In this document: positions 1-64,000 of the stretch, piece after piece
Numbering within the stretch: position 1 is the first letter of the stretch
Layout of the letters: each line of letters starts with the position of its first letter
Source: Sulfolobales archaeon
GTDB lineage: Archaea; Thermoproteota; Thermoprotei_A; Sulfolobales; AG1
NCBI GenBank assembly: GCA_038867615.1
Contig: JAWBYA010000002.1
Coordinates: forward strand, 128,001-192,000
Length of the DNA stretch: 64,000 bases
Direction of reading: 5' to 3'
Notes under the pieces: model-generated
Told to the model about the DNA's origin: nothing
What the model saw: the letters and a program-made list of their open reading frames with translations, nothing else
Databases searched by the model: none
Made by a program: the position numbers and the translations under genes

Positions 1-1
1 G

Positions 2-154
2 TGCCTCTACTCAGTCGGCTATCCCGAGGCTAGCGAGATCCTGAAATACGGCTTCGTGTTCCCAATGATCCTAATAGTGCTCTTCATAGCGTTCGCACCA
101 GTGGGGCTAGCACCTATAGTATCATCAGCTCTGACTAGGTTGCAGAGGAGGTGA
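2..154 (+). CDS. C-terminal fragment of branched-chain amino acid ABC permease (LivH-like), truncated by window edge
   Basis: Frame 2 reads CLYSVGYPEASEILKYGFVFPMILIVLFIAFAPVGLAP..RR* (TGA 152-154). It is hydrophobic and directly precedes a LivM-like gene. Confidence 0.6.
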   Translation, partial: CLYSVGYPEASEILKYGFVFPMILIVLFIAFAPVGLAPIVSSALTRLQRR

Positions 155-160
155 TGATCT

Positions 161-1255
161 GTGAGCGATGTGCTCAGCCTAGTAATAGATACAATCCCCT
201 TCATAGCGATATTCGCAACAATAGCGATCTCACTGAACATAGAGTATGGATACGCAGGCCTCCCCAATTTCGGCAAAGTATTACCCGTCTTTGGCGGTGC
301 TTTAATAGCAGGCTCTATGGTTCCGAGAATGATACAAGCAATATTCCCCGACGCTCCCAAGACAGACTATATATTCAACAATGGCCCTGCATCGGTAGAG
401 CTTCAGGCTTTTATGAACACGCACTACGAGATCTCAGTGATCATGATGATCCTCGGGCTTGTAATAGCCATAGTCTTTGGAGCATCTCTCGGCCTGATCT
501 CAGCAGCACCTGCTCTAAAGCTTAGAGAGGATTACCTAGCAATAACCCTGATAGCTATGGCAGAGATCTTCAGAGCTGTCTCGAAAAACTACGATCCGAT
601 AATGAATGGTGCAAGAGGAGTCTCTGTCCCCGACCCGCTTGGGTGGCTGGGACCTAAGTCATGGGTTTATCTATATATCTCGTCCGCAATGCTTATAGCA
701 TCACTCGCTATAACAAGCTATATGCTCAGAACACCCTTAGGAAGAGCTCTTAGAGCTATGAGGGAGAATGAGGTGACTGCACAGAGCCTGGGGATAAATA
801 TAGCGTCTCTCAGGGTTAAGAGCCTCATGATCGGTTCTGCGATAGCTGCTGTTGCGGGCTATATAGATACTATGTACTCAGGAGGGCTTACCGTGGATAA
901 GTATGATAGATATCAATATACATTCATACCATGGCTCATGGTTCTAATGGGCGGTGCCGGGAATAACCTAGGCGTATTCCTAGGCGTATCTATATACTGG
1001 GTAGCCTCTAGGGCTATCAACTTCTACAAAGACCAGATACTCTCAGGCATATCATGGCTTGCAAACCTCGGGGGTTCAGGGATAGATATGAGCTGGTTCG
1101 ACGTAACAAGGGTTGAGAGAATAGCGTTCGCAGTAGTAATCATAGTCATACTGCTCCTAAGACCCCAGGGCATATTGCCCGAGAAACCAATAAAGACTCC
1201 TGGGTATAGGCTTGTAGAGGATATGATGAAGAAAAACCGAGGGACATCCTCATAA
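161..1255 (+). CDS. livM: Branched-chain amino acid ABC transporter permease (LivM-like)
   Basis: Motifs SLNIEYGYAGLPNFG, LREDYLAITL, GRALRAMRENE..A.SLGIN, LRPQGILPE; polytopic membrane protein. Confidence 0.9.
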   Translation: MSDVLSLVIDTIPFIAIFATIAISLNIEYGYAGLPNFGKVLPVFGGALIAGSMVPRMIQAIFPDAPKTDYIFNNGPASVELQAFMNTHYEISVIMMILGLVIAIVFGASLGLISAAPALKLREDYLAITLIAMAEIFRAVSKNYDPIMNGARGVSVPDPLGWLGPKSWVYLYISSAMLIASLAITSYMLRTPLGRALRAMRENEVTAQSLGINIASLRVKSLMIGSAIAAVAGYIDTMYSGGLTVDKYDRYQYTFIPWLMVLMGGAGNNLGVFLGVSIYWVASRAINFYKDQILSGISWLANLGGSGIDMSWFDVTRVERIAFAVVIIVILLLRPQGILPEKPIKTPGYRLVEDMMKKNRGTSS

Positions 1256-1374
1256 GCCGCCCAACATGCAGCAAGGATCAGTGCATGAATGTATCTTCAC
1301 AGATCCGGCTTGCCGGGTTTCATCACACCAATAACAAGATCTCGTGGTTCTATATAAATAGTTGGGGGATCCGG

Positions 1375-3198
1375 CTAGAGGAAGTCGCTGGCAACGAGCT
1401 TTACAAGGGACTCGAATTCCTTAAGATTCCTAGCTATCCTCCCTATCCTAAGCCCCATATACTTCCTAATATCCTTAGACATGAACCTCCTATCACCGAG
1501 GACAACCAACGCTCTATCATCCTCGCCCCTCACGGCCCTCCCTATAGCCTGCAGTACCTTCATAGATGCCGTCATATTGTATATATAGTCCCAAGCCTCA
1601 TCCTCCGAGACCCTTTTTCTCATACTCTTGAAAATCTCATCCACGTACTCATCCTTCTGGGGGTAGGGAACACCTGCTACGAATACACACCTGATCATGG
1701 ATCTATTGTTAGCAACGAGCTCTATCCCCTCAGAAAGCTTTCCTCCCGCAACTGCGTGAACCAAACCGCCATCCCTATCTATACTTCTAACAAGATCCTC
1801 TATGGTGGTGCCTCTATTCTCAACAAACCCCTGGTTTTGAAGCCTATCAACAACATTTCTCATGAACTCATAGCTTGGATATATAACTAGTTTTACGCCG
1901 TCAATGAATCTATCGATCACTTCTATGTATTTTGAATATAGATCATACATGTTGGGGCTCCTCTCACTATACCTAGAGCTCAGCCCGCTTGTAAGCACAG
2001 TAGCTATATTGCCATAAGGCGACCAAGAGCCCAGCTCAAGAGCGTCTATGTAGCTGGCACCCTGTATACCTAGGATCCTCTCAATATATTCAAGAGTAGG
2101 GGGTGTTCCCGACATTAAAAGAGAGGCTCTATACATTGAGAGTGCTTCGGACACAACACTATGATCTATAGCTGTTATCTTGATCCACACGCTCATCCCA
2201 TTCCTATATGCAAAAACCTCGAACCTGGGATCCTCTAGCAAGGCTATCGCGAGCGAGACCTTAACCAACGAGATCCTTTTTGAAGCAGCCTCACCCACAG
2301 AACCTCTCGAGAGGATTCTATCGAGAGCCCTTCTCTTCACCTCGAGAGCTATGTTGATCAGGTGTTCTATAGCGTCTGTATCGATACTGAGAAGAGATCT
2401 ATCTATCTTTCTAAGCCTATCATCCACAGCCCTTTCTCCAGCAAGCCTTAAGATCCTGTTTAGAAGAGCTTCTGAGAAAGGGTCTCCTCCGAGATACTCC
2501 CTGATCTCGTGGATAGAAGCCTCTATCTTAGAGGTGCTTATCTCCGAAGAAAATATCGATGATGGGTCTGTAAGCATATGGGCCTCGTCTATCACAGCAA
2601 AAAACTCTCCAGGATCTTCCTCTGGATATATGGTTGAGAAGAGATCTTTAGAGAACACGTAGGGATATGTTGCTACAACATATTGAGATCCTCTGGCTAG
2701 CTTGGCGAGCGAGAAGAAAGGACACGAACCAAGATCCCTTGAGATCCTCTTCACAGCATCAACATGATTCTCCGAGACGCTGAGGATCTCTTCGACATCT
2801 TCCTCAGGGACTAAAAGGGATTTCTTATAATAGCTACACCTCCCACTCTCCCTCAGGATCTGGCAGTTTAGCCAGAAATCCTCAGGATCTATCCTCTCAC
2901 TGCTCAGAAGAGGGCACATGGCGTGGGCTGAGTGTATAAAGCTATACCTAACACCCTTAACCTTTTTTGATAATCGCTTGAGATCCCTTAGAACAGGGGT
3001 TATCTCATTCCTAGTCCTCACAGAATGGATCGCTGGCGACCTCATCATGCCCGTAGCTATAGCGACAGCCGTCTTTCCAAACCCTGTTGGGGCTCTGAGG
3101 ACTAGGAGTCTTGATAACCCTATCTCCTCCCTGATCCTCTTGAGAACCTCCCTCTGACCTGGTCTGAAGCTCTCGTAGGGGAAGAACTCTTCAGCCAT
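1375..3198 (-). CDS. XPD/DinG-family Fe-S DNA helicase
   Basis: Q motif FPYESFRPGQ, Walker A APTGFGKT, four Cys of the Fe-S domain, DEAH box, SEGI, QAIGRAVR. Confidence 0.9.
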   Translation of the reverse strand: MAEEFFPYESFRPGQREVLKRIREEIGLSRLLVLRAPTGFGKTAVAIATGMMRSPAIHSVRTRNEITPVLRDLKRLSKKVKGVRYSFIHSAHAMCPLLSSERIDPEDFWLNCQILRESGRCSYYKKSLLVPEEDVEEILSVSENHVDAVKRISRDLGSCPFFSLAKLARGSQYVVATYPYVFSKDLFSTIYPEEDPGEFFAVIDEAHMLTDPSSIFSSEISTSKIEASIHEIREYLGGDPFSEALLNRILRLAGERAVDDRLRKIDRSLLSIDTDAIEHLINIALEVKRRALDRILSRGSVGEAASKRISLVKVSLAIALLEDPRFEVFAYRNGMSVWIKITAIDHSVVSEALSMYRASLLMSGTPPTLEYIERILGIQGASYIDALELGSWSPYGNIATVLTSGLSSRYSERSPNMYDLYSKYIEVIDRFIDGVKLVIYPSYEFMRNVVDRLQNQGFVENRGTTIEDLVRSIDRDGGLVHAVAGGKLSEGIELVANNRSMIRCVFVAGVPYPQKDEYVDEIFKSMRKRVSEDEAWDYIYNMTASMKVLQAIGRAVRGEDDRALVVLGDRRFMSKDIRKYMGLRIGRIARNLKEFESLVKLVASDFL

Positions 3199-3814
3199 TT
3201 CTATGCACCCTAGATATAAAGATCCTATAGAGCTTCACCCTGGTGAAATGCCCTATCAAGGCAACAATGGCGAAGGAGAGTATAATTGCTATTGCTATGC
3301 CCCTAGCTATCTCAACGCCTATACCGAGCATTGGGGTTATAATTATAGCCAACCCTCCAGAGATCATCAGGATCTCGATCACAATAATAGATCCTATAAT
3401 ACCTAGGTAGATAGCTTTATTACTAAGCCTATATCCAGAACTCTCAATACCCCATAGATAGCCTTGGTAAAGGTTCCTACATCTCTTGAGATGATAGGAA
3501 CCATATATAAATATGAGGGCAAGGATTGTGAGGAGCCATGGGGTGTTGAGAATCACCTCTACTATAAATACTACTACCGAGGAGAACAGTATAAGAAAGC
3601 CCTCAACAACCCTATAAACACTAGTCCCCTCAGAGAGCCTCGAGAGGATCCTAGGAATCAATCCGCTGGGGTTCGCAGCAAGCACCCTGTATAATATATC
3701 CTGGCAATTAATAACCAGGCGGATCCAGCGTTTGGTCAAAAGATCAAGGCTAGGAGATCTCTGCAGGCTAGACAGAGATCCTCGATATAAAAGAACATCG
3801 AAAGCATCAACCAA
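3191..3814 (-). CDS. Hypothetical membrane protein
   Basis: 207 aa with ~4 hydrophobic helices; stop overlaps the helicase start (probable operon). Confidence 0.7.
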   Translation of the reverse strand: MVDAFDVLLYRGSLSSLQRSPSLDLLTKRWIRLVINCQDILYRVLAANPSGLIPRILSRLSEGTSVYRVVEGFLILFSSVVVFIVEVILNTPWLLTILALIFIYGSYHLKRCRNLYQGYLWGIESSGYRLSNKAIYLGIIGSIIVIEILMISGGLAIIITPMLGIGVEIARGIAIAIILSFAIVALIGHFTRVKLYRIFISRVHRNG

Positions 3815-3887
3815 TATTCAGGAACAAGCAGCACTATCGCTAGCTCAATATAATATTTGCAAGCATATCTATGGTGGAGGGATAGCC

Positions 3888-4625
3888 TTGGCAGTAATTA
3901 TAAGATGGTGGGGTCACGCGTGCTTCGAGATCCTCTATAGCGGTGTATCGATAACAATAGACCCTCACGATGGAGCTTCTATAGGGCTTAAGAAACCGGG
4001 GGCGAGATCTGATTATGTTCTGATGAGCCATGAGCATTTCGATCACAACGCATACAGGGTTGTGCTTAAAGAGGGAGGTAAATATCTCTCCATGGCTGTT
4101 GGGGAGAACATCCTTGGCCCCTTCAAGGTGAGGGGTATACAGACGTTCCATGATAAGGAGAGGGGGAGAAGGAGGGGGAGGAATGTGGCCTATGTTATTG
4201 AGACCCCCGATGGTTTCAGAATCTTCCATGCTGGTGATCTGGGACACGTGCTTGAGAAGGATCATTTGAGAGAAACGGGCGAGATACACCTAGCCTTATT
4301 ACCGGTCGGAGGTACATTTACAATAGATCATGAGGAAGCCCTCCAGGTGTTCTCATCCCTCAATGCCAAGGTAATGGTTCCGATGCACTACTGGGTTAAG
4401 GGTGTGAATCTCCCCCTAAACACTATAGATAAGCTTGTTGAGAGGGCTAAGAAAGAATATAAGATCTACTGGGTAGATGGTAGCGAGATAGAGGTTTCAG
4501 GAAAACCTGGCTCTGTATCGATAACATCTAAACATAGCTGTAGGGATGAGGCTTCCGGAAAGATCCTGGAGAGGTGCGGGATCGAGGTGGGGGATAGGGC
4601 AATAGTGATCCTAAGTATAGGGTAG
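3888..4625 (+). CDS. MBL-fold metallo-hydrolase
   Basis: WWGHACF, SHEHFDH, HAGDLGH, LPVGG, PMHY motifs; TTG start at 3888 follows a GGAGG ribosome site. Confidence 0.9.
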   Translation: MAVIIRWWGHACFEILYSGVSITIDPHDGASIGLKKPGARSDYVLMSHEHFDHNAYRVVLKEGGKYLSMAVGENILGPFKVRGIQTFHDKERGRRRGRNVAYVIETPDGFRIFHAGDLGHVLEKDHLRETGEIHLALLPVGGTFTIDHEEALQVFSSLNAKVMVPMHYWVKGVNLPLNTIDKLVERAKKEYKIYWVDGSEIEVSGKPGSVSITSKHSCRDEASGKILERCGIEVGDRAIVILSIG

Positions 4626-4630
4626 CCAGC

Positions 4631-5026
4631 ATGCCCATAGGTAAGAGGGAGCTTGCATCCTACCTCCTTCTCTACAGCTCTGGCAGAGAGGTTATAAGCA
4701 TGGATCATGCGAGAGAGATCCTGGAACTCATACTACCTAGAAGAGCCGTTAGAAGCGTGATCAGGATACTCGCTAAATCAGGGTTCATAGGTTTGAATAA
4801 CAAGGAGATAAGGATTCACAAACCCGAAGAGGCTATGGGGAACTATCTCTCACAATATATAAAATCAAGGATCGAGAGAAACGCCAAGTCTAGGCACATA
4901 CCATACAGGATCGAGAAAGTACGGGATAATATAGAGAAAATATACATTGACGGCGTTAAATGCGGAGAGAAGATCAACATAGGGGGAAGAATAGAGATCA
5001 TATGTAAAACAAACACAAATGAGTAG
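4631..5026 (+). CDS. Hypothetical protein, possible winged-helix N-terminus
   Basis: 131 aa ORF 5 nt after the MBL gene; RSVIRILAKSGFI is helix-wing-like. Confidence 0.65.
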   Translation: MPIGKRELASYLLLYSSGREVISMDHAREILELILPRRAVRSVIRILAKSGFIGLNNKEIRIHKPEEAMGNYLSQYIKSRIERNAKSRHIPYRIEKVRDNIEKIYIDGVKCGEKINIGGRIEIICKTNTNE

Positions 5027-5240
5027 ACGGGATAGAACATCTCCGAAGCATAACAATCTATTACTCGATATTCTTTTTAGATCTGAGTTTTATAGCATTT
5101 AATACCTGGATACTAAACATTCGCTCCGGGCTTCTATAGACCTTACAACCTCCCTCATCGAAGCCCGTATCATTTATTCAAAATAGTCTCAACCCCATAG
5201 CTCTTCCAGCCCTGGCTATCTATAGAGATCATCAGGCGCT

Positions 5241-5594
5241 CTACTCCGATTTCTCTTCGAGTAGCTCGACCGTTATTCTTGCTTTAACCTTAGTCCCTGG
5301 CAATGGTGGTGGAGACGTACCAAGTTCTGCGGCAAACACTACGGTGTTTCCAGCAGAGTCGGTGAACTTGATCTCTGCTATGAATGTTTTCTTAGGAGTC
5401 TCCGTAATGCTCCTCATAAGAGTATCATAGATCCTTGTTAAAGCCATCTGTAGAGCTATAGGGCTCGCGAAGTCCTCCGGCCTGAGGGTTATGCTCTTGA
5501 AGGTGCTCATCACCTCACCTATCCTTGCCGTCCCCTCAAACACTATCCTGATAGGAGCGCTCTCCTCACCCTCAGTTTCTCTACCCATTTTCAC
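5241..5594 (-). CDS. Conserved hypothetical protein
   Basis: 117 aa ORF with typical codon usage and GGTG upstream; no family recognised. Confidence 0.75.
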   Translation of the reverse strand: MKMGRETEGEESAPIRIVFEGTARIGEVMSTFKSITLRPEDFASPIALQMALTRIYDTLMRSITETPKKTFIAEIKFTDSAGNTVVFAAELGTSPPPLPGTKVKARITVELLEEKSE

Positions 5595-5720
5595 ACCAAC
5601 TATTTTTTCTAAGACACCTTATACGTTGCCATACCTAGTGGCTTAGCAATAGATGATTCGGTGTAGCGTTCAGGCTTTATAGCTGGAAAAAGGTTTAGGT
5701 GGTCGTGATCGCTATCCAGC

Positions 5721-6368
5721 CTATAAGAGGTATAGATCGTCTTCTCTTGGTTCTCTAAGTATTCCTGATTCCATTATATATATCCTATCTCCAGCTAGTT
5801 TAGCCATCTCTGAGTCTTGCTCAGCTATCAACATAGTTATGCCTTTCCTCATCATGCCTTTGAGGATCTCTGCTATCTCTACCTTCATCCTTAGGAAAAG
5901 CCCTGAGGATGGCTCATCTATTAGCAAGAGCTTTGCGTCTGAGTTATAAGCCATTGCGAGTGAGAGTATCTTATACTCACCACCGCTAAGATATCCCGCC
6001 TTTACCTTGAGCCTCTTCTCGAGAACCGGGAAGAGGGATATATCGTAGTCCTTCTTAACAAGCCTCAGATTATCCTCCACAGTAAGGTTTCTGAAGGCAG
6101 CATCTCTATCTGGTATATATCTTATCCCCAGGGAGATTCTCTCATTGAGGCTTTTGCTGGTTATATCGATACCTCTATACAGTATAGACCCCGATGATGG
6201 CTTCAAGGAACCCGCTATCGCCTTTAAGAGCGCAGTCTTACCACTACCGTTAGGTCCCAGCACTACCACAGATTCTTTTTCATGTACAACTAGATCCGCT
6301 TTTTCAACGTTAACCATGTTGCCTTGCTGGCATCTAAGCCCTCTAACCTCTAGAAGCCCCCTCACCAT
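5721..6368 (-). CDS. livF: ABC ATP-binding protein (LivF-like)
   Basis: GPNGSGKT, LSGGE, LLIDEPS; ATG at 6368 follows GGAGGTGG. Confidence 0.85.
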   Translation of the reverse strand: MVRGLLEVRGLRCQQGNMVNVEKADLVVHEKESVVVLGPNGSGKTALLKAIAGSLKPSSGSILYRGIDITSKSLNERISLGIRYIPDRDAAFRNLTVEDNLRLVKKDYDISLFPVLEKRLKVKAGYLSGGEYKILSLAMAYNSDAKLLLIDEPSSGLFLRMKVEIAEILKGMMRKGITMLIAEQDSEMAKLAGDRIYIMESGILREPREDDLYLL

Positions 6369-7044
6369 AACCACCTCCCAGGAGGAGTTTTCTAACCATA
6401 CCCATGGCTTCTTCAACTGGTGCGTCAAAAACTATTTTTCCCGCGTTCATGGCTACGATCCTTTTTGCGAGTCTGCTGAGGTGAGAGATCTTGTGCTCTA
6501 TTATTATAACGCCTATCCCCAGCTCCCTATATATATCGCTTATCAGCTCCCCAAGCTCTGCAGCAGCACTTGATATAAGCCCTGCGAAGGGTTCGTCGAG
6601 TAATAGGAGCTTGGGTTTAAGGGCTAGGCATCTCGCGATCTCAAGCCTCCTGATCTCGCCAAGGGTAAGGCTTCTCGGGCTTCTCTGTCTCTTCTCCCAA
6701 AGCCCTGTTCTCTTCAATGCATACTCAACAATGGATCTATCCCTGGTAACACCCTCTATATTCTCCTCGATAGATAGTGACCAGAAGATCTTTGGCTGCT
6801 GGAATGTCCTAAGAATCCCCATCCTAACCCTATCCTCGATAGATGCCCTAGCTATATCGCTACCCATGAATAAGATGCTCCCGCGATCAGGCTTCACATG
6901 CCCCGTTATAGTGTTAAATAGTGTAGTCTTTCCACTACCATTGGGCCCTATAATGCCTACCAACTCTCGATCTATCTTGAGGGATATGTTGTCTAGAGCA
7001 ACTATCCCTCCAAACCTCTTACTTACGGATCTTAGTTCCAGCAA
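6343..7044 (-). CDS. livG: ABC ATP-binding protein (LivG-like)
   Basis: SKRFGGIVAL, GPNGSGKTT, RTFQ, LLLDEPFAGL, IEH. Confidence 0.9.
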   Translation of the reverse strand: MLELRSVSKRFGGIVALDNISLKIDRELVGIIGPNGSGKTTLFNTITGHVKPDRGSILFMGSDIARASIEDRVRMGILRTFQQPKIFWSLSIEENIEGVTRDRSIVEYALKRTGLWEKRQRSPRSLTLGEIRRLEIARCLALKPKLLLLDEPFAGLISSAAAELGELISDIYRELGIGVIIIEHKISHLSRLAKRIVAMNAGKIVFDAPVEEAMGMVRKLLLGGGYGEGASRG

Positions 7045-7936
7045 CCCCTAACACCACCCTTGCTGCATATATGGTTAACAAAAGGCTTGACGCAACCACG
7101 AGCCTGAGGTCATACATAGCAGCCCTCATAAAGTTATCAAGCCACCATATCCCCATACCGCCTAGGAATGAATAGAGCGCTGAGCCGGGCTTGTAGAGGG
7201 CGCTAGCCATTAACGCATAGATCAGGACTGGCATCGGGTCTGCCAACTCTATACTTGCCACCCCGCTAACCTGCGTATACGGGATCATAACCGCGGTGAC
7301 CATGAGCGTACACACTACGTGTGTCAAGATCTTTACCCTTACTACGCCTATGCCAGAGGACTCTGCGAGAGTCTCATCATCCCTAATCATTGCTAGCTTT
7401 ATAGCAAGCCTCGTCCCCAGAAGGATAAAGAGAAGGGATAATACGCCCATTGATATTGCTAGGGAGAGGTAATAGAGGTGTGTGGGGCTGCTTAGGAGAG
7501 GTTTTACATAGATCCCGACATCCCCGCCAAACACCTCTGGAAAGAGCCTCGCTATTGGTGCCAGTGTGAATGGATAGAGGAGAGTTGCAACTGAGTAGAA
7601 AGGCCCTCTAAGCTTGAGCATCGGGACGAGTATCGCTATTGAGAAGAGCATTGACAGCGGAAAGGCTGCCAGGATGGCTAGAGCCGTGGGGAGCCTTTCA
7701 AGTGTTATTGCTATTGAGAAGGCTGACGATGCTACAATATATGTATAGCCTAGGTTTATATAGCCGCTCCTTATATAGAAGAAATCATATATAGAGACCA
7801 GCGCTCCGAAGAGTAAGAGAAGCGATAATAGTGTTAGCATGTATGAGGAAAGACCTAGCATTGGTAGTATAGACATTGATATGAGGATAACGGCCAGGGG
7901 TATAAGCTCTCCATAACTGATCTCCTTCAAGCCCAT
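7019..7936 (-). CDS. livM: ABC permease (LivM-like)
   Basis: GYINLG, LRGPFYSVATL, IRDDETLAESSGI; polytopic membrane protein. Confidence 0.85.
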   Translation of the reverse strand: MGLKEISYGELIPLAVILISMSILPMLGLSSYMLTLLSLLLLFGALVSIYDFFYIRSGYINLGYTYIVASSAFSIAITLERLPTALAILAAFPLSMLFSIAILVPMLKLRGPFYSVATLLYPFTLAPIARLFPEVFGGDVGIYVKPLLSSPTHLYYLSLAISMGVLSLLFILLGTRLAIKLAMIRDDETLAESSGIGVVRVKILTHVVCTLMVTAVMIPYTQVSGVASIELADPMPVLIYALMASALYKPGSALYSFLGGMGIWWLDNFMRAAMYDLRLVVASSLLLTIYAARVVLGVAGTKIRK

Positions 7937-8760
7937 CTAACACCCCTCCCAAAGATCCCCTCAGGCCTTAGGAGAAGAACGGATATTAAAATCGTGAGAG
8001 GAATTAGATCCTTAGCGGGAGACCCTATATAGTATGCCGCGAGAGACTGTGTGAATGATAGTATCATAGAAGATGCTAGTGCTCCCATAGCACTTCCAAG
8101 ACCACCCACTATGACTACCGCAAGCACTATTGTTAAATAATACCAGCCCACGTGGGGGTATATAGCATATAGGGGGGTTATGGCTATAGATGCTACTGAG
8201 GCGAAGAGAGAAGCTATCATGAATGACAGCATGCTTGTTACCCTCACGTTGATCCCCATGTACCTAGCTAGATCTTCGTTCTCTGCCACAGCAGCCATTC
8301 TCTTACCAATCATTGTGCGGCTCATCATCACGTAGAAAGCCAGCAGGGAAGCGATCGAAGAGAAAGCAGCTATAACCCACTGGGCAGAGATCCCCATGAT
8401 ATCGCCAGGTGCTATTACTAGAGAGATAAGCCTAGCGCCATATATCTTTAGAAGCACACCCTCTATTAGAAGAGCAACTGCTATTGAGACTACTATAGAT
8501 AGTATTAGATCCTTTCTAAAGATCCACAGGACAAGCCAGAGAATAGCGCCTATAACGAGGGATAATAGCACAGATATGGGAAGAGCCATCACAGCTGGCA
8601 TGAAGTTGAGGAGAGTGCTAGCTATGTATGAGGTTAGTATTATCTGAGCCCCATAGGCCAGGTTAACTATCCTAGACACGCCTAGGACAAGGTTAAAACC
8701 GATTGCCATGAGCATATAAACCAATCCAACTATTACTGAGAATAAAAACACCTCTAGCAA
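7927..8760 (-). CDS. livH: ABC permease (LivH-like)
   Basis: AIGFNLVLGVSRIVNLAYG, AVAENEDLARYMGIN, IVGGLGS, RPEGIFG. Confidence 0.9.
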   Translation of the reverse strand: MLEVFLFSVIVGLVYMLMAIGFNLVLGVSRIVNLAYGAQIILTSYIASTLLNFMPAVMALPISVLLSLVIGAILWLVLWIFRKDLILSIVVSIAVALLIEGVLLKIYGARLISLVIAPGDIMGISAQWVIAAFSSIASLLAFYVMMSRTMIGKRMAAVAENEDLARYMGINVRVTSMLSFMIASLFASVASIAITPLYAIYPHVGWYYLTIVLAVVIVGGLGSAMGALASSMILSFTQSLAAYYIGSPAKDLIPLTILISVLLLRPEGIFGRGVRWA

Positions 8761-8775
8761 GAGCTATCCCCACAG

Positions 8776-10017
8776 CTACTTAGAGAGCCATGGGGGTGGT
8801 TGGAACCTCGCATCAGCATACTTAGAAGGCCATATAACCGCAAGCTTTCCACCAGGTAGCCATTGGAGAGCCATTGTCGCTATGTAATCCTCACCATACA
8901 TCGCTGAATGCCCCTTAGTGAAGACCCACCTGCCGGTGATCCCTTGGTAACCGTTCTTTTCAATATAGTCAGCAACCGCATCGCCATCGAATTTTCCTGT
9001 GGCTTCTACAGCCTTCTTCCACGCATATACAGCATCATAGATATATGGTGCGTAGAAGAGCGGGTCATAGCCGTATTTCTGTTTAAATGCATCGTAGAAA
9101 GCCTTAAGCTTTGGATCAGCGCCAGCGCCTCTACCATATGAGAAGAATATAAATACCTGATATGCAGTCTTCCCCCCAGTTATGTTCCACTGCTCGGGTC
9201 TCATTCCAACACCATCGAACTGGATTAGCACAAACGAGGGCTTCAAGTCGTCATAGTCTCTCTGGAGGAATTTGGCATCGCCGTATGCGCTCCATACTAG
9301 TAGTAGCTGGACACCGCTATCTCTAGCCTTTGTTAGGTGCGGTACAAAGCTGGTGGTTTTACCAATATCTATTGTCCCCTCATATACAAGTTCAAAACCA
9401 TCTTGCTTGATAGCATTCTTAACGGTGCTGACCACAGGAGCCGTCCATGGCGCGTTATCATATAACAAACCGAACCTCTTTAGACCGAGTTGCTGTGCGA
9501 TCATCTTCGCTGGGTAATATACGAAGAGGGTATGTGTGGAGGCGTTTGTGTTGAACCTAAACCAATATCTATACCCGGGATTGTTGCTCACATTAACATC
9601 GATAACATCGCTAGTAGCACCCATAGCGAAAACCGGGATCTTGTACTGCTGGATCAGGGGTAGGATGGCTAGCCCGACAGGGCTTGCATGTATTCCGAAC
9701 ACAGCAACTACTTTGTCTTCCTCAACAAGCTTTCTAAACCCGCTCACACCCTTATCAGGTGCGTTTCCATCGTCGTATGTAACGATCTCGATCTTTCTTC
9801 CCAGCACACCACCAGCTCTATTTATTTCTTCAACCGCCAGTTGCACAGATTTCAACCCAACATCGCCAAACTCTGTCTGAAGGGGGCCCAGGAATCCTAT
9901 CTTCACAGTACCAGTTGCCTGTGGTTGGCTCATCATTACTACCAGGGCGGCCCCTATAGCTGCTATCACGATTATAGCGGCTATTATGATTATATATGTT
10001 CTCGATAATGCTCTCAT
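8776..10017 (-). CDS. ABC substrate-binding protein (LivK/type I PBP; amino acid or aromatic ligand)
   Basis: N-terminal anchor helix, KIGFLGPL, AVEEINRAGGVLGRKIE, YDAVY. Confidence 0.9.
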   Translation of the reverse strand: MRALSRTYIIIIAAIIVIAAIGAALVVMMSQPQATGTVKIGFLGPLQTEFGDVGLKSVQLAVEEINRAGGVLGRKIEIVTYDDGNAPDKGVSGFRKLVEEDKVVAVFGIHASPVGLAILPLIQQYKIPVFAMGATSDVIDVNVSNNPGYRYWFRFNTNASTHTLFVYYPAKMIAQQLGLKRFGLLYDNAPWTAPVVSTVKNAIKQDGFELVYEGTIDIGKTTSFVPHLTKARDSGVQLLLVWSAYGDAKFLQRDYDDLKPSFVLIQFDGVGMRPEQWNITGGKTAYQVFIFFSYGRGAGADPKLKAFYDAFKQKYGYDPLFYAPYIYDAVYAWKKAVEATGKFDGDAVADYIEKNGYQGITGRWVFTKGHSAMYGEDYIATMALQWLPGGKLAVIWPSKYADARFQPPPWLSK

Positions 10018-10061
10018 TAAACCACCTTTTTATATATAGAAATAGTCAGCTATATATTATC

Positions 10062-10092
10062 ATCTAATTCTGTTTGATTATGTATATTTAAG
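10062..10092 (+). promoter_or_regulatory. Operator-like motif plus TATA upstream of the Bat-type regulator
   Basis: ATCTAATT-ctg-TTTGATTA-TGTATATTTAAG; a near-identical motif lies upstream of hpaD (14561-14593, minus). Confidence 0.55.
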
Positions 10093-10121
10093 TTTCTTAT
10101 TGACACACGCAGTGAGACCCC

Positions 10122-10802
10122 ATGGTATCTAGGGCTGGTGTCTATTACTTCGAGGTTGAGCACCATGGGTGCTGGACAACCATTACTAGGGATCAGGATG
10201 TGGTTATAAAGACACTTAGACAGGAGTTCAGAGATCCTGAGATCTTTAAGGCTAGCGTCATGATCATTGGCAAGGATACCAGGTCATTTATAACAAGGAT
10301 ACGAAGGCTGAGAGAGATCCTCAAGATCGATATTAACCTCTTCCAAGAGAAGAGATGGGTTAACGGTGAGAGGACAAGACTAGCCCTCATGGATTTTGAG
10401 AGTCGTAGGCATGGATCCGTGTCTGATCTTGTATACAGGCTTGGAGGTATAATCCTGAGACAGGAGGTTGTGGGTGGACTTGAGAAGTGGAAGATCCTGA
10501 TCCCCAGATCCTCTAACAGGCTTGAAGAAACACTCAGAGAGTCACTAAATAGAGGATGCAGTTTGGTAGAGATGCGGGGAGGAGATCTAGAGCCGTCTAT
10601 GATAGATGGTAGCATCGATGCAATGCTAACCATCTATGAAAAACAGGCTTTGATAGCAGCGCTTAAGAGCGGCTTCATAGACTATCCTAGAAGGGCTAAG
10701 GCTGCGGATGTTGCAAAGATGCTAGGAGTAAGCCCGGCTACATTTATATATCATTTTAGAAGGGCTGAGAAGAAACTGGCTAGGCTGGTGCTTCTAGAGT
10801 AG
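10122..10802 (+). CDS. Bacterio-opsin activator-type (HTH_10) transcriptional regulator
   Basis: N-terminal EVEHHGCWT; C-terminal LT..EKQAL.AA.K.GFIDYPRR...A.MLGVSPATF.YHFRRAEKKL; divergent from the ABC operon. Confidence 0.9.
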   Translation: MVSRAGVYYFEVEHHGCWTTITRDQDVVIKTLRQEFRDPEIFKASVMIIGKDTRSFITRIRRLREILKIDINLFQEKRWVNGERTRLALMDFESRRHGSVSDLVYRLGGIILRQEVVGGLEKWKILIPRSSNRLEETLRESLNRGCSLVEMRGGDLEPSMIDGSIDAMLTIYEKQALIAALKSGFIDYPRRAKAADVAKMLGVSPATFIYHFRRAEKKLARLVLLE

Positions 10803-10815
10803 CTATTTAAGATTG

Positions 10816-11415
10816 CTAGCTACGCCCAGGATCCTTTCTAGCTATACCTCTAAGAACCTCAACAGCCCTTCTCCTGAACTCCTGGATATCGATACCATCG
10901 TTAACTATCATTATATCAGCCATTGCTATAACGCCTCCAAGCCCTAGCGAGAGTTCTAGGGAATCCCTTGCAGCAAACTCCTCCCAGCTCTTCGGATCCC
11001 CCTCCCTCCCCCTACTAGAAAGCCTCGCAAACCTGGTTTTAGGGCTAGCATGTATACCAACAATGATCACTTCCGAGAAGCTCTTTCTAAAAACCTCGAT
11101 CTCTCTCAAAGATCTCGAACCATCTATAACAACATAGCGACACCCCTCCGGACCTCCACGGCTCGAGAACACCTCACCAACCGTCATCTTGGCAACGAAA
11201 TCATCACCATATATCTTCCTAAGCTCTACAGCAACCATAGCCATGTTACTCCTGGTTATGGGAAGACCCCTCCTAACAAGCTCTCTCCTCACCACATCGC
11301 CCATAACATATACCTCGAAACCCATCTCCCTAGCGGTCTCTGAGAATATGCTCTTACCAGAGCCCGGCATGCCTGTAACCACGATGGCTATGACGCACTC
11401 GGTTTTCGTATCCAA
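10816..11415 (-). CDS. UPF0200 nucleotide kinase (dephospho-CoA/adenylate kinase-like)
   Basis: VTGMPGSGKS, MGDVVR, IDGSRS, RGREGDP, RD..EL.LG. Confidence 0.85.
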   Translation of the reverse strand: MDTKTECVIAIVVTGMPGSGKSIFSETAREMGFEVYVMGDVVRRELVRRGLPITRSNMAMVAVELRKIYGDDFVAKMTVGEVFSSRGGPEGCRYVVIDGSRSLREIEVFRKSFSEVIIVGIHASPKTRFARLSSRGREGDPKSWEEFAARDSLELSLGLGGVIAMADIMIVNDGIDIQEFRRRAVEVLRGIARKDPGRS

Positions 11416-11495
11416 CGAGATACCCCAGCCCTCTATAAAGTTAGAAAGTTATAAGATAATCGAATCCCTTGTTCGAAAACCATAAATCTATATGA

Positions 11496-11555
11496 TGGCG
11501 CCGCGGCCGGGATTTGAACCCGGGTCACGGGCTATCCGCAGCGCCCACAGGCCCC
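11496..11555 (-). tRNA. Isolated 3' half of tRNA-Asp(GUC) (exon 11496-11533) with 22-nt leader; probable trans-spliced split tRNA
   Basis: Minus strand reads GGGGCCUGUGGGCGCUGCGGAU|AGCCCGUGACCCGGGUUCAAAUCCCGGCCGCGGCGCCA, i.e. positions 38-76 including CCA. No D-arm or 5' acceptor strand upstream. TTTATAA box at 11580-11586 lies ~25 nt upstream. Confidence 0.8.
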
Positions 11556-11617
11556 AGATAGATATATGTGAAGAAATGCTTATAAATTAGAGCGTGGGTC
11601 GGGGTTAAAAAGCTCTT

Positions 11618-11947
11618 TTACACCTCTCCCTCCACTTCTTCGATCATTATTATGTTCTCCTCAGGTACTCCAAGCTCCTTGATCAATATGTTCTTTACCC
11701 TAAGCCTGTGGTCTCCCTGGAGCTCTATCCTTCCGTTCTTAGCAGTCCCTCCGGTGGCTAGTTTTGATTTAAGCATGGATGCTATTTTCCTTAGATCCTG
11801 TGTCTCGTCAAGCCCCTCTATTATTGTTACTTCTTTCCCAAACTTTCTTTTCTCTAAACGTATTTTTACAATCTGTTGTTCAACCATTAGCTGTCTACAT
11901 ATCTCTGGGGGGAGGCCTCCACATATATTCTCGAGAGAGCTTTTCAT
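11618..11947 (-). CDS. sui1: Translation initiation factor aIF1 (SUI1)
   Basis: [41 protein letters not shown]. Confidence 0.95.
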
Positions 11948-12050
11948 GTTCTCCTCGATACACCCACTAAATGAAGGCTTAGTAAGCTAATATATTTGAA
12001 AAATTTGAGCGCCATGATCTGGGCCGGGTTTGTTAAAAGATCCCGATCTA

Positions 12051-13538
12051 TTACTGCTTCGGGTCTGGCATCTGATCCAGGATCTCCTTAACTATTTTCT
12101 TCAACTCATCATGCTTGGATCTATATACCTCTGTGTATGTCTGAGCCCATCTTATAGTTGGATCCCCTCTGCTGAACCGATCGTATTGCTCATACCTCAT
12201 ACCAACCTCAGAGCCTATGACATCCCATAGTAGGTTGAAGAGCTTCACCCTCTCTAGAGCGTTAATCCCCTTCATTGCTAGGTATTTCTCTATATATGCC
12301 CTCTCCTCGGGGTTCTCGAAATCCTTTATAGATGCCGGTATTGGTATAGATGCGCCGGCTGAGATAAGCCTCAGGATCTCGTTGGCCCTTGGAAGGGCTT
12401 TCATGTTAAAGTGGCTAGCAGCTATTGCTATCTGGGCGTTTGGTCTAACTATGTTGGGGAGCTCTTCCGCAAGCTCTATAGAGCCGTATATCGCTGCCTC
12501 GTTGAGGGCTAGGTAGATCAGGATCTCGCCCAGCTTCTCCTGGACATTTATAAAACTATCTATACCTGCAGCCTGTGCAACAGATATAGCTAGGCCTGCG
12601 AGGAACTTCAGCCTGCAGTAATGCTGTATCACGAAGTGCCAGTTAAACCACGATCTCAGCCTCACCTCATGCCACATGAAGTTCTCGATCTCCTCGGGCT
12701 TTTTATAGAATATTATATTCTCCCACGGTACCAGGATATCATCGAATATTAACAGTCCATCACTCTCCTCATATTTTGATGATATTGGGTATTCGAACCC
12801 GGAGTAACCGCTCCTCGGCTCAAACCCTCTTCTTGCAAGCACTTTAATACCCTTGGTGTTTGTTGGTATTGCGAAGAAGACCGCATACCTGGGATCGGTA
12901 TCCCTTCTTACGTTAGGTAGATACCATAGCCACTCAGCATATGCTGCTGATGTAGAGATCATTGCGGCGCCTCTTACTATAACACCCTCGCTTGTCTCCT
13001 TAACAACCCCTGCCCATATATATGGATCTGGCCATTGTGATGGTGGTTTTGATCTATCATACATGGGGGCTACTATGGCGTGTGTAAAGAAGAGATCTTT
13101 CTTAGCGTGCTGCTTATAGATCTCGATAGCGTTCTCGCCATATCTAGATCCGAAGTGCTTAGCGAAGTAATCGCTATGTGCTGCGAATACAGCGCTCCAT
13201 AGGTTGAGGTAGTCCGGGCTTCTGCCGAAGAATCCTCTATAGTGGTCATATATCGTCATAAGCCCTTCTGCGAGTTTTCTGAGATCGTTCTTAGACTTGG
13301 GGATCATGAAGCTTATACTCGCCTCCTCACCAAGCATGGGGCTATAGTGCCTCAGTTTATCGGACTTACCTGGATCCCAGTGGAGGTCGTAGTACTCGGC
13401 TGTTGTTTTCACAGGTATTCTAAAGGCTGGGTGATCCGCTATATCTTCTACTATTTTTCCATCGTAATATACTACTGGATGGTTACCCTCTCTAATGGAT
13501 CTTATGTAGTCCTCTCCTCTCCTGATCATGATCACCAC
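12051..13538 (-). CDS. hpaB: 4-hydroxyphenylacetate 3-hydroxylase, oxygenase component
   Basis: [45 protein letters not shown]. Confidence 0.9.
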
Positions 13539-14530
13539 CTTATAGTGGGCATCATGCTTGTATAGCCCTCGAGGGGTTTCATACCACCCCTAACGATCGA
13601 TTCCACGGGTTTTATCTCCCTCCACCTATCGGGTATCGGTCTGCCCCAGAAGTCAGATCTATATCTAGCCTGATTGAACCTCCACTCTATAGGCTTCCAC
13701 TTATCTGGATCTAGTATCACGTAATCCCCTGTGTAGAGCTCTATCCTAATACCATCTGGATCCCTTATATAGAAGTAGAAGGCCCTAGTAGCACCATGCC
13801 TCCCAGGCCCTCTCTCTATAGAGTCCCACATACCCATGCTAGCAAGTATATCTGCGATCCTCACCATATCCCTCATCTCTGGGACAATATATGCGACATG
13901 GTGGAAACCAGGCCCCGGATCCTTCCCAATGGTTTTTCCCAACGCAACATCGTGGGAGTCATGTTTATAGTAGGAGGTAACCCATGCAGCATGTTTAGAA
14001 CCATCATCGCCTAAGAAGTACTCAGTCAATATGAAACCGAGTTCTTTTATATAGTATCTCAGGGCTTCATCAAGATTCCTGACTGGGAGCGAGATATTGA
14101 CATGGGCTAGCCTTACTGGGGGTGCTCCTCTATACTGGCTATACTTTAACCCAAGATCCCCTGTGTACTCCATATCATAGTAAAACACCAGCGGAAAACC
14201 ATATGGATCTTCAACAGCTATGGCATCGGAAACACCCTTCTCGGAGAACCTAGATACAGGCAGCCCCATAGATCTATAATAGTCTCTAGCCCTATCAAGA
14301 TCCTCAGGGGAATTCACCCTAAACGCTATATATGATAACCCTGGCTCTGAGCCCTTCCTGAGTACAAGGCTGTGGTGCTGTCCCTCCTCAACACCCTTGA
14401 GATAAAGCTCATCCCCGCTCTTCTCAACCTCTACAAAGCCCAAGATATCTACGTAGAACAACCTAGCCCTATCAAGATCGGAAACCCTCAGGCCAACGTG
14501 GGAGATTCTATGGATACCAAATGCTGGCAC
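13532..14530 (-). CDS. hpaD: Extradiol dioxygenase (3,4-dihydroxyphenylacetate/catechol 2,3-dioxygenase)
   Basis: [44 protein letters not shown]; GTG at 14530 chosen from RBS/TATA spacing. Confidence 0.9.
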
Positions 14531-14560
14531 TCTAACCACCACGTAGTATTCCTTCAGGCT

Positions 14561-14593
14561 ATTTAATATACATGTAATCAAATTAATTAGATT
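14561..14593 (-). promoter_or_regulatory. Operator-like near-palindrome plus TATA upstream of hpaD
   Basis: Minus strand AATCTAATTAATTTGATTACATGTATATTAAAT. Confidence 0.55.
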
Positions 14594-14676
14594 AACGCAA
14601 CCACCAATATGTTAAAATATAATCTATATAAACAGTATATAGTTGATCGCTAGCTGTTATCTAAGTTTCCCTTAGA

Positions 14677-14815
14677 TCCGAGCTTCATAGCGATTGATAT
14701 TTTGTACCTATTATTTTTTCACTATAGATCCAGGACGTGGAGTTTCCCCACAACAGAAAGGAGCTAGAGTTGGGTCACCCCTAATGGGTGGACCAAGGAT
14801 AGAAGCCATGAACCG
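14677..14815 (+). mobile_element. Degenerate copy of tnpB-derived mini-element family B
   Basis: Left end tccgagcttcatagcgattgatatttt matches the terminal repeat of 20375-20711. Body gatccaggacgtggagtttccccaca..ggagct..gggtcacccc..gggtgga..aggatag aligns to 20524-20625. Confidence 0.65.
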
Positions 14816-14867
14816 TTGGCTACGGCCTTGGAATAGAATAAGATCTTCTTCCAAAAACCGGTTCTAC

Positions 14868-17486
14868 TCATAGCTCGCATGTCGTGCACGAGGGATCTGT
14901 ATAACCCTCTACAGTGAATCTAGGTATCCTCAAACGCTCCTTCATCTGTGAAGACTGTTGCTGTTGGGCTTGCTGTGCTTGCTGCGCCTGGATATTCTCC
15001 TCCTTCTTAGCACTCTTCTGCATCTCCACAGTCTTTAGCCCGAAGTATATTACCTGCTTGCTCTTGGACTTATCTCTATAGACCGTTATACCCTTGATCC
15101 CTAGCCTCCACGCAATCTTATATACATGATCCACATCCTCTTCAGAGGCTTCTGAAGCCATGTTTATAGTTTTAGAGACCCCGGCATCTACCCACTGCTG
15201 CCATGCAGCCTGGTGGAGAACATGGTATACGGGGCTCACGTCATGGGCTGTTCTGAATAGCTCTCTAAGCGTTCTTGGCATGAAGGGGTTGTGATCTATA
15301 GATCCTGTCTCGGCTACAGCCTCAACAACCTCTGGGGAGTCTAGCTCATACCTCCTGAGATAGTCTAGGAACACTCTATCAAGCTCTATGAATGTGCCTA
15401 CAGCAACGGCTCTTACAAAGGCTAGTGCGAATATGGGCTCTATAGAGCTTGATGTACCAGCTATTATCGAGATCGTGCCTGTAGGCGCTATTGAGAGAAC
15501 CTGTGCGTTCCTCACACCATATTCGAGTATACCGCTCTCCAGAGATCTAGGATCAACGCTGAGCTTTGAGAGAATCTTTGAGATCTTCTCAGAGGGTTTA
15601 CCCTCGATCCCGGTCTCTCTCAATAGATCCTCTACTGGTTTGGAGAACTCCCAAGCAGCCCTATAGAGCTTCGGGTTGAATGCCGTGAAAGCACCTTTCT
15701 CCTTAGCAAGCTCTATCGATGCTCTTAGTGCGTGGTAGTAGATGAACCTGGCTAGATACCATGCTAGGTATAATGCATCAACACTATCATACCTAATCCC
15801 AAGTCTTATGAGTGCGTGGGCCCAGCCCATAACGCCTAGACCAACTTTTCTAGTAAGCTTGGCTCCTCTCTCAAGCTGTGGTAGGGGCCATTTAGCGGCA
15901 TCTATAACGTTGTCAAGGAACCTTATAGCTATCTCTATATCCCTTACAAGTAGATCGAGATCTATATCTGTGCTCCCATCCTCCCTAACCACTATATATT
16001 TAGCCAGATCGAGGGATCCCAGGTTACATGGCTCCCAGTCTAGGAGGGGCTCTTCGGCACACGGGTTTGTAGCGTTTATCTTCCCCACATACCATGCTGT
16101 GTGTCTCCTGTTAATGGTATCTATAAACACAAGCCCTGGGTCTCCTGAATCCCATGCTCCCCTCACTATTTTCCTCCACAGCTCCTTAGGATCGATCCAT
16201 CTGACTATAGCTCCCTCTCTCTCAGCTATTGCGAGAGCCTCCTCCCACGTGATCACCCTAGACTCGTCGAGAGGAACAGAGCCTCCCCTCTCCTCAAGCT
16301 CGTCTATTATAACCTCCTGAACCCACTCCTCCTCAATGCTGAACCTAGCCCTAGCTATAGCATAATACCTCGAATCGCCAGATCCTGGTCTCAGCTGCGT
16401 CTTTCTCGGGTTTATGAGGGGGAATTTCTCTCCCCTCTCAAGGGCTTTCATAAACGAATCATAGATCCCGACGCTTATGTTGAAGTTCTGGAGATGCACA
16501 TCCCTAAGCTCTCCAGTCTTGCTCACTATGAACCTCTCTATATCGGGATGCCATACATGCAGGATCCCCATGTTAGCCCCTCTCCTCTTACCGCCTTGCT
16601 TGATCACCTCTGTGTTAACGTCAAAGAGCCTCATGAAGCTCAGGGGACCCGAGGCTACGCCAGCTGTTGATGCAACAGTATCTCCCTCGGGTCTCAGCTC
16701 TGAGAATGAGAATCCTGTTCCACCGCCCATCTTGTGTATAATAGCCTGGGCTCTCACAGCATCCATTATACCCTCTCCATCAGGTGTTACTAGAGAATCC
16801 CTCACAGGTAATACGAAGCAGGCTGAGAGTATTCCAAGCTTTGTCCCGGCATTCATCAGTGTTGGTGTGTTGGGGATGAATCTGAGGCCTGACATTACCT
16901 CGTAGAATCTCTCCTCAAGCTCTCTAACCTCCTTCTCAGACTTGCCATACTGCCTCTCAACAGATGCTATAACCCTAGCAACCCTTCTAAAGAGCATCTG
17001 CGGCGATTCTATATACCTCAGCGTCTCGGGATCCTTGAGCAGATACCTAGCCTCAAGAACCTTTATAGCCTGGTATGTGAGGAGGAGATCCCTCTCGTTA
17101 AACGAGCCGTCCCACTTATCACCATATAGATCCTGATAGATCCTTGCAAGAGCATACCTCTTAGCAGCCTCAAAGAACCTCTGATCCCTCACACCAAGTA
17201 TCATGAACCTCTTCTCAACAAGATCGGCAAGATCTCTCGAGCTAATCTCACAGATTTGTTTATTCCCACACCTCTCCACAACATCCCCATATACACCCTC
17301 AATCACATGCTCTGCTTCCTCAGCATCTATACCAGCAGACCTCAGGGCAAGAATAACAGATCTAGCTAGCTTACTAACATCGAAACCCTCTTTATGAGAA
17401 TCCCTCTTAACAACAACTATCTCTAAACCAACCACCTGCCCACCAACCCTCTTCTCAGCAACCTTCATCTCCTCAGAGCTAGACAT
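14868..17486 (-). CDS. nrdJ: Adenosylcobalamin-dependent ribonucleotide reductase (class II) with ATP-cone
   Basis: VVKRD cone, [42 protein letters not shown]-terminal CxxC. Confidence 0.95.
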
Positions 17487-17722
17487 AGATCACCACCTAT
17501 TATGTGACCATATCCTATTGGTGTTTGATTACGTATATATAGATGGCTCATAGAACTCATATGAGTCTCACTATCCCTAGTAATATCCTGAATAGAAATG
17601 GGATAAATATATATAGTAAAACTATACAGAGAGACCAGGGCGAAACTATCGCTCCATATATCCCGGAGATATCGATATGACATGGTTATATAATTAACAA
17701 TCGACTCATCTCTGGGAAGGAG

Positions 17723-18526
17723 ATGCCGCGGAAAAGAGAAACTAAGGAGAAGGTGCAAGAGAAGGCCGAGACAGAGGCTAAGAGGAAAACGCCTAGAAGG
17801 GTTTCTAAGAAGCATGTTGATGTTGAGGAATGGGTTAGTGAGAGGATCGATGATCTCTCCTCAAGACTAGGCCTCGATATCCTTGGATTATCTAGGGAGG
17901 AGCTTGTAACAATACTAAGCAAGATCGTTGAGATCGTTTTGGGAGAGTCAAGACCAGATGTTGAGACAATAGTTAAGAGGATCAAGAGGAACGAGGATAA
18001 AATAAGACCCCTAATAGCGCTCGGCATACTAGAACTTAGGGAAAACCTAAACGAGGATCAGATAGACTATGTTTTATCAGCCCTGGGTCCATGGATACTA
18101 TCCCACGCTGGAAAACTATATAGAGAGGCTAAAAGACTGGGAAAGAGCGACTATCTACAAGCGGCAAGGCTTGAGTGGAACAAGCAGTGGATGATCCAGA
18201 GGGATAGGATCCTCCCACCAGAATGCCCCATCTGCGGGTTCAACGCCCTCATGGGTGATCTCACATGCTTAGTATGTGGCTCAACACCCAGCACTAAGCT
18301 CATTATAGAACACTATAGGGTTAGCGAATACGTGGAGAGCCTTGCAAAGAAAGGGATGCTTGAGGATCTAAAGAGGATCCTGGATTCAGGATATATAATC
18401 ATATCATCAACAGGAATAAAGATCCCGGGCAAAGACCCCAGGGAAAAATACGACGTAGAGCTCCATCTCACAAGCAGCTTAAGAGAAGAGATCAAAAAAG
18501 CCCTACAGAGTACTCAGAGTCTATAG
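17723..18526 (+). CDS. Conserved hypothetical protein with zinc ribbon
   Basis: 267 aa; CPICG...CLVCG. Confidence 0.8.
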   Translation: MPRKRETKEKVQEKAETEAKRKTPRRVSKKHVDVEEWVSERIDDLSSRLGLDILGLSREELVTILSKIVEIVLGESRPDVETIVKRIKRNEDKIRPLIALGILELRENLNEDQIDYVLSALGPWILSHAGKLYREAKRLGKSDYLQAARLEWNKQWMIQRDRILPPECPICGFNALMGDLTCLVCGSTPSTKLIIEHYRVSEYVESLAKKGMLEDLKRILDSGYIIISSTGIKIPGKDPREKYDVELHLTSSLREEIKKALQSTQSL

Positions 18527-18807
18527 ACATACATAGAAGTCTTTGAAGCAATAGCAAAGCATTTCGGAAACCAACCAAAAGTCTATACACCCAAGCCCGA
18601 GTCCTCCACACACGAAAAACGCCAACCTAAGCTTGCTGAGCATACCAGAACCAAGCTATCCAGAGCTGATCCTCAAATATAAAGTATAAAATATATAGCT
18701 AGCTTTTTGGAAGCTGCTTGGCAATATTCGAGCCTGCTTATAAGGAAAAAGATCTTGTGACCGAATCTCGCTAATATATATACTTCTCTCGCAATAAGAT
18801 CAGGTGG

Positions 18808-19659
18808 TTGTTTTTAAGGATAATGATAGGTACTGATAACGGTATATACGAACTCTCTGGGAAAAGACTTGATAAGATCTGTTGTGATGGCATGTCTATA
18901 TATGATCTTAAATCCTACGAAGACAAGCTGTATATCTGCTCAAGCAATAAGGGGCTCGCAAGGCTGGGTAGTGAGGGTTATAGTGATATACTGAAAGGTT
19001 CTTGTTGGAGGCTTATCACTACAGATAAGGGGCTTGTAGCGTCTCTCGATGGTCCTAGACTCTACCTAGTCACTGGAGATCGTGCTGAGCTTCTAGCAGA
19101 CTATAGAGGTTATGCCAAGAAGCATGGATGGTGGTTTCCACACGGACCTTCCCACATAACGGACTTCGCAGTCTATAAAAGGGTCTTCGTAGCCTCTGTG
19201 GAAGTTGGTAATCTGTTGAGAGGCCCGGACCTCGCATCCCTCGAGCCATTATCCTTCAGCCATGACCAGCATAACCTACTAGCACTAGAAGAACTGCTTA
19301 TCATTGCAACAGCGTCAGGAGTCTATTACACCGAGGATCTTGAGGTGTTCAACGAGGCAAAAGGCTCGCACGGATATTTCCACGCACTCGAAGAGTGCGG
19401 AGACCTCGTGCTAGGACACGTGATCAGCTCCAAACCCGTCAAGATATCCCGTGATCGTGGGAGAAGCTGGGAAAAGGTCGATATAGAGCTCCCAAGCCCA
19501 ACTACCGGTACTACAGGGATAGCATGCATTGGTGAGGGAAAAGCTATCTATGCTTCTACGGGAGTATACCTGGTAGATCTGGAAAACGGGGAGGCTGAGA
19601 ATCTCGTTGAGAAGATCCCCATGACCAGAAGGGTAACGATCCTGGACAAAGATCTCTAA
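18808..19659 (+). CDS. Beta-propeller (BNR/Asp-box) hypothetical protein
   Basis: IGTDNGIY, ATASGVYYT, Asp-box SRDRGRSW. Confidence 0.75.
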   Translation: MFLRIMIGTDNGIYELSGKRLDKICCDGMSIYDLKSYEDKLYICSSNKGLARLGSEGYSDILKGSCWRLITTDKGLVASLDGPRLYLVTGDRAELLADYRGYAKKHGWWFPHGPSHITDFAVYKRVFVASVEVGNLLRGPDLASLEPLSFSHDQHNLLALEELLIIATASGVYYTEDLEVFNEAKGSHGYFHALEECGDLVLGHVISSKPVKISRDRGRSWEKVDIELPSPTTGTTGIACIGEGKAIYASTGVYLVDLENGEAENLVEKIPMTRRVTILDKDL

Positions 19660-20191
19660 ACATGTATAATAGATTCGTATAGCTCTGGGATTAACCAGCA
19701 AGATCTCTAAGCCATCAAAATCCAGATCTTTTTCACAACGCTTTGAAAACCATTTTGAAAAACCATACAGAATAGTGATAGTTGATATTAATAACCATCC
19801 ATCCCGTCTCAGCGTTAAACACACTACAGATAGTTTTTACTACTAACAGTGAAGACACCGTATATCGGGAGCCTTAGATCAGCTGTAGCAAGCCTGCTGC
19901 CCAGCCTATATTAATACACACCTAACCACACAATAAGACCCTAGCTCATAACCATGAGCAAATAAGCGAATAAGAGACACAGGGATAGTTGCTTAGGAAC
20001 CGCTATTTAACCCCTATATGGTGAGAGATCCTCCACAAACACTCTTCTCGAATGCTTCGGTACGCATAGACACGCCTCTCTACTCTAAAATAACCAGCTA
20101 TAGTATGCCATAGGCATAAATCATAGAATAGATATATGTGAGAACATTGGGTAATAGTAAGAATAAAACCTCTGACACAATAATAGATTGA

Positions 20192-20278
20192 GCCGGGGTG
20201 CCCGAGCGGCCTAAGGGGCCGGCCTGGAGAGCCGGTGGGGGAAACCCCGCGCGGGTTCGAATCCCGCCCCCGGCGCCA
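20192..20278 (+). tRNA. tRNA-Ser(GGA), intronless, CCA encoded
   Basis: GCCGGGG acceptor stem, anticodon arm CCGGC-CTGGAGA-GCCGG, long variable arm GGGG-GAAA-CCCC, GTTCGAATC. Confidence 0.97.
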
Positions 20279-20374
20279 GCTTCATAGATCCTGGCTATAA
20301 ACAGCTGGTTTGCTGTCTAGTTATGTGGTTATTATTCTCTCCGATAGAATATTATGGGAGCCATAGCCAGCTAT

Positions 20375-20711
20375 TTCGGGTTTCATGATGATTTATAAAG
20401 ACTGATATTAAACCCGTAGTTCTGCAGTAATGGAACACTATATAAGCTCTTATATTTTACTGGGATGCCCGCCCAGCAATGAGGGTAAAAATAAAGACCC
20501 GAGGGGCGGGGTAAATAAAAAGAGATCCAGGATGTTGGGGTTTCCCCACAGCAATGAACCAGAGCAAAGCAATGAAGGGGAGCTGTGGGCCGGGGTCACC
20601 CCGAACGGGTGGAGGCCGAGGATAGGGCTCCGATGAAAGGGGTCCTGAGACCTATGAAGCCAAGGGAAGAGCGGTTGATATAAAAATCAACCGCAATGAA
20701 GCCCGAACCCC
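20375..20711 (+). mobile_element. Non-autonomous tnpB-derived mini-element, family B (imperfect terminal inverted repeats)
   Basis: ttcgggtttcat (20375-20386) / atgaagcccgaa (20696-20707); internal TATATAAG 20439-20446; subterminal 9-bp hairpin 20671-20694. Internal peptide resembles crenarchaeal TnpB termini (from recollection). A second copy lies at 14677. Confidence 0.7.
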
Positions 20712-20730
20712 TTGAATCCCAGGGACTCTT

Positions 20731-31210: not shown

Positions 31211-31318
31211 GCAGGATCTCCGTCCTACTGTGTTTTGTTATACCTTGTGAGGAATAAAAGCTACCCCAATTGAATCTTAGATAAAACAAGTTAATGTTTG
31301 ACCATGTGGTAAAGTAGA

Positions 31319-33019
31319 TCATATACCTGTTGGGAGAACCACCGCTCCTTTAGATGCCTGTGACACCAGGGATGCGTATTTAGCCAGAACTCCTGATCTA
31401 TATCTCGGTGGTCTTGGACTCCAGTTCTTAAACCTCCTTTTCACCTCGTCCTCGGGTACAGCGAGATCAAGCCTCCTGTTCTCAACATCTATGATTATCT
31501 TATCACCATTCTCAACAACAGCTATGGGGCCTCCTACAGCAGCTTCCGGCGATACGTGACCCACCATAGGGCCTCTTGTAGCACCACTGAATCTCCCGTC
31601 AGTAACCATGGCTACTTTTTCAAGCCCCGCACCAACTATAGCCGCTGTGACTCTAAGCATCTCCGGCATGCCGGGACCTCCCTTGGGACCTTCGTATCTT
31701 ATAACCACTACATCTCCCTCTTTCACCTCACCGCTCTCGATGCCTTTGAAGGCCTCATCCTCCCCGTCATATACCCTTGCACTCCCCTCAAACCTGGTTA
31801 TGTTTGTTGCAGCCACCTTGATCACTGCTCCCTCCGGTGCGAGGCTACCCTTAAGGATCACTATACCGCCGCTCTTCTTAAACGGGTTTGACACGCTCCT
31901 CACTATATGGTCATGGGGTACGTTTGGATATCTATAGCTCTCAAGATTCTCCTTAACAGTCTTCCCAGTCACCGTCAATGCATCGCCGTGTATTAATCCT
32001 GCTTCCAATAGCTTCTTCATAATCAGTGGGACGCCTCCAACCTCATCTAGATCCATCATTGTGTATTCGCCTCCCGGCCTCATACTGGCTATAAGGGGAA
32101 CCTTTCTCGAGATCCTTTCAAAATCGTCTAGCTCTAGCCTAACGCCAGCCTCGTGAGCTATTGCGAGTAGGTGGAGAACAGCGTTCGTTGAACCTCCCAT
32201 AGCCATGAGGACTGCTATTGCGTTCTCGAAAGCCTCATATCTCAATATATCCCTTGGCTTTATCCCTAGCTCTAGTAGTCTCATTACAGCTACACCGCTC
32301 TCCCTAGCATACCAGATCCTTTTAGCTGATGTTGCTACCGGCGACGCGCTTCCTGGAAGGCTTATTCCGAGAGCCTCTGAGATAGACGCCATAGTATTTG
32401 CTGTAAATAGCCCTGCACATGTCCCGTAGGTTGGGTGCGCTGCTTTCTCAAGCTCTAGAAGCTGCTCCTCAGAGATCTTGCCTTTTAGATAGGCTCCAAC
32501 AGCCTCGTGTATATCCTCAATAGTAACCTTTTTACCATTGTAAAAGCCGGGCTCTGCACTGCCTGCGTAGAGATATATGGAGGGCTTGTTAATCCTAGCC
32601 ATAGCCATAATAGTCCCGGGCTCTGTCTTATCACACCCAGCTATGCCTACAAGCGCGTCGAACGCGTGGGCCATGAACTGGGCCTCGATCATATCTGCTA
32701 TGAGGTCTCTGCTAACAAGGCTATACCTCATACCTTCGGTACCCATACCTATGTTATCGTTAACAACCATTGCCGGGAAGGCTAGAGGTGTCCCGCCACC
32801 TCCTCTAACACCTTCTTTCACATAGGCAGAGAGAGTCATTGTATGTATATTACATGGCCCTGCCTCGCTCCACGCAACAGAGATCGCTACTAAGGGCTTC
32901 CCTATCTCCAGATCTGTGAGACCGATAGATCTGAGGAAAGCCCTGTGGGGCGCGTTGAGAACACCGTGATACCTCTCTCTACTTGGGAGACTACTTCCAA
33001 TCCTCACCAATGGGGGCAC
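31319..33019 (-). CDS. ilvD: Dihydroxy-acid dehydratase
   Basis: [43 protein letters not shown]. Confidence 0.95.
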
Positions 33020-33220
33020 CGACCTAAGTGGGTTTCAGACATATTTAAAGCTAAGTACTAAAACCATTCTTTCCAATAGCCTGTTTCTATAAATATATTT
33101 CGATCGGTTCTATGCTTGTTAATAGCAAGGAACAGCTGATCCCGGATCTATAGTGTGCGTGGCTATATGTGGTAGTGGTTATTAATACTCACACACAGAG
33201 ATATTATTTAGCGGATCCCC

Positions 33221-33595
33221 ATGAGCCTCAGTTTTGTTGGGAGAGTCGATTTTAAAGGAAGAATCACTATACCCCTCCCTATACGTGATCTTTTAGGGAT
33301 ATATGAGGGAGCAACGGTAATGATCTATGCAGATCTCGATGAGAGAAGCATAAAGATAAAGCCTGTGCAACCCATGGGTGTCCTGACAAAGATCTCTAGG
33401 GAGTGTGGAGAGAGATCATGCATAGGAGAGCTAATAGCACGCCTCGAGAAGCTCGAAGGCTTCAAAGATCTCGTGGAGATTAGGTGCACCAGGAATCTTA
33501 AAGGGTATAAATGCTATGCAATAGCACTCATAAGCCAACAGTATATAGAAAAGCTAAAGAGCGGTGAAGGTTACACAATAGAGATCCTCAAATAA
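33221..33595 (+). CDS. AbrB/MazE/SpoVT-domain DNA-binding protein
   Basis: VDFKGRITIPLPIRDLLGI.EG. Confidence 0.85.
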   Translation: MSLSFVGRVDFKGRITIPLPIRDLLGIYEGATVMIYADLDERSIKIKPVQPMGVLTKISRECGERSCIGELIARLEKLEGFKDLVEIRCTRNLKGYKCYAIALISQQYIEKLKSGEGYTIEILK

Positions 33596-34026
33596 ATCCT
33601 GCCTCTACAAAGCCGAGAGCCTAGCCACGCACGCCCTCACCAGAGAGTTAGTCTCAATCTATAGGGATCGACCAACTGATCCTAACCATAAGGTTATCCC
33701 GGCACACACGTAGATATCGAGACTATCACTTATCCCTAAATACCAATCCATATTCTTTGTCGCCATTCCATAGCAAGAAAAGATACAAAGCCTGCAGGAT
33801 CACAAGATATGGTTAAGCCGATGGTATATGACTTTTATCTGGCGTGGAGTAATCTCAGGAGACACAGAACGATGCATCGCAACTAGGTACTCATCTCACG
33901 AGTAATTCTATTATTAAAGATCCACAAGCGCTAAGATCTTTTCGGAGGAATTAATACGGGAAAAACCCTGTCATGGAATTAATCTTTATGTTATATACGG
34001 CGCAGCTCACTATATTTTGATGCGAT

Positions 34027-34647
34027 ATGAGCATGCCTACAGATCTTTCAACAATAGTATCGATAGCAGTATCGGTCTTCGCTATAATGGATCCTGTCGC
34101 TGCTATACCAACTATGATCACATATATCGAAGAGATGAGGGGCAGAGGCTCCAACGATATCGAGAGCTTTGTGAAGAGGGTGATTAACAGGACAACCATT
34201 GCCGTTTTTATAATGATCACGGTCTTCTCACTAGCTGGGGAATACATACTTAGAATCTTTGGTGTCAGCTTATTAGCTCTAAGAATAGCTGGGGGCGTGA
34301 TCCTAATGGCGATAGCGATCGAAATGCTCATGTCAAGTGATAAACCAGAGAGGGTTAGCAGTGGTGATTTTGCAATAGTCCCTATAGCTACGCCTCTGAT
34401 CGTTGGTCCCGGAACTATGAGTACCCTTATACTATACTCAAGGATCTACGGATCAATACTAACGCTATTAGGAGCATATGTAGCCCTCCTAGCAACGTAC
34501 CCCCTACTGAGATATTCTTACAAAATCATGAGATATATGGGAACCACAGCCCTTAGAGGGATCGGCAAGTTCATGGCTATTATAATAGCTGCTATAGCCG
34601 TTGAGCTCTTCGTAGCAGGGCTAAGGGATCTAGGGCTAGTTAGATAG
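34027..34647 (+). CDS. MarC family membrane protein
   Basis: FAIMDP, RIAGGVIL, AIVPIATPLIVGPG. Confidence 0.92.
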   Translation: MSMPTDLSTIVSIAVSVFAIMDPVAAIPTMITYIEEMRGRGSNDIESFVKRVINRTTIAVFIMITVFSLAGEYILRIFGVSLLALRIAGGVILMAIAIEMLMSSDKPERVSSGDFAIVPIATPLIVGPGTMSTLILYSRIYGSILTLLGAYVALLATYPLLRYSYKIMRYMGTTALRGIGKFMAIIIAAIAVELFVAGLRDLGLVR

Positions 34648-34671
34648 TGGAGTAGGTCGTGAGAATCGCTA

Positions 34672-34857
34672 CTAACTATCATGGCACTCTGTCTTCATTC
34701 TCATTATATTGAGACCGCCGCTGAGTGCTAGTAATCCAGATGCCAGGGACACTATTGATGCAAGCACCATGTTATTCGCTATAAAATATATCGATAGACT
34801 CATGAAGATTATCGACGATATAACCAGGATCAGTGCTGCTATATGCGTATGCTTCAA
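34672..34857 (-). CDS. Small two-helix membrane protein
   Basis: 61 aa, two hydrophobic helices, GGTG upstream. Confidence 0.55.
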   Translation of the reverse strand: MKHTHIAALILVISSIIFMSLSIYFIANNMVLASIVSLASGLLALSGGLNIMRMKTECHDS

Positions 34858-35179
34858 GACACCTATCCCTAATGCTACTTAACATTCTATTTTTTATTTT
34901 CATAGCAAGGGATCTAAACCTAGGGGCATTGTTTTTCATTACCAGGGTCTGGGGGTAAGCTTGTTTCCAAAAATATGCTAACAGGATCCGTTATAGATCT
35001 TTTACTACTTAATAGTATTAGTGGAAGCTGTTTTCTAAAGGGTTCTATACACAAGCAGCTCCCAAGAATATCGGAAGGAAACCGCTTGCTATGTTAGGCA
35101 AATTTATGCTCGGCGAGTCCGTGGGTTTGGTTATTTTCCGGCCTGATAATATATATTTCTCCCCATAACAAATTATGCT

Positions 35180-35794
35180 TTGGGAGATATTTTGGTTAGA
35201 GTTAAAAGAAACCTAGATGCTGTGGATATAGAGATACTCAAAATACTAACCCAGAACTGTAGGGAGAAGCTTGAGAGCATAGCCTCTAAGGTGGGGTTAA
35301 GTGCTCCAATGGTTAGGAAGAGGATCGAGACCATGGAGAGACTAGGGATCGTTAGGAAATGCTCGGCTAAAATAGATCTAGAGATGCTCGATGGCGTGGT
35401 AACCAAAGCCCTAATTATAAAGCATCGAGGTGTTGAGAGAATAGCAGACGATCTTTATAGGAATAAGGGTGTTGAGAGGATATATGTATCCAGAGCAGAT
35501 GATACGATCATAGCGATAGTCAGGGCTATCAATGAGCAGGAGGTGAGGAGTCTTGTTGAGACGTTACAGAAAGAGATCCCGGGTGTCGAGATCATAGATA
35601 TAGATCTAGTTATGGAGAAAGAGTGGGTTCCCGAGAAACCCGGGATCGGGATCATATATAGATGTAACTTCTGCGGAGGCGTAATAATAGGATCGCCCCA
35701 CGTTGTAACCATCAATGGGGTTATAAGAACATTCCACGGCAAGGAGTGTGCCGAGGCTTATATTCAGAAAAGACAGCTAAGACTAACAACGTGA
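35180..35794 (+). CDS. AsnC/Lrp-type HTH regulator with C-terminal TRASH metal-binding domain (CopT-like)
   Basis: LD.VD.EIL..L..N.R HTH; CNFCG..I.G.P......G....F...EC. Confidence 0.85.
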   Translation: MGDILVRVKRNLDAVDIEILKILTQNCREKLESIASKVGLSAPMVRKRIETMERLGIVRKCSAKIDLEMLDGVVTKALIIKHRGVERIADDLYRNKGVERIYVSRADDTIIAIVRAINEQEVRSLVETLQKEIPGVEIIDIDLVMEKEWVPEKPGIGIIYRCNFCGGVIIGSPHVVTINGVIRTFHGKECAEAYIQKRQLRLTT

Positions 35795-35815
35795 TTCAAT
35801 AATCCTAGTAACTCT

Positions 35816-36670
35816 CTAACTGCTTTGCCGAGAAGCTATTCTCCTCTTGATCCTCTTCATATATCTGAAGGTGGGTTCATAGACCGCTACGAAGAGGAGT
35901 AAGAGGATCACTGTAGTGAGGTCTGGGAAGAAGAATGCTATAATCACCCACGCTAGGGCGTATATCAGCTTCTTGTTTCTAAAGAGATCCGAGTCAGGAT
36001 CTATGATTCCTAACTCTGTGAGCATGAGAAACACGGCTGGAGCTACGAATATAGCCACCGTACCCATAATGGATGTCATGAGATCGCTTATAAAGCCCTG
36101 AAGAGTTATCCAAGGCTCTGCACCAGCAGCAGCTCCCCAGTATAGCCCCGCCCTTATCACAGTATATGCTGTTATGAAGAATCCTGCCAGCATTCCTCCC
36201 GCTATGTATATTGATGATATTGCTAGGTATTTCTTAACAACCCTCTTCTCATGATCATATAGTCCTGGCCATACGAATGCTACAATCTGGTATATTATAT
36301 AGGGTAGTGTGACTATTAAGGCTAGTATCAATGCTACCTGGAGAATCGCTGTAAAAACAGATCCTACAGAACCTATTATGAGTCTCGCCTCAGGAGGCAG
36401 TATATACTCCCTGCTATATCTTATGAAAAGTGTTGTGAGGCTCTCATAACTGCCTCCCGAGGTAAGGTTGGTTGAGAAGACAGAGCCCGGGTTCTTTATA
36501 ATATTAGCTACAAAACCAACCACGCTCTCCTCCGAGCTAAACATGCCGGCTAGGTTTATTGGTGCTATGAATATTGCCACAGCTATTCCGAGGACTATCA
36601 TAGCCCTAAACATCCTCGCCCTAAGCTCCTCCAAGTGCTCATGCAAAGGTGCTTCTCTATCCTCTGACAA
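35816..36670 (-). CDS. tatC: Twin-arginine translocase subunit TatC
   Basis: PLHEHLEELRAR, YQIVAFVWPGLYDHEK, PD, YE. Confidence 0.92.
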   Translation of the reverse strand: MSEDREAPLHEHLEELRARMFRAMIVLGIAVAIFIAPINLAGMFSSEESVVGFVANIIKNPGSVFSTNLTSGGSYESLTTLFIRYSREYILPPEARLIIGSVGSVFTAILQVALILALIVTLPYIIYQIVAFVWPGLYDHEKRVVKKYLAISSIYIAGGMLAGFFITAYTVIRAGLYWGAAAGAEPWITLQGFISDLMTSIMGTVAIFVAPAVFLMLTELGIIDPDSDLFRNKKLIYALAWVIIAFFFPDLTTVILLLLFVAVYEPTFRYMKRIKRRIASRQSS

Positions 36671-36748
36671 GAGAGGGTTGCTCCTCTAATATTAGCTCCC
36701 CCACAGGGCATTTATTTGTTACCAAACCCTACTATGCTTGGTGATGGC

Positions 36749-37165
36749 GTGAGCATTATAGACGACTACGGCTATCTGTTAGAGAGGGCCTATTCGAAAC
36801 TACAGGTTCGTAGAGAGGCTAAGCCCATAGATCTACCGGATCTCGATGTTGACTACGCAGCCAACAAAACCATTGTCAAGAACCTCCAGCAGATCTCCCA
36901 GAGGATAAATAGAAACCCAAGGATACTTGCTAGGTATTTCCTCAAGGGATCAGCACTTTCTGGGGCAATAAACCCCTCAGGAGCCCTAGAGATCTATGGT
37001 AAGGTGTCTAAAAAGAGCCTACAGGATCTCTATAGAAGGTTTATACAAACATATGTCAGATGCCCCACATGCGGCTCGATAGACACGGATATGATTAAGA
37101 AGGGTAAGATATGGATTATAAAGTGCCTGGCATGCGGCGCTGAATCCACAGTAGAGGCGATCTAG
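36749..37165 (+). CDS. Translation initiation factor aIF2 beta
   Basis: Y..LLERAY, INR.P, YVRCPTCGSIDT, CLACGA. Confidence 0.92.
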   Translation: MSIIDDYGYLLERAYSKLQVRREAKPIDLPDLDVDYAANKTIVKNLQQISQRINRNPRILARYFLKGSALSGAINPSGALEIYGKVSKKSLQDLYRRFIQTYVRCPTCGSIDTDMIKKGKIWIIKCLACGAESTVEAI

Positions 37166-37480
37166 ATGACAGGACTCTTCAGAGTAAAGATCATGAATAT
37201 AGGTGAGGAAAGGATAGTGAGTGTATGTGATGAAGAACTTCTGGGAAAGGTTTTGGTCGATGAGAAGAGAAAAATAAAGATCAGGATCGATGAACCGTTC
37301 TATGGAGGAGATCTCATGGAACTCGACGAAGCCCTCGGAGTTATCAGCTCCTCAACACAGGCAAACCTGATCGGGAACAGGATAGTTGAGGCTGCTATCG
37401 AGAGAGGGCTGGTCATAAGGGAAGGTGTGATCGAGATCGCTGGCGTGAAACACACACAGATCATACTAGATAAAGTATAA
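37166..37480 (+). CDS. DUF424 family protein
   Basis: CDEELLGK, FYGG, ANLIGNRIV, I.GV.H.Q. Confidence 0.9.
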   Translation: MTGLFRVKIMNIGEERIVSVCDEELLGKVLVDEKRKIKIRIDEPFYGGDLMELDEALGVISSSTQANLIGNRIVEAAIERGLVIREGVIEIAGVKHTQIILDKV

Positions 37481-37602
37481 CCATAGCGGGAACAGCATCC
37501 CAACCCCCAACAGATGTTGTTTTAAATAGAAATGATAACCTGCATAGAGGATCTCAATAGATCTTATGGCCGGTTTAGCATAAGATCCAGCCAGGATATC
37601 TG

Positions 37603-38742
37603 TTGATTATATACCCACACAACATACTAGATAACGGGATTTCCATAGAATCGAGAAGAACAGCCCTGGTTATACTCAATAAGGATAATGCTGAAGGGCT
37701 TAGAAAAGCCCTAGAGAGTCTTGAGACCCAGAGCTGCCCACCATGCAAGTGCTTCGATATATATATTGTTGATGGGGGGAGCTCTGATCATTCATTCCTA
37801 GTTGCTAACGAGATGGGTAGTAAGATTCCCTGTATATATTGGTTCGATCAGAGTGTGAAGGGGGGTACAGGACCAGCTAGGATCGAGATCCTTGAAGTAC
37901 TTAGAAAAAAAGGGTATGAATATATAATCTGGGGTGATTCCGAGAATATCTATTCGAGGGAGTATGTGGAGAGAATCCTGGCTATGCTGGATCGTGGATG
38001 TGATATAGCATCAGGAAGGTCTGTAGTTGCTAGGCAGAGCATATGGTCTGAGGCCTTTTATTGGTACCATGCATTTCACAACCTCTTCCCCAGAATCGTT
38101 GGCTCAAGACACGCCCCAGGAAACAACATGGGTGTAAAGATCAGCGTATATAACTTAGCCTCATACCCTCCCTCAAAGAGATCCGATGATTATATATTCA
38201 CATTCAGCCTCATAAAGAACGGTTCAGGGGGTGACGAGATAAATAGGGTGAAATACTGCATAGATGAAAACGCTGTAGTTCATGTAAGCATGGCGGAAAA
38301 CATACGCGGGATCATTTCATGGCAGAGATCAAGGGTCTCGGGGTTAGTCAAGGGATCCTTATATATAGGGCTCAAAATTCCTCCGGATCTCCTCAGCTGG
38401 AGCATACCTCTAGTAGTATTCCTAACACTATTAACGCTCTCAATAGTCCTTCTAAACCCAGTATTACTAACAATACCTATAATAGGTATCACATCCCTCT
38501 CAGTATTCCTACATATAAAGTCTAAGAGATATCTCGACAGGAGAACATATGCAACAGGGCTAATAGCGACTCTCGGCATGATCCTTCACGCTGTTTTCAC
38601 AACGGTCTATGTTTTGGAGGATCTCATCAAGATCTATATTAGCGGTGGTGTTGAGAAAACACTGACGATCATGAGAGAAGCTGAGATCAAGGCTAAAAGC
38701 AGTACGAAGGAAGGGCTACGCCTTCCGGTCAAGAGCACCTAA
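37603..38742 (+). CDS. Glycosyltransferase family 2 with C-terminal TM helices
   Basis: IVDGGSSD, WGDSE, GNNM, SDD, Q..R. Confidence 0.85.
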   Translation: MIIYPHNILDNGISIESRRTALVILNKDNAEGLRKALESLETQSCPPCKCFDIYIVDGGSSDHSFLVANEMGSKIPCIYWFDQSVKGGTGPARIEILEVLRKKGYEYIIWGDSENIYSREYVERILAMLDRGCDIASGRSVVARQSIWSEAFYWYHAFHNLFPRIVGSRHAPGNNMGVKISVYNLASYPPSKRSDDYIFTFSLIKNGSGGDEINRVKYCIDENAVVHVSMAENIRGIISWQRSRVSGLVKGSLYIGLKIPPDLLSWSIPLVVFLTLLTLSIVLLNPVLLTIPIIGITSLSVFLHIKSKRYLDRRTYATGLIATLGMILHAVFTTVYVLEDLIKIYISGGVEKTLTIMREAEIKAKSSTKEGLRLPVKST

Positions 38743-38939
38743 TGCTCTTAGCCCTTTGTAAGAGATCTCTCCAACCATATTATATTAGCAATCACTCTAA
38801 ATGACCCTGTTGATTATATACAAACACGCCCGTGATAAACCTTGATCCTAGATCTTATGAGTAGCATTTCACAAAAGCACCTAATTGTTTAGGTTCATAT
38901 CCTAAATTCTCTTTATGTAATAAGAGTAAGGGTGTCTTT

Positions 38940-39290
38940 ATGGGTGAAGCAGCACCCCACGGCGAGGGCCTTAGAAAGTATCAGAGAATAGTTATTGACA
39001 TGGATATATGCATCAGCTGTGGCGCCTGTGTAGCTGTATGCCCGGTACAGGCTTTAGAACTGGATCAGAATGCAAAGGCAAGGCTAATCTGGGATAAATG
39101 TGTAGACGACTTCAGCTGTGTGAAGGTATGTCCAGTTAACTGTATATGGCCTGCCCCAGAGGCTCCCGAAGCTTCAAAGGCTAAGAGTGGTTGGTATAGG
39201 TTTAATAGGGTGTTAGAGGATCTCGAGAAGAAGATCTTCGAGGAGTGGAAAGCCAAGTACGGTATTACGGGAGCACCTGCAGAAGTATAG
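38940..39290 (+). CDS. Dicluster Fe-S ferredoxin
   Basis: CISCGACVAVCP and CVDDFSCVKVCP. Confidence 0.9.
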   Translation: MGEAAPHGEGLRKYQRIVIDMDICISCGACVAVCPVQALELDQNAKARLIWDKCVDDFSCVKVCPVNCIWPAPEAPEASKAKSGWYRFNRVLEDLEKKIFEEWKAKYGITGAPAEV

Positions 39291-39330
39291 ATAAAGAATC
39301 AAAAAAGTATTTTGATCTTTTTTATATTTT

Positions 39331-39480
39331 TTACTTAGCTCTTCCTGTTATAACGTATACTTTTGTTCCACAGCTAGGACATGTACCTACTATAGCCTTG
39401 GCCTTGTTCTTAAGCACTGTCTCTGTCGGGTTCTTCAGCTCAACCTTTTTCCTGCACTTTAGGCAGAACCCAGCCGCCAT
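39331..39480 (-). CDS. 49-aa basic zinc-ribbon protein (DUF5679-like), absent from the ORF track
   Basis: MAAGFCLKCRKKVELKNPTETVLKNKAKAIVGTCPSCGTKVYVITGRAK*; GGTGA RBS and TTTAAA box upstream. Confidence 0.85.
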   Translation of the reverse strand: MAAGFCLKCRKKVELKNPTETVLKNKAKAIVGTCPSCGTKVYVITGRAK

Positions 39481-39750
39481 GTTTTCACCAACATATTCTC
39501 TTGTAAGGTGAAATTTAAATATTTACCCCCCGGGATCTTTATAAATCGGTTTCAAAAGTGATGCGGAGAATAAACATCGAGGCATAAAAAAGTATTGCGA
39601 ATGTTGCCTTTTATTAGAAACATATTATTTGCACCTGGTTATTTTGTATATTTATTTTTAACGCCCCCCGCTCCTAGTAAGATCTGGTCGTGATCGTTGA
39701 TATGAGGTAATACAGGGCTCATGAATCGTTATAGAAGCGATAGGAAACCA

Positions 39751-40401
39751 TTACTCCTGGAGTATACCCATGTCTGTTAGGTATTTTCTCACTATCTTCT
39801 TAAGAGCCCTTCTAACTATATCTCTGAGCGATGTGGTTCGGATCCCCATAACTCTGGCCATCTCTGCTAAGGAGGTTTTTCTAGGTGTGTCGAAATACCC
39901 CTTTTTATAGGCGAATAGAAGAACCTCCAACTGCCTTGGGGTGAGCTCGCCGGGTTCCGCGTGTTCAGCCCTTCTGACCACAACTGGCTGTAAACCTGCA
40001 TCTGCGAGGGATCTTATTATGTCTTTCAGGGCTCCGAGGCCGGGGACTAGGAGTCTATAGCTTATCTCGGTACTTGAGACCGGAATGCCTTCTATAACTA
40101 CGCAATCCTCTCTGCTGAGTAGCGAGCATGCAGAGCAGCTCCTAGATCTAACCCAGAGTGTATTGTTGCCAAGTATCCTTACGATCTTCACACCCTTTCT
40201 TATTAGCATGGCTCTTAACTCTTCCGGATCTCCGTTATAGATCCTGATCATGTGGCTTGACATCGTCCTACCCGGGCTTGTTCTGAGCATCCTTATATTA
40301 CCCCCACTGGGATCGATTCCTGTTATTGTGTTAGTAACATCGCAATCCTTCCTAGTAACCCTTATCCATACATCCAAAAGCGATGATGACACTATCTGCA
40401 T
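39751..40401 (-). CDS. Bacterio-opsin activator-type (HTH_10) regulator
   Basis: LTPRQLEVL..AYKKGYFDTPRKTSL.E.A..MGI; CSAC in the N-terminal domain. Confidence 0.88.
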   Translation of the reverse strand: MQIVSSSLLDVWIRVTRKDCDVTNTITGIDPSGGNIRMLRTSPGRTMSSHMIRIYNGDPEELRAMLIRKGVKIVRILGNNTLWVRSRSCSACSLLSREDCVVIEGIPVSSTEISYRLLVPGLGALKDIIRSLADAGLQPVVVRRAEHAEPGELTPRQLEVLLFAYKKGYFDTPRKTSLAEMARVMGIRTTSLRDIVRRALKKIVRKYLTDMGILQE

Positions 40402-40506
40402 TCCCGCGTACCTATTTATCTCGGAGATACATAAGTAAACACCTATGCTCAATTACTATTTATATAAAAGAGTTGTTATTTATCTTATTAGAGTAGGTGA
40501 GGGATC

Positions 40507-41730
40507 ATGCAGCAGGGAAGGAGCATTGTTGTAGAGGAGATAAACTACATACCTGTAGAGAAACTAACCGTAGAGCTTGTCGAAAGAAAAGGCGTTGGTC
40601 ACCCAGACTACATAGCTGACGCCGCGTCAGAAGCTTCGAGCATAGCCCTATCCCTCTTCTATAGAAAAGAATTCGGCTACATATTGCATCACAACTTAGA
40701 CAAGACCCTAGTAGTAGGTGGACAATCCAGCCCTAGGTTTGGGGGCGGAGAGGTGATCCAGCCGATATATATCCTTGTATCTGGGAGAACAACTACGACT
40801 GTTTTTAAAGATGGTAAGGTTATAAAGATCCCTGTAGGACCCCTGATCATAGGTGCTGTTAAGGAATGGATCAAAAATAACTTCAGATTCCTAGACCCCG
40901 AGAAACACGTTGTTGTAGACTATAAGGTTGGGCAGGGAAGTACCGATCTTTCTGGGCTATATGAGCTTGGTAAAGAGAAAACTCCTCTAGCCAACGATAC
41001 AAGCTTTGGAGTCGGTTTCGCACCACTATCAAATCTCGAGAGAACTGTTCTTGAGATTGAGAGGATGCTTAACTCGCGGGACTTCAAAGCCAAATACCCC
41101 GAGGTTGGCGAGGATGTCAAGGTTATGGGGCTAAGGATAGGGAGTAGTGTTAAAATAACTGTGGCTGCATCTATGATCTCCCACCTGATCGATGACATGG
41201 ATCACTACCTCTCGGTTAAGGAGGAGGTTAGAAACAGGATTGCAGACCTCGTAGCGAAAATAGCAGAGTTCAATGGGGTTGAGGTGTATCTCAACACAGC
41301 TGATAGGCCTGAGAAAGGGCTTGTCTACCTAACAGTGACAGGAACATCTGCCGAGCATGGTGATGATGGTATGACTGGGAGGGGTAATAGGGTTAATGGG
41401 CTTATAACCCCCATGAGGCCTATGAGCCTTGAGGCAACCGCGGGTAAAAACCCCGTCTCGCATGTGGGTAAGATCTATAATGCTCTTGCCACAATGATAG
41501 CGAATGATATATATAGAAAGGTTCCTGGAATAGTTGAGGTCTATGTAAGCCTCCTAAGCCAGATAGGAAGACCAATAGATCTACCGCTAATAGCGTCAGT
41601 AAAAATCGTGCCAGAGAAAAACCTGACAGCAAATATCAAGAGCGAGGTGGAGGAGATCGTCAACAATCATCTTGAGAATATAACGAAACTCAGGGATCAG
41701 TTCATCTCTGGGAGCATAATGATATTCTGA
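40507..41730 (+). CDS. mat: Archaeal S-adenosylmethionine synthetase
   Basis: [45 protein letters not shown]. Confidence 0.97.
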
Positions 41731-41763
41731 TCTACTAATAAAGCCTAGGGAGTAGAGGATCTT

Positions 41764-42453
41764 TTACTCTCCTCCGCTATCTATAACCATGCTTTTACCC
41801 AAATCGCTGGGGGCCTCGCTCTTTACGTCCCGAAAGGACTCGCTCGCACGCATAGATACCCTCGACCTAAGTTTTCTAGCAAGCATGAATATCTCCTCAA
41901 TACTCCTTATATAGGAGCCCCATTTCTCGGGATCCTCCTGGATCTTCCTATATATCCTCAGAAGCTTGGGTAGTTTTTTAAAGCTTATCTCGTAAAGCCT
42001 CTTATAATCTGAATCACTCCACCTCTTCTTCTCTGCAAGGTTTTTTAGGCTTCTAGCAATGTCTTCTAATCTCAAGGACTCGATCTGGAGCCTTATAACC
42101 ACAGCCTCCGGATCCTCGTCGCCCCCACTCCTAAGCCTCTCTACATACTCCTCAAGCGCCTCTCTATTAGATATAGTATACCATCTCTGGCTGCTTGTGT
42201 GGAGGGTTGTTTTGATCAAGCTATATTCCTTCTCAAGAATCCTTAGGAGGGGCGACGGGTTATAGCTATAACCCATTATGCCGAGTTCTTCTACAATAGA
42301 TCTATAGTCAAAATCTCCTGGAAGCGGTGGTGTAGAGGTTCTGGAAAGTCTCTGGGCAGCCCTAACAATAGCCTCAAGAACAGCCTTGCCCCTCTCACCA
42401 TACCTATATACGAAATCAGAGATCATGGCCTCTATATTATCCCCTTTAAGCAT
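41764..42453 (-). CDS. Conserved hypothetical protein (winged-helix-like N-terminus)
   Basis: GDFDYR...YNPSPLLRILEKEY..I.T..H.S.QRWY; own TATA at ~42493. Confidence 0.75.
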   Translation of the reverse strand: MLKGDNIEAMISDFVYRYGERGKAVLEAIVRAAQRLSRTSTPPLPGDFDYRSIVEELGIMGYSYNPSPLLRILEKEYSLIKTTLHTSSQRWYTISNREALEEYVERLRSGGDEDPEAVVIRLQIESLRLEDIARSLKNLAEKKRWSDSDYKRLYEISFKKLPKLLRIYRKIQEDPEKWGSYIRSIEEIFMLARKLRSRVSMRASESFRDVKSEAPSDLGKSMVIDSGGE

Positions 42454-42500
42454 AAATCCAAGCCCTATCGATCTTTCCCCAACAAAGAATAATATATATA

Positions 42501-42635
42501 GGGTGCGGAGAAAAGAGGGGTAACCTCTGTCAAAAAGGTATTACCATTCACACCGACCTGACATAGGATCCTGCTATGTCGGGTTAGTCCTCACCATCGA
42601 GTTTCCCTAAACCGATAGCTAGAATCGTCGCATCC
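42501..42635 (+). ncRNA. Candidate structured non-coding RNA
   Basis: Closing stem GGGUGCG/CGCAUCC encloses three hairpins, including a 12-bp stem 42555-42585; G-U pairs favour the + strand; no ORF. Confidence 0.4.
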
Positions 42636-42774
42636 CCCTCAAGAATTGATAATTATCCAAACAGGATCCTCTTTTTACACTGGCGCACCATAAACAATGA
42701 TCAATACTAGATAGGTGGTTCCAAAATATCATTGACCGAAACACAATACCAGCCTTATCTCTATTATCCCCCAC

Positions 42775-43506
42775 ATGGTTATCACTATAGGGGCGTGTTT
42801 GCACTCTAAGAACACCGAGAGCATTATTGAGAGAGCCGATGGTGATACTATCTACTCTATTCTCTCCAAGAGTATCAAGGTTGATTGGAGGGAATATGTA
42901 GTCCTTGTAGCTAAGGCGAGAAGCCATGGTCTCTTCCCAATACTTGTGGGGATTATACTGAGCCAGAATACCAGTGATAGGAGCTCTATAAAGGCTTTTG
43001 AGAAGCTGAGAAACAGCGTAGGAGTCGATCTCGATGATATACTTAAAGCGAGCATAGATGATATCGGGAAAGCTATAAGGGAGGCTGGGCTCTGGAGGCA
43101 AAAAGCTGAGACTATTAAGAGGGCTGCCGAAGCAATCTCGAGAATAGGTGGCGAGGATTATCTATCTAAAGAGGATCCGGAGAGATTGAGAAGCTTCCTA
43201 ATATCGATAAAAGGGATAGGTTTTAAAACCGCTGACGTCTTCCTCTCAGTAGCCAGAGGAGCACCGCTGTTCGCTATAGATACCCATGCCATGAGGATAG
43301 CCATGAGATGGGGGCTTATAGAGAAGAGAAGCTATGCAGATGCTTCAAAAGCCCTTCTCAGACTCTTCGGCCCAGAAAGGGCTGAGGAGGCCCATAGGTT
43401 GTTGATAGCGCTTGGCAGGAGATACTGCAGGGCTAGGAATCCGAGGTGCAATGAGTGCCCGGTAAGGGATCTATGTCCAAGCTCCGCGATATATCTTAAG
43501 GAATAA
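42775..43506 (+). CDS. nth: Endonuclease III
   Basis: ILSQNTSD, HhH IKGIGFKTADV, DTH, C..RNPRC.ECPV..LC. Confidence 0.93.
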   Translation: MVITIGACLHSKNTESIIERADGDTIYSILSKSIKVDWREYVVLVAKARSHGLFPILVGIILSQNTSDRSSIKAFEKLRNSVGVDLDDILKASIDDIGKAIREAGLWRQKAETIKRAAEAISRIGGEDYLSKEDPERLRSFLISIKGIGFKTADVFLSVARGAPLFAIDTHAMRIAMRWGLIEKRSYADASKALLRLFGPERAEEAHRLLIALGRRYCRARNPRCNECPVRDLCPSSAIYLKE

Positions 43507-43540
43507 TAGAGAATATAAGCCCCGCCAACAACTCTATGTA

Positions 43541-44731
43541 GTGATTTCCTTGAACTGGCTCGAAGATCTCAGATCGAGAATAGATATTACCAAGAATAAA
43601 ATCTACCTAGACAACGCAGGAGCAGGACCTCTCTCGAGAGACGTTGTTACAGCTATAAGCAGCTTCATAGACCTGTGGAGCCGTGAGGGGGAGCCATGGG
43701 ATGAGGCTTTAGAGCATATTGTGGAGGCTAGGAAAGAGTTTGGAGAACTCATAGGGGCTAGTGTTGATAATATAGCAGCTACACCAGGCGTAACCTATGG
43801 TCTTAACGCTATCCTCTCGTCCATAGAGATAAAGCCAGGATCCAATGCTGTTGCAAGCCCCCTCAACTTCCCCACAGGGATCATATCCCTCCAGGCTATG
43901 AGGTCAAGGGGGATCTTGAAAGAGGTAAGACTCGCAAAACCAAGGAATGGTTATGTGGATATAGAGGAATACGAGAGGCTGATAGACGATAGAACCTCCA
44001 TAGTTCTCGTGGACTATGTATCGTGGATAACTGGATATAGGGAGAGGGTTAGAGAGGTCTCAGAGATCGCCCATAAAAGAGGTGCGTTGGTTATAGTAGA
44101 TGCTTTCCACAGTGTAGGTGTGCTTGAGATCGATGTTAAGAAGGAGGGGATCGATGCTCTCTTATGCGGCTCTTATAAGTGGCTCATGGGACCACATGGT
44201 GCTGGCTTCGCATACATATCGAACGAGCTTCTCCAAAACCTAAAACCCATGTTCTCGGGATGGATGGGTATAGAGGATTCAGTGATCAAGAGGAGGGCTA
44301 GGGGTGAGAAGCTTTTCGAGAGACCCTTCAACATAGAGGGCTTCTCCCCAGCGAGGGATGCAACCATACTGGAGTGGGGTACATGGCCTGTGATAGCTTT
44401 TGAGGGAACCCTGGCCTCTATGAGGCTTCTAAAGAGGTTTGAAGCTATATATAGATATAATACACATACCTCAAGACTTGTTAGAAGGCTTATGGATGGT
44501 GTGGAGGATCTCGGGTTAAGGTTAAAGACCCCGAGGGATAGTCATGCAGCCATAGTTGTGTTTGAATATAGAGATCCATACGGCCTTGCGGAGAAGCTCA
44601 GCTCCAGAGGGATCATCATATCCCCGAGACCGGGGATTATAAGGGTATCTCCCCACCTGTATAACACCATAGAGGAGATCGAGATCTTCCTAGAACAGCT
44701 CAAGAAAAACATAAAGACCAGCGGGGCTTGA
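43541..44731 (+). CDS. Class V PLP aminotransferase (cysteine desulfurase-like)
   Basis: YLDNAG, VDAFHSVG, SYKWLMGPHGAG, RVSPHLYN. Confidence 0.9.
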   Translation: MISLNWLEDLRSRIDITKNKIYLDNAGAGPLSRDVVTAISSFIDLWSREGEPWDEALEHIVEARKEFGELIGASVDNIAATPGVTYGLNAILSSIEIKPGSNAVASPLNFPTGIISLQAMRSRGILKEVRLAKPRNGYVDIEEYERLIDDRTSIVLVDYVSWITGYRERVREVSEIAHKRGALVIVDAFHSVGVLEIDVKKEGIDALLCGSYKWLMGPHGAGFAYISNELLQNLKPMFSGWMGIEDSVIKRRARGEKLFERPFNIEGFSPARDATILEWGTWPVIAFEGTLASMRLLKRFEAIYRYNTHTSRLVRRLMDGVEDLGLRLKTPRDSHAAIVVFEYRDPYGLAEKLSSRGIIISPRPGIIRVSPHLYNTIEEIEIFLEQLKKNIKTSGA

Positions 44732-44791
44732 GAGAGGGCTCTAAGTGTTAAGAAATATGCCGCCTCTTACCAATACCACTATGGTGCTACT

Positions 44792-45046
44792 GTGTACCCC
44801 TCTAGCCAGGATCTCCAGATAATAGCATGGCCATTAATAATCATGGGAGCACTAATACTCCTGATAGGATTGCTTCTCGCCATAGGCCCCCAGATAGCAT
44901 CGATGCTCAGAGAAACAAGCCTCCCAGAGCCTGTTAGAAGCCTTCTCCTTATAGGAACAAGGATCGGGGGTATCGAGATCTATACCTCACCACTGCTAAT
45001 AATAATCCTAGCAATACTATACAGCATAGCCTTTATCAGAAGGTGA
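44792..45046 (+). CDS. Small membrane protein
   Basis: 84 aa, two hydrophobic segments, first gene of a tight three-gene run. Confidence 0.65.
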   Translation: MYPSSQDLQIIAWPLIIMGALILLIGLLLAIGPQIASMLRETSLPEPVRSLLLIGTRIGGIEIYTSPLLIIILAILYSIAFIRR

Positions 45047-45050
45047 TCTT

Positions 45051-45716
45051 TTGGGCGTGCTTGAATTCCTCGAAGAGATCTTTAGATCCAGGGTTGCGTT
45101 TATATCGAAAAACAGATTCGCACTAGGCGTCATAATGGGGCTCCACATATCCAGGCTCCTTAGATCTGGTTATGGGAGTATTCGTGTTTGTGACCTATGG
45201 GGTGTGAGGGAGGAGAGCCTCACAGCAGGAGGGTATCTAAGAGCCGAGGATCTCTCCAGGATCGTGTATGGTTGTGGCGAGCACCACATGGTATATGCTT
45301 CGTGGACAAGCATAATTGATAGAAGAGGTTTTGTCGACAAAGCACTAGGCATATACACAGATGGCGGTAGAGCTATTCTTCTATCAAGGGGGTTTGTGGT
45401 GGTGGGTTTAAAGCAGATGGATATGGGTGTTGGGAGATATATTATAGAAACACCCAGTGGGATCCTCCACGCCCATATAGATCGAGATGGTGTCAGGGAT
45501 GTAAAGATCCCTAATAAGCATGCTATGGCTTATGAGAGGATTGTCGAGGCTTTCAAGGTCTATGGCTCTTTTAAGGTTATAGATGCTGTGAACATCCTCT
45601 CAAGGGATCTCGGGGTTGATAGGGCTGAGGCTAGGAAGATAATAAATGATCTCATAGGAATGGGGTTGATAGAGATCTCAAGCGGCTATATACAGCCTCA
45701 AGAGGGGCGGGAGTAG
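45051..45716 (+). CDS. Hypothetical protein with C-terminal winged helix
   Basis: 221 aa; DAVNILSRDLGVDRAEARKIINDLIGMGLIEISSGYI. Confidence 0.7.
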   Translation: MGVLEFLEEIFRSRVAFISKNRFALGVIMGLHISRLLRSGYGSIRVCDLWGVREESLTAGGYLRAEDLSRIVYGCGEHHMVYASWTSIIDRRGFVDKALGIYTDGGRAILLSRGFVVVGLKQMDMGVGRYIIETPSGILHAHIDRDGVRDVKIPNKHAMAYERIVEAFKVYGSFKVIDAVNILSRDLGVDRAEARKIINDLIGMGLIEISSGYIQPQEGRE

Positions 45717-46540
45717 TGCAGAAACGCACACTAAAGATCTCTCTGATCCAGTCGAGGATCGAGAAGGAGTATAGAGAAAACCTGGCAAGAGTTAGGGATA
45801 TAGCGTCAACAGCATCTGCACCAGATCTTATGGCTATTTACGAGAACTGGCTGGGAAGATCCCCGATCACATATGGGGAGTATTTGGAGGCCTCGCAGGA
45901 ACTGATCGACGCATCTAGATCGAGGGTTCTCGTATCAGGATCCTCATATATCAAGCAGGAAGGCGTGGTTACATCTAAGAGCCTGATAATAGATAGATCT
46001 GGCAGCATCTCAATCGGAGGAAAGGTTTTCCCCAGCGCCGCTACCGGCGAGAGGGCTAGGATATCGCCTGGAGGTCCTCCAGCCTTTATGAGAACCCAGC
46101 ATGGGTTTTCGGTAGCATCTGTAGTATGTGTTGATGCAGCGTACCCCGAGATCGTGAGGATCGCTGCTCTCATGGGTGCTGATATTATCGCTAACCCGAG
46201 CATAATACCAGCCAACAGATCTTACCTCTGGAGATCCATAGGATCTTCGAGGGCTGCTGAAAACACTGTATATTTTATCCACATAAACCCAACAGGTATA
46301 ACCTATGTAGATGGAAGAGAGGTGCTTGGGGGGAGCTTTATCTCAGACCCCCAGGGTAGAATCGTCAGTGAGATGGGTTCCGAAGAAGGGATTCTCGAGG
46401 TGGTTGTAGAGCTAAGCGAGATAGATGTTATAAGGAATAGGTGGAGATATCTAGAAGACGTGAGAGGGATCTTAGAAGAACTATACCTAGGAGCCCTAGA
46501 AAGGATTAAAGATCGTGCTGAAAAAAGATCTAGTTTTTAA
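45716..46540 (+). CDS. Carbon-nitrogen hydrolase (nitrilase superfamily)
   Basis: Glu-Lys-Cys triad (YENW, GKVFP, VCVDAAYPE), RAAEN, G.S.I.DPQG. Confidence 0.88.
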   Translation: MQKRTLKISLIQSRIEKEYRENLARVRDIASTASAPDLMAIYENWLGRSPITYGEYLEASQELIDASRSRVLVSGSSYIKQEGVVTSKSLIIDRSGSISIGGKVFPSAATGERARISPGGPPAFMRTQHGFSVASVVCVDAAYPEIVRIAALMGADIIANPSIIPANRSYLWRSIGSSRAAENTVYFIHINPTGITYVDGREVLGGSFISDPQGRIVSEMGSEEGILEVVVELSEIDVIRNRWRYLEDVRGILEELYLGALERIKDRAEKRSSF

Positions 46541-46544
46541 GTTT

Positions 46545-47984
46545 TTAGTGGAGACTTGGCAGCATGACGAAGTAGAGTATAAATATCAGGGTTATCACTA
46601 TAGTTGCAGGCGTTATATCCTTAAACCTTCCTGAGAGGAGCTTCACCAATGTATATGTTATAAAGGCAAGCCCTATCCCCGTAGCTATACTGTATGTGAG
46701 TGGTATTGCTATTATAGCCATGAAGCTCGGTATAGCTTCCGTGAGATCTTCAAGATCGATCTTCCTTATAACGCTGAGGAAGAGCAGCCCCACAAGGATC
46801 AGAACCGGTGCCGTAGCAAAACCCGGTATAGATGCCGCCAAGGGGGCTATTGGGAGGAAGCATAGGAAGAGAATCCCCGTGACAAGAGCTGTAAGACCAG
46901 ACCTCCCCCCAGCCTCTATCCCCGAAGCAGACTCTATATATACAACAGTTGTCGTGGTACCCGCAAGAGCGCCCACAACCGTTGCAGATGCATCTGTATA
47001 TAGAGCTCTATCTATGTTGACTGGCCTACCACTCCCATTCACAAGCCCCGCCTTGGTTGCTAGTCCTGCTATAGTTCCTATCCCGTCGAAGAACTCTACA
47101 AGGAATAGCGAGAAGGCTATCGGGAATGCGAGGAATATGAGGTCTATATACGCTTTAATAGCATTCGGCATCACCGGGACTAGCGATGTTGAAAAACTAG
47201 GTATTTCAAAGATCCTCTGGGGGATGCTCACAAGACCCGCGACTATACCAACTATTGTTAGGATAACTATTGTTACGAGGAATGCTGGCGAGAACCTCTT
47301 TATATATAGTATAGATGCTAGCACAAGACCCGCGAAAGCTATTATGGATTGGGGCTCGACAAAAGCCTTAACATTAAAGGTAACAGGGGTTCCGACACCG
47401 GGTTGGACAAAGCCTGCTAGTGAGAGGCCTATGAATGTTATGAAGAGACCTATACCGGCACTGATCCCGTAGGCAAGGTTAGGCGAGATCGTTCTAAGCA
47501 CTCTCTCCCTAATCCCAGACCATGCTGCGAAGAGAAATATTAAGCCGTCTACAAAGACAGCGAAGATCGCTGCATACAGTGCTGTTAGAGCTGCTGCCTC
47601 TCCCTTCAACCCCATTCCTGCGAGAACAGCTGTGAACGCAGGGATCACTGAGAACCCTATAAAGCTATTCTCACCCATCCCCGGTGCCATTGCGAAGGGG
47701 AGTTTCGCGTATAGCGCCATCAAGATGGATCCGAAGGCTGCTGCCACGATCGTTGCAGCAGCAATACCAACCTTAACGTTGTTAACGAGAGCCATCTGCT
47801 CTGGCGAGAGGCTCTGAACACCTAGAGCGTTCTTTAGTGCTAGCTCGAAGCCGGATCCAACGATCAGTGGGTTTACGAATATTATGTAGGCCATTGTGAG
47901 GAACGTTGTAATCCCGGCGATTACCTCTCTCCTAGGCTGGATCTCGATCTTGGCTGGAGCAAGGATCCCTAGCTTTCCACTCAA
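46545..47984 (-). CDS. NCS2/AzgA-family purine permease
   Basis: EVIAGITTFLTMAYII.VNP, APGMG, GIGLFI, YIESASGIEAGGRSGLTA. Confidence 0.92.
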   Translation of the reverse strand: MSGKLGILAPAKIEIQPRREVIAGITTFLTMAYIIFVNPLIVGSGFELALKNALGVQSLSPEQMALVNNVKVGIAAATIVAAAFGSILMALYAKLPFAMAPGMGENSFIGFSVIPAFTAVLAGMGLKGEAAALTALYAAIFAVFVDGLIFLFAAWSGIRERVLRTISPNLAYGISAGIGLFITFIGLSLAGFVQPGVGTPVTFNVKAFVEPQSIIAFAGLVLASILYIKRFSPAFLVTIVILTIVGIVAGLVSIPQRIFEIPSFSTSLVPVMPNAIKAYIDLIFLAFPIAFSLFLVEFFDGIGTIAGLATKAGLVNGSGRPVNIDRALYTDASATVVGALAGTTTTVVYIESASGIEAGGRSGLTALVTGILFLCFLPIAPLAASIPGFATAPVLILVGLLFLSVIRKIDLEDLTEAIPSFMAIIAIPLTYSIATGIGLAFITYTLVKLLSGRFKDITPATIVITLIFILYFVMLPSLH

Positions 47985-48161
47985 TATTATCCCATTTAAT
48001 GTAAAAATAAACAATCTTAAAAATAACGCCCGCTTTTACCACAATTAGTCTTTACATAAATGATTTAAAAAGATCCCGAGGTTTAGAAACTCTCTATGCA
48101 CGATCCGTGAAAGCCCACAAACCTATATTGTGCGAGAAGCAATACACAGTAGTGGGTATTA

Positions 48162-48584
48162 ATGGAGCGTGGAGGAAGTTCTGATCTTGTTAAGAAAATG
48201 AGCGAGCTATTAAAAGCAGGTGCTGCAATGCTCGCAGAGACATGCCCGTCATGTGGATCTCCACTCTTTAGATTAAGGGGAGGTGAGGTTATATGTCCTT
48301 TGCACGGGAAAGTCTTCCTGGTAAGGAGTGATGAGGAGGCTAGTACTGTCTCTGTCATATCTGTCCTTTCAAAGATAGAGGATCTAGCTTCTGTTAAGAT
48401 GATGGAGCTCGTCAAAAAACTCTCCACGAAAAGCGACCCCCTGGATCTAGAGTCCCTGGCTAAGTGGCTTGAGATAGTCCAGAGGATCCAGGAGATAAAG
48501 AAAGGACTAGCCCAGATAGGACAGATAGGAGGGGTTCAGCCTGGGAGAAAGGAGAAGGAAGAGATCGAGAAAACGGGATCTTAA
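48162..48584 (+). CDS. UPF0148 / Sjogren autoantigen-1 zinc-ribbon protein
   Basis: MSELLKAGAAMLAETCPSCGSPLF...G.VICP. Confidence 0.9.
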   Translation: MERGGSSDLVKKMSELLKAGAAMLAETCPSCGSPLFRLRGGEVICPLHGKVFLVRSDEEASTVSVISVLSKIEDLASVKMMELVKKLSTKSDPLDLESLAKWLEIVQRIQEIKKGLAQIGQIGGVQPGRKEKEEIEKTGS

Positions 48585-48690
48585 ACTCTAAGATCAAGTC
48601 CCATATATATTGCAGGGATGAAAGCATAGCCACTATTGAAGCTTCAACAACGCCTAATTCTCCCACAGCGAAGCATTTGCGGAGAGCAAT

Positions 48691-49686
48691 ATGAGCTGGG
48701 TTGAAGTTACAGGGTATCTGGAGAGGCTTAGAGATCTCTTCTACGGATTAGCAGAGATAAGGGATACTATTAAGAGGGAGCGATGCATAGGATCCTGCGG
48801 AACTGTCAGAGTGAAGATAGGCTTTCCAACCATGTTTAGAAACGGAGTCATAATGGATGTCACAAACCCCGAGCAGGCTGGCATAGCTGAGGATGCCGGA
48901 GCCGTTGGGGTCATGGTGCTCGATAAGCTACCCTATGATGTTAGGAGAAGCGGCGGCGTTGCTAGAATGGCTGATGTTAAGGCTATAGAGGAGGTGATGA
49001 ACTCCATAACAATACCCGTTAGCGCTAAATGCAGGATAGGGCACTACATGGAGGCAGTCATACTTGAGGAAATAGGTGTCGATCTGATCGATGAGTCTGA
49101 GGTGCTTACACCAGCGGATGATCAGCATCATATTAATAAATGGATATTTAAAGTCCCGTTTGTAAATGGTGCGAGAGACCTTCCCGAGGCTCTGAGGAGA
49201 ATAAGCGAGGGGGCATCCATGATCAGGACAAAGGGAGAGGCTGGGACAGGAAACGTTGCTGAGGCTGTGAGGCATATGAAGACCCTTAACAACGATCTAA
49301 GAACCCTTGCTTCTAGGAGAGATGATGAGGAATTCCTGAGGGACTATGCGAGAAGCTCTAAGGTATCATATGAGCTTGTCAAGCTCGTAGCAGACCTCGG
49401 AAGACTGCCTGTTATAAACTTCGCAGCAGGAGGTATAGCGACACCTGCTGATGCTGCCCTAATGATGTGGCTCGGGGCTGATGGCGTATTCGTAGGCTCT
49501 GGGATCTTTAAATCAAGCGACCCGAGGGCTAGGGCTGAAGCCATAGTTCTTGCAACATCTAGATGGGATGATCCCGAGGCCGTTGTTGAAGCCCAGAGAA
49601 TGGTTTCTGAGAAGAGCGCGATGCAGGGTATAGATATAAAGTTGCTAAAGCCTGAGGAGCTTCTCCAAGTGAGGGGTTCTGGTTGA
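48691..49686 (+). CDS. pdxS: Pyridoxal 5'-phosphate synthase subunit PdxS
   Basis: [46 protein letters not shown]. Confidence 0.97.
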
Positions 49687-50294
49687 GGATCGGGGTTCTA
49701 GGTCTTCAAGGGGATTATGAGGAACACATATATCTTCTGAGAAAGGCTATGGGTAAGAGGAGTGTCTCGGGAGAGGTTATCCCGGTTAAGGATAGATCAA
49801 TGCTTAGAGGGCTCAGCGGTATAGTGATCCCTGGGGGAGAGTCTACGGTTATTGGAAGGCTTATCGAGAGAAGCGGCATGACCGAGGAGCTGAGGGAGAT
49901 GATAACCCAGGGTCTACCAACGCTCGGAACATGTGCAGGCGCAATCCTCATGGCAAAGAGGGTTAGGGATAGGGTTGTTGGCGAGGTAACTCAACCCCTG
50001 CTCGGCGTGATGTCAATAGGTGTTGTGAGAAACGCGTTTGGGAGGCAGAGGGAGTCTTTCGAAACCGAGGCTGATGTTGAGGGGGTTGGGAGGATAAGGG
50101 CTATCTTTATCAGGGCTCCGGCGATTGTGGAGATCTGGGGTAATGCTAGATCTCTCTCCAGCATCGAGGCCCCAGATCTTGGGAAGATTTCGATCCTCGC
50201 TATTGAGGGCAGCATGATCGCATCAGCCTTCCACCCAGAGATCTCTGGCGAGACAGCTATTCATGAGATGTTTATAGATATTATTAAGAGATAG
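49683..50294 (+). CDS. pdxT: PLP synthase glutaminase subunit PdxT
   Basis: [36 protein letters not shown]. Confidence 0.97.
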
Positions 50295-50309
50295 CTAGGT
50301 AGGTTTTTA

Positions 50310-51446
50310 ATGGAATATATATGCGGCATATGCGGCTATAATACGAGAAGCCTGAGAGAAGGTCCTAGATGCCCCTCATGCGGAGCCCCGCTAGAGATCC
50401 TTATTAACAGGAGATGGAGTATAGCTAGAAGCACTCCAAGCATGTGGAGATACGAGACCATGCTCCCAAGATCAGGGGGTATTGTGACTCTGGGAGAGGG
50501 CCTCACCCCTGTTAGGAGGGTTAGGGGCGTGCTTATCAAGGATGAGACGAGGAATCCAACAAGGTCTTATGTCGATAGAGGATCAAGCGTTCTCGCGAGC
50601 AACATATGTATCGATAAGGCTGTTATTAGTTACTCACCAGATCTCTCGATATCCCTTGCAACCTATCTAGCAAGGAGAGAGATCGATCTAACAGTCTCGG
50701 TAAACGGTCCCGTAAGCTCCTCGAACGAGATAATCGAGATCAGCAGGCTTGGTGTGAGGATAGTCTTCGGGGATCTAAATCCTAACATATACTATGAGGA
50801 TCCATATATGATAGAGGGCTTCAAAACCATATCGTATGAGATCTATGAGCAGCTGGGGCATGTGAAACGCGTATGCATCCCAGCAGAAGAGGGTGTGCTA
50901 GCCTATAGCATAGCCAGGGGCTTCAAAACCTTAGAGGAGCTCGGCATAGCCCAGGAATCCCCTGAGATTGTTGCCACAACAACAAGCCATAGGGGAGTGG
51001 TTGGAATGCGTGATGTATTGCTAAAAATAGGGGGAGTAAGGATCGAGAGGATCGATGATCAGGATATAGTTGAGGCTATAATAGAGCTCTCGTCGAGAGG
51101 TATCTATATGAGGCCTATCTCAGCAACATCATATGCGTTTTCAAAGAGGATGAGGAACTGTGTTGCAGTGATAACGGGCTCTGAGATAAAGAGGATACCC
51201 TACATGAACCCGAGAAGAATCTATAGCGGGTCGAGGGTGACAGAGCTTCAGAAAAGGATCGTTGAGGTTTTGTCAAGATCAAATGAAGGGATGACTGCAT
51301 ACGAGGTTTGGAAAAGAATTGGTGGTGATAGCTCGCTCAGAGGTGTATATACATCGATAGAAGCACTTGTTAGAAGAGGCATGCTTACAGCAACTCTGAG
51401 TCTCAGAGGATCCAGGAAGATCAAGCTATATAGGGTTAAGCAATAA
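50310..51446 (+). CDS. Threonine synthase-like protein lacking catalytic Lys, fused to C-terminal winged helix
   Basis: N-terminal Zn ribbon, SMWRY, TLGEGLTP, KDE.RNPTRSYVDRG (K->V), EGFKTISYEI; C-terminal wHTH. Confidence 0.8.
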   Translation: MEYICGICGYNTRSLREGPRCPSCGAPLEILINRRWSIARSTPSMWRYETMLPRSGGIVTLGEGLTPVRRVRGVLIKDETRNPTRSYVDRGSSVLASNICIDKAVISYSPDLSISLATYLARREIDLTVSVNGPVSSSNEIIEISRLGVRIVFGDLNPNIYYEDPYMIEGFKTISYEIYEQLGHVKRVCIPAEEGVLAYSIARGFKTLEELGIAQESPEIVATTTSHRGVVGMRDVLLKIGGVRIERIDDQDIVEAIIELSSRGIYMRPISATSYAFSKRMRNCVAVITGSEIKRIPYMNPRRIYSGSRVTELQKRIVEVLSRSNEGMTAYEVWKRIGGDSSLRGVYTSIEALVRRGMLTATLSLRGSRKIKLYRVKQ

Positions 51447-51517
51447 CAGGGCTTGAATCAGCTATTTCAGATTTATAAATTTTAAGCTCTGATTCGCTAA
51501 TATAATTGGTGTACTTA

Positions 51518-52426
51518 ATGGGTATAGCTTCCATAGAGAATAAGCTTCTTGAAGCCACGGTAAAACTTATAGAAGCCGCAGCTGTATGGCTTCCCGATGA
51601 TGTCGAGAATGCCCTTCTAAAGGCATACGAGATCGAGAATATCCCTGCCACTAAGAGCTTCCTCAAAGCCATGATCGATAATGTAAGGATTGCTAGAGAG
51701 AAGGGGCTACCTATATGCCAAGATACCGGTGTTGTTATGTTCCATGCAGCTGTTGGTGATAAGTTCCCGTTCACAGCCCTCTTACCATCGATCCTCAGGA
51801 AGGCTACTGTTGAGGCTACAAAGAGAATACCCCTGAGACCCAACACCATAGATGTCTTTACAGGCAAGAATCCCGGAGATAATACTGGGCGTTATATGCC
51901 ATGGATCGATTGGGACTTTGTTGAGGGTAGCGATACAGCAGAGATCACTGTTCTGCTAAAAGGCGGTGGTAGCGAGGTTATTGGAAGGGCTAAGAACCTC
52001 ATACCCGCTGAAGGGTTGAAGGGCGTTATGAAATACGTTATCGAGGCCGTATACGAGGCCGGGCCACAACCGTGCCCCCCGATAATTGTCAACGTTGGTA
52101 TAGGTCCCAATGTTAGCACTGCTATGAAGCTCGCCTACAAAGGACTCCTAAGACCGGTTGGTCAGAGACACGAGGTTCCCGAGGTTGCTAAGTTTGAGGA
52201 AGAGCTCCTCAGAGCTATAAACGACATCGGCTTTGGAGCCCACGGAATGATGGGTAAGGTGACAGCGTTAGATGTGCATGTGGACTACGCACCAAGACAC
52301 CCGGCAACACTGAGTGTTGCGGTTGTTATAAATTGTTGGGCTGCTAGAAAAGCCTCTATGAGGATATACCCAGATGGCAGGGTTGAATACATAACACATC
52401 CACACCTGAACAAGGAGGTGGCGTGA
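51518..52426 (+). CDS. Fe-S hydro-lyase alpha subunit (fumarase/tartrate dehydratase)
   Basis: PICQDTG, PLRPN, KGGGSE, PCPP, CWAAR. Confidence 0.92.
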   Translation: MGIASIENKLLEATVKLIEAAAVWLPDDVENALLKAYEIENIPATKSFLKAMIDNVRIAREKGLPICQDTGVVMFHAAVGDKFPFTALLPSILRKATVEATKRIPLRPNTIDVFTGKNPGDNTGRYMPWIDWDFVEGSDTAEITVLLKGGGSEVIGRAKNLIPAEGLKGVMKYVIEAVYEAGPQPCPPIIVNVGIGPNVSTAMKLAYKGLLRPVGQRHEVPEVAKFEEELLRAINDIGFGAHGMMGKVTALDVHVDYAPRHPATLSVAVVINCWAARKASMRIYPDGRVEYITHPHLNKEVA

Positions 52427-52427
52427 C

Positions 52428-53033
52428 ATGGCGGAATATAGCTTGAGAACCCCCCTGTCTGAGGGGGATGTGAGAAAGCTCGACATAGGAGACGTTGTAT
52501 ATATCACAGGCATTGTCGTAACCCTGAGAGATGCTGGGCATAGGAGGGCGTTAGAGCTCCTAGCCAGGGGCGAGAAACTCCCAGTAGATCTAAAAGATCT
52601 CGTGCTATACCACGCGGGACCTGTGGTGAAAAAAGTTGACAATAGATGGGAGGTTGTTGTAATAGGACCGACAACGAGCACGAGAATGGAGGTCTACGAG
52701 TACGAAATGATCGAGAAGACCGGATTGAAAATGATCATAGGTAAGGGTGGTATGGGGCCTAGAACCGCTGAAGCCTGTAAAAAATACGGAGCCGTCTATG
52801 CAGTATACCCTGGAGGGGCAGCAGCACTACAGGCATCACAGGTAAAGAGAGTAGTAGACGTATACTGGCTAGACCTAGGAGTACCGGATGCTATGTGGGT
52901 TCTGGAGGTGGAGAACCTAGGACCCTTAACAGTGGTTATTGATTCGAAGGGAAGGAACTTCTATGACGAAGTATATGCAGAGGCTAGGAGGAAGATAGAT
53001 ACCGAGATATACCCAAGATTGGGTATAAAGTAA
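52428..53033 (+). CDS. Fe-S hydro-lyase beta subunit (fumarase/tartrate dehydratase)
   Basis: RDAGH, YHAGP, GPTTSTRM, IGKGGM, IDSKG. Confidence 0.92.
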   Translation: MAEYSLRTPLSEGDVRKLDIGDVVYITGIVVTLRDAGHRRALELLARGEKLPVDLKDLVLYHAGPVVKKVDNRWEVVVIGPTTSTRMEVYEYEMIEKTGLKMIIGKGGMGPRTAEACKKYGAVYAVYPGGAAALQASQVKRVVDVYWLDLGVPDAMWVLEVENLGPLTVVIDSKGRNFYDEVYAEARRKIDTEIYPRLGIK

Positions 53034-53078
53034 AGCCCAAACTCTTCTTTTTTAACCCTTCAGACCCTGGGTTTCTGG

Positions 53079-55412
53079 CTAGGTATATACCTTGCTAACA
53101 CCATTCTCGATAGCCACTCTTACTATCTTGTCAGCCTTCTCTATTATCTCTTCATCATGGGTTACCACTATAACTTGATCTAGGGAGCCTGCTATCTCTT
53201 TAATCATGTCGAACAACCTTGATTTGTTCTCCACATCGAGGTTCTGTGTAGGCTCATCGAGGATCATTATGCTTGGAAGCCTGCCTAGGAGTATTTTTGC
53301 GAGGGCTATTCTGAAGGCTATAGCCAGCATTGTTCTCTCACCCCCGCTCAGGCTATTTATACTCAGAGTCCCCCTAGAGCCTGTCTTTATATTTATGTTG
53401 AAATCGCTCTCTATCTCCACCATGAATTCTCTCGAGAAGGTCTCCAGAGATCTGTTAACCTCCTCCTCTAGAGCCTTGATAACCATCTGGGTGAGCATCT
53501 GAGCTATCAGCCCCTCGCCCCCGAGGATCTTTTTCTCAAGAACCCTGAGGATCTTTAGGGCATTCTCTATAGACGGCTTCTTCCTTATCTTCTCCTCTAT
53601 CGATGCTATCTCCTGCTCCCTCTCCCTTATACTCTTGTCAAGCATCTCTATATTGCCCCTTATAACACCTATCCTTGTTCTGAGCGCCTCTATCTCCCCT
53701 TGGATCTTATACCTCTCCCTTTCTAGAGAAGATTTCAGAGCGCTATAGCTAGTGCCCTCTCTAAGCCATTGATTGTTCTTAATAATCTCCTCAACCTCTC
53801 TCCTAAGGCTATCAAGCCTTGATGAATCGTAAAGGCTCTTCGCATCCCTCAGCCTCTTTTCAAGAACCTCTCTCCTCTCGATCAGTCTTCTTACTTCACC
53901 CTCGATCCCTTCTAGGAGTTCTTGGCATTCCGCATCTAGGCCCTCCTGATACCCGATATTCCTTAGCTTGTTGACCAGCGATACGCATATCTCTCTACCA
54001 TCGTTAGCGCATCTCTCGATCTCCTTAAGCTCTCTCAAACTATCTTCGAGCTTCTCTAGGTGGTTTTTAAGCTCTCTCAAACCAGTCTCGATCCTCGATC
54101 TAGCGGCTTTAGCCTTCTCAATACTACTCCTAACCCTTCTCTCCTCGGCCTCAAGCCTATCGATCTCGAGCTTGTGTTTCTCCGAGATATGGCCCAGAGT
54201 ATCGAGATCCAGGTCTCTTCCACAGAAGGGGCACTTATTACCCTCGGGTTTTATCTCGTGTAGCTTTCTATACATATCGAGCAGACCCCTGATCTCGCCG
54301 AGCCTTCTCGCCATAACTTCTATAAGCCCCTCAAGCCTAGCCAAGATCTCGTCGGGATTAAGACCAGGATCTATTCCAAGACCCTCGAGATCCCTCCTGA
54401 TATCCTCGGAATAGATCTCGTGTTTGATCCTATCTATAGATTCTTCGTAGAACTTGATCTTCTTCCTCAACTGCTCCTCCCTCTTAACACACTCATACGA
54501 TGATCTATAGGCTGTACCTAGCTTCCTAACAGCCTCTAAATCTAGTCCCGCGCTTTTTAGAAGACCTAGCCGGGCATCCACCTCCCTGATCTCGTTCTCA
54601 AGATCCTTAACATCCCTCTCAGCCCTTTCGAGAGCCTCTATCTCCCTAGAGATCTCCAGGATCCTTTCTAAAACGCCCAGTCTGGAAGCTATCTCATCCC
54701 TCCTGTTCTCGAGCTCCGAGACCTTCCTAACCTCTGTCTCGAGAACAGATGCGAGCCTCTGCCTCTCCTCCCTATCCCTTACAAGCGTCTCTCTAAGCCT
54801 CTTGAGGTTTGCTTCATAGCTGCTGAGCTCTCCAAGGATCCTCTCAGCCTTGTTAGCAGTCTCTCTGGCAAGATCCCTCGCCTCCTCGAGATCTTTAAGA
54901 CCGAGGAGACTCAGGATCTTTGACTTCCTCTCGCTGGGAGGCATTTCCAGGATCTGGCTGAGCATATCCTGTCTAGAGAAGATTGTTGACGTGAAGATCC
55001 TTGGATCCTCGGCACCGAGGATTTTGGAGATATATTTAGTAACATCAGAAACCCCCCTAGCCAGTATCCTCTCACCATCACCAATAACCTCTGAGAGTGT
55101 GTGGAGCAGGCTACCCCCATCAGCGTCATACTCCCTCCTAACCCTGTATAGCTTGCCACCAACCTCGAACTCGAGTATGATTATGGCTCCGCTGGCACCG
55201 ATCCTCACGACCCCCCTCTTACTCCTCCCAGTCCTAAGGATCTCATGGGACATCTGCGAGCCGCTGTCGAAAAGGGCTAGGAAGATCGCCTCTATTATTG
55301 AGCTCTTACCAGCACCGTTGGGACCCACTATTGCTGTGAGACCCCTATCAAAGCTTATCTCTGTTTTTCTATGTGAGAACAGGTTCTCCATATAGATCCT
55401 CTTTATAATCAT
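53079..55412 (-). CDS. rad50: Rad50 ATPase
   Basis: GPNGAGKSS, coiled coil with CPFC zinc hook, LSGGE, LDEPT. Confidence 0.95.
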   Translation of the reverse strand: MIIKRIYMENLFSHRKTEISFDRGLTAIVGPNGAGKSSIIEAIFLALFDSGSQMSHEILRTGRSKRGVVRIGASGAIIILEFEVGGKLYRVRREYDADGGSLLHTLSEVIGDGERILARGVSDVTKYISKILGAEDPRIFTSTIFSRQDMLSQILEMPPSERKSKILSLLGLKDLEEARDLARETANKAERILGELSSYEANLKRLRETLVRDREERQRLASVLETEVRKVSELENRRDEIASRLGVLERILEISREIEALERAERDVKDLENEIREVDARLGLLKSAGLDLEAVRKLGTAYRSSYECVKREEQLRKKIKFYEESIDRIKHEIYSEDIRRDLEGLGIDPGLNPDEILARLEGLIEVMARRLGEIRGLLDMYRKLHEIKPEGNKCPFCGRDLDLDTLGHISEKHKLEIDRLEAEERRVRSSIEKAKAARSRIETGLRELKNHLEKLEDSLRELKEIERCANDGREICVSLVNKLRNIGYQEGLDAECQELLEGIEGEVRRLIERREVLEKRLRDAKSLYDSSRLDSLRREVEEIIKNNQWLREGTSYSALKSSLERERYKIQGEIEALRTRIGVIRGNIEMLDKSIREREQEIASIEEKIRKKPSIENALKILRVLEKKILGGEGLIAQMLTQMVIKALEEEVNRSLETFSREFMVEIESDFNINIKTGSRGTLSINSLSGGERTMLAIAFRIALAKILLGRLPSIMILDEPTQNLDVENKSRLFDMIKEIAGSLDQVIVVTHDEEIIEKADKIVRVAIENGVSKVYT

Positions 55413-56662
55413 AGCCTCCCACCCAGGCTTCTAGAGACTCCTAGCTGTAGGTGTCTCCTTATCTCGGGCTCGTTGAGGATTTTGCTTGCAAGACCCTGTT
55501 CCACGAGTCTTGAGAGGATCTTGTCTGGATCTAGTTCTCCCCTAATGATCTCATCGACCATAAACCTCCTAACATCAGGATCTGAGAAGAGCTTCTCAAC
55601 AGCCTTCTCAATACTCAACTGGGTCTGAAGGATCTCTCTCCCACCAATCCCAAGACTCTCCCTAGTCTGTGGAACCTCTACCTCAGGCCCCTCATACCTC
55701 AGGATCTTCTTAGCCTCCACTAAGTTGTCAAGAACCCTGACTATATTGATCCTCTCGTTCCTGGATAGAGGGCTCTTGATCTTTAGAACCACTATGGGGG
55801 GTTTGGTGTATCTCTTCACAGCACTCTCGAGATCCGTTGATACTATTCTAATAGCCTCTTGGTAATCCCTAGCCTCTATATTTATCCACGGTCTCACCTT
55901 CTTCAATGGTATCTCCTTAACCTCCACTCGCACTCTATCGATCTCTGCTAGAAAGACTACTTTCCGCTCTTCATAGTCATCCCTAGATATTGCCTCAGGA
56001 GATCCTGGGTATATTATCGGAGAGCCTTCGTAGATGTTTCTCCAGCTTTTATGGAGATCTCCTAGAGCATAGTATGAGAAGCCTTTGGGAAGCCTCTGGA
56101 TCGTTGGTATGAAGTCCTTCTCAGATGAACATATGCTCTGATCTCTTCCATAACGCTGTGACCAGGCGTCGCATAGCCTTACATGGGCTAGGAGTATAGA
56201 TCCAGGCCTTGGCCTTGATCCCTCGCTGAGAAGATGATCCAACGCTTTATAGGAGTAACCATGGATCTCGACAACATCTCCAGATCTCCCAACAATCTTA
56301 TCGAAACCAGGCTCTTCGTGATCAGACAATACCTTAGCATATCCCAGCTTTCCAAGAAGCTCTAGAGGGCTATTCCTAGTAGGCTTAGCAGCGTCATGAT
56401 TACCAGCAACTATGTAGAATGCTATGCCAGCCTGCCTAAGCCTGTCTAGACCAGCTATAGCATATATATATGGCGTTGGGAAGAGCTCCGCGCTGTGGAA
56501 CATGTCGCCAGCATGTATAACAGCGTCTACTCTGTTCTCAATAGCTATGTCTATGATCTCGAGAAAGACATCGTATATATCCCTCTCCCTCTCAATAGAC
56601 CCCCTCGGCCTTGCACCGAGATGAGTGTCAGATATATGGAGGATCTTCAAAGAAGCCACCAA
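55409..56662 (-). CDS. mre11: Mre11 nuclease
   Basis: HISDTHLG, HAGDMF, GNHD, LGDLH, YPGSPE. Confidence 0.93.
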   Translation of the reverse strand: MVASLKILHISDTHLGARPRGSIERERDIYDVFLEIIDIAIENRVDAVIHAGDMFHSAELFPTPYIYAIAGLDRLRQAGIAFYIVAGNHDAAKPTRNSPLELLGKLGYAKVLSDHEEPGFDKIVGRSGDVVEIHGYSYKALDHLLSEGSRPRPGSILLAHVRLCDAWSQRYGRDQSICSSEKDFIPTIQRLPKGFSYYALGDLHKSWRNIYEGSPIIYPGSPEAISRDDYEERKVVFLAEIDRVRVEVKEIPLKKVRPWINIEARDYQEAIRIVSTDLESAVKRYTKPPIVVLKIKSPLSRNERINIVRVLDNLVEAKKILRYEGPEVEVPQTRESLGIGGREILQTQLSIEKAVEKLFSDPDVRRFMVDEIIRGELDPDKILSRLVEQGLASKILNEPEIRRHLQLGVSRSLGGRL

Positions 56663-56682
56663 TCACCCACATAATATTTAAG

Positions 56683-58317
56683 CTAGACATCTATTTTGAA
56701 TTTCTCCTCAATAACCCTCCCACGAGATCTAGATCCTGAGCTCCATATCCCATAGAGATCAGGCGTAGCCCCCCTCCTCTTACCCCTATGCTCATCTATA
56801 TCAACAAGAACAGGGAATCTACCGACCCACTCACCCATAACTATAGCCCTTCCCTTGGGAAGGCTTGGCAGTATGCCCGCCAAACTCTCCTCAAGGGAGT
56901 CTGCTATATTCATAACAGCCCTAACATCCTCCTCCTGGACAAGCTTCAAGAACACGAAGTTCTGTAGCTGTGAAGCCACATTAGGATCCAGGGATCTTGG
57001 TCTCTGGCTAACAATACCAAGCACACCGCCGAATTTCCTCCCCTCCCTAGCAAACCTCTGGAGGCTATCCTTAGCAGGTGTTGAGGCATTTACTGGCAGA
57101 AATAGGGGTGCTTCCTCAACTATGAATACAACGGGCATCTTTGATGCTCCTAGCCCAAACGACGCTCCTCCCTCTTTGAGGTATGCTAGGAGGTTATCTG
57201 CATATAGTCTCAGGATCCATGACTTCTCCTCATCGCTTAATTCCGAGACATTGATAACGATCACCTTGCCAGGTTCTATAAGATCAGTGATCCTTGGTGC
57301 TTCGAGATCTATTGGCGATGTTTCAAAGAACTCCTCAACCTTATCTACAGTGCTTTCCACTATTCTCTTCTCGTAGTTACGCTCTCTCGCCACGTTCTCT
57401 ATCTCTTTTAGGAGTAGCGCTAGATACTTATCCTTTACCTCGAGGGCTGCTTCCTCATCTTCGGCGTCTACAAGACCGTGGATCTTTCTCTCCTCATAAA
57501 GCCTCTCAACAGCTATCGAGAGACCTAACCCCTCTTTAGAGGTTTTCTCTTCTATAGCTTTATTGAGTCTTCTAAGCGCCCTCCTCAGAAGCCTTCTCTG
57601 CTTTGTCGCTGCAGCCTCTCTCACGATCATAGATGCAAGGATCTTTGGCGGGATTTTGTAAGGGCTGATAGTGGCTTCACGCTCCACAACCCTCGAGGAA
57701 TTCTTATCCTCTGGCTCAAGACCAACATACTCGCCATGGACATCGAATATTATTACAGGAGCACCGATCTGGGAGAGCCTGTCGGCTAGAATAGCTACGG
57801 TATTGCTCTTACCAGACCCCGTAGCTCCCGCTATTAGGAAGTGCCTCGATAGCTCGTTAACACTAACACCTATCTCTATCCCTCTATATTCGGAGAGGAA
57901 TCCTATTTTTATAAAGCCCTCGTGTGGTGATGTGTAGAGGATCCTTAGCGCCTCGGGCGGGGCTGGGTGTATAGGTGTTCCGGGGGGTATTGGGTATCTA
58001 GGGGTTTCGGGCTTCTTGTCCGTGATATCGGCTACCACGTAGACGAGGATCATTGATATGGATGGAACCCTGTAGTCGTGAGGTATATCCTCCCTAAGAT
58101 CTGTTAGGGCTGGCCTCTCCATTAATGGTGAGTAACTACTGTTCGAAACAATACCCACAACCTTTCTAGCAACACGGGATCCCGTGGCCCTATCAATCAC
58201 ACTGAATTCTGTATATACATAGGTTCCTAGTGGCGCTGGAGAGTCTGAGTAAACCCAGCAGAAAGAAGGAGAGTCGGATTTAAGAACCCTTCCGAGGATA
58301 GGAAGGCTCATGATCAC
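56683..58317 (-). CDS. herA: HerA DNA translocase
   Basis: RHFLIAGATGSGKS, DVHGEY, EEA, REGRKFG, SQRP. Confidence 0.93.
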   Translation of the reverse strand: MIMSLPILGRVLKSDSPSFCWVYSDSPAPLGTYVYTEFSVIDRATGSRVARKVVGIVSNSSYSPLMERPALTDLREDIPHDYRVPSISMILVYVVADITDKKPETPRYPIPPGTPIHPAPPEALRILYTSPHEGFIKIGFLSEYRGIEIGVSVNELSRHFLIAGATGSGKSNTVAILADRLSQIGAPVIIFDVHGEYVGLEPEDKNSSRVVEREATISPYKIPPKILASMIVREAAATKQRRLLRRALRRLNKAIEEKTSKEGLGLSIAVERLYEERKIHGLVDAEDEEAALEVKDKYLALLLKEIENVARERNYEKRIVESTVDKVEEFFETSPIDLEAPRITDLIEPGKVIVINVSELSDEEKSWILRLYADNLLAYLKEGGASFGLGASKMPVVFIVEEAPLFLPVNASTPAKDSLQRFAREGRKFGGVLGIVSQRPRSLDPNVASQLQNFVFLKLVQEEDVRAVMNIADSLEESLAGILPSLPKGRAIVMGEWVGRFPVLVDIDEHRGKRRGATPDLYGIWSSGSRSRGRVIEEKFKIDV

Positions 58318-59306
58318 ACCTCGCCCAAAACCTCCCTCCCGGTTTCAAGCAGAGCTCCATATGCGTTTAGGAGTTTGATAAACTCGCCCCTCTGGATCTT
58401 GCTGTGGAGATGACACTGTCTAAGAGGCTCGGGGTATCCGGGGATACTGTGGTATCTAAGCATCTCAAGGATCTCGGCTACCTGGTCTACATCAAGATCG
58501 CCTGGGATTGTTATCTGGTACGCTGGAGCCTCTCTGGATAAAACCGCATAGGTTAATGTATATGTGACACCCTCAACCTCGTTAGAGATCTTTATAGGCT
58601 CTATGAATCCCGGCCTGCCTCCAGAACCTTCGAGAACCTTGCCTATCAACGCATAGTCAGGAATCACTATCAGCCTCCCATTGAGCTTTGGTTCGAGGTA
58701 TTTATAGAGGACATGCCTAGAATGGGTCTTTGATATGAATACAAGCCTCGAGAATCTCTGGAGGATCTTTAAGGTCTCAACCCTCTCCTCCAAGCCCTTC
58801 CTCATATCTTCCGAGAAAGCCGTGCTTCCCCTAAACCTGCTGTAGAGAAAAGATCTCAGCGAGCCGTCGAAGAGAACAAGATCTGGAGGATCTTTTATCG
58901 AGTCTATAACGTGCTTGGCGGCCTTCACCTCGAGATCTTTGGCTATATGTGTAACAGCCTTCCTCCCAATCCCCAGAGAGATCTCTTTCACCTTGTTATC
59001 GGCATGAAGAACCAGGGGGCCTATGAGATCGAATTTAGCTAGATATTTAGAAAACCTTATAGTATCCTCGGCAACTCCCGTGAAGAGAGATGAGAAAGCC
59101 CTTATGCCATATATATATGCATATCTTGTAAGGATCCCTGTAAAAGAGGAGTCAGAGGCTACTGCTGTGCTTCTCCTAGTATTCTGGATCTCGATCCATT
59201 TGGGCTTGTTAGAGATCTCGATCCTCTTATAAAGCTCCATACCCTCAAGGATCTTGCTCCTCAGGCCACGCAGTTCAGCATCTATTATGCTTGATATCAT
59301 GAGCAT
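58314..59306 (-). CDS. nurA: NurA nuclease
   Basis: ASDSS, LFDGSL, ISK, GYPEPL..H..SKI; in operon with herA-mre11-rad50. Confidence 0.85.
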   Translation of the reverse strand: MLMISSIIDAELRGLRSKILEGMELYKRIEISNKPKWIEIQNTRRSTAVASDSSFTGILTRYAYIYGIRAFSSLFTGVAEDTIRFSKYLAKFDLIGPLVLHADNKVKEISLGIGRKAVTHIAKDLEVKAAKHVIDSIKDPPDLVLFDGSLRSFLYSRFRGSTAFSEDMRKGLEERVETLKILQRFSRLVFISKTHSRHVLYKYLEPKLNGRLIVIPDYALIGKVLEGSGGRPGFIEPIKISNEVEGVTYTLTYAVLSREAPAYQITIPGDLDVDQVAEILEMLRYHSIPGYPEPLRQCHLHSKIQRGEFIKLLNAYGALLETGREVLGEV

Positions 59307-59581
59307 CCCTACCGATTCTTAGCATAAGAGAGAGAAAATATTGCTAAAAACACCATCTATAGATGTCGCGAGTGATACCCAGCGATAAAAAGCATGAAGA
59401 ATAATACCAAAGCCTTTGTTAATACAACTATAGCCTTACAGCCCATATAGCGATCCAAACATGTTTTAATGCTGACAAAGGGTTGTTTTAACACTAACTA
59501 CGCTGACGCGAATGCGACAAGCCCCAGGGTGGTGGTAAATATTTATGATTTGCACGGCTATATCACTGAGGTGCCTGGAGA

Positions 59582-61294
59582 TTGAGTATAGGGAAGCTGT
59601 TCTCAAGCATAACCATCGGTAATGTTAGGATCAGGAACAGGATAGCCATGGCCCCCATGATATCAAACCTAGCAGCTCCAGATGGCTATCCAAGCGATGC
59701 CCACATAGCCTATCTAGCTGAGAGGGCTAAGGGGGGTGTTGGTCTAATATTCACGGAATACACCTATGTTAATAGAATCGATGCCAGGGGTTCTCTAAAC
59801 CAGCTCGGCCTCTACTCAGACGAGCTTATACCGAAGTTCAGGAGACTCACCGAGGCTGTTAAAGCCCACGGTTCAAGGATCTTTGTCCAGCTAGTCCACG
59901 CTGGTAGAAAGACTAGGAGGAGCATCATATGGGGTAATACCCCTATAGCACCATCACCAATACCCCTGCTAGATGATGTTAGGGAGATGAGCCTAGAGGA
60001 TATAGCTAGGGTTAAGAGGGACTTTGCAGAGGCAGCCCTCAGGGCTGAGAGATCCGGGTTCGACGGGATAGAGATCCACGGCGCCCATGGATACCTCGTC
60101 GCCCAGTTCCTCTCACCAGCTACTAACAAGAGGAGCGATGCCTATAGAGATGGGGTCAGGTTTGTCGTCGAGCTTGTTGAGGAGATGAGGTCGAGGGTAT
60201 CGATACCAATAGGTATAAGGCTTAGTGTAACTGAGTTCGATCCACAGGGTCTTAATCCACAAATGGTTGCCGAGATAGTCTCTAGACTTGAGAAGGAAGC
60301 CGGCCTCGACTATATCAACCTCTCAGCCGGGAGGGATGGGCCTATAGCATCATCAATGCCATTCTATATGCCGAGAACACCGCTTATAGATGATGCCAAG
60401 ATCGTTAGGAGGGTTACAAAGCTACCCCTACTCCTAGTAGGCTCGGTAATAGATCCCGAAGACTCTCTCAGGATCCTCGAAGTAGCCGACATGGTTGTGC
60501 TTGGGAGACAGCTCCTAGCAGACCCGGCATGGCCTGTTAAAGCAGCCAGGGGGCTCCCAATAAGACCATGTATAAGGTGTAACCAGCTGTGCAGGGCTAT
60601 AACGCTGAGCGAGGTTAGATGTGATGTGAACCCGGAACTCGGCTGGGAAGCCTTCTCACACCTAGAGAGAAGCTCTGGAGAGGTTTCCGTAGTTGGGGGT
60701 GGTCTTATGGGGTTGGAGGCTGCTAGGATCCTTGCCCTAAGGGGTTTCGATGTCACGCTGTATGAGAAGAGCCATAGGCTTGGCGGGCAGCTCAACCTAT
60801 ATAGAGATCCCTATAAGGCTAGGGAGTTTGGACAGCTGGTTGACTATTATGAGAAGACTTTAAGAATGCTTGGCGTAAAGATCGTGCTCGGTGTTGAGAA
60901 GAGATGTGGCGAGGATGAAGACTGTATATATGCTGTACCCGAGGAGGAGCCCCCGAAGATGCCTGAGATCAAGGGTGGAAGGATCTTGATCGACAGCAAC
61001 CTCTACCCATACCACGACTACGCATTCGAGCTTGCCAAGTACAATGAGGTTTATATGACTAGGAGAAGCCTAAGGGATCTTGAGAGAAGCAGAGCTTTTC
61101 TAATGGAGAAAAAACTAGCAGAGCTGGGTGTTATATTTATCGAGGAATCTGGTGAAGGGTCTAAATACGATCTCATGATCAGTGAGTTTAGGAGGGAGCA
61201 GCCATCAATAGCCTCAGCGATAAGGAGAGGATATATTGCTGGGAAGTACTATGGATCTCTAAATAGGTTTGGAAAACATATCAAGAACCTATAA
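59582..61294 (+). CDS. NADH:flavin oxidoreductase (Old Yellow Enzyme family, with Fe-S and FAD domains)
   Basis: [41 protein letters not shown]. Confidence 0.92.
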
Positions 61295-61374
61295 AGAAAA
61301 CCAAGATGAGCTATAATTAATTGATACACAAAAAGTAGTTATACGATCCTGGATGGTTAGGATGCTCGAGCGCC

Positions 61375-62994
61375 CTACCCCTTTCTTCTAGCTATTATCA
61401 GGATCGTTGTTATTAGTGCGAGGACAGCTATGACCAGGGCTGCAACGATTAATGGGCTCTGGATGCTTTGAGCCCCGCTCTGTGCTGCTACCTGGCTCTG
61501 CTGTGCTTGGCTTATGGGTTGCTCGACTAGCTGTAGCTTGCTCTTTGGTACAACCACTATTTCTCCAGCCATGTATGGGTGTATGGAGCATAGGTAGCTA
61601 TAGAGGTCTGAGTTCTCTGTGACTATTGGGACGAAGTTCTTGTATGTCTGGAGCTGGGCTCCACCGATTCTATATACTCCTGCTTTTGTAAATGTGTATG
61701 ACCAGCTTCCGCCATGTTTTAGGAGAGGTGATTTGATCGTCTCGTTACCCATGCGTATAACCACGTCGTGAAGCCCTATAAGCTCTCCCCCTGCTCCTGG
61801 CAGGCTTATTATATCCTCATTGATCCATACTACGGTTGTGCCCTCTGGTATAACAAGTCTCTTTGGATAGTACGAATTACCTATTATCCTTACATATACA
61901 GTCCCCTCACCATATACTGGCGTATCTATCTCAGGAGATCCTAGGCCGAATGGGTCTATGATCCTCACGGGCTTCTCAGGTAGTGGTAGTTTGGGGCCTT
62001 GGGCATCCACAACGTCTGTTCTATTAGCATCCTTGCTAGCCTTAAGCAAGCCTATAGCTCCCCTCACGGGCTGGTTAAACACGTGAGTCACTATAGCGTA
62101 GGGTCCTTCTTCAGGAACCCTGAACTCGACAACCCATGAATCGCTAGGTCCTGCGAGTACCGTCTGGCCGCCGTATATTACGTTCAATGGATGCCCCTGG
62201 TAGTATGCGAAGTCCCATACTATGCCTACTAGATGGAATGTCGATACTAGGTTGGGTCCTACGTTTAGGAAGTATATCCTTACATAGTCTCCTGGTCTAG
62301 CCATTATCGGGTTGCTGAGATATCTCGCTATGTACCCGTTGAATAGAACGTATAGGGGCTTTGCTGTTACGAAGTCAGCACCGCTTCCATAGATCTCGTG
62401 CTGGATTAAATAGATCTCTATATCGGGCTTTCTACCAAGGATCTCTTCCAGCTTGTATTTATAGATCTTAGGCTTGACAACGATCATCCCATACTGGCCT
62501 GACATCGTGTGCACAAAGATCCCCTGACCCCCTGGGGCACAGTGATACATATAAACCCCGGGATAGCTCGCATTGAATATAATCCTCTTGGTAGCTCCAG
62601 GGGCTACGTTACCTATAAATGGCGATGTCGCCCTATAGATCGCATGCACCGAGAGACCGTGGGCCACATCATCCTTGTTAACAACAATAAGCTCAACAAT
62701 ATCCCCCTCCTCAACAACTATAGTAGGCCCTGGCACAGTACCATTTATTGTGAAGGTGTCGAGCACAACCCCATCGCCTATAACAACCTTAGTTCTGTAG
62801 AGCTCTATAACAAACCTCTTGTTAGGCTCGGTACCAGGTGGTACAAAGCTTGTTGGAGGCAGCTCATAACCAGGCTGGGAATCGCTTCTAAAAGCCTCTA
62901 TAGTGGGGCTCACTATCGATAGTACTATCAGTGATACCAATAGTGCTATAAAGCCTATCCAATTCCTACATATCATACCAATCCCCAGATCCAC
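61375..62994 (-). CDS. NirK-like multicopper protein with extra cupredoxin domain, signal peptide and C-terminal anchor
   Basis: NGTVPGPTI, HGLSVH, YMYHC...H..SGQYG, NVGPNLVSTFHLVG, VTH; C-terminal H...YLCSIHPYM. Confidence 0.85.
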   Translation of the reverse strand: MDLGIGMICRNWIGFIALLVSLIVLSIVSPTIEAFRSDSQPGYELPPTSFVPPGTEPNKRFVIELYRTKVVIGDGVVLDTFTINGTVPGPTIVVEEGDIVELIVVNKDDVAHGLSVHAIYRATSPFIGNVAPGATKRIIFNASYPGVYMYHCAPGGQGIFVHTMSGQYGMIVVKPKIYKYKLEEILGRKPDIEIYLIQHEIYGSGADFVTAKPLYVLFNGYIARYLSNPIMARPGDYVRIYFLNVGPNLVSTFHLVGIVWDFAYYQGHPLNVIYGGQTVLAGPSDSWVVEFRVPEEGPYAIVTHVFNQPVRGAIGLLKASKDANRTDVVDAQGPKLPLPEKPVRIIDPFGLGSPEIDTPVYGEGTVYVRIIGNSYYPKRLVIPEGTTVVWINEDIISLPGAGGELIGLHDVVIRMGNETIKSPLLKHGGSWSYTFTKAGVYRIGGAQLQTYKNFVPIVTENSDLYSYLCSIHPYMAGEIVVVPKSKLQLVEQPISQAQQSQVAAQSGAQSIQSPLIVAALVIAVLALITTILIIARRKG

Positions 62995-63245
62995 GGCCAG
63001 TCAAAAAGCATATAGTGGTAACCTAACCTTTTAGTCTACATCTAATATTTACAGAATAGCTTTGTATAGACAATCATATATGGATCCTGTTATGTTTTAT
63101 CCAACTAAATATATCTCGATATGAATCTATATAACATAACCTCATTACAAGATATATCATCTCGCAGATCTGAGGAAACCAATCACCGCATTATTATTCT
63201 ATATAATGTCGTTTGGCATACTCCCCAGATCTCTGATAATGTGAT

Positions 63246-64000
63246 CTATGAGAGGAAAATAATAAGAGCAACCCTAAGGCTTGTTACAATATACCCATGG
63301 ATCTTGAAGCAACGACCAGGGATCACCATGATAGGACTTGGAGGATTGCTGGGAGAGCTGTTAATACGGGACTTGGAGACCTGTTGAGAAGGGCTGCGAT
63401 GGATATAGCTTATCTTGATGATGCTAGAGGTTCCGAGAGATTTTCTAGCTGAGGATAGCATAATCATAGAACTAGAGCTCACGACCTCTGGAGATATGGT
63501 TGATCAGGACCTCGTGATAGGTGTTGGTAGGTATTATGACTGGCAGATCCGTTTGTCCTCGGATGTTCGTTCCAATCACTCTATCTTTATTCATGGTCAT
63601 ATCCAGGGACTTCAACCTCGCCCACAGGATCTCCAACCCTGTAGTGTCGTGAGTAATCATCGATCCAAACGGCACACGACTCCCATCTAGGGCTTGTGTT
63701 GAGAGACACGCACCGGGAACAATCTATCTCAAAGCTAAAGCCTATAAATACCCCTAGGCATCTATGGCGAGGCAGCCCTCGGGCATGCCGTCCCCAAAAC
63801 CTATCAACCTCCATGTATATCAAAGAAAACAGCCCATGTATAGGGGGTTGGTTCTAAAACCTTCTCCAGTCTCTCTAGGATTGCTAGTGGGTGTGCATAC
63901 TCCCTTGGGCTGTCTCTTTTATCGGGACTGTTATCCTTATATCGCCGCTTCTCTGGAAGTGGAGTATTAATACTATCTCCTTTATACTATCCATTATCTC
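63246..64000 (-). pseudogene. Probable decayed gene interrupted by family A copy 3
   Basis: Removing 63549-63832 restores an open frame ..EKVLEPTPYTW|DLPVIIPTNTYHEV..; other stops and shifts remain. Confidence 0.3.
63549..63835 (-). mobile_element. Non-autonomous tnpB-derived mini-element, family A copy 3
   Basis: Minus strand starts GGGCTGTTTTCTTTG, has TATTTATA (63743-63750), core CTAGATGGGAGTCGTGTGCCGTTTGG, and ends CATCCGAGGACAAACGG. Confidence 0.85.

Follow-up and report, generated by a model that had tools for sequence, protein, structure and literature searches.

The window analyzed here, a stretch of 64,000 nucleotides (G000:C2:128001-192000) from a genome of 2.22 Mb in 28 contigs that we call G000, contains a stand-alone 3' piece of tRNA-Asp(GUC), and the sequence evidence makes it very probable that this piece and two further genes, each transcribed separately, jointly make this tRNA. 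As the window gene encodes the last third only, the cell would need to join three RNAs for each tRNA-Asp. The sequences, their complementarity together with its conservation and covariation, and the genes for the enzymes are direct observations; that the pieces are transcribed, that the two reactions run in a given order, and that a mature tRNA-Asp exists is what we infer from them. The 3' piece (piece 3) and its surroundings comprise the following features:

11586-11580, minus strand: TTTATAA, TATA-box-like promoter element of piece 3 (read from the sequence)
11555-11534, minus strand: G+C-rich leader GGGGCCTGTGGGCGCTGCGGAT of 22 nt, putatively the removed intron half (sequence, folding, and partner scans)
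11555-11540, minus strand: leader section predicted to pair with the mini-gene trailer over 16 bp (folding and geometry)
11539-11536, minus strand: leader GCGG, central-helix strand facing C32-U35 (geometry)
11535-11534 plus A38, minus strand: 3' bulge with the splice site (geometry)
11533-11496, minus strand: 3' exon of tRNA-Asp(GUC), positions 38-73 (35 nt), plus encoded CCA at 11498-11496 (sequence)
11479-11476, minus strand: run of four T, the first after CCA, which may be an archaeal termination signal (sequence only)
11618-11947, minus strand: SUI1 translation initiation factor, upstream neighbor (PF01253, E 1.5e-20)
10816-11415, minus strand: P-loop kinase-like protein, downstream neighbor (AAA_17, E 5.1e-14)

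A preliminary description of this locus had reported an exact tRNA 3' exon with a leader at 11533-11496 and TTTATAA about 25 nt upstream. Re-reading of the sequence reproduced these coordinates exactly, and the A+T-rich spacer between TTTATAA and the first G of the leader measures 24 nt on the minus strand of the window. [quoted passage not shown] Neither ARAGORN nor Rfam (at the gathering score) called the locus as a tRNA; the sole tRNA that these programs reported in the window is an ordinary tRNA-Ser(GGA) at 20192-20278 on the plus strand. With a permissive threshold, Rfam gave only sub-threshold tRNA-like matches to piece 3 (mascRNA, tmRNA) and no family for piece 1 or the mini-gene described below. 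The mascRNA-like match pairs 11540-11555 with 11499-11511 on the minus strand and scores 28.4 bits against a gathering score of 42.5. As the leader stretch GCTGCGG is able to pair with the acceptor 3' strand, piece 3 alone could form an acceptor/T-arm minihelix.

It had also been stated that the window holds no 5' half, and this was found to be the case: there is no matching 5' part, and the sole GCCGCGG match in the window (C2:145725) has no D arm. Within the leader, the 8-nt stretch GGGCCTGT is identical to tRNA positions 28-35. This identity to the anticodon strand had been noticed before and is real; a cis fold based on it can be drawn, but folding of the piece by itself gave a minimum-energy structure without this pairing. 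The repeat may go back to a duplicated anticodon arm or be a matter of chance, for which we roughly estimate a few per cent.

The remaining parts of the tRNA are found outside the window. A pattern search of the whole G000 genome gave three loci starting like tRNA-Asp (GCCGCGGTAGTATAGCC...), of which C8:20996 and C3:236381 are contiguous tRNA-Glu genes. The other two genes of the proposed set are as follows:

G000:C2:58285-58319, plus strand: piece 1, positions 1-32 with a G+C-rich trailer, 81 kb from piece 3
G000:C5:~657-712: piece 2, a mini-gene of ~55 nt with leader, exon, and trailer, on another contig than the window
G000:C5:680-684: TGTCG, the sole exon of the mini-gene, U33-G37, 5 nt (sequence)

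In piece 1, the match to the tRNA ends after position 32 and is followed by the trailer AGGTAGGCCGCCGGGGCCGCGG and then by TTTT. The preliminary description had predicted a distant 5' half of the GCCGCGG type carrying the complement of the window leader. The 5' piece recovered by the genome search stops at position 32, and there is no complementarity between its trailer and the window leader. The complement (CGGTGCCCACAGGCCCC) is instead located at C5:685-701, directly 3' of the 5-nt exon at C5:680-684. TGTCG is preceded by GGCTCCGGCGGCGCCCCCGAA, the 5' part of which complements the piece 1 trailer, and the mini-gene is flanked by ATATAA 23 nt upstream and by TTTTTATTTT downstream. As the tRNA-Glu loops of G000 read C-T-NNN-G-A on the same stem, TGTCG exactly fits positions 33-37 of an Asp(GUC) loop. 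A TTATAA-like box lies 23-26 nt upstream of each of the three pieces, suggesting that each is transcribed, and runs of T are found downstream of pieces 1 and 2. A box of this type occurs 15-40 nt upstream of 29 of the 42 tRNA genes of G000 versus 358 of 2000 random positions. No second middle gene that could serve as an alternative anticodon cassette was found in G000, and one middle gene was found per genome.

The pairing partners were also examined by genome-wide scans. In a duplex-energy scan of G000 that used 10,649 pre-filtered candidate sites, no other non-self site formed a better duplex with the window leader than C5:680-701, and a run-length scan showed 20 consecutive pairs between the two. 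For the G+C-rich trailer of piece 1, GU-permissive run lengths alone are noisy. This trailer has many G+C-rich chance partners, with runs of at least 13 pairs at 50 positions on both strands of the 2.2 Mb, and the mini-gene leader was outside its top 8 duplex partners by energy in the pre-filtered scan. By our arithmetic, the chance that such a run lies at most ~10 nt from the right place beside TGTCG is on the order of 1 in 10,000. The support for the helix between the piece 1 trailer and the mini-gene leader rests on its position, on covariation, and on a cis homologue, both of which are described below.

Both junctions can be drawn with exact geometry, that is, with two 3-nt bulges around a 4-bp helix. 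The central helix drawn for junction 1 (32/33) consists of C27-G30 (CGGG) and CCCG from the leader of the mini-gene; it lies between a 5' bulge C31 C32 ^ A and a 3' bulge A A ^ T33, beyond which GG/CC with an additional G-T pair, two bases left unpaired, and the long helix of 13 bp follow. As the exon-side helix is absent, this junction is of the relaxed HBh' type. At junction 2 (37/38), the partners in the central helix are C32-T35 and the GCGG at 11539-11536 in the window leader, C36 G37 ^ C and A T ^ A38 form the two bulges, and the motif is flanked by a 16-bp helix on one side and by the anticodon stem (27-31 with 39-43) on the other, corresponding to a canonical hBHBh'. The previously proposed 37/38 junction, with GCGG facing C32-U35 and the 3-nt bulge AT^A38, is thus reproduced by the drawn geometry.

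An unconstrained two-strand fold of piece 1 and the mini-gene resulted in the exact motif of junction 1 at -59.4 kcal/mol, and a three-strand fold at -118.8 kcal/mol contained the acceptor stem and helices of 13 and 18 bp. At junction 2, the unconstrained minimum was a continuous helix in G000 and an extended anticodon stem in G001, not the bulge-helix-bulge, which when enforced carries an energy cost of 8.2 kcal/mol (G000) or 9.7 kcal/mol (G001). The corresponding cost in five ordinary cis-intron tRNA-Asp genes of relatives is 3.1-6.9 kcal/mol, and as these ordinary genes pay a cost too, the energy model is a poor judge of a motif that is recognized by protein. Direct folding of piece 1 with piece 3 gave the acceptor stem only, and an assembly from these two pieces without the mini-gene was therefore rejected.

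In the assembly that we propose, the trailer of piece 1 would anneal to the mini-gene leader over 13 bp, generating the relaxed bulge-helix-bulge in which C27-G30 pair with CCCG and the bulges CC^A and AA^T33 contain the splice sites. The splicing endonuclease would then cut, and RtcB would ligate position 32 to position 33. The 32/33 product would subsequently anneal to piece 3 by the 16-bp helix as well as by the acceptor and anticodon stems, and C32-U35 would pair with GCGG of the leader to form the canonical 37/38 bulge-helix-bulge, which would be cut and ligated in turn. The order 32/33 before 37/38 is suggested by the fourth central pair of junction 2, which needs C32, as this residue would be linked to T33 only after the reaction at junction 1. 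It is conceivable, albeit rather unlikely, that the three pieces are real and that splicing starts at 37/38 or a single complex cuts both junctions; no data fix the order, and the three-strand fold holds all pieces simultaneously. However, before the 32/33 ligation, the central helix of junction 2 has only three of its four pairs, two of which are G-T wobbles in G000, and both motifs could presumably not be complete at once, as the residues C27-G30 needed by junction 1 must leave the anticodon stem. The holding of a 5-nt exon through two splicing reactions at high temperature would be unexplained unless the order is a strict one.

The genus of G000 was sampled by six draft genomes (G000-G005) with a completeness of 81-96%. 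Piece 1, the mini-gene, and piece 3 were all found in G000 (94% complete), G001 (96%), G002 (86%), and G003 (94%). Piece 1 and the mini-gene were found in G005 (93%), with no piece 3 on repeat search, and piece 1 was found in G004 (81%), with neither mini-gene nor piece 3 on repeat search. In all four complete sets, the mini-gene is on a separate contig from pieces 1 and 3, and in G000 and G003, a single contig carries both piece 1 and piece 3, which are convergent and separated by ~81 kb. A stand-alone 3' piece with the same TATA spacing, there with the box TTATAAG, is present in three other genomes of the genus. The preliminary claim of a promoter-bearing 3' exon of a trans-spliced tRNA-Asp(GUC) is supported.

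The six genomes fall into two lineages, G000/G002/G003 and G001/G004/G005. Between them, five positions of the long helix of junction 1 are changed on both strands with complete complementarity, and the length of this helix is 13 bp in the lineage of G000 and 16 bp in the other. At junction 2, four pairs show a one-sided change with retained pairing; for example, the leader GCGG has become GTAG facing an invariant CTGT. The bases facing C32-U35 in 12 relatives, taking cis and trans arrangements together, are GCAG, GCGG, GTGG, GTAG, or ACAG, all of which pair.

In the sister genus (g3; G009 and G007), a single contiguous tRNA-Asp gene has two introns exactly at 32/33 and 37/38, with lengths of 22 or 21 nt and 16 nt, respectively. 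Intron 1 starts with AGG and ends with CCCCCGAA, matching the start of the piece 1 trailer and the end of the mini-gene leader, and intron 2 ends with GCAGAT or GCAGAC, resembling the end of the window leader. In a further genus (g2), tRNA-Asp is intron-less in four genomes (G006, G008, G010, G013), has one 37/38 intron in G012, and a D-loop intron in G011, and elsewhere in the order both intron-less tRNA-Asp genes and genes with one 37/38 intron were observed. The joined exons of G000 (35+5+35 nt) have no differences from the contiguous genes of G006 and G008 or from the exons of G009 and G007, and one to three differences from five more distant tRNA-Asp (a comparison without G030). Stand-alone 3' halves of tRNA-Asp with unrelated leaders occur in three other families (L015, L016, L025); they look like the published two-half type and arose separately. 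In an order-wide 12-mer scan for the context of the mini-exon, from which variants with other intron ends escape, 12 of 325 genomes matched, seven of them in the genus or sister genus and five with coding-like chance matches, and a 14-base scan for this context gave only chance bacterial matches among the matches listed.

These comparisons bear on the question of whether the locus is an ordinary two-piece split tRNA-Asp, with a true 1-37 half in unassembled DNA and the mini-gene as a decaying relic. The published Asp splits do consist of two halves joined at 37/38, and G000 is 94% complete, but the sole 5' piece found in all six genomes of the genus stops at position 32 and has a trailer that fits the leader of the mini-gene, not that of the window piece. 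Moreover, the promoter, the T-run, the exact exon, and both helices of the mini-gene are kept in five genomes with compensatory changes, and the cis gene of the sister genus has the identical two junctions. We therefore regard an ordinary two-piece split as very improbable. Of the preliminary view of a split tRNA-Asp, the kind of gene stands, but the architecture has to be revised from two pieces to three. Taking a further step, we lean slightly towards the view that three things hold jointly: that a gene solely donates five nucleotides, that the order is obligatory with the 32/33 ligation creating the 37/38 motif, and that one archaeal family contains the whole path from an intron-less gene over one-intron and two-intron genes to three genes.

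Other sources of tRNA-Asp were searched for in several ways. With E up to 1 as the limit, the Rfam tRNA model matched G000 at 44 sites, 43 of which exceed the gathering score, and no tRNA-Asp was among them. When introns were allowed, ARAGORN called 'tRNA-Asp' in G000 with introns of 1742 and 134 nt, and these calls were rejected as artefacts; the 'tRNA-Asp(gtc)' at G000:C5:102408-102637, with the 134-nt intron, arose from the 3' half of a split tRNA-Gln. Rfam likewise does not support several further ARAGORN calls, in which the introns measure 361-1742 nt. The contiguous stem-anticodon string was found in G000 only in two tRNA-Glu genes and at one non-tRNA site, and in G001-G005 it had no exact match and 22 one-mismatch matches to tRNA-Glu or non-tRNA sequences. 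None of the 24 GTC hairpin loops in G000 is followed by a T arm. An intact tRNA-Asp gene, which would have argued against the preliminary description, was thus found as a contiguous gene in none of the six genomes of the genus by Rfam or pattern search, all of these genomes being drafts of 81-96% completeness.

In metagenomes, piece 3 likewise stands alone; it occurs on eight contigs, with leaders of three variants and with TTATAAG at a constant distance in spite of unrelated spacer sequences, and neither a 5' nor a middle piece was found on them within 1.2-15 kb of sequence. The third leader variant, …GCGCAGTAGAC, is from the metagenome contig L231 (near 13770, minus strand) and has A where the genome lineages have T or C, which predicts a matching change in the as yet unseen trailer of its mini-gene. 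A metagenome scan for the compensatory leader variant predicted from the mini-gene of G005 gave no match.

Partial tRNA copies of another kind occur in G000. Partial 3' copies of tRNA-Gly(GCC) are found at both ends of the 41-kb contig C10 (C10:98 and C10:41203, minus strand), one of the two being a full gene cut by the contig end, and a partial copy of tRNA-Gly(TCC) lies near the end of C3 (C3:267227, minus strand). These partial tRNA-Gly copies look like att-site duplications around integrated elements. That piece 3 is likewise a dead remnant, i.e., an att-site 3' duplicate or a pseudogene as the preliminary description had considered, is the least probable reading, as the tRNA-Gly remnants at C3:267227 and C10:98, which could speak for it, start inside the tRNA and have no G+C-rich leader, fixed-distance TATA, or complementary partner, whereas the Asp piece has all three, is kept in four genomes and eight metagenome contigs despite differing spacers, has SUI1 and a kinase-like gene as neighbors, and had no intact copy or other tRNA-Asp source beside it in our searches.

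The enzymes for an assembly from three genes are encoded in G000. The EndA domain (PF01974) gave two matches of 112 and 31 bits in ORFs of 198 and 162 aa, which fits the catalytic and structural subunits of the crenarchaeal heterotetramer, the roles being assigned by inference, and there is one RtcB ligase (577 bits). The two EndA genes are located at G000:C1:316186-316440 and C2:116528-116761, and that of RtcB at C5:117134-118438. Of 21 sequencing runs, two are metatranscriptomes, both in the form of assembled contigs, and apart from a 1968-nt contig of a related strain, which spans leader and exon and may be DNA, their contigs cover only the T-arm part of the locus that is common to other tRNAs. 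The unaligned ends at 11533 read as tRNA-Glu in the RNA runs and as the contiguous tRNA-Asp of other organisms in the DNA run.

Further disrupted tRNAs were observed in G000 and its family. A second trans-spliced system concerns tRNA-Gln (G000:C5:~102575-102640, C2:273527, and C9:3025, all on the plus strand). It comprises two 5' halves (CTG and TTG), identified in G000 only, each ending with G37 and carrying a trailer that ends with ...GCGCCGCCCC, and one 3' half with a complementary leader and encoded CCA that serves both. A stand-alone tRNA-Gln 3' half with leader is present in 12 of 14 family genomes; contiguous genes take its place in G011, and the search of G004 gave no such half. The introns of the family's tRNA-Glu genes (G000:C3:236293-236381, minus strand; L064; L066-L070) are non-canonical, interrupting either the D loop or the variable/T-arm region, and their positions vary from genome to genome; the family seems to be rich in mobile tRNA introns.

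The closest known counterpart is the tri-split tRNA-Gly(UCC/GCC) of Caldivirga maquilingensis with a middle piece comprising positions 26-37 (PMC4390854, PMC4033280, PMC4090602), and in the sections of the cited papers that deal with the subject, tri-split tRNAs are listed only for this tRNA-Gly (PMC4033280, PMC4390854, PMC4090602, PMC10714607). As far as these sections describe it, the Caldivirga system and the tRNA-Asp described here are alike in having three pieces per tRNA that are separately transcribed (here putatively), in complementary leaders and trailers forming bulge-helix-bulge motifs with one canonical junction at 37/38, and in leader sequences that correspond to introns of related species. 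They differ in isotype (Asp versus Gly) and taxonomic order, in the second junction (32/33 versus 25/26 in the published account), and in the middle exon, which has 5 nt (33-37) here and 12 nt (26-37) there. To judge from the same accounts, alternative middle pieces for synonymous isoacceptors exist only in Caldivirga, whereas there is a single middle gene here, and the pieces found here are not common to another tRNA, unlike those of Caldivirga. As one GUC anticodon is enough for Asp, combinatorial middle pieces are a trait of Caldivirga and not part of the definition of a tri-split tRNA.

The preliminary description had taken the locus for another instance of the split tRNA-Asp of Aeropyrum and Thermosphaera. 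In the relevant part of Chan et al., these split genes consist of two adjacent halves joined at 37/38 by a canonical motif with a 14-bp stem, and the split tRNA-Asp of A. pernix was verified by RT-PCR and northern blot, whereas we find three dispersed pieces. In these respects, both systems share the isotype, a near-identical tRNA body, the 37/38 hBHBh' with a G+C-rich stem, and a 3' half with its own promoter 20-25 nt upstream of the leader; however, the published halves adjoin and contribute ~40 and 35 nt to the mature tRNA, and here there are three pieces with an extra 32/33 junction. The search of the window's own order covered genomes with published Asp splits of the Desulfurococcales type. 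No three-piece tRNA-Asp was found in the portion of the full-text literature that was accessible, and further Asp variants may be listed in the supplementary material of Chan et al. 2011.

The multiple-intron tRNA genes of crenarchaea contain, according to the parts of PMC4090602 that treat them, relaxed (HBh') motifs that are cut by the heterotetrameric EndA. The two-intron gene of G009 and G007 is of exactly this kind, and the central helix and bulges of junction 1 are the same as in the motif of such genes; in contrast to them, the intron hairpins are broken into separate transcription units in the window's genus. Position 32/33 as such is already known as a split site from Nanoarchaeum equitans, for which tRNA-Gln split at 32/33 is given in a table of PMC3218864, and in which two Glu 5' halves have one common 3' half (PMC3218864, PMC4390854). 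In these excerpts, N. equitans has no three-piece tRNA; as in N. equitans, G000 has 5' halves that share one 3' half.

The three genes described here would represent a second, independent origin of a tri-split tRNA in a different order, with a different isotype and a far smaller middle exon. We know of no smaller exon with its own gene than 5 nt. This raises the question of how a pentanucleotide exon and two splice reactions are coordinated at high temperature. A tRNA-Asp in three pieces also accounts for the fact that tRNA finders report the genomes of the genus without tRNA-Asp, and for the false one reported by ARAGORN. With contiguous genes, one intron, two introns, and three genes, a single family offers a natural series for testing the breakup of tRNA genes and, if our reading is true, this path would directly support the view that split tRNAs arose late from genes with introns rather than surviving from primordial half-genes.
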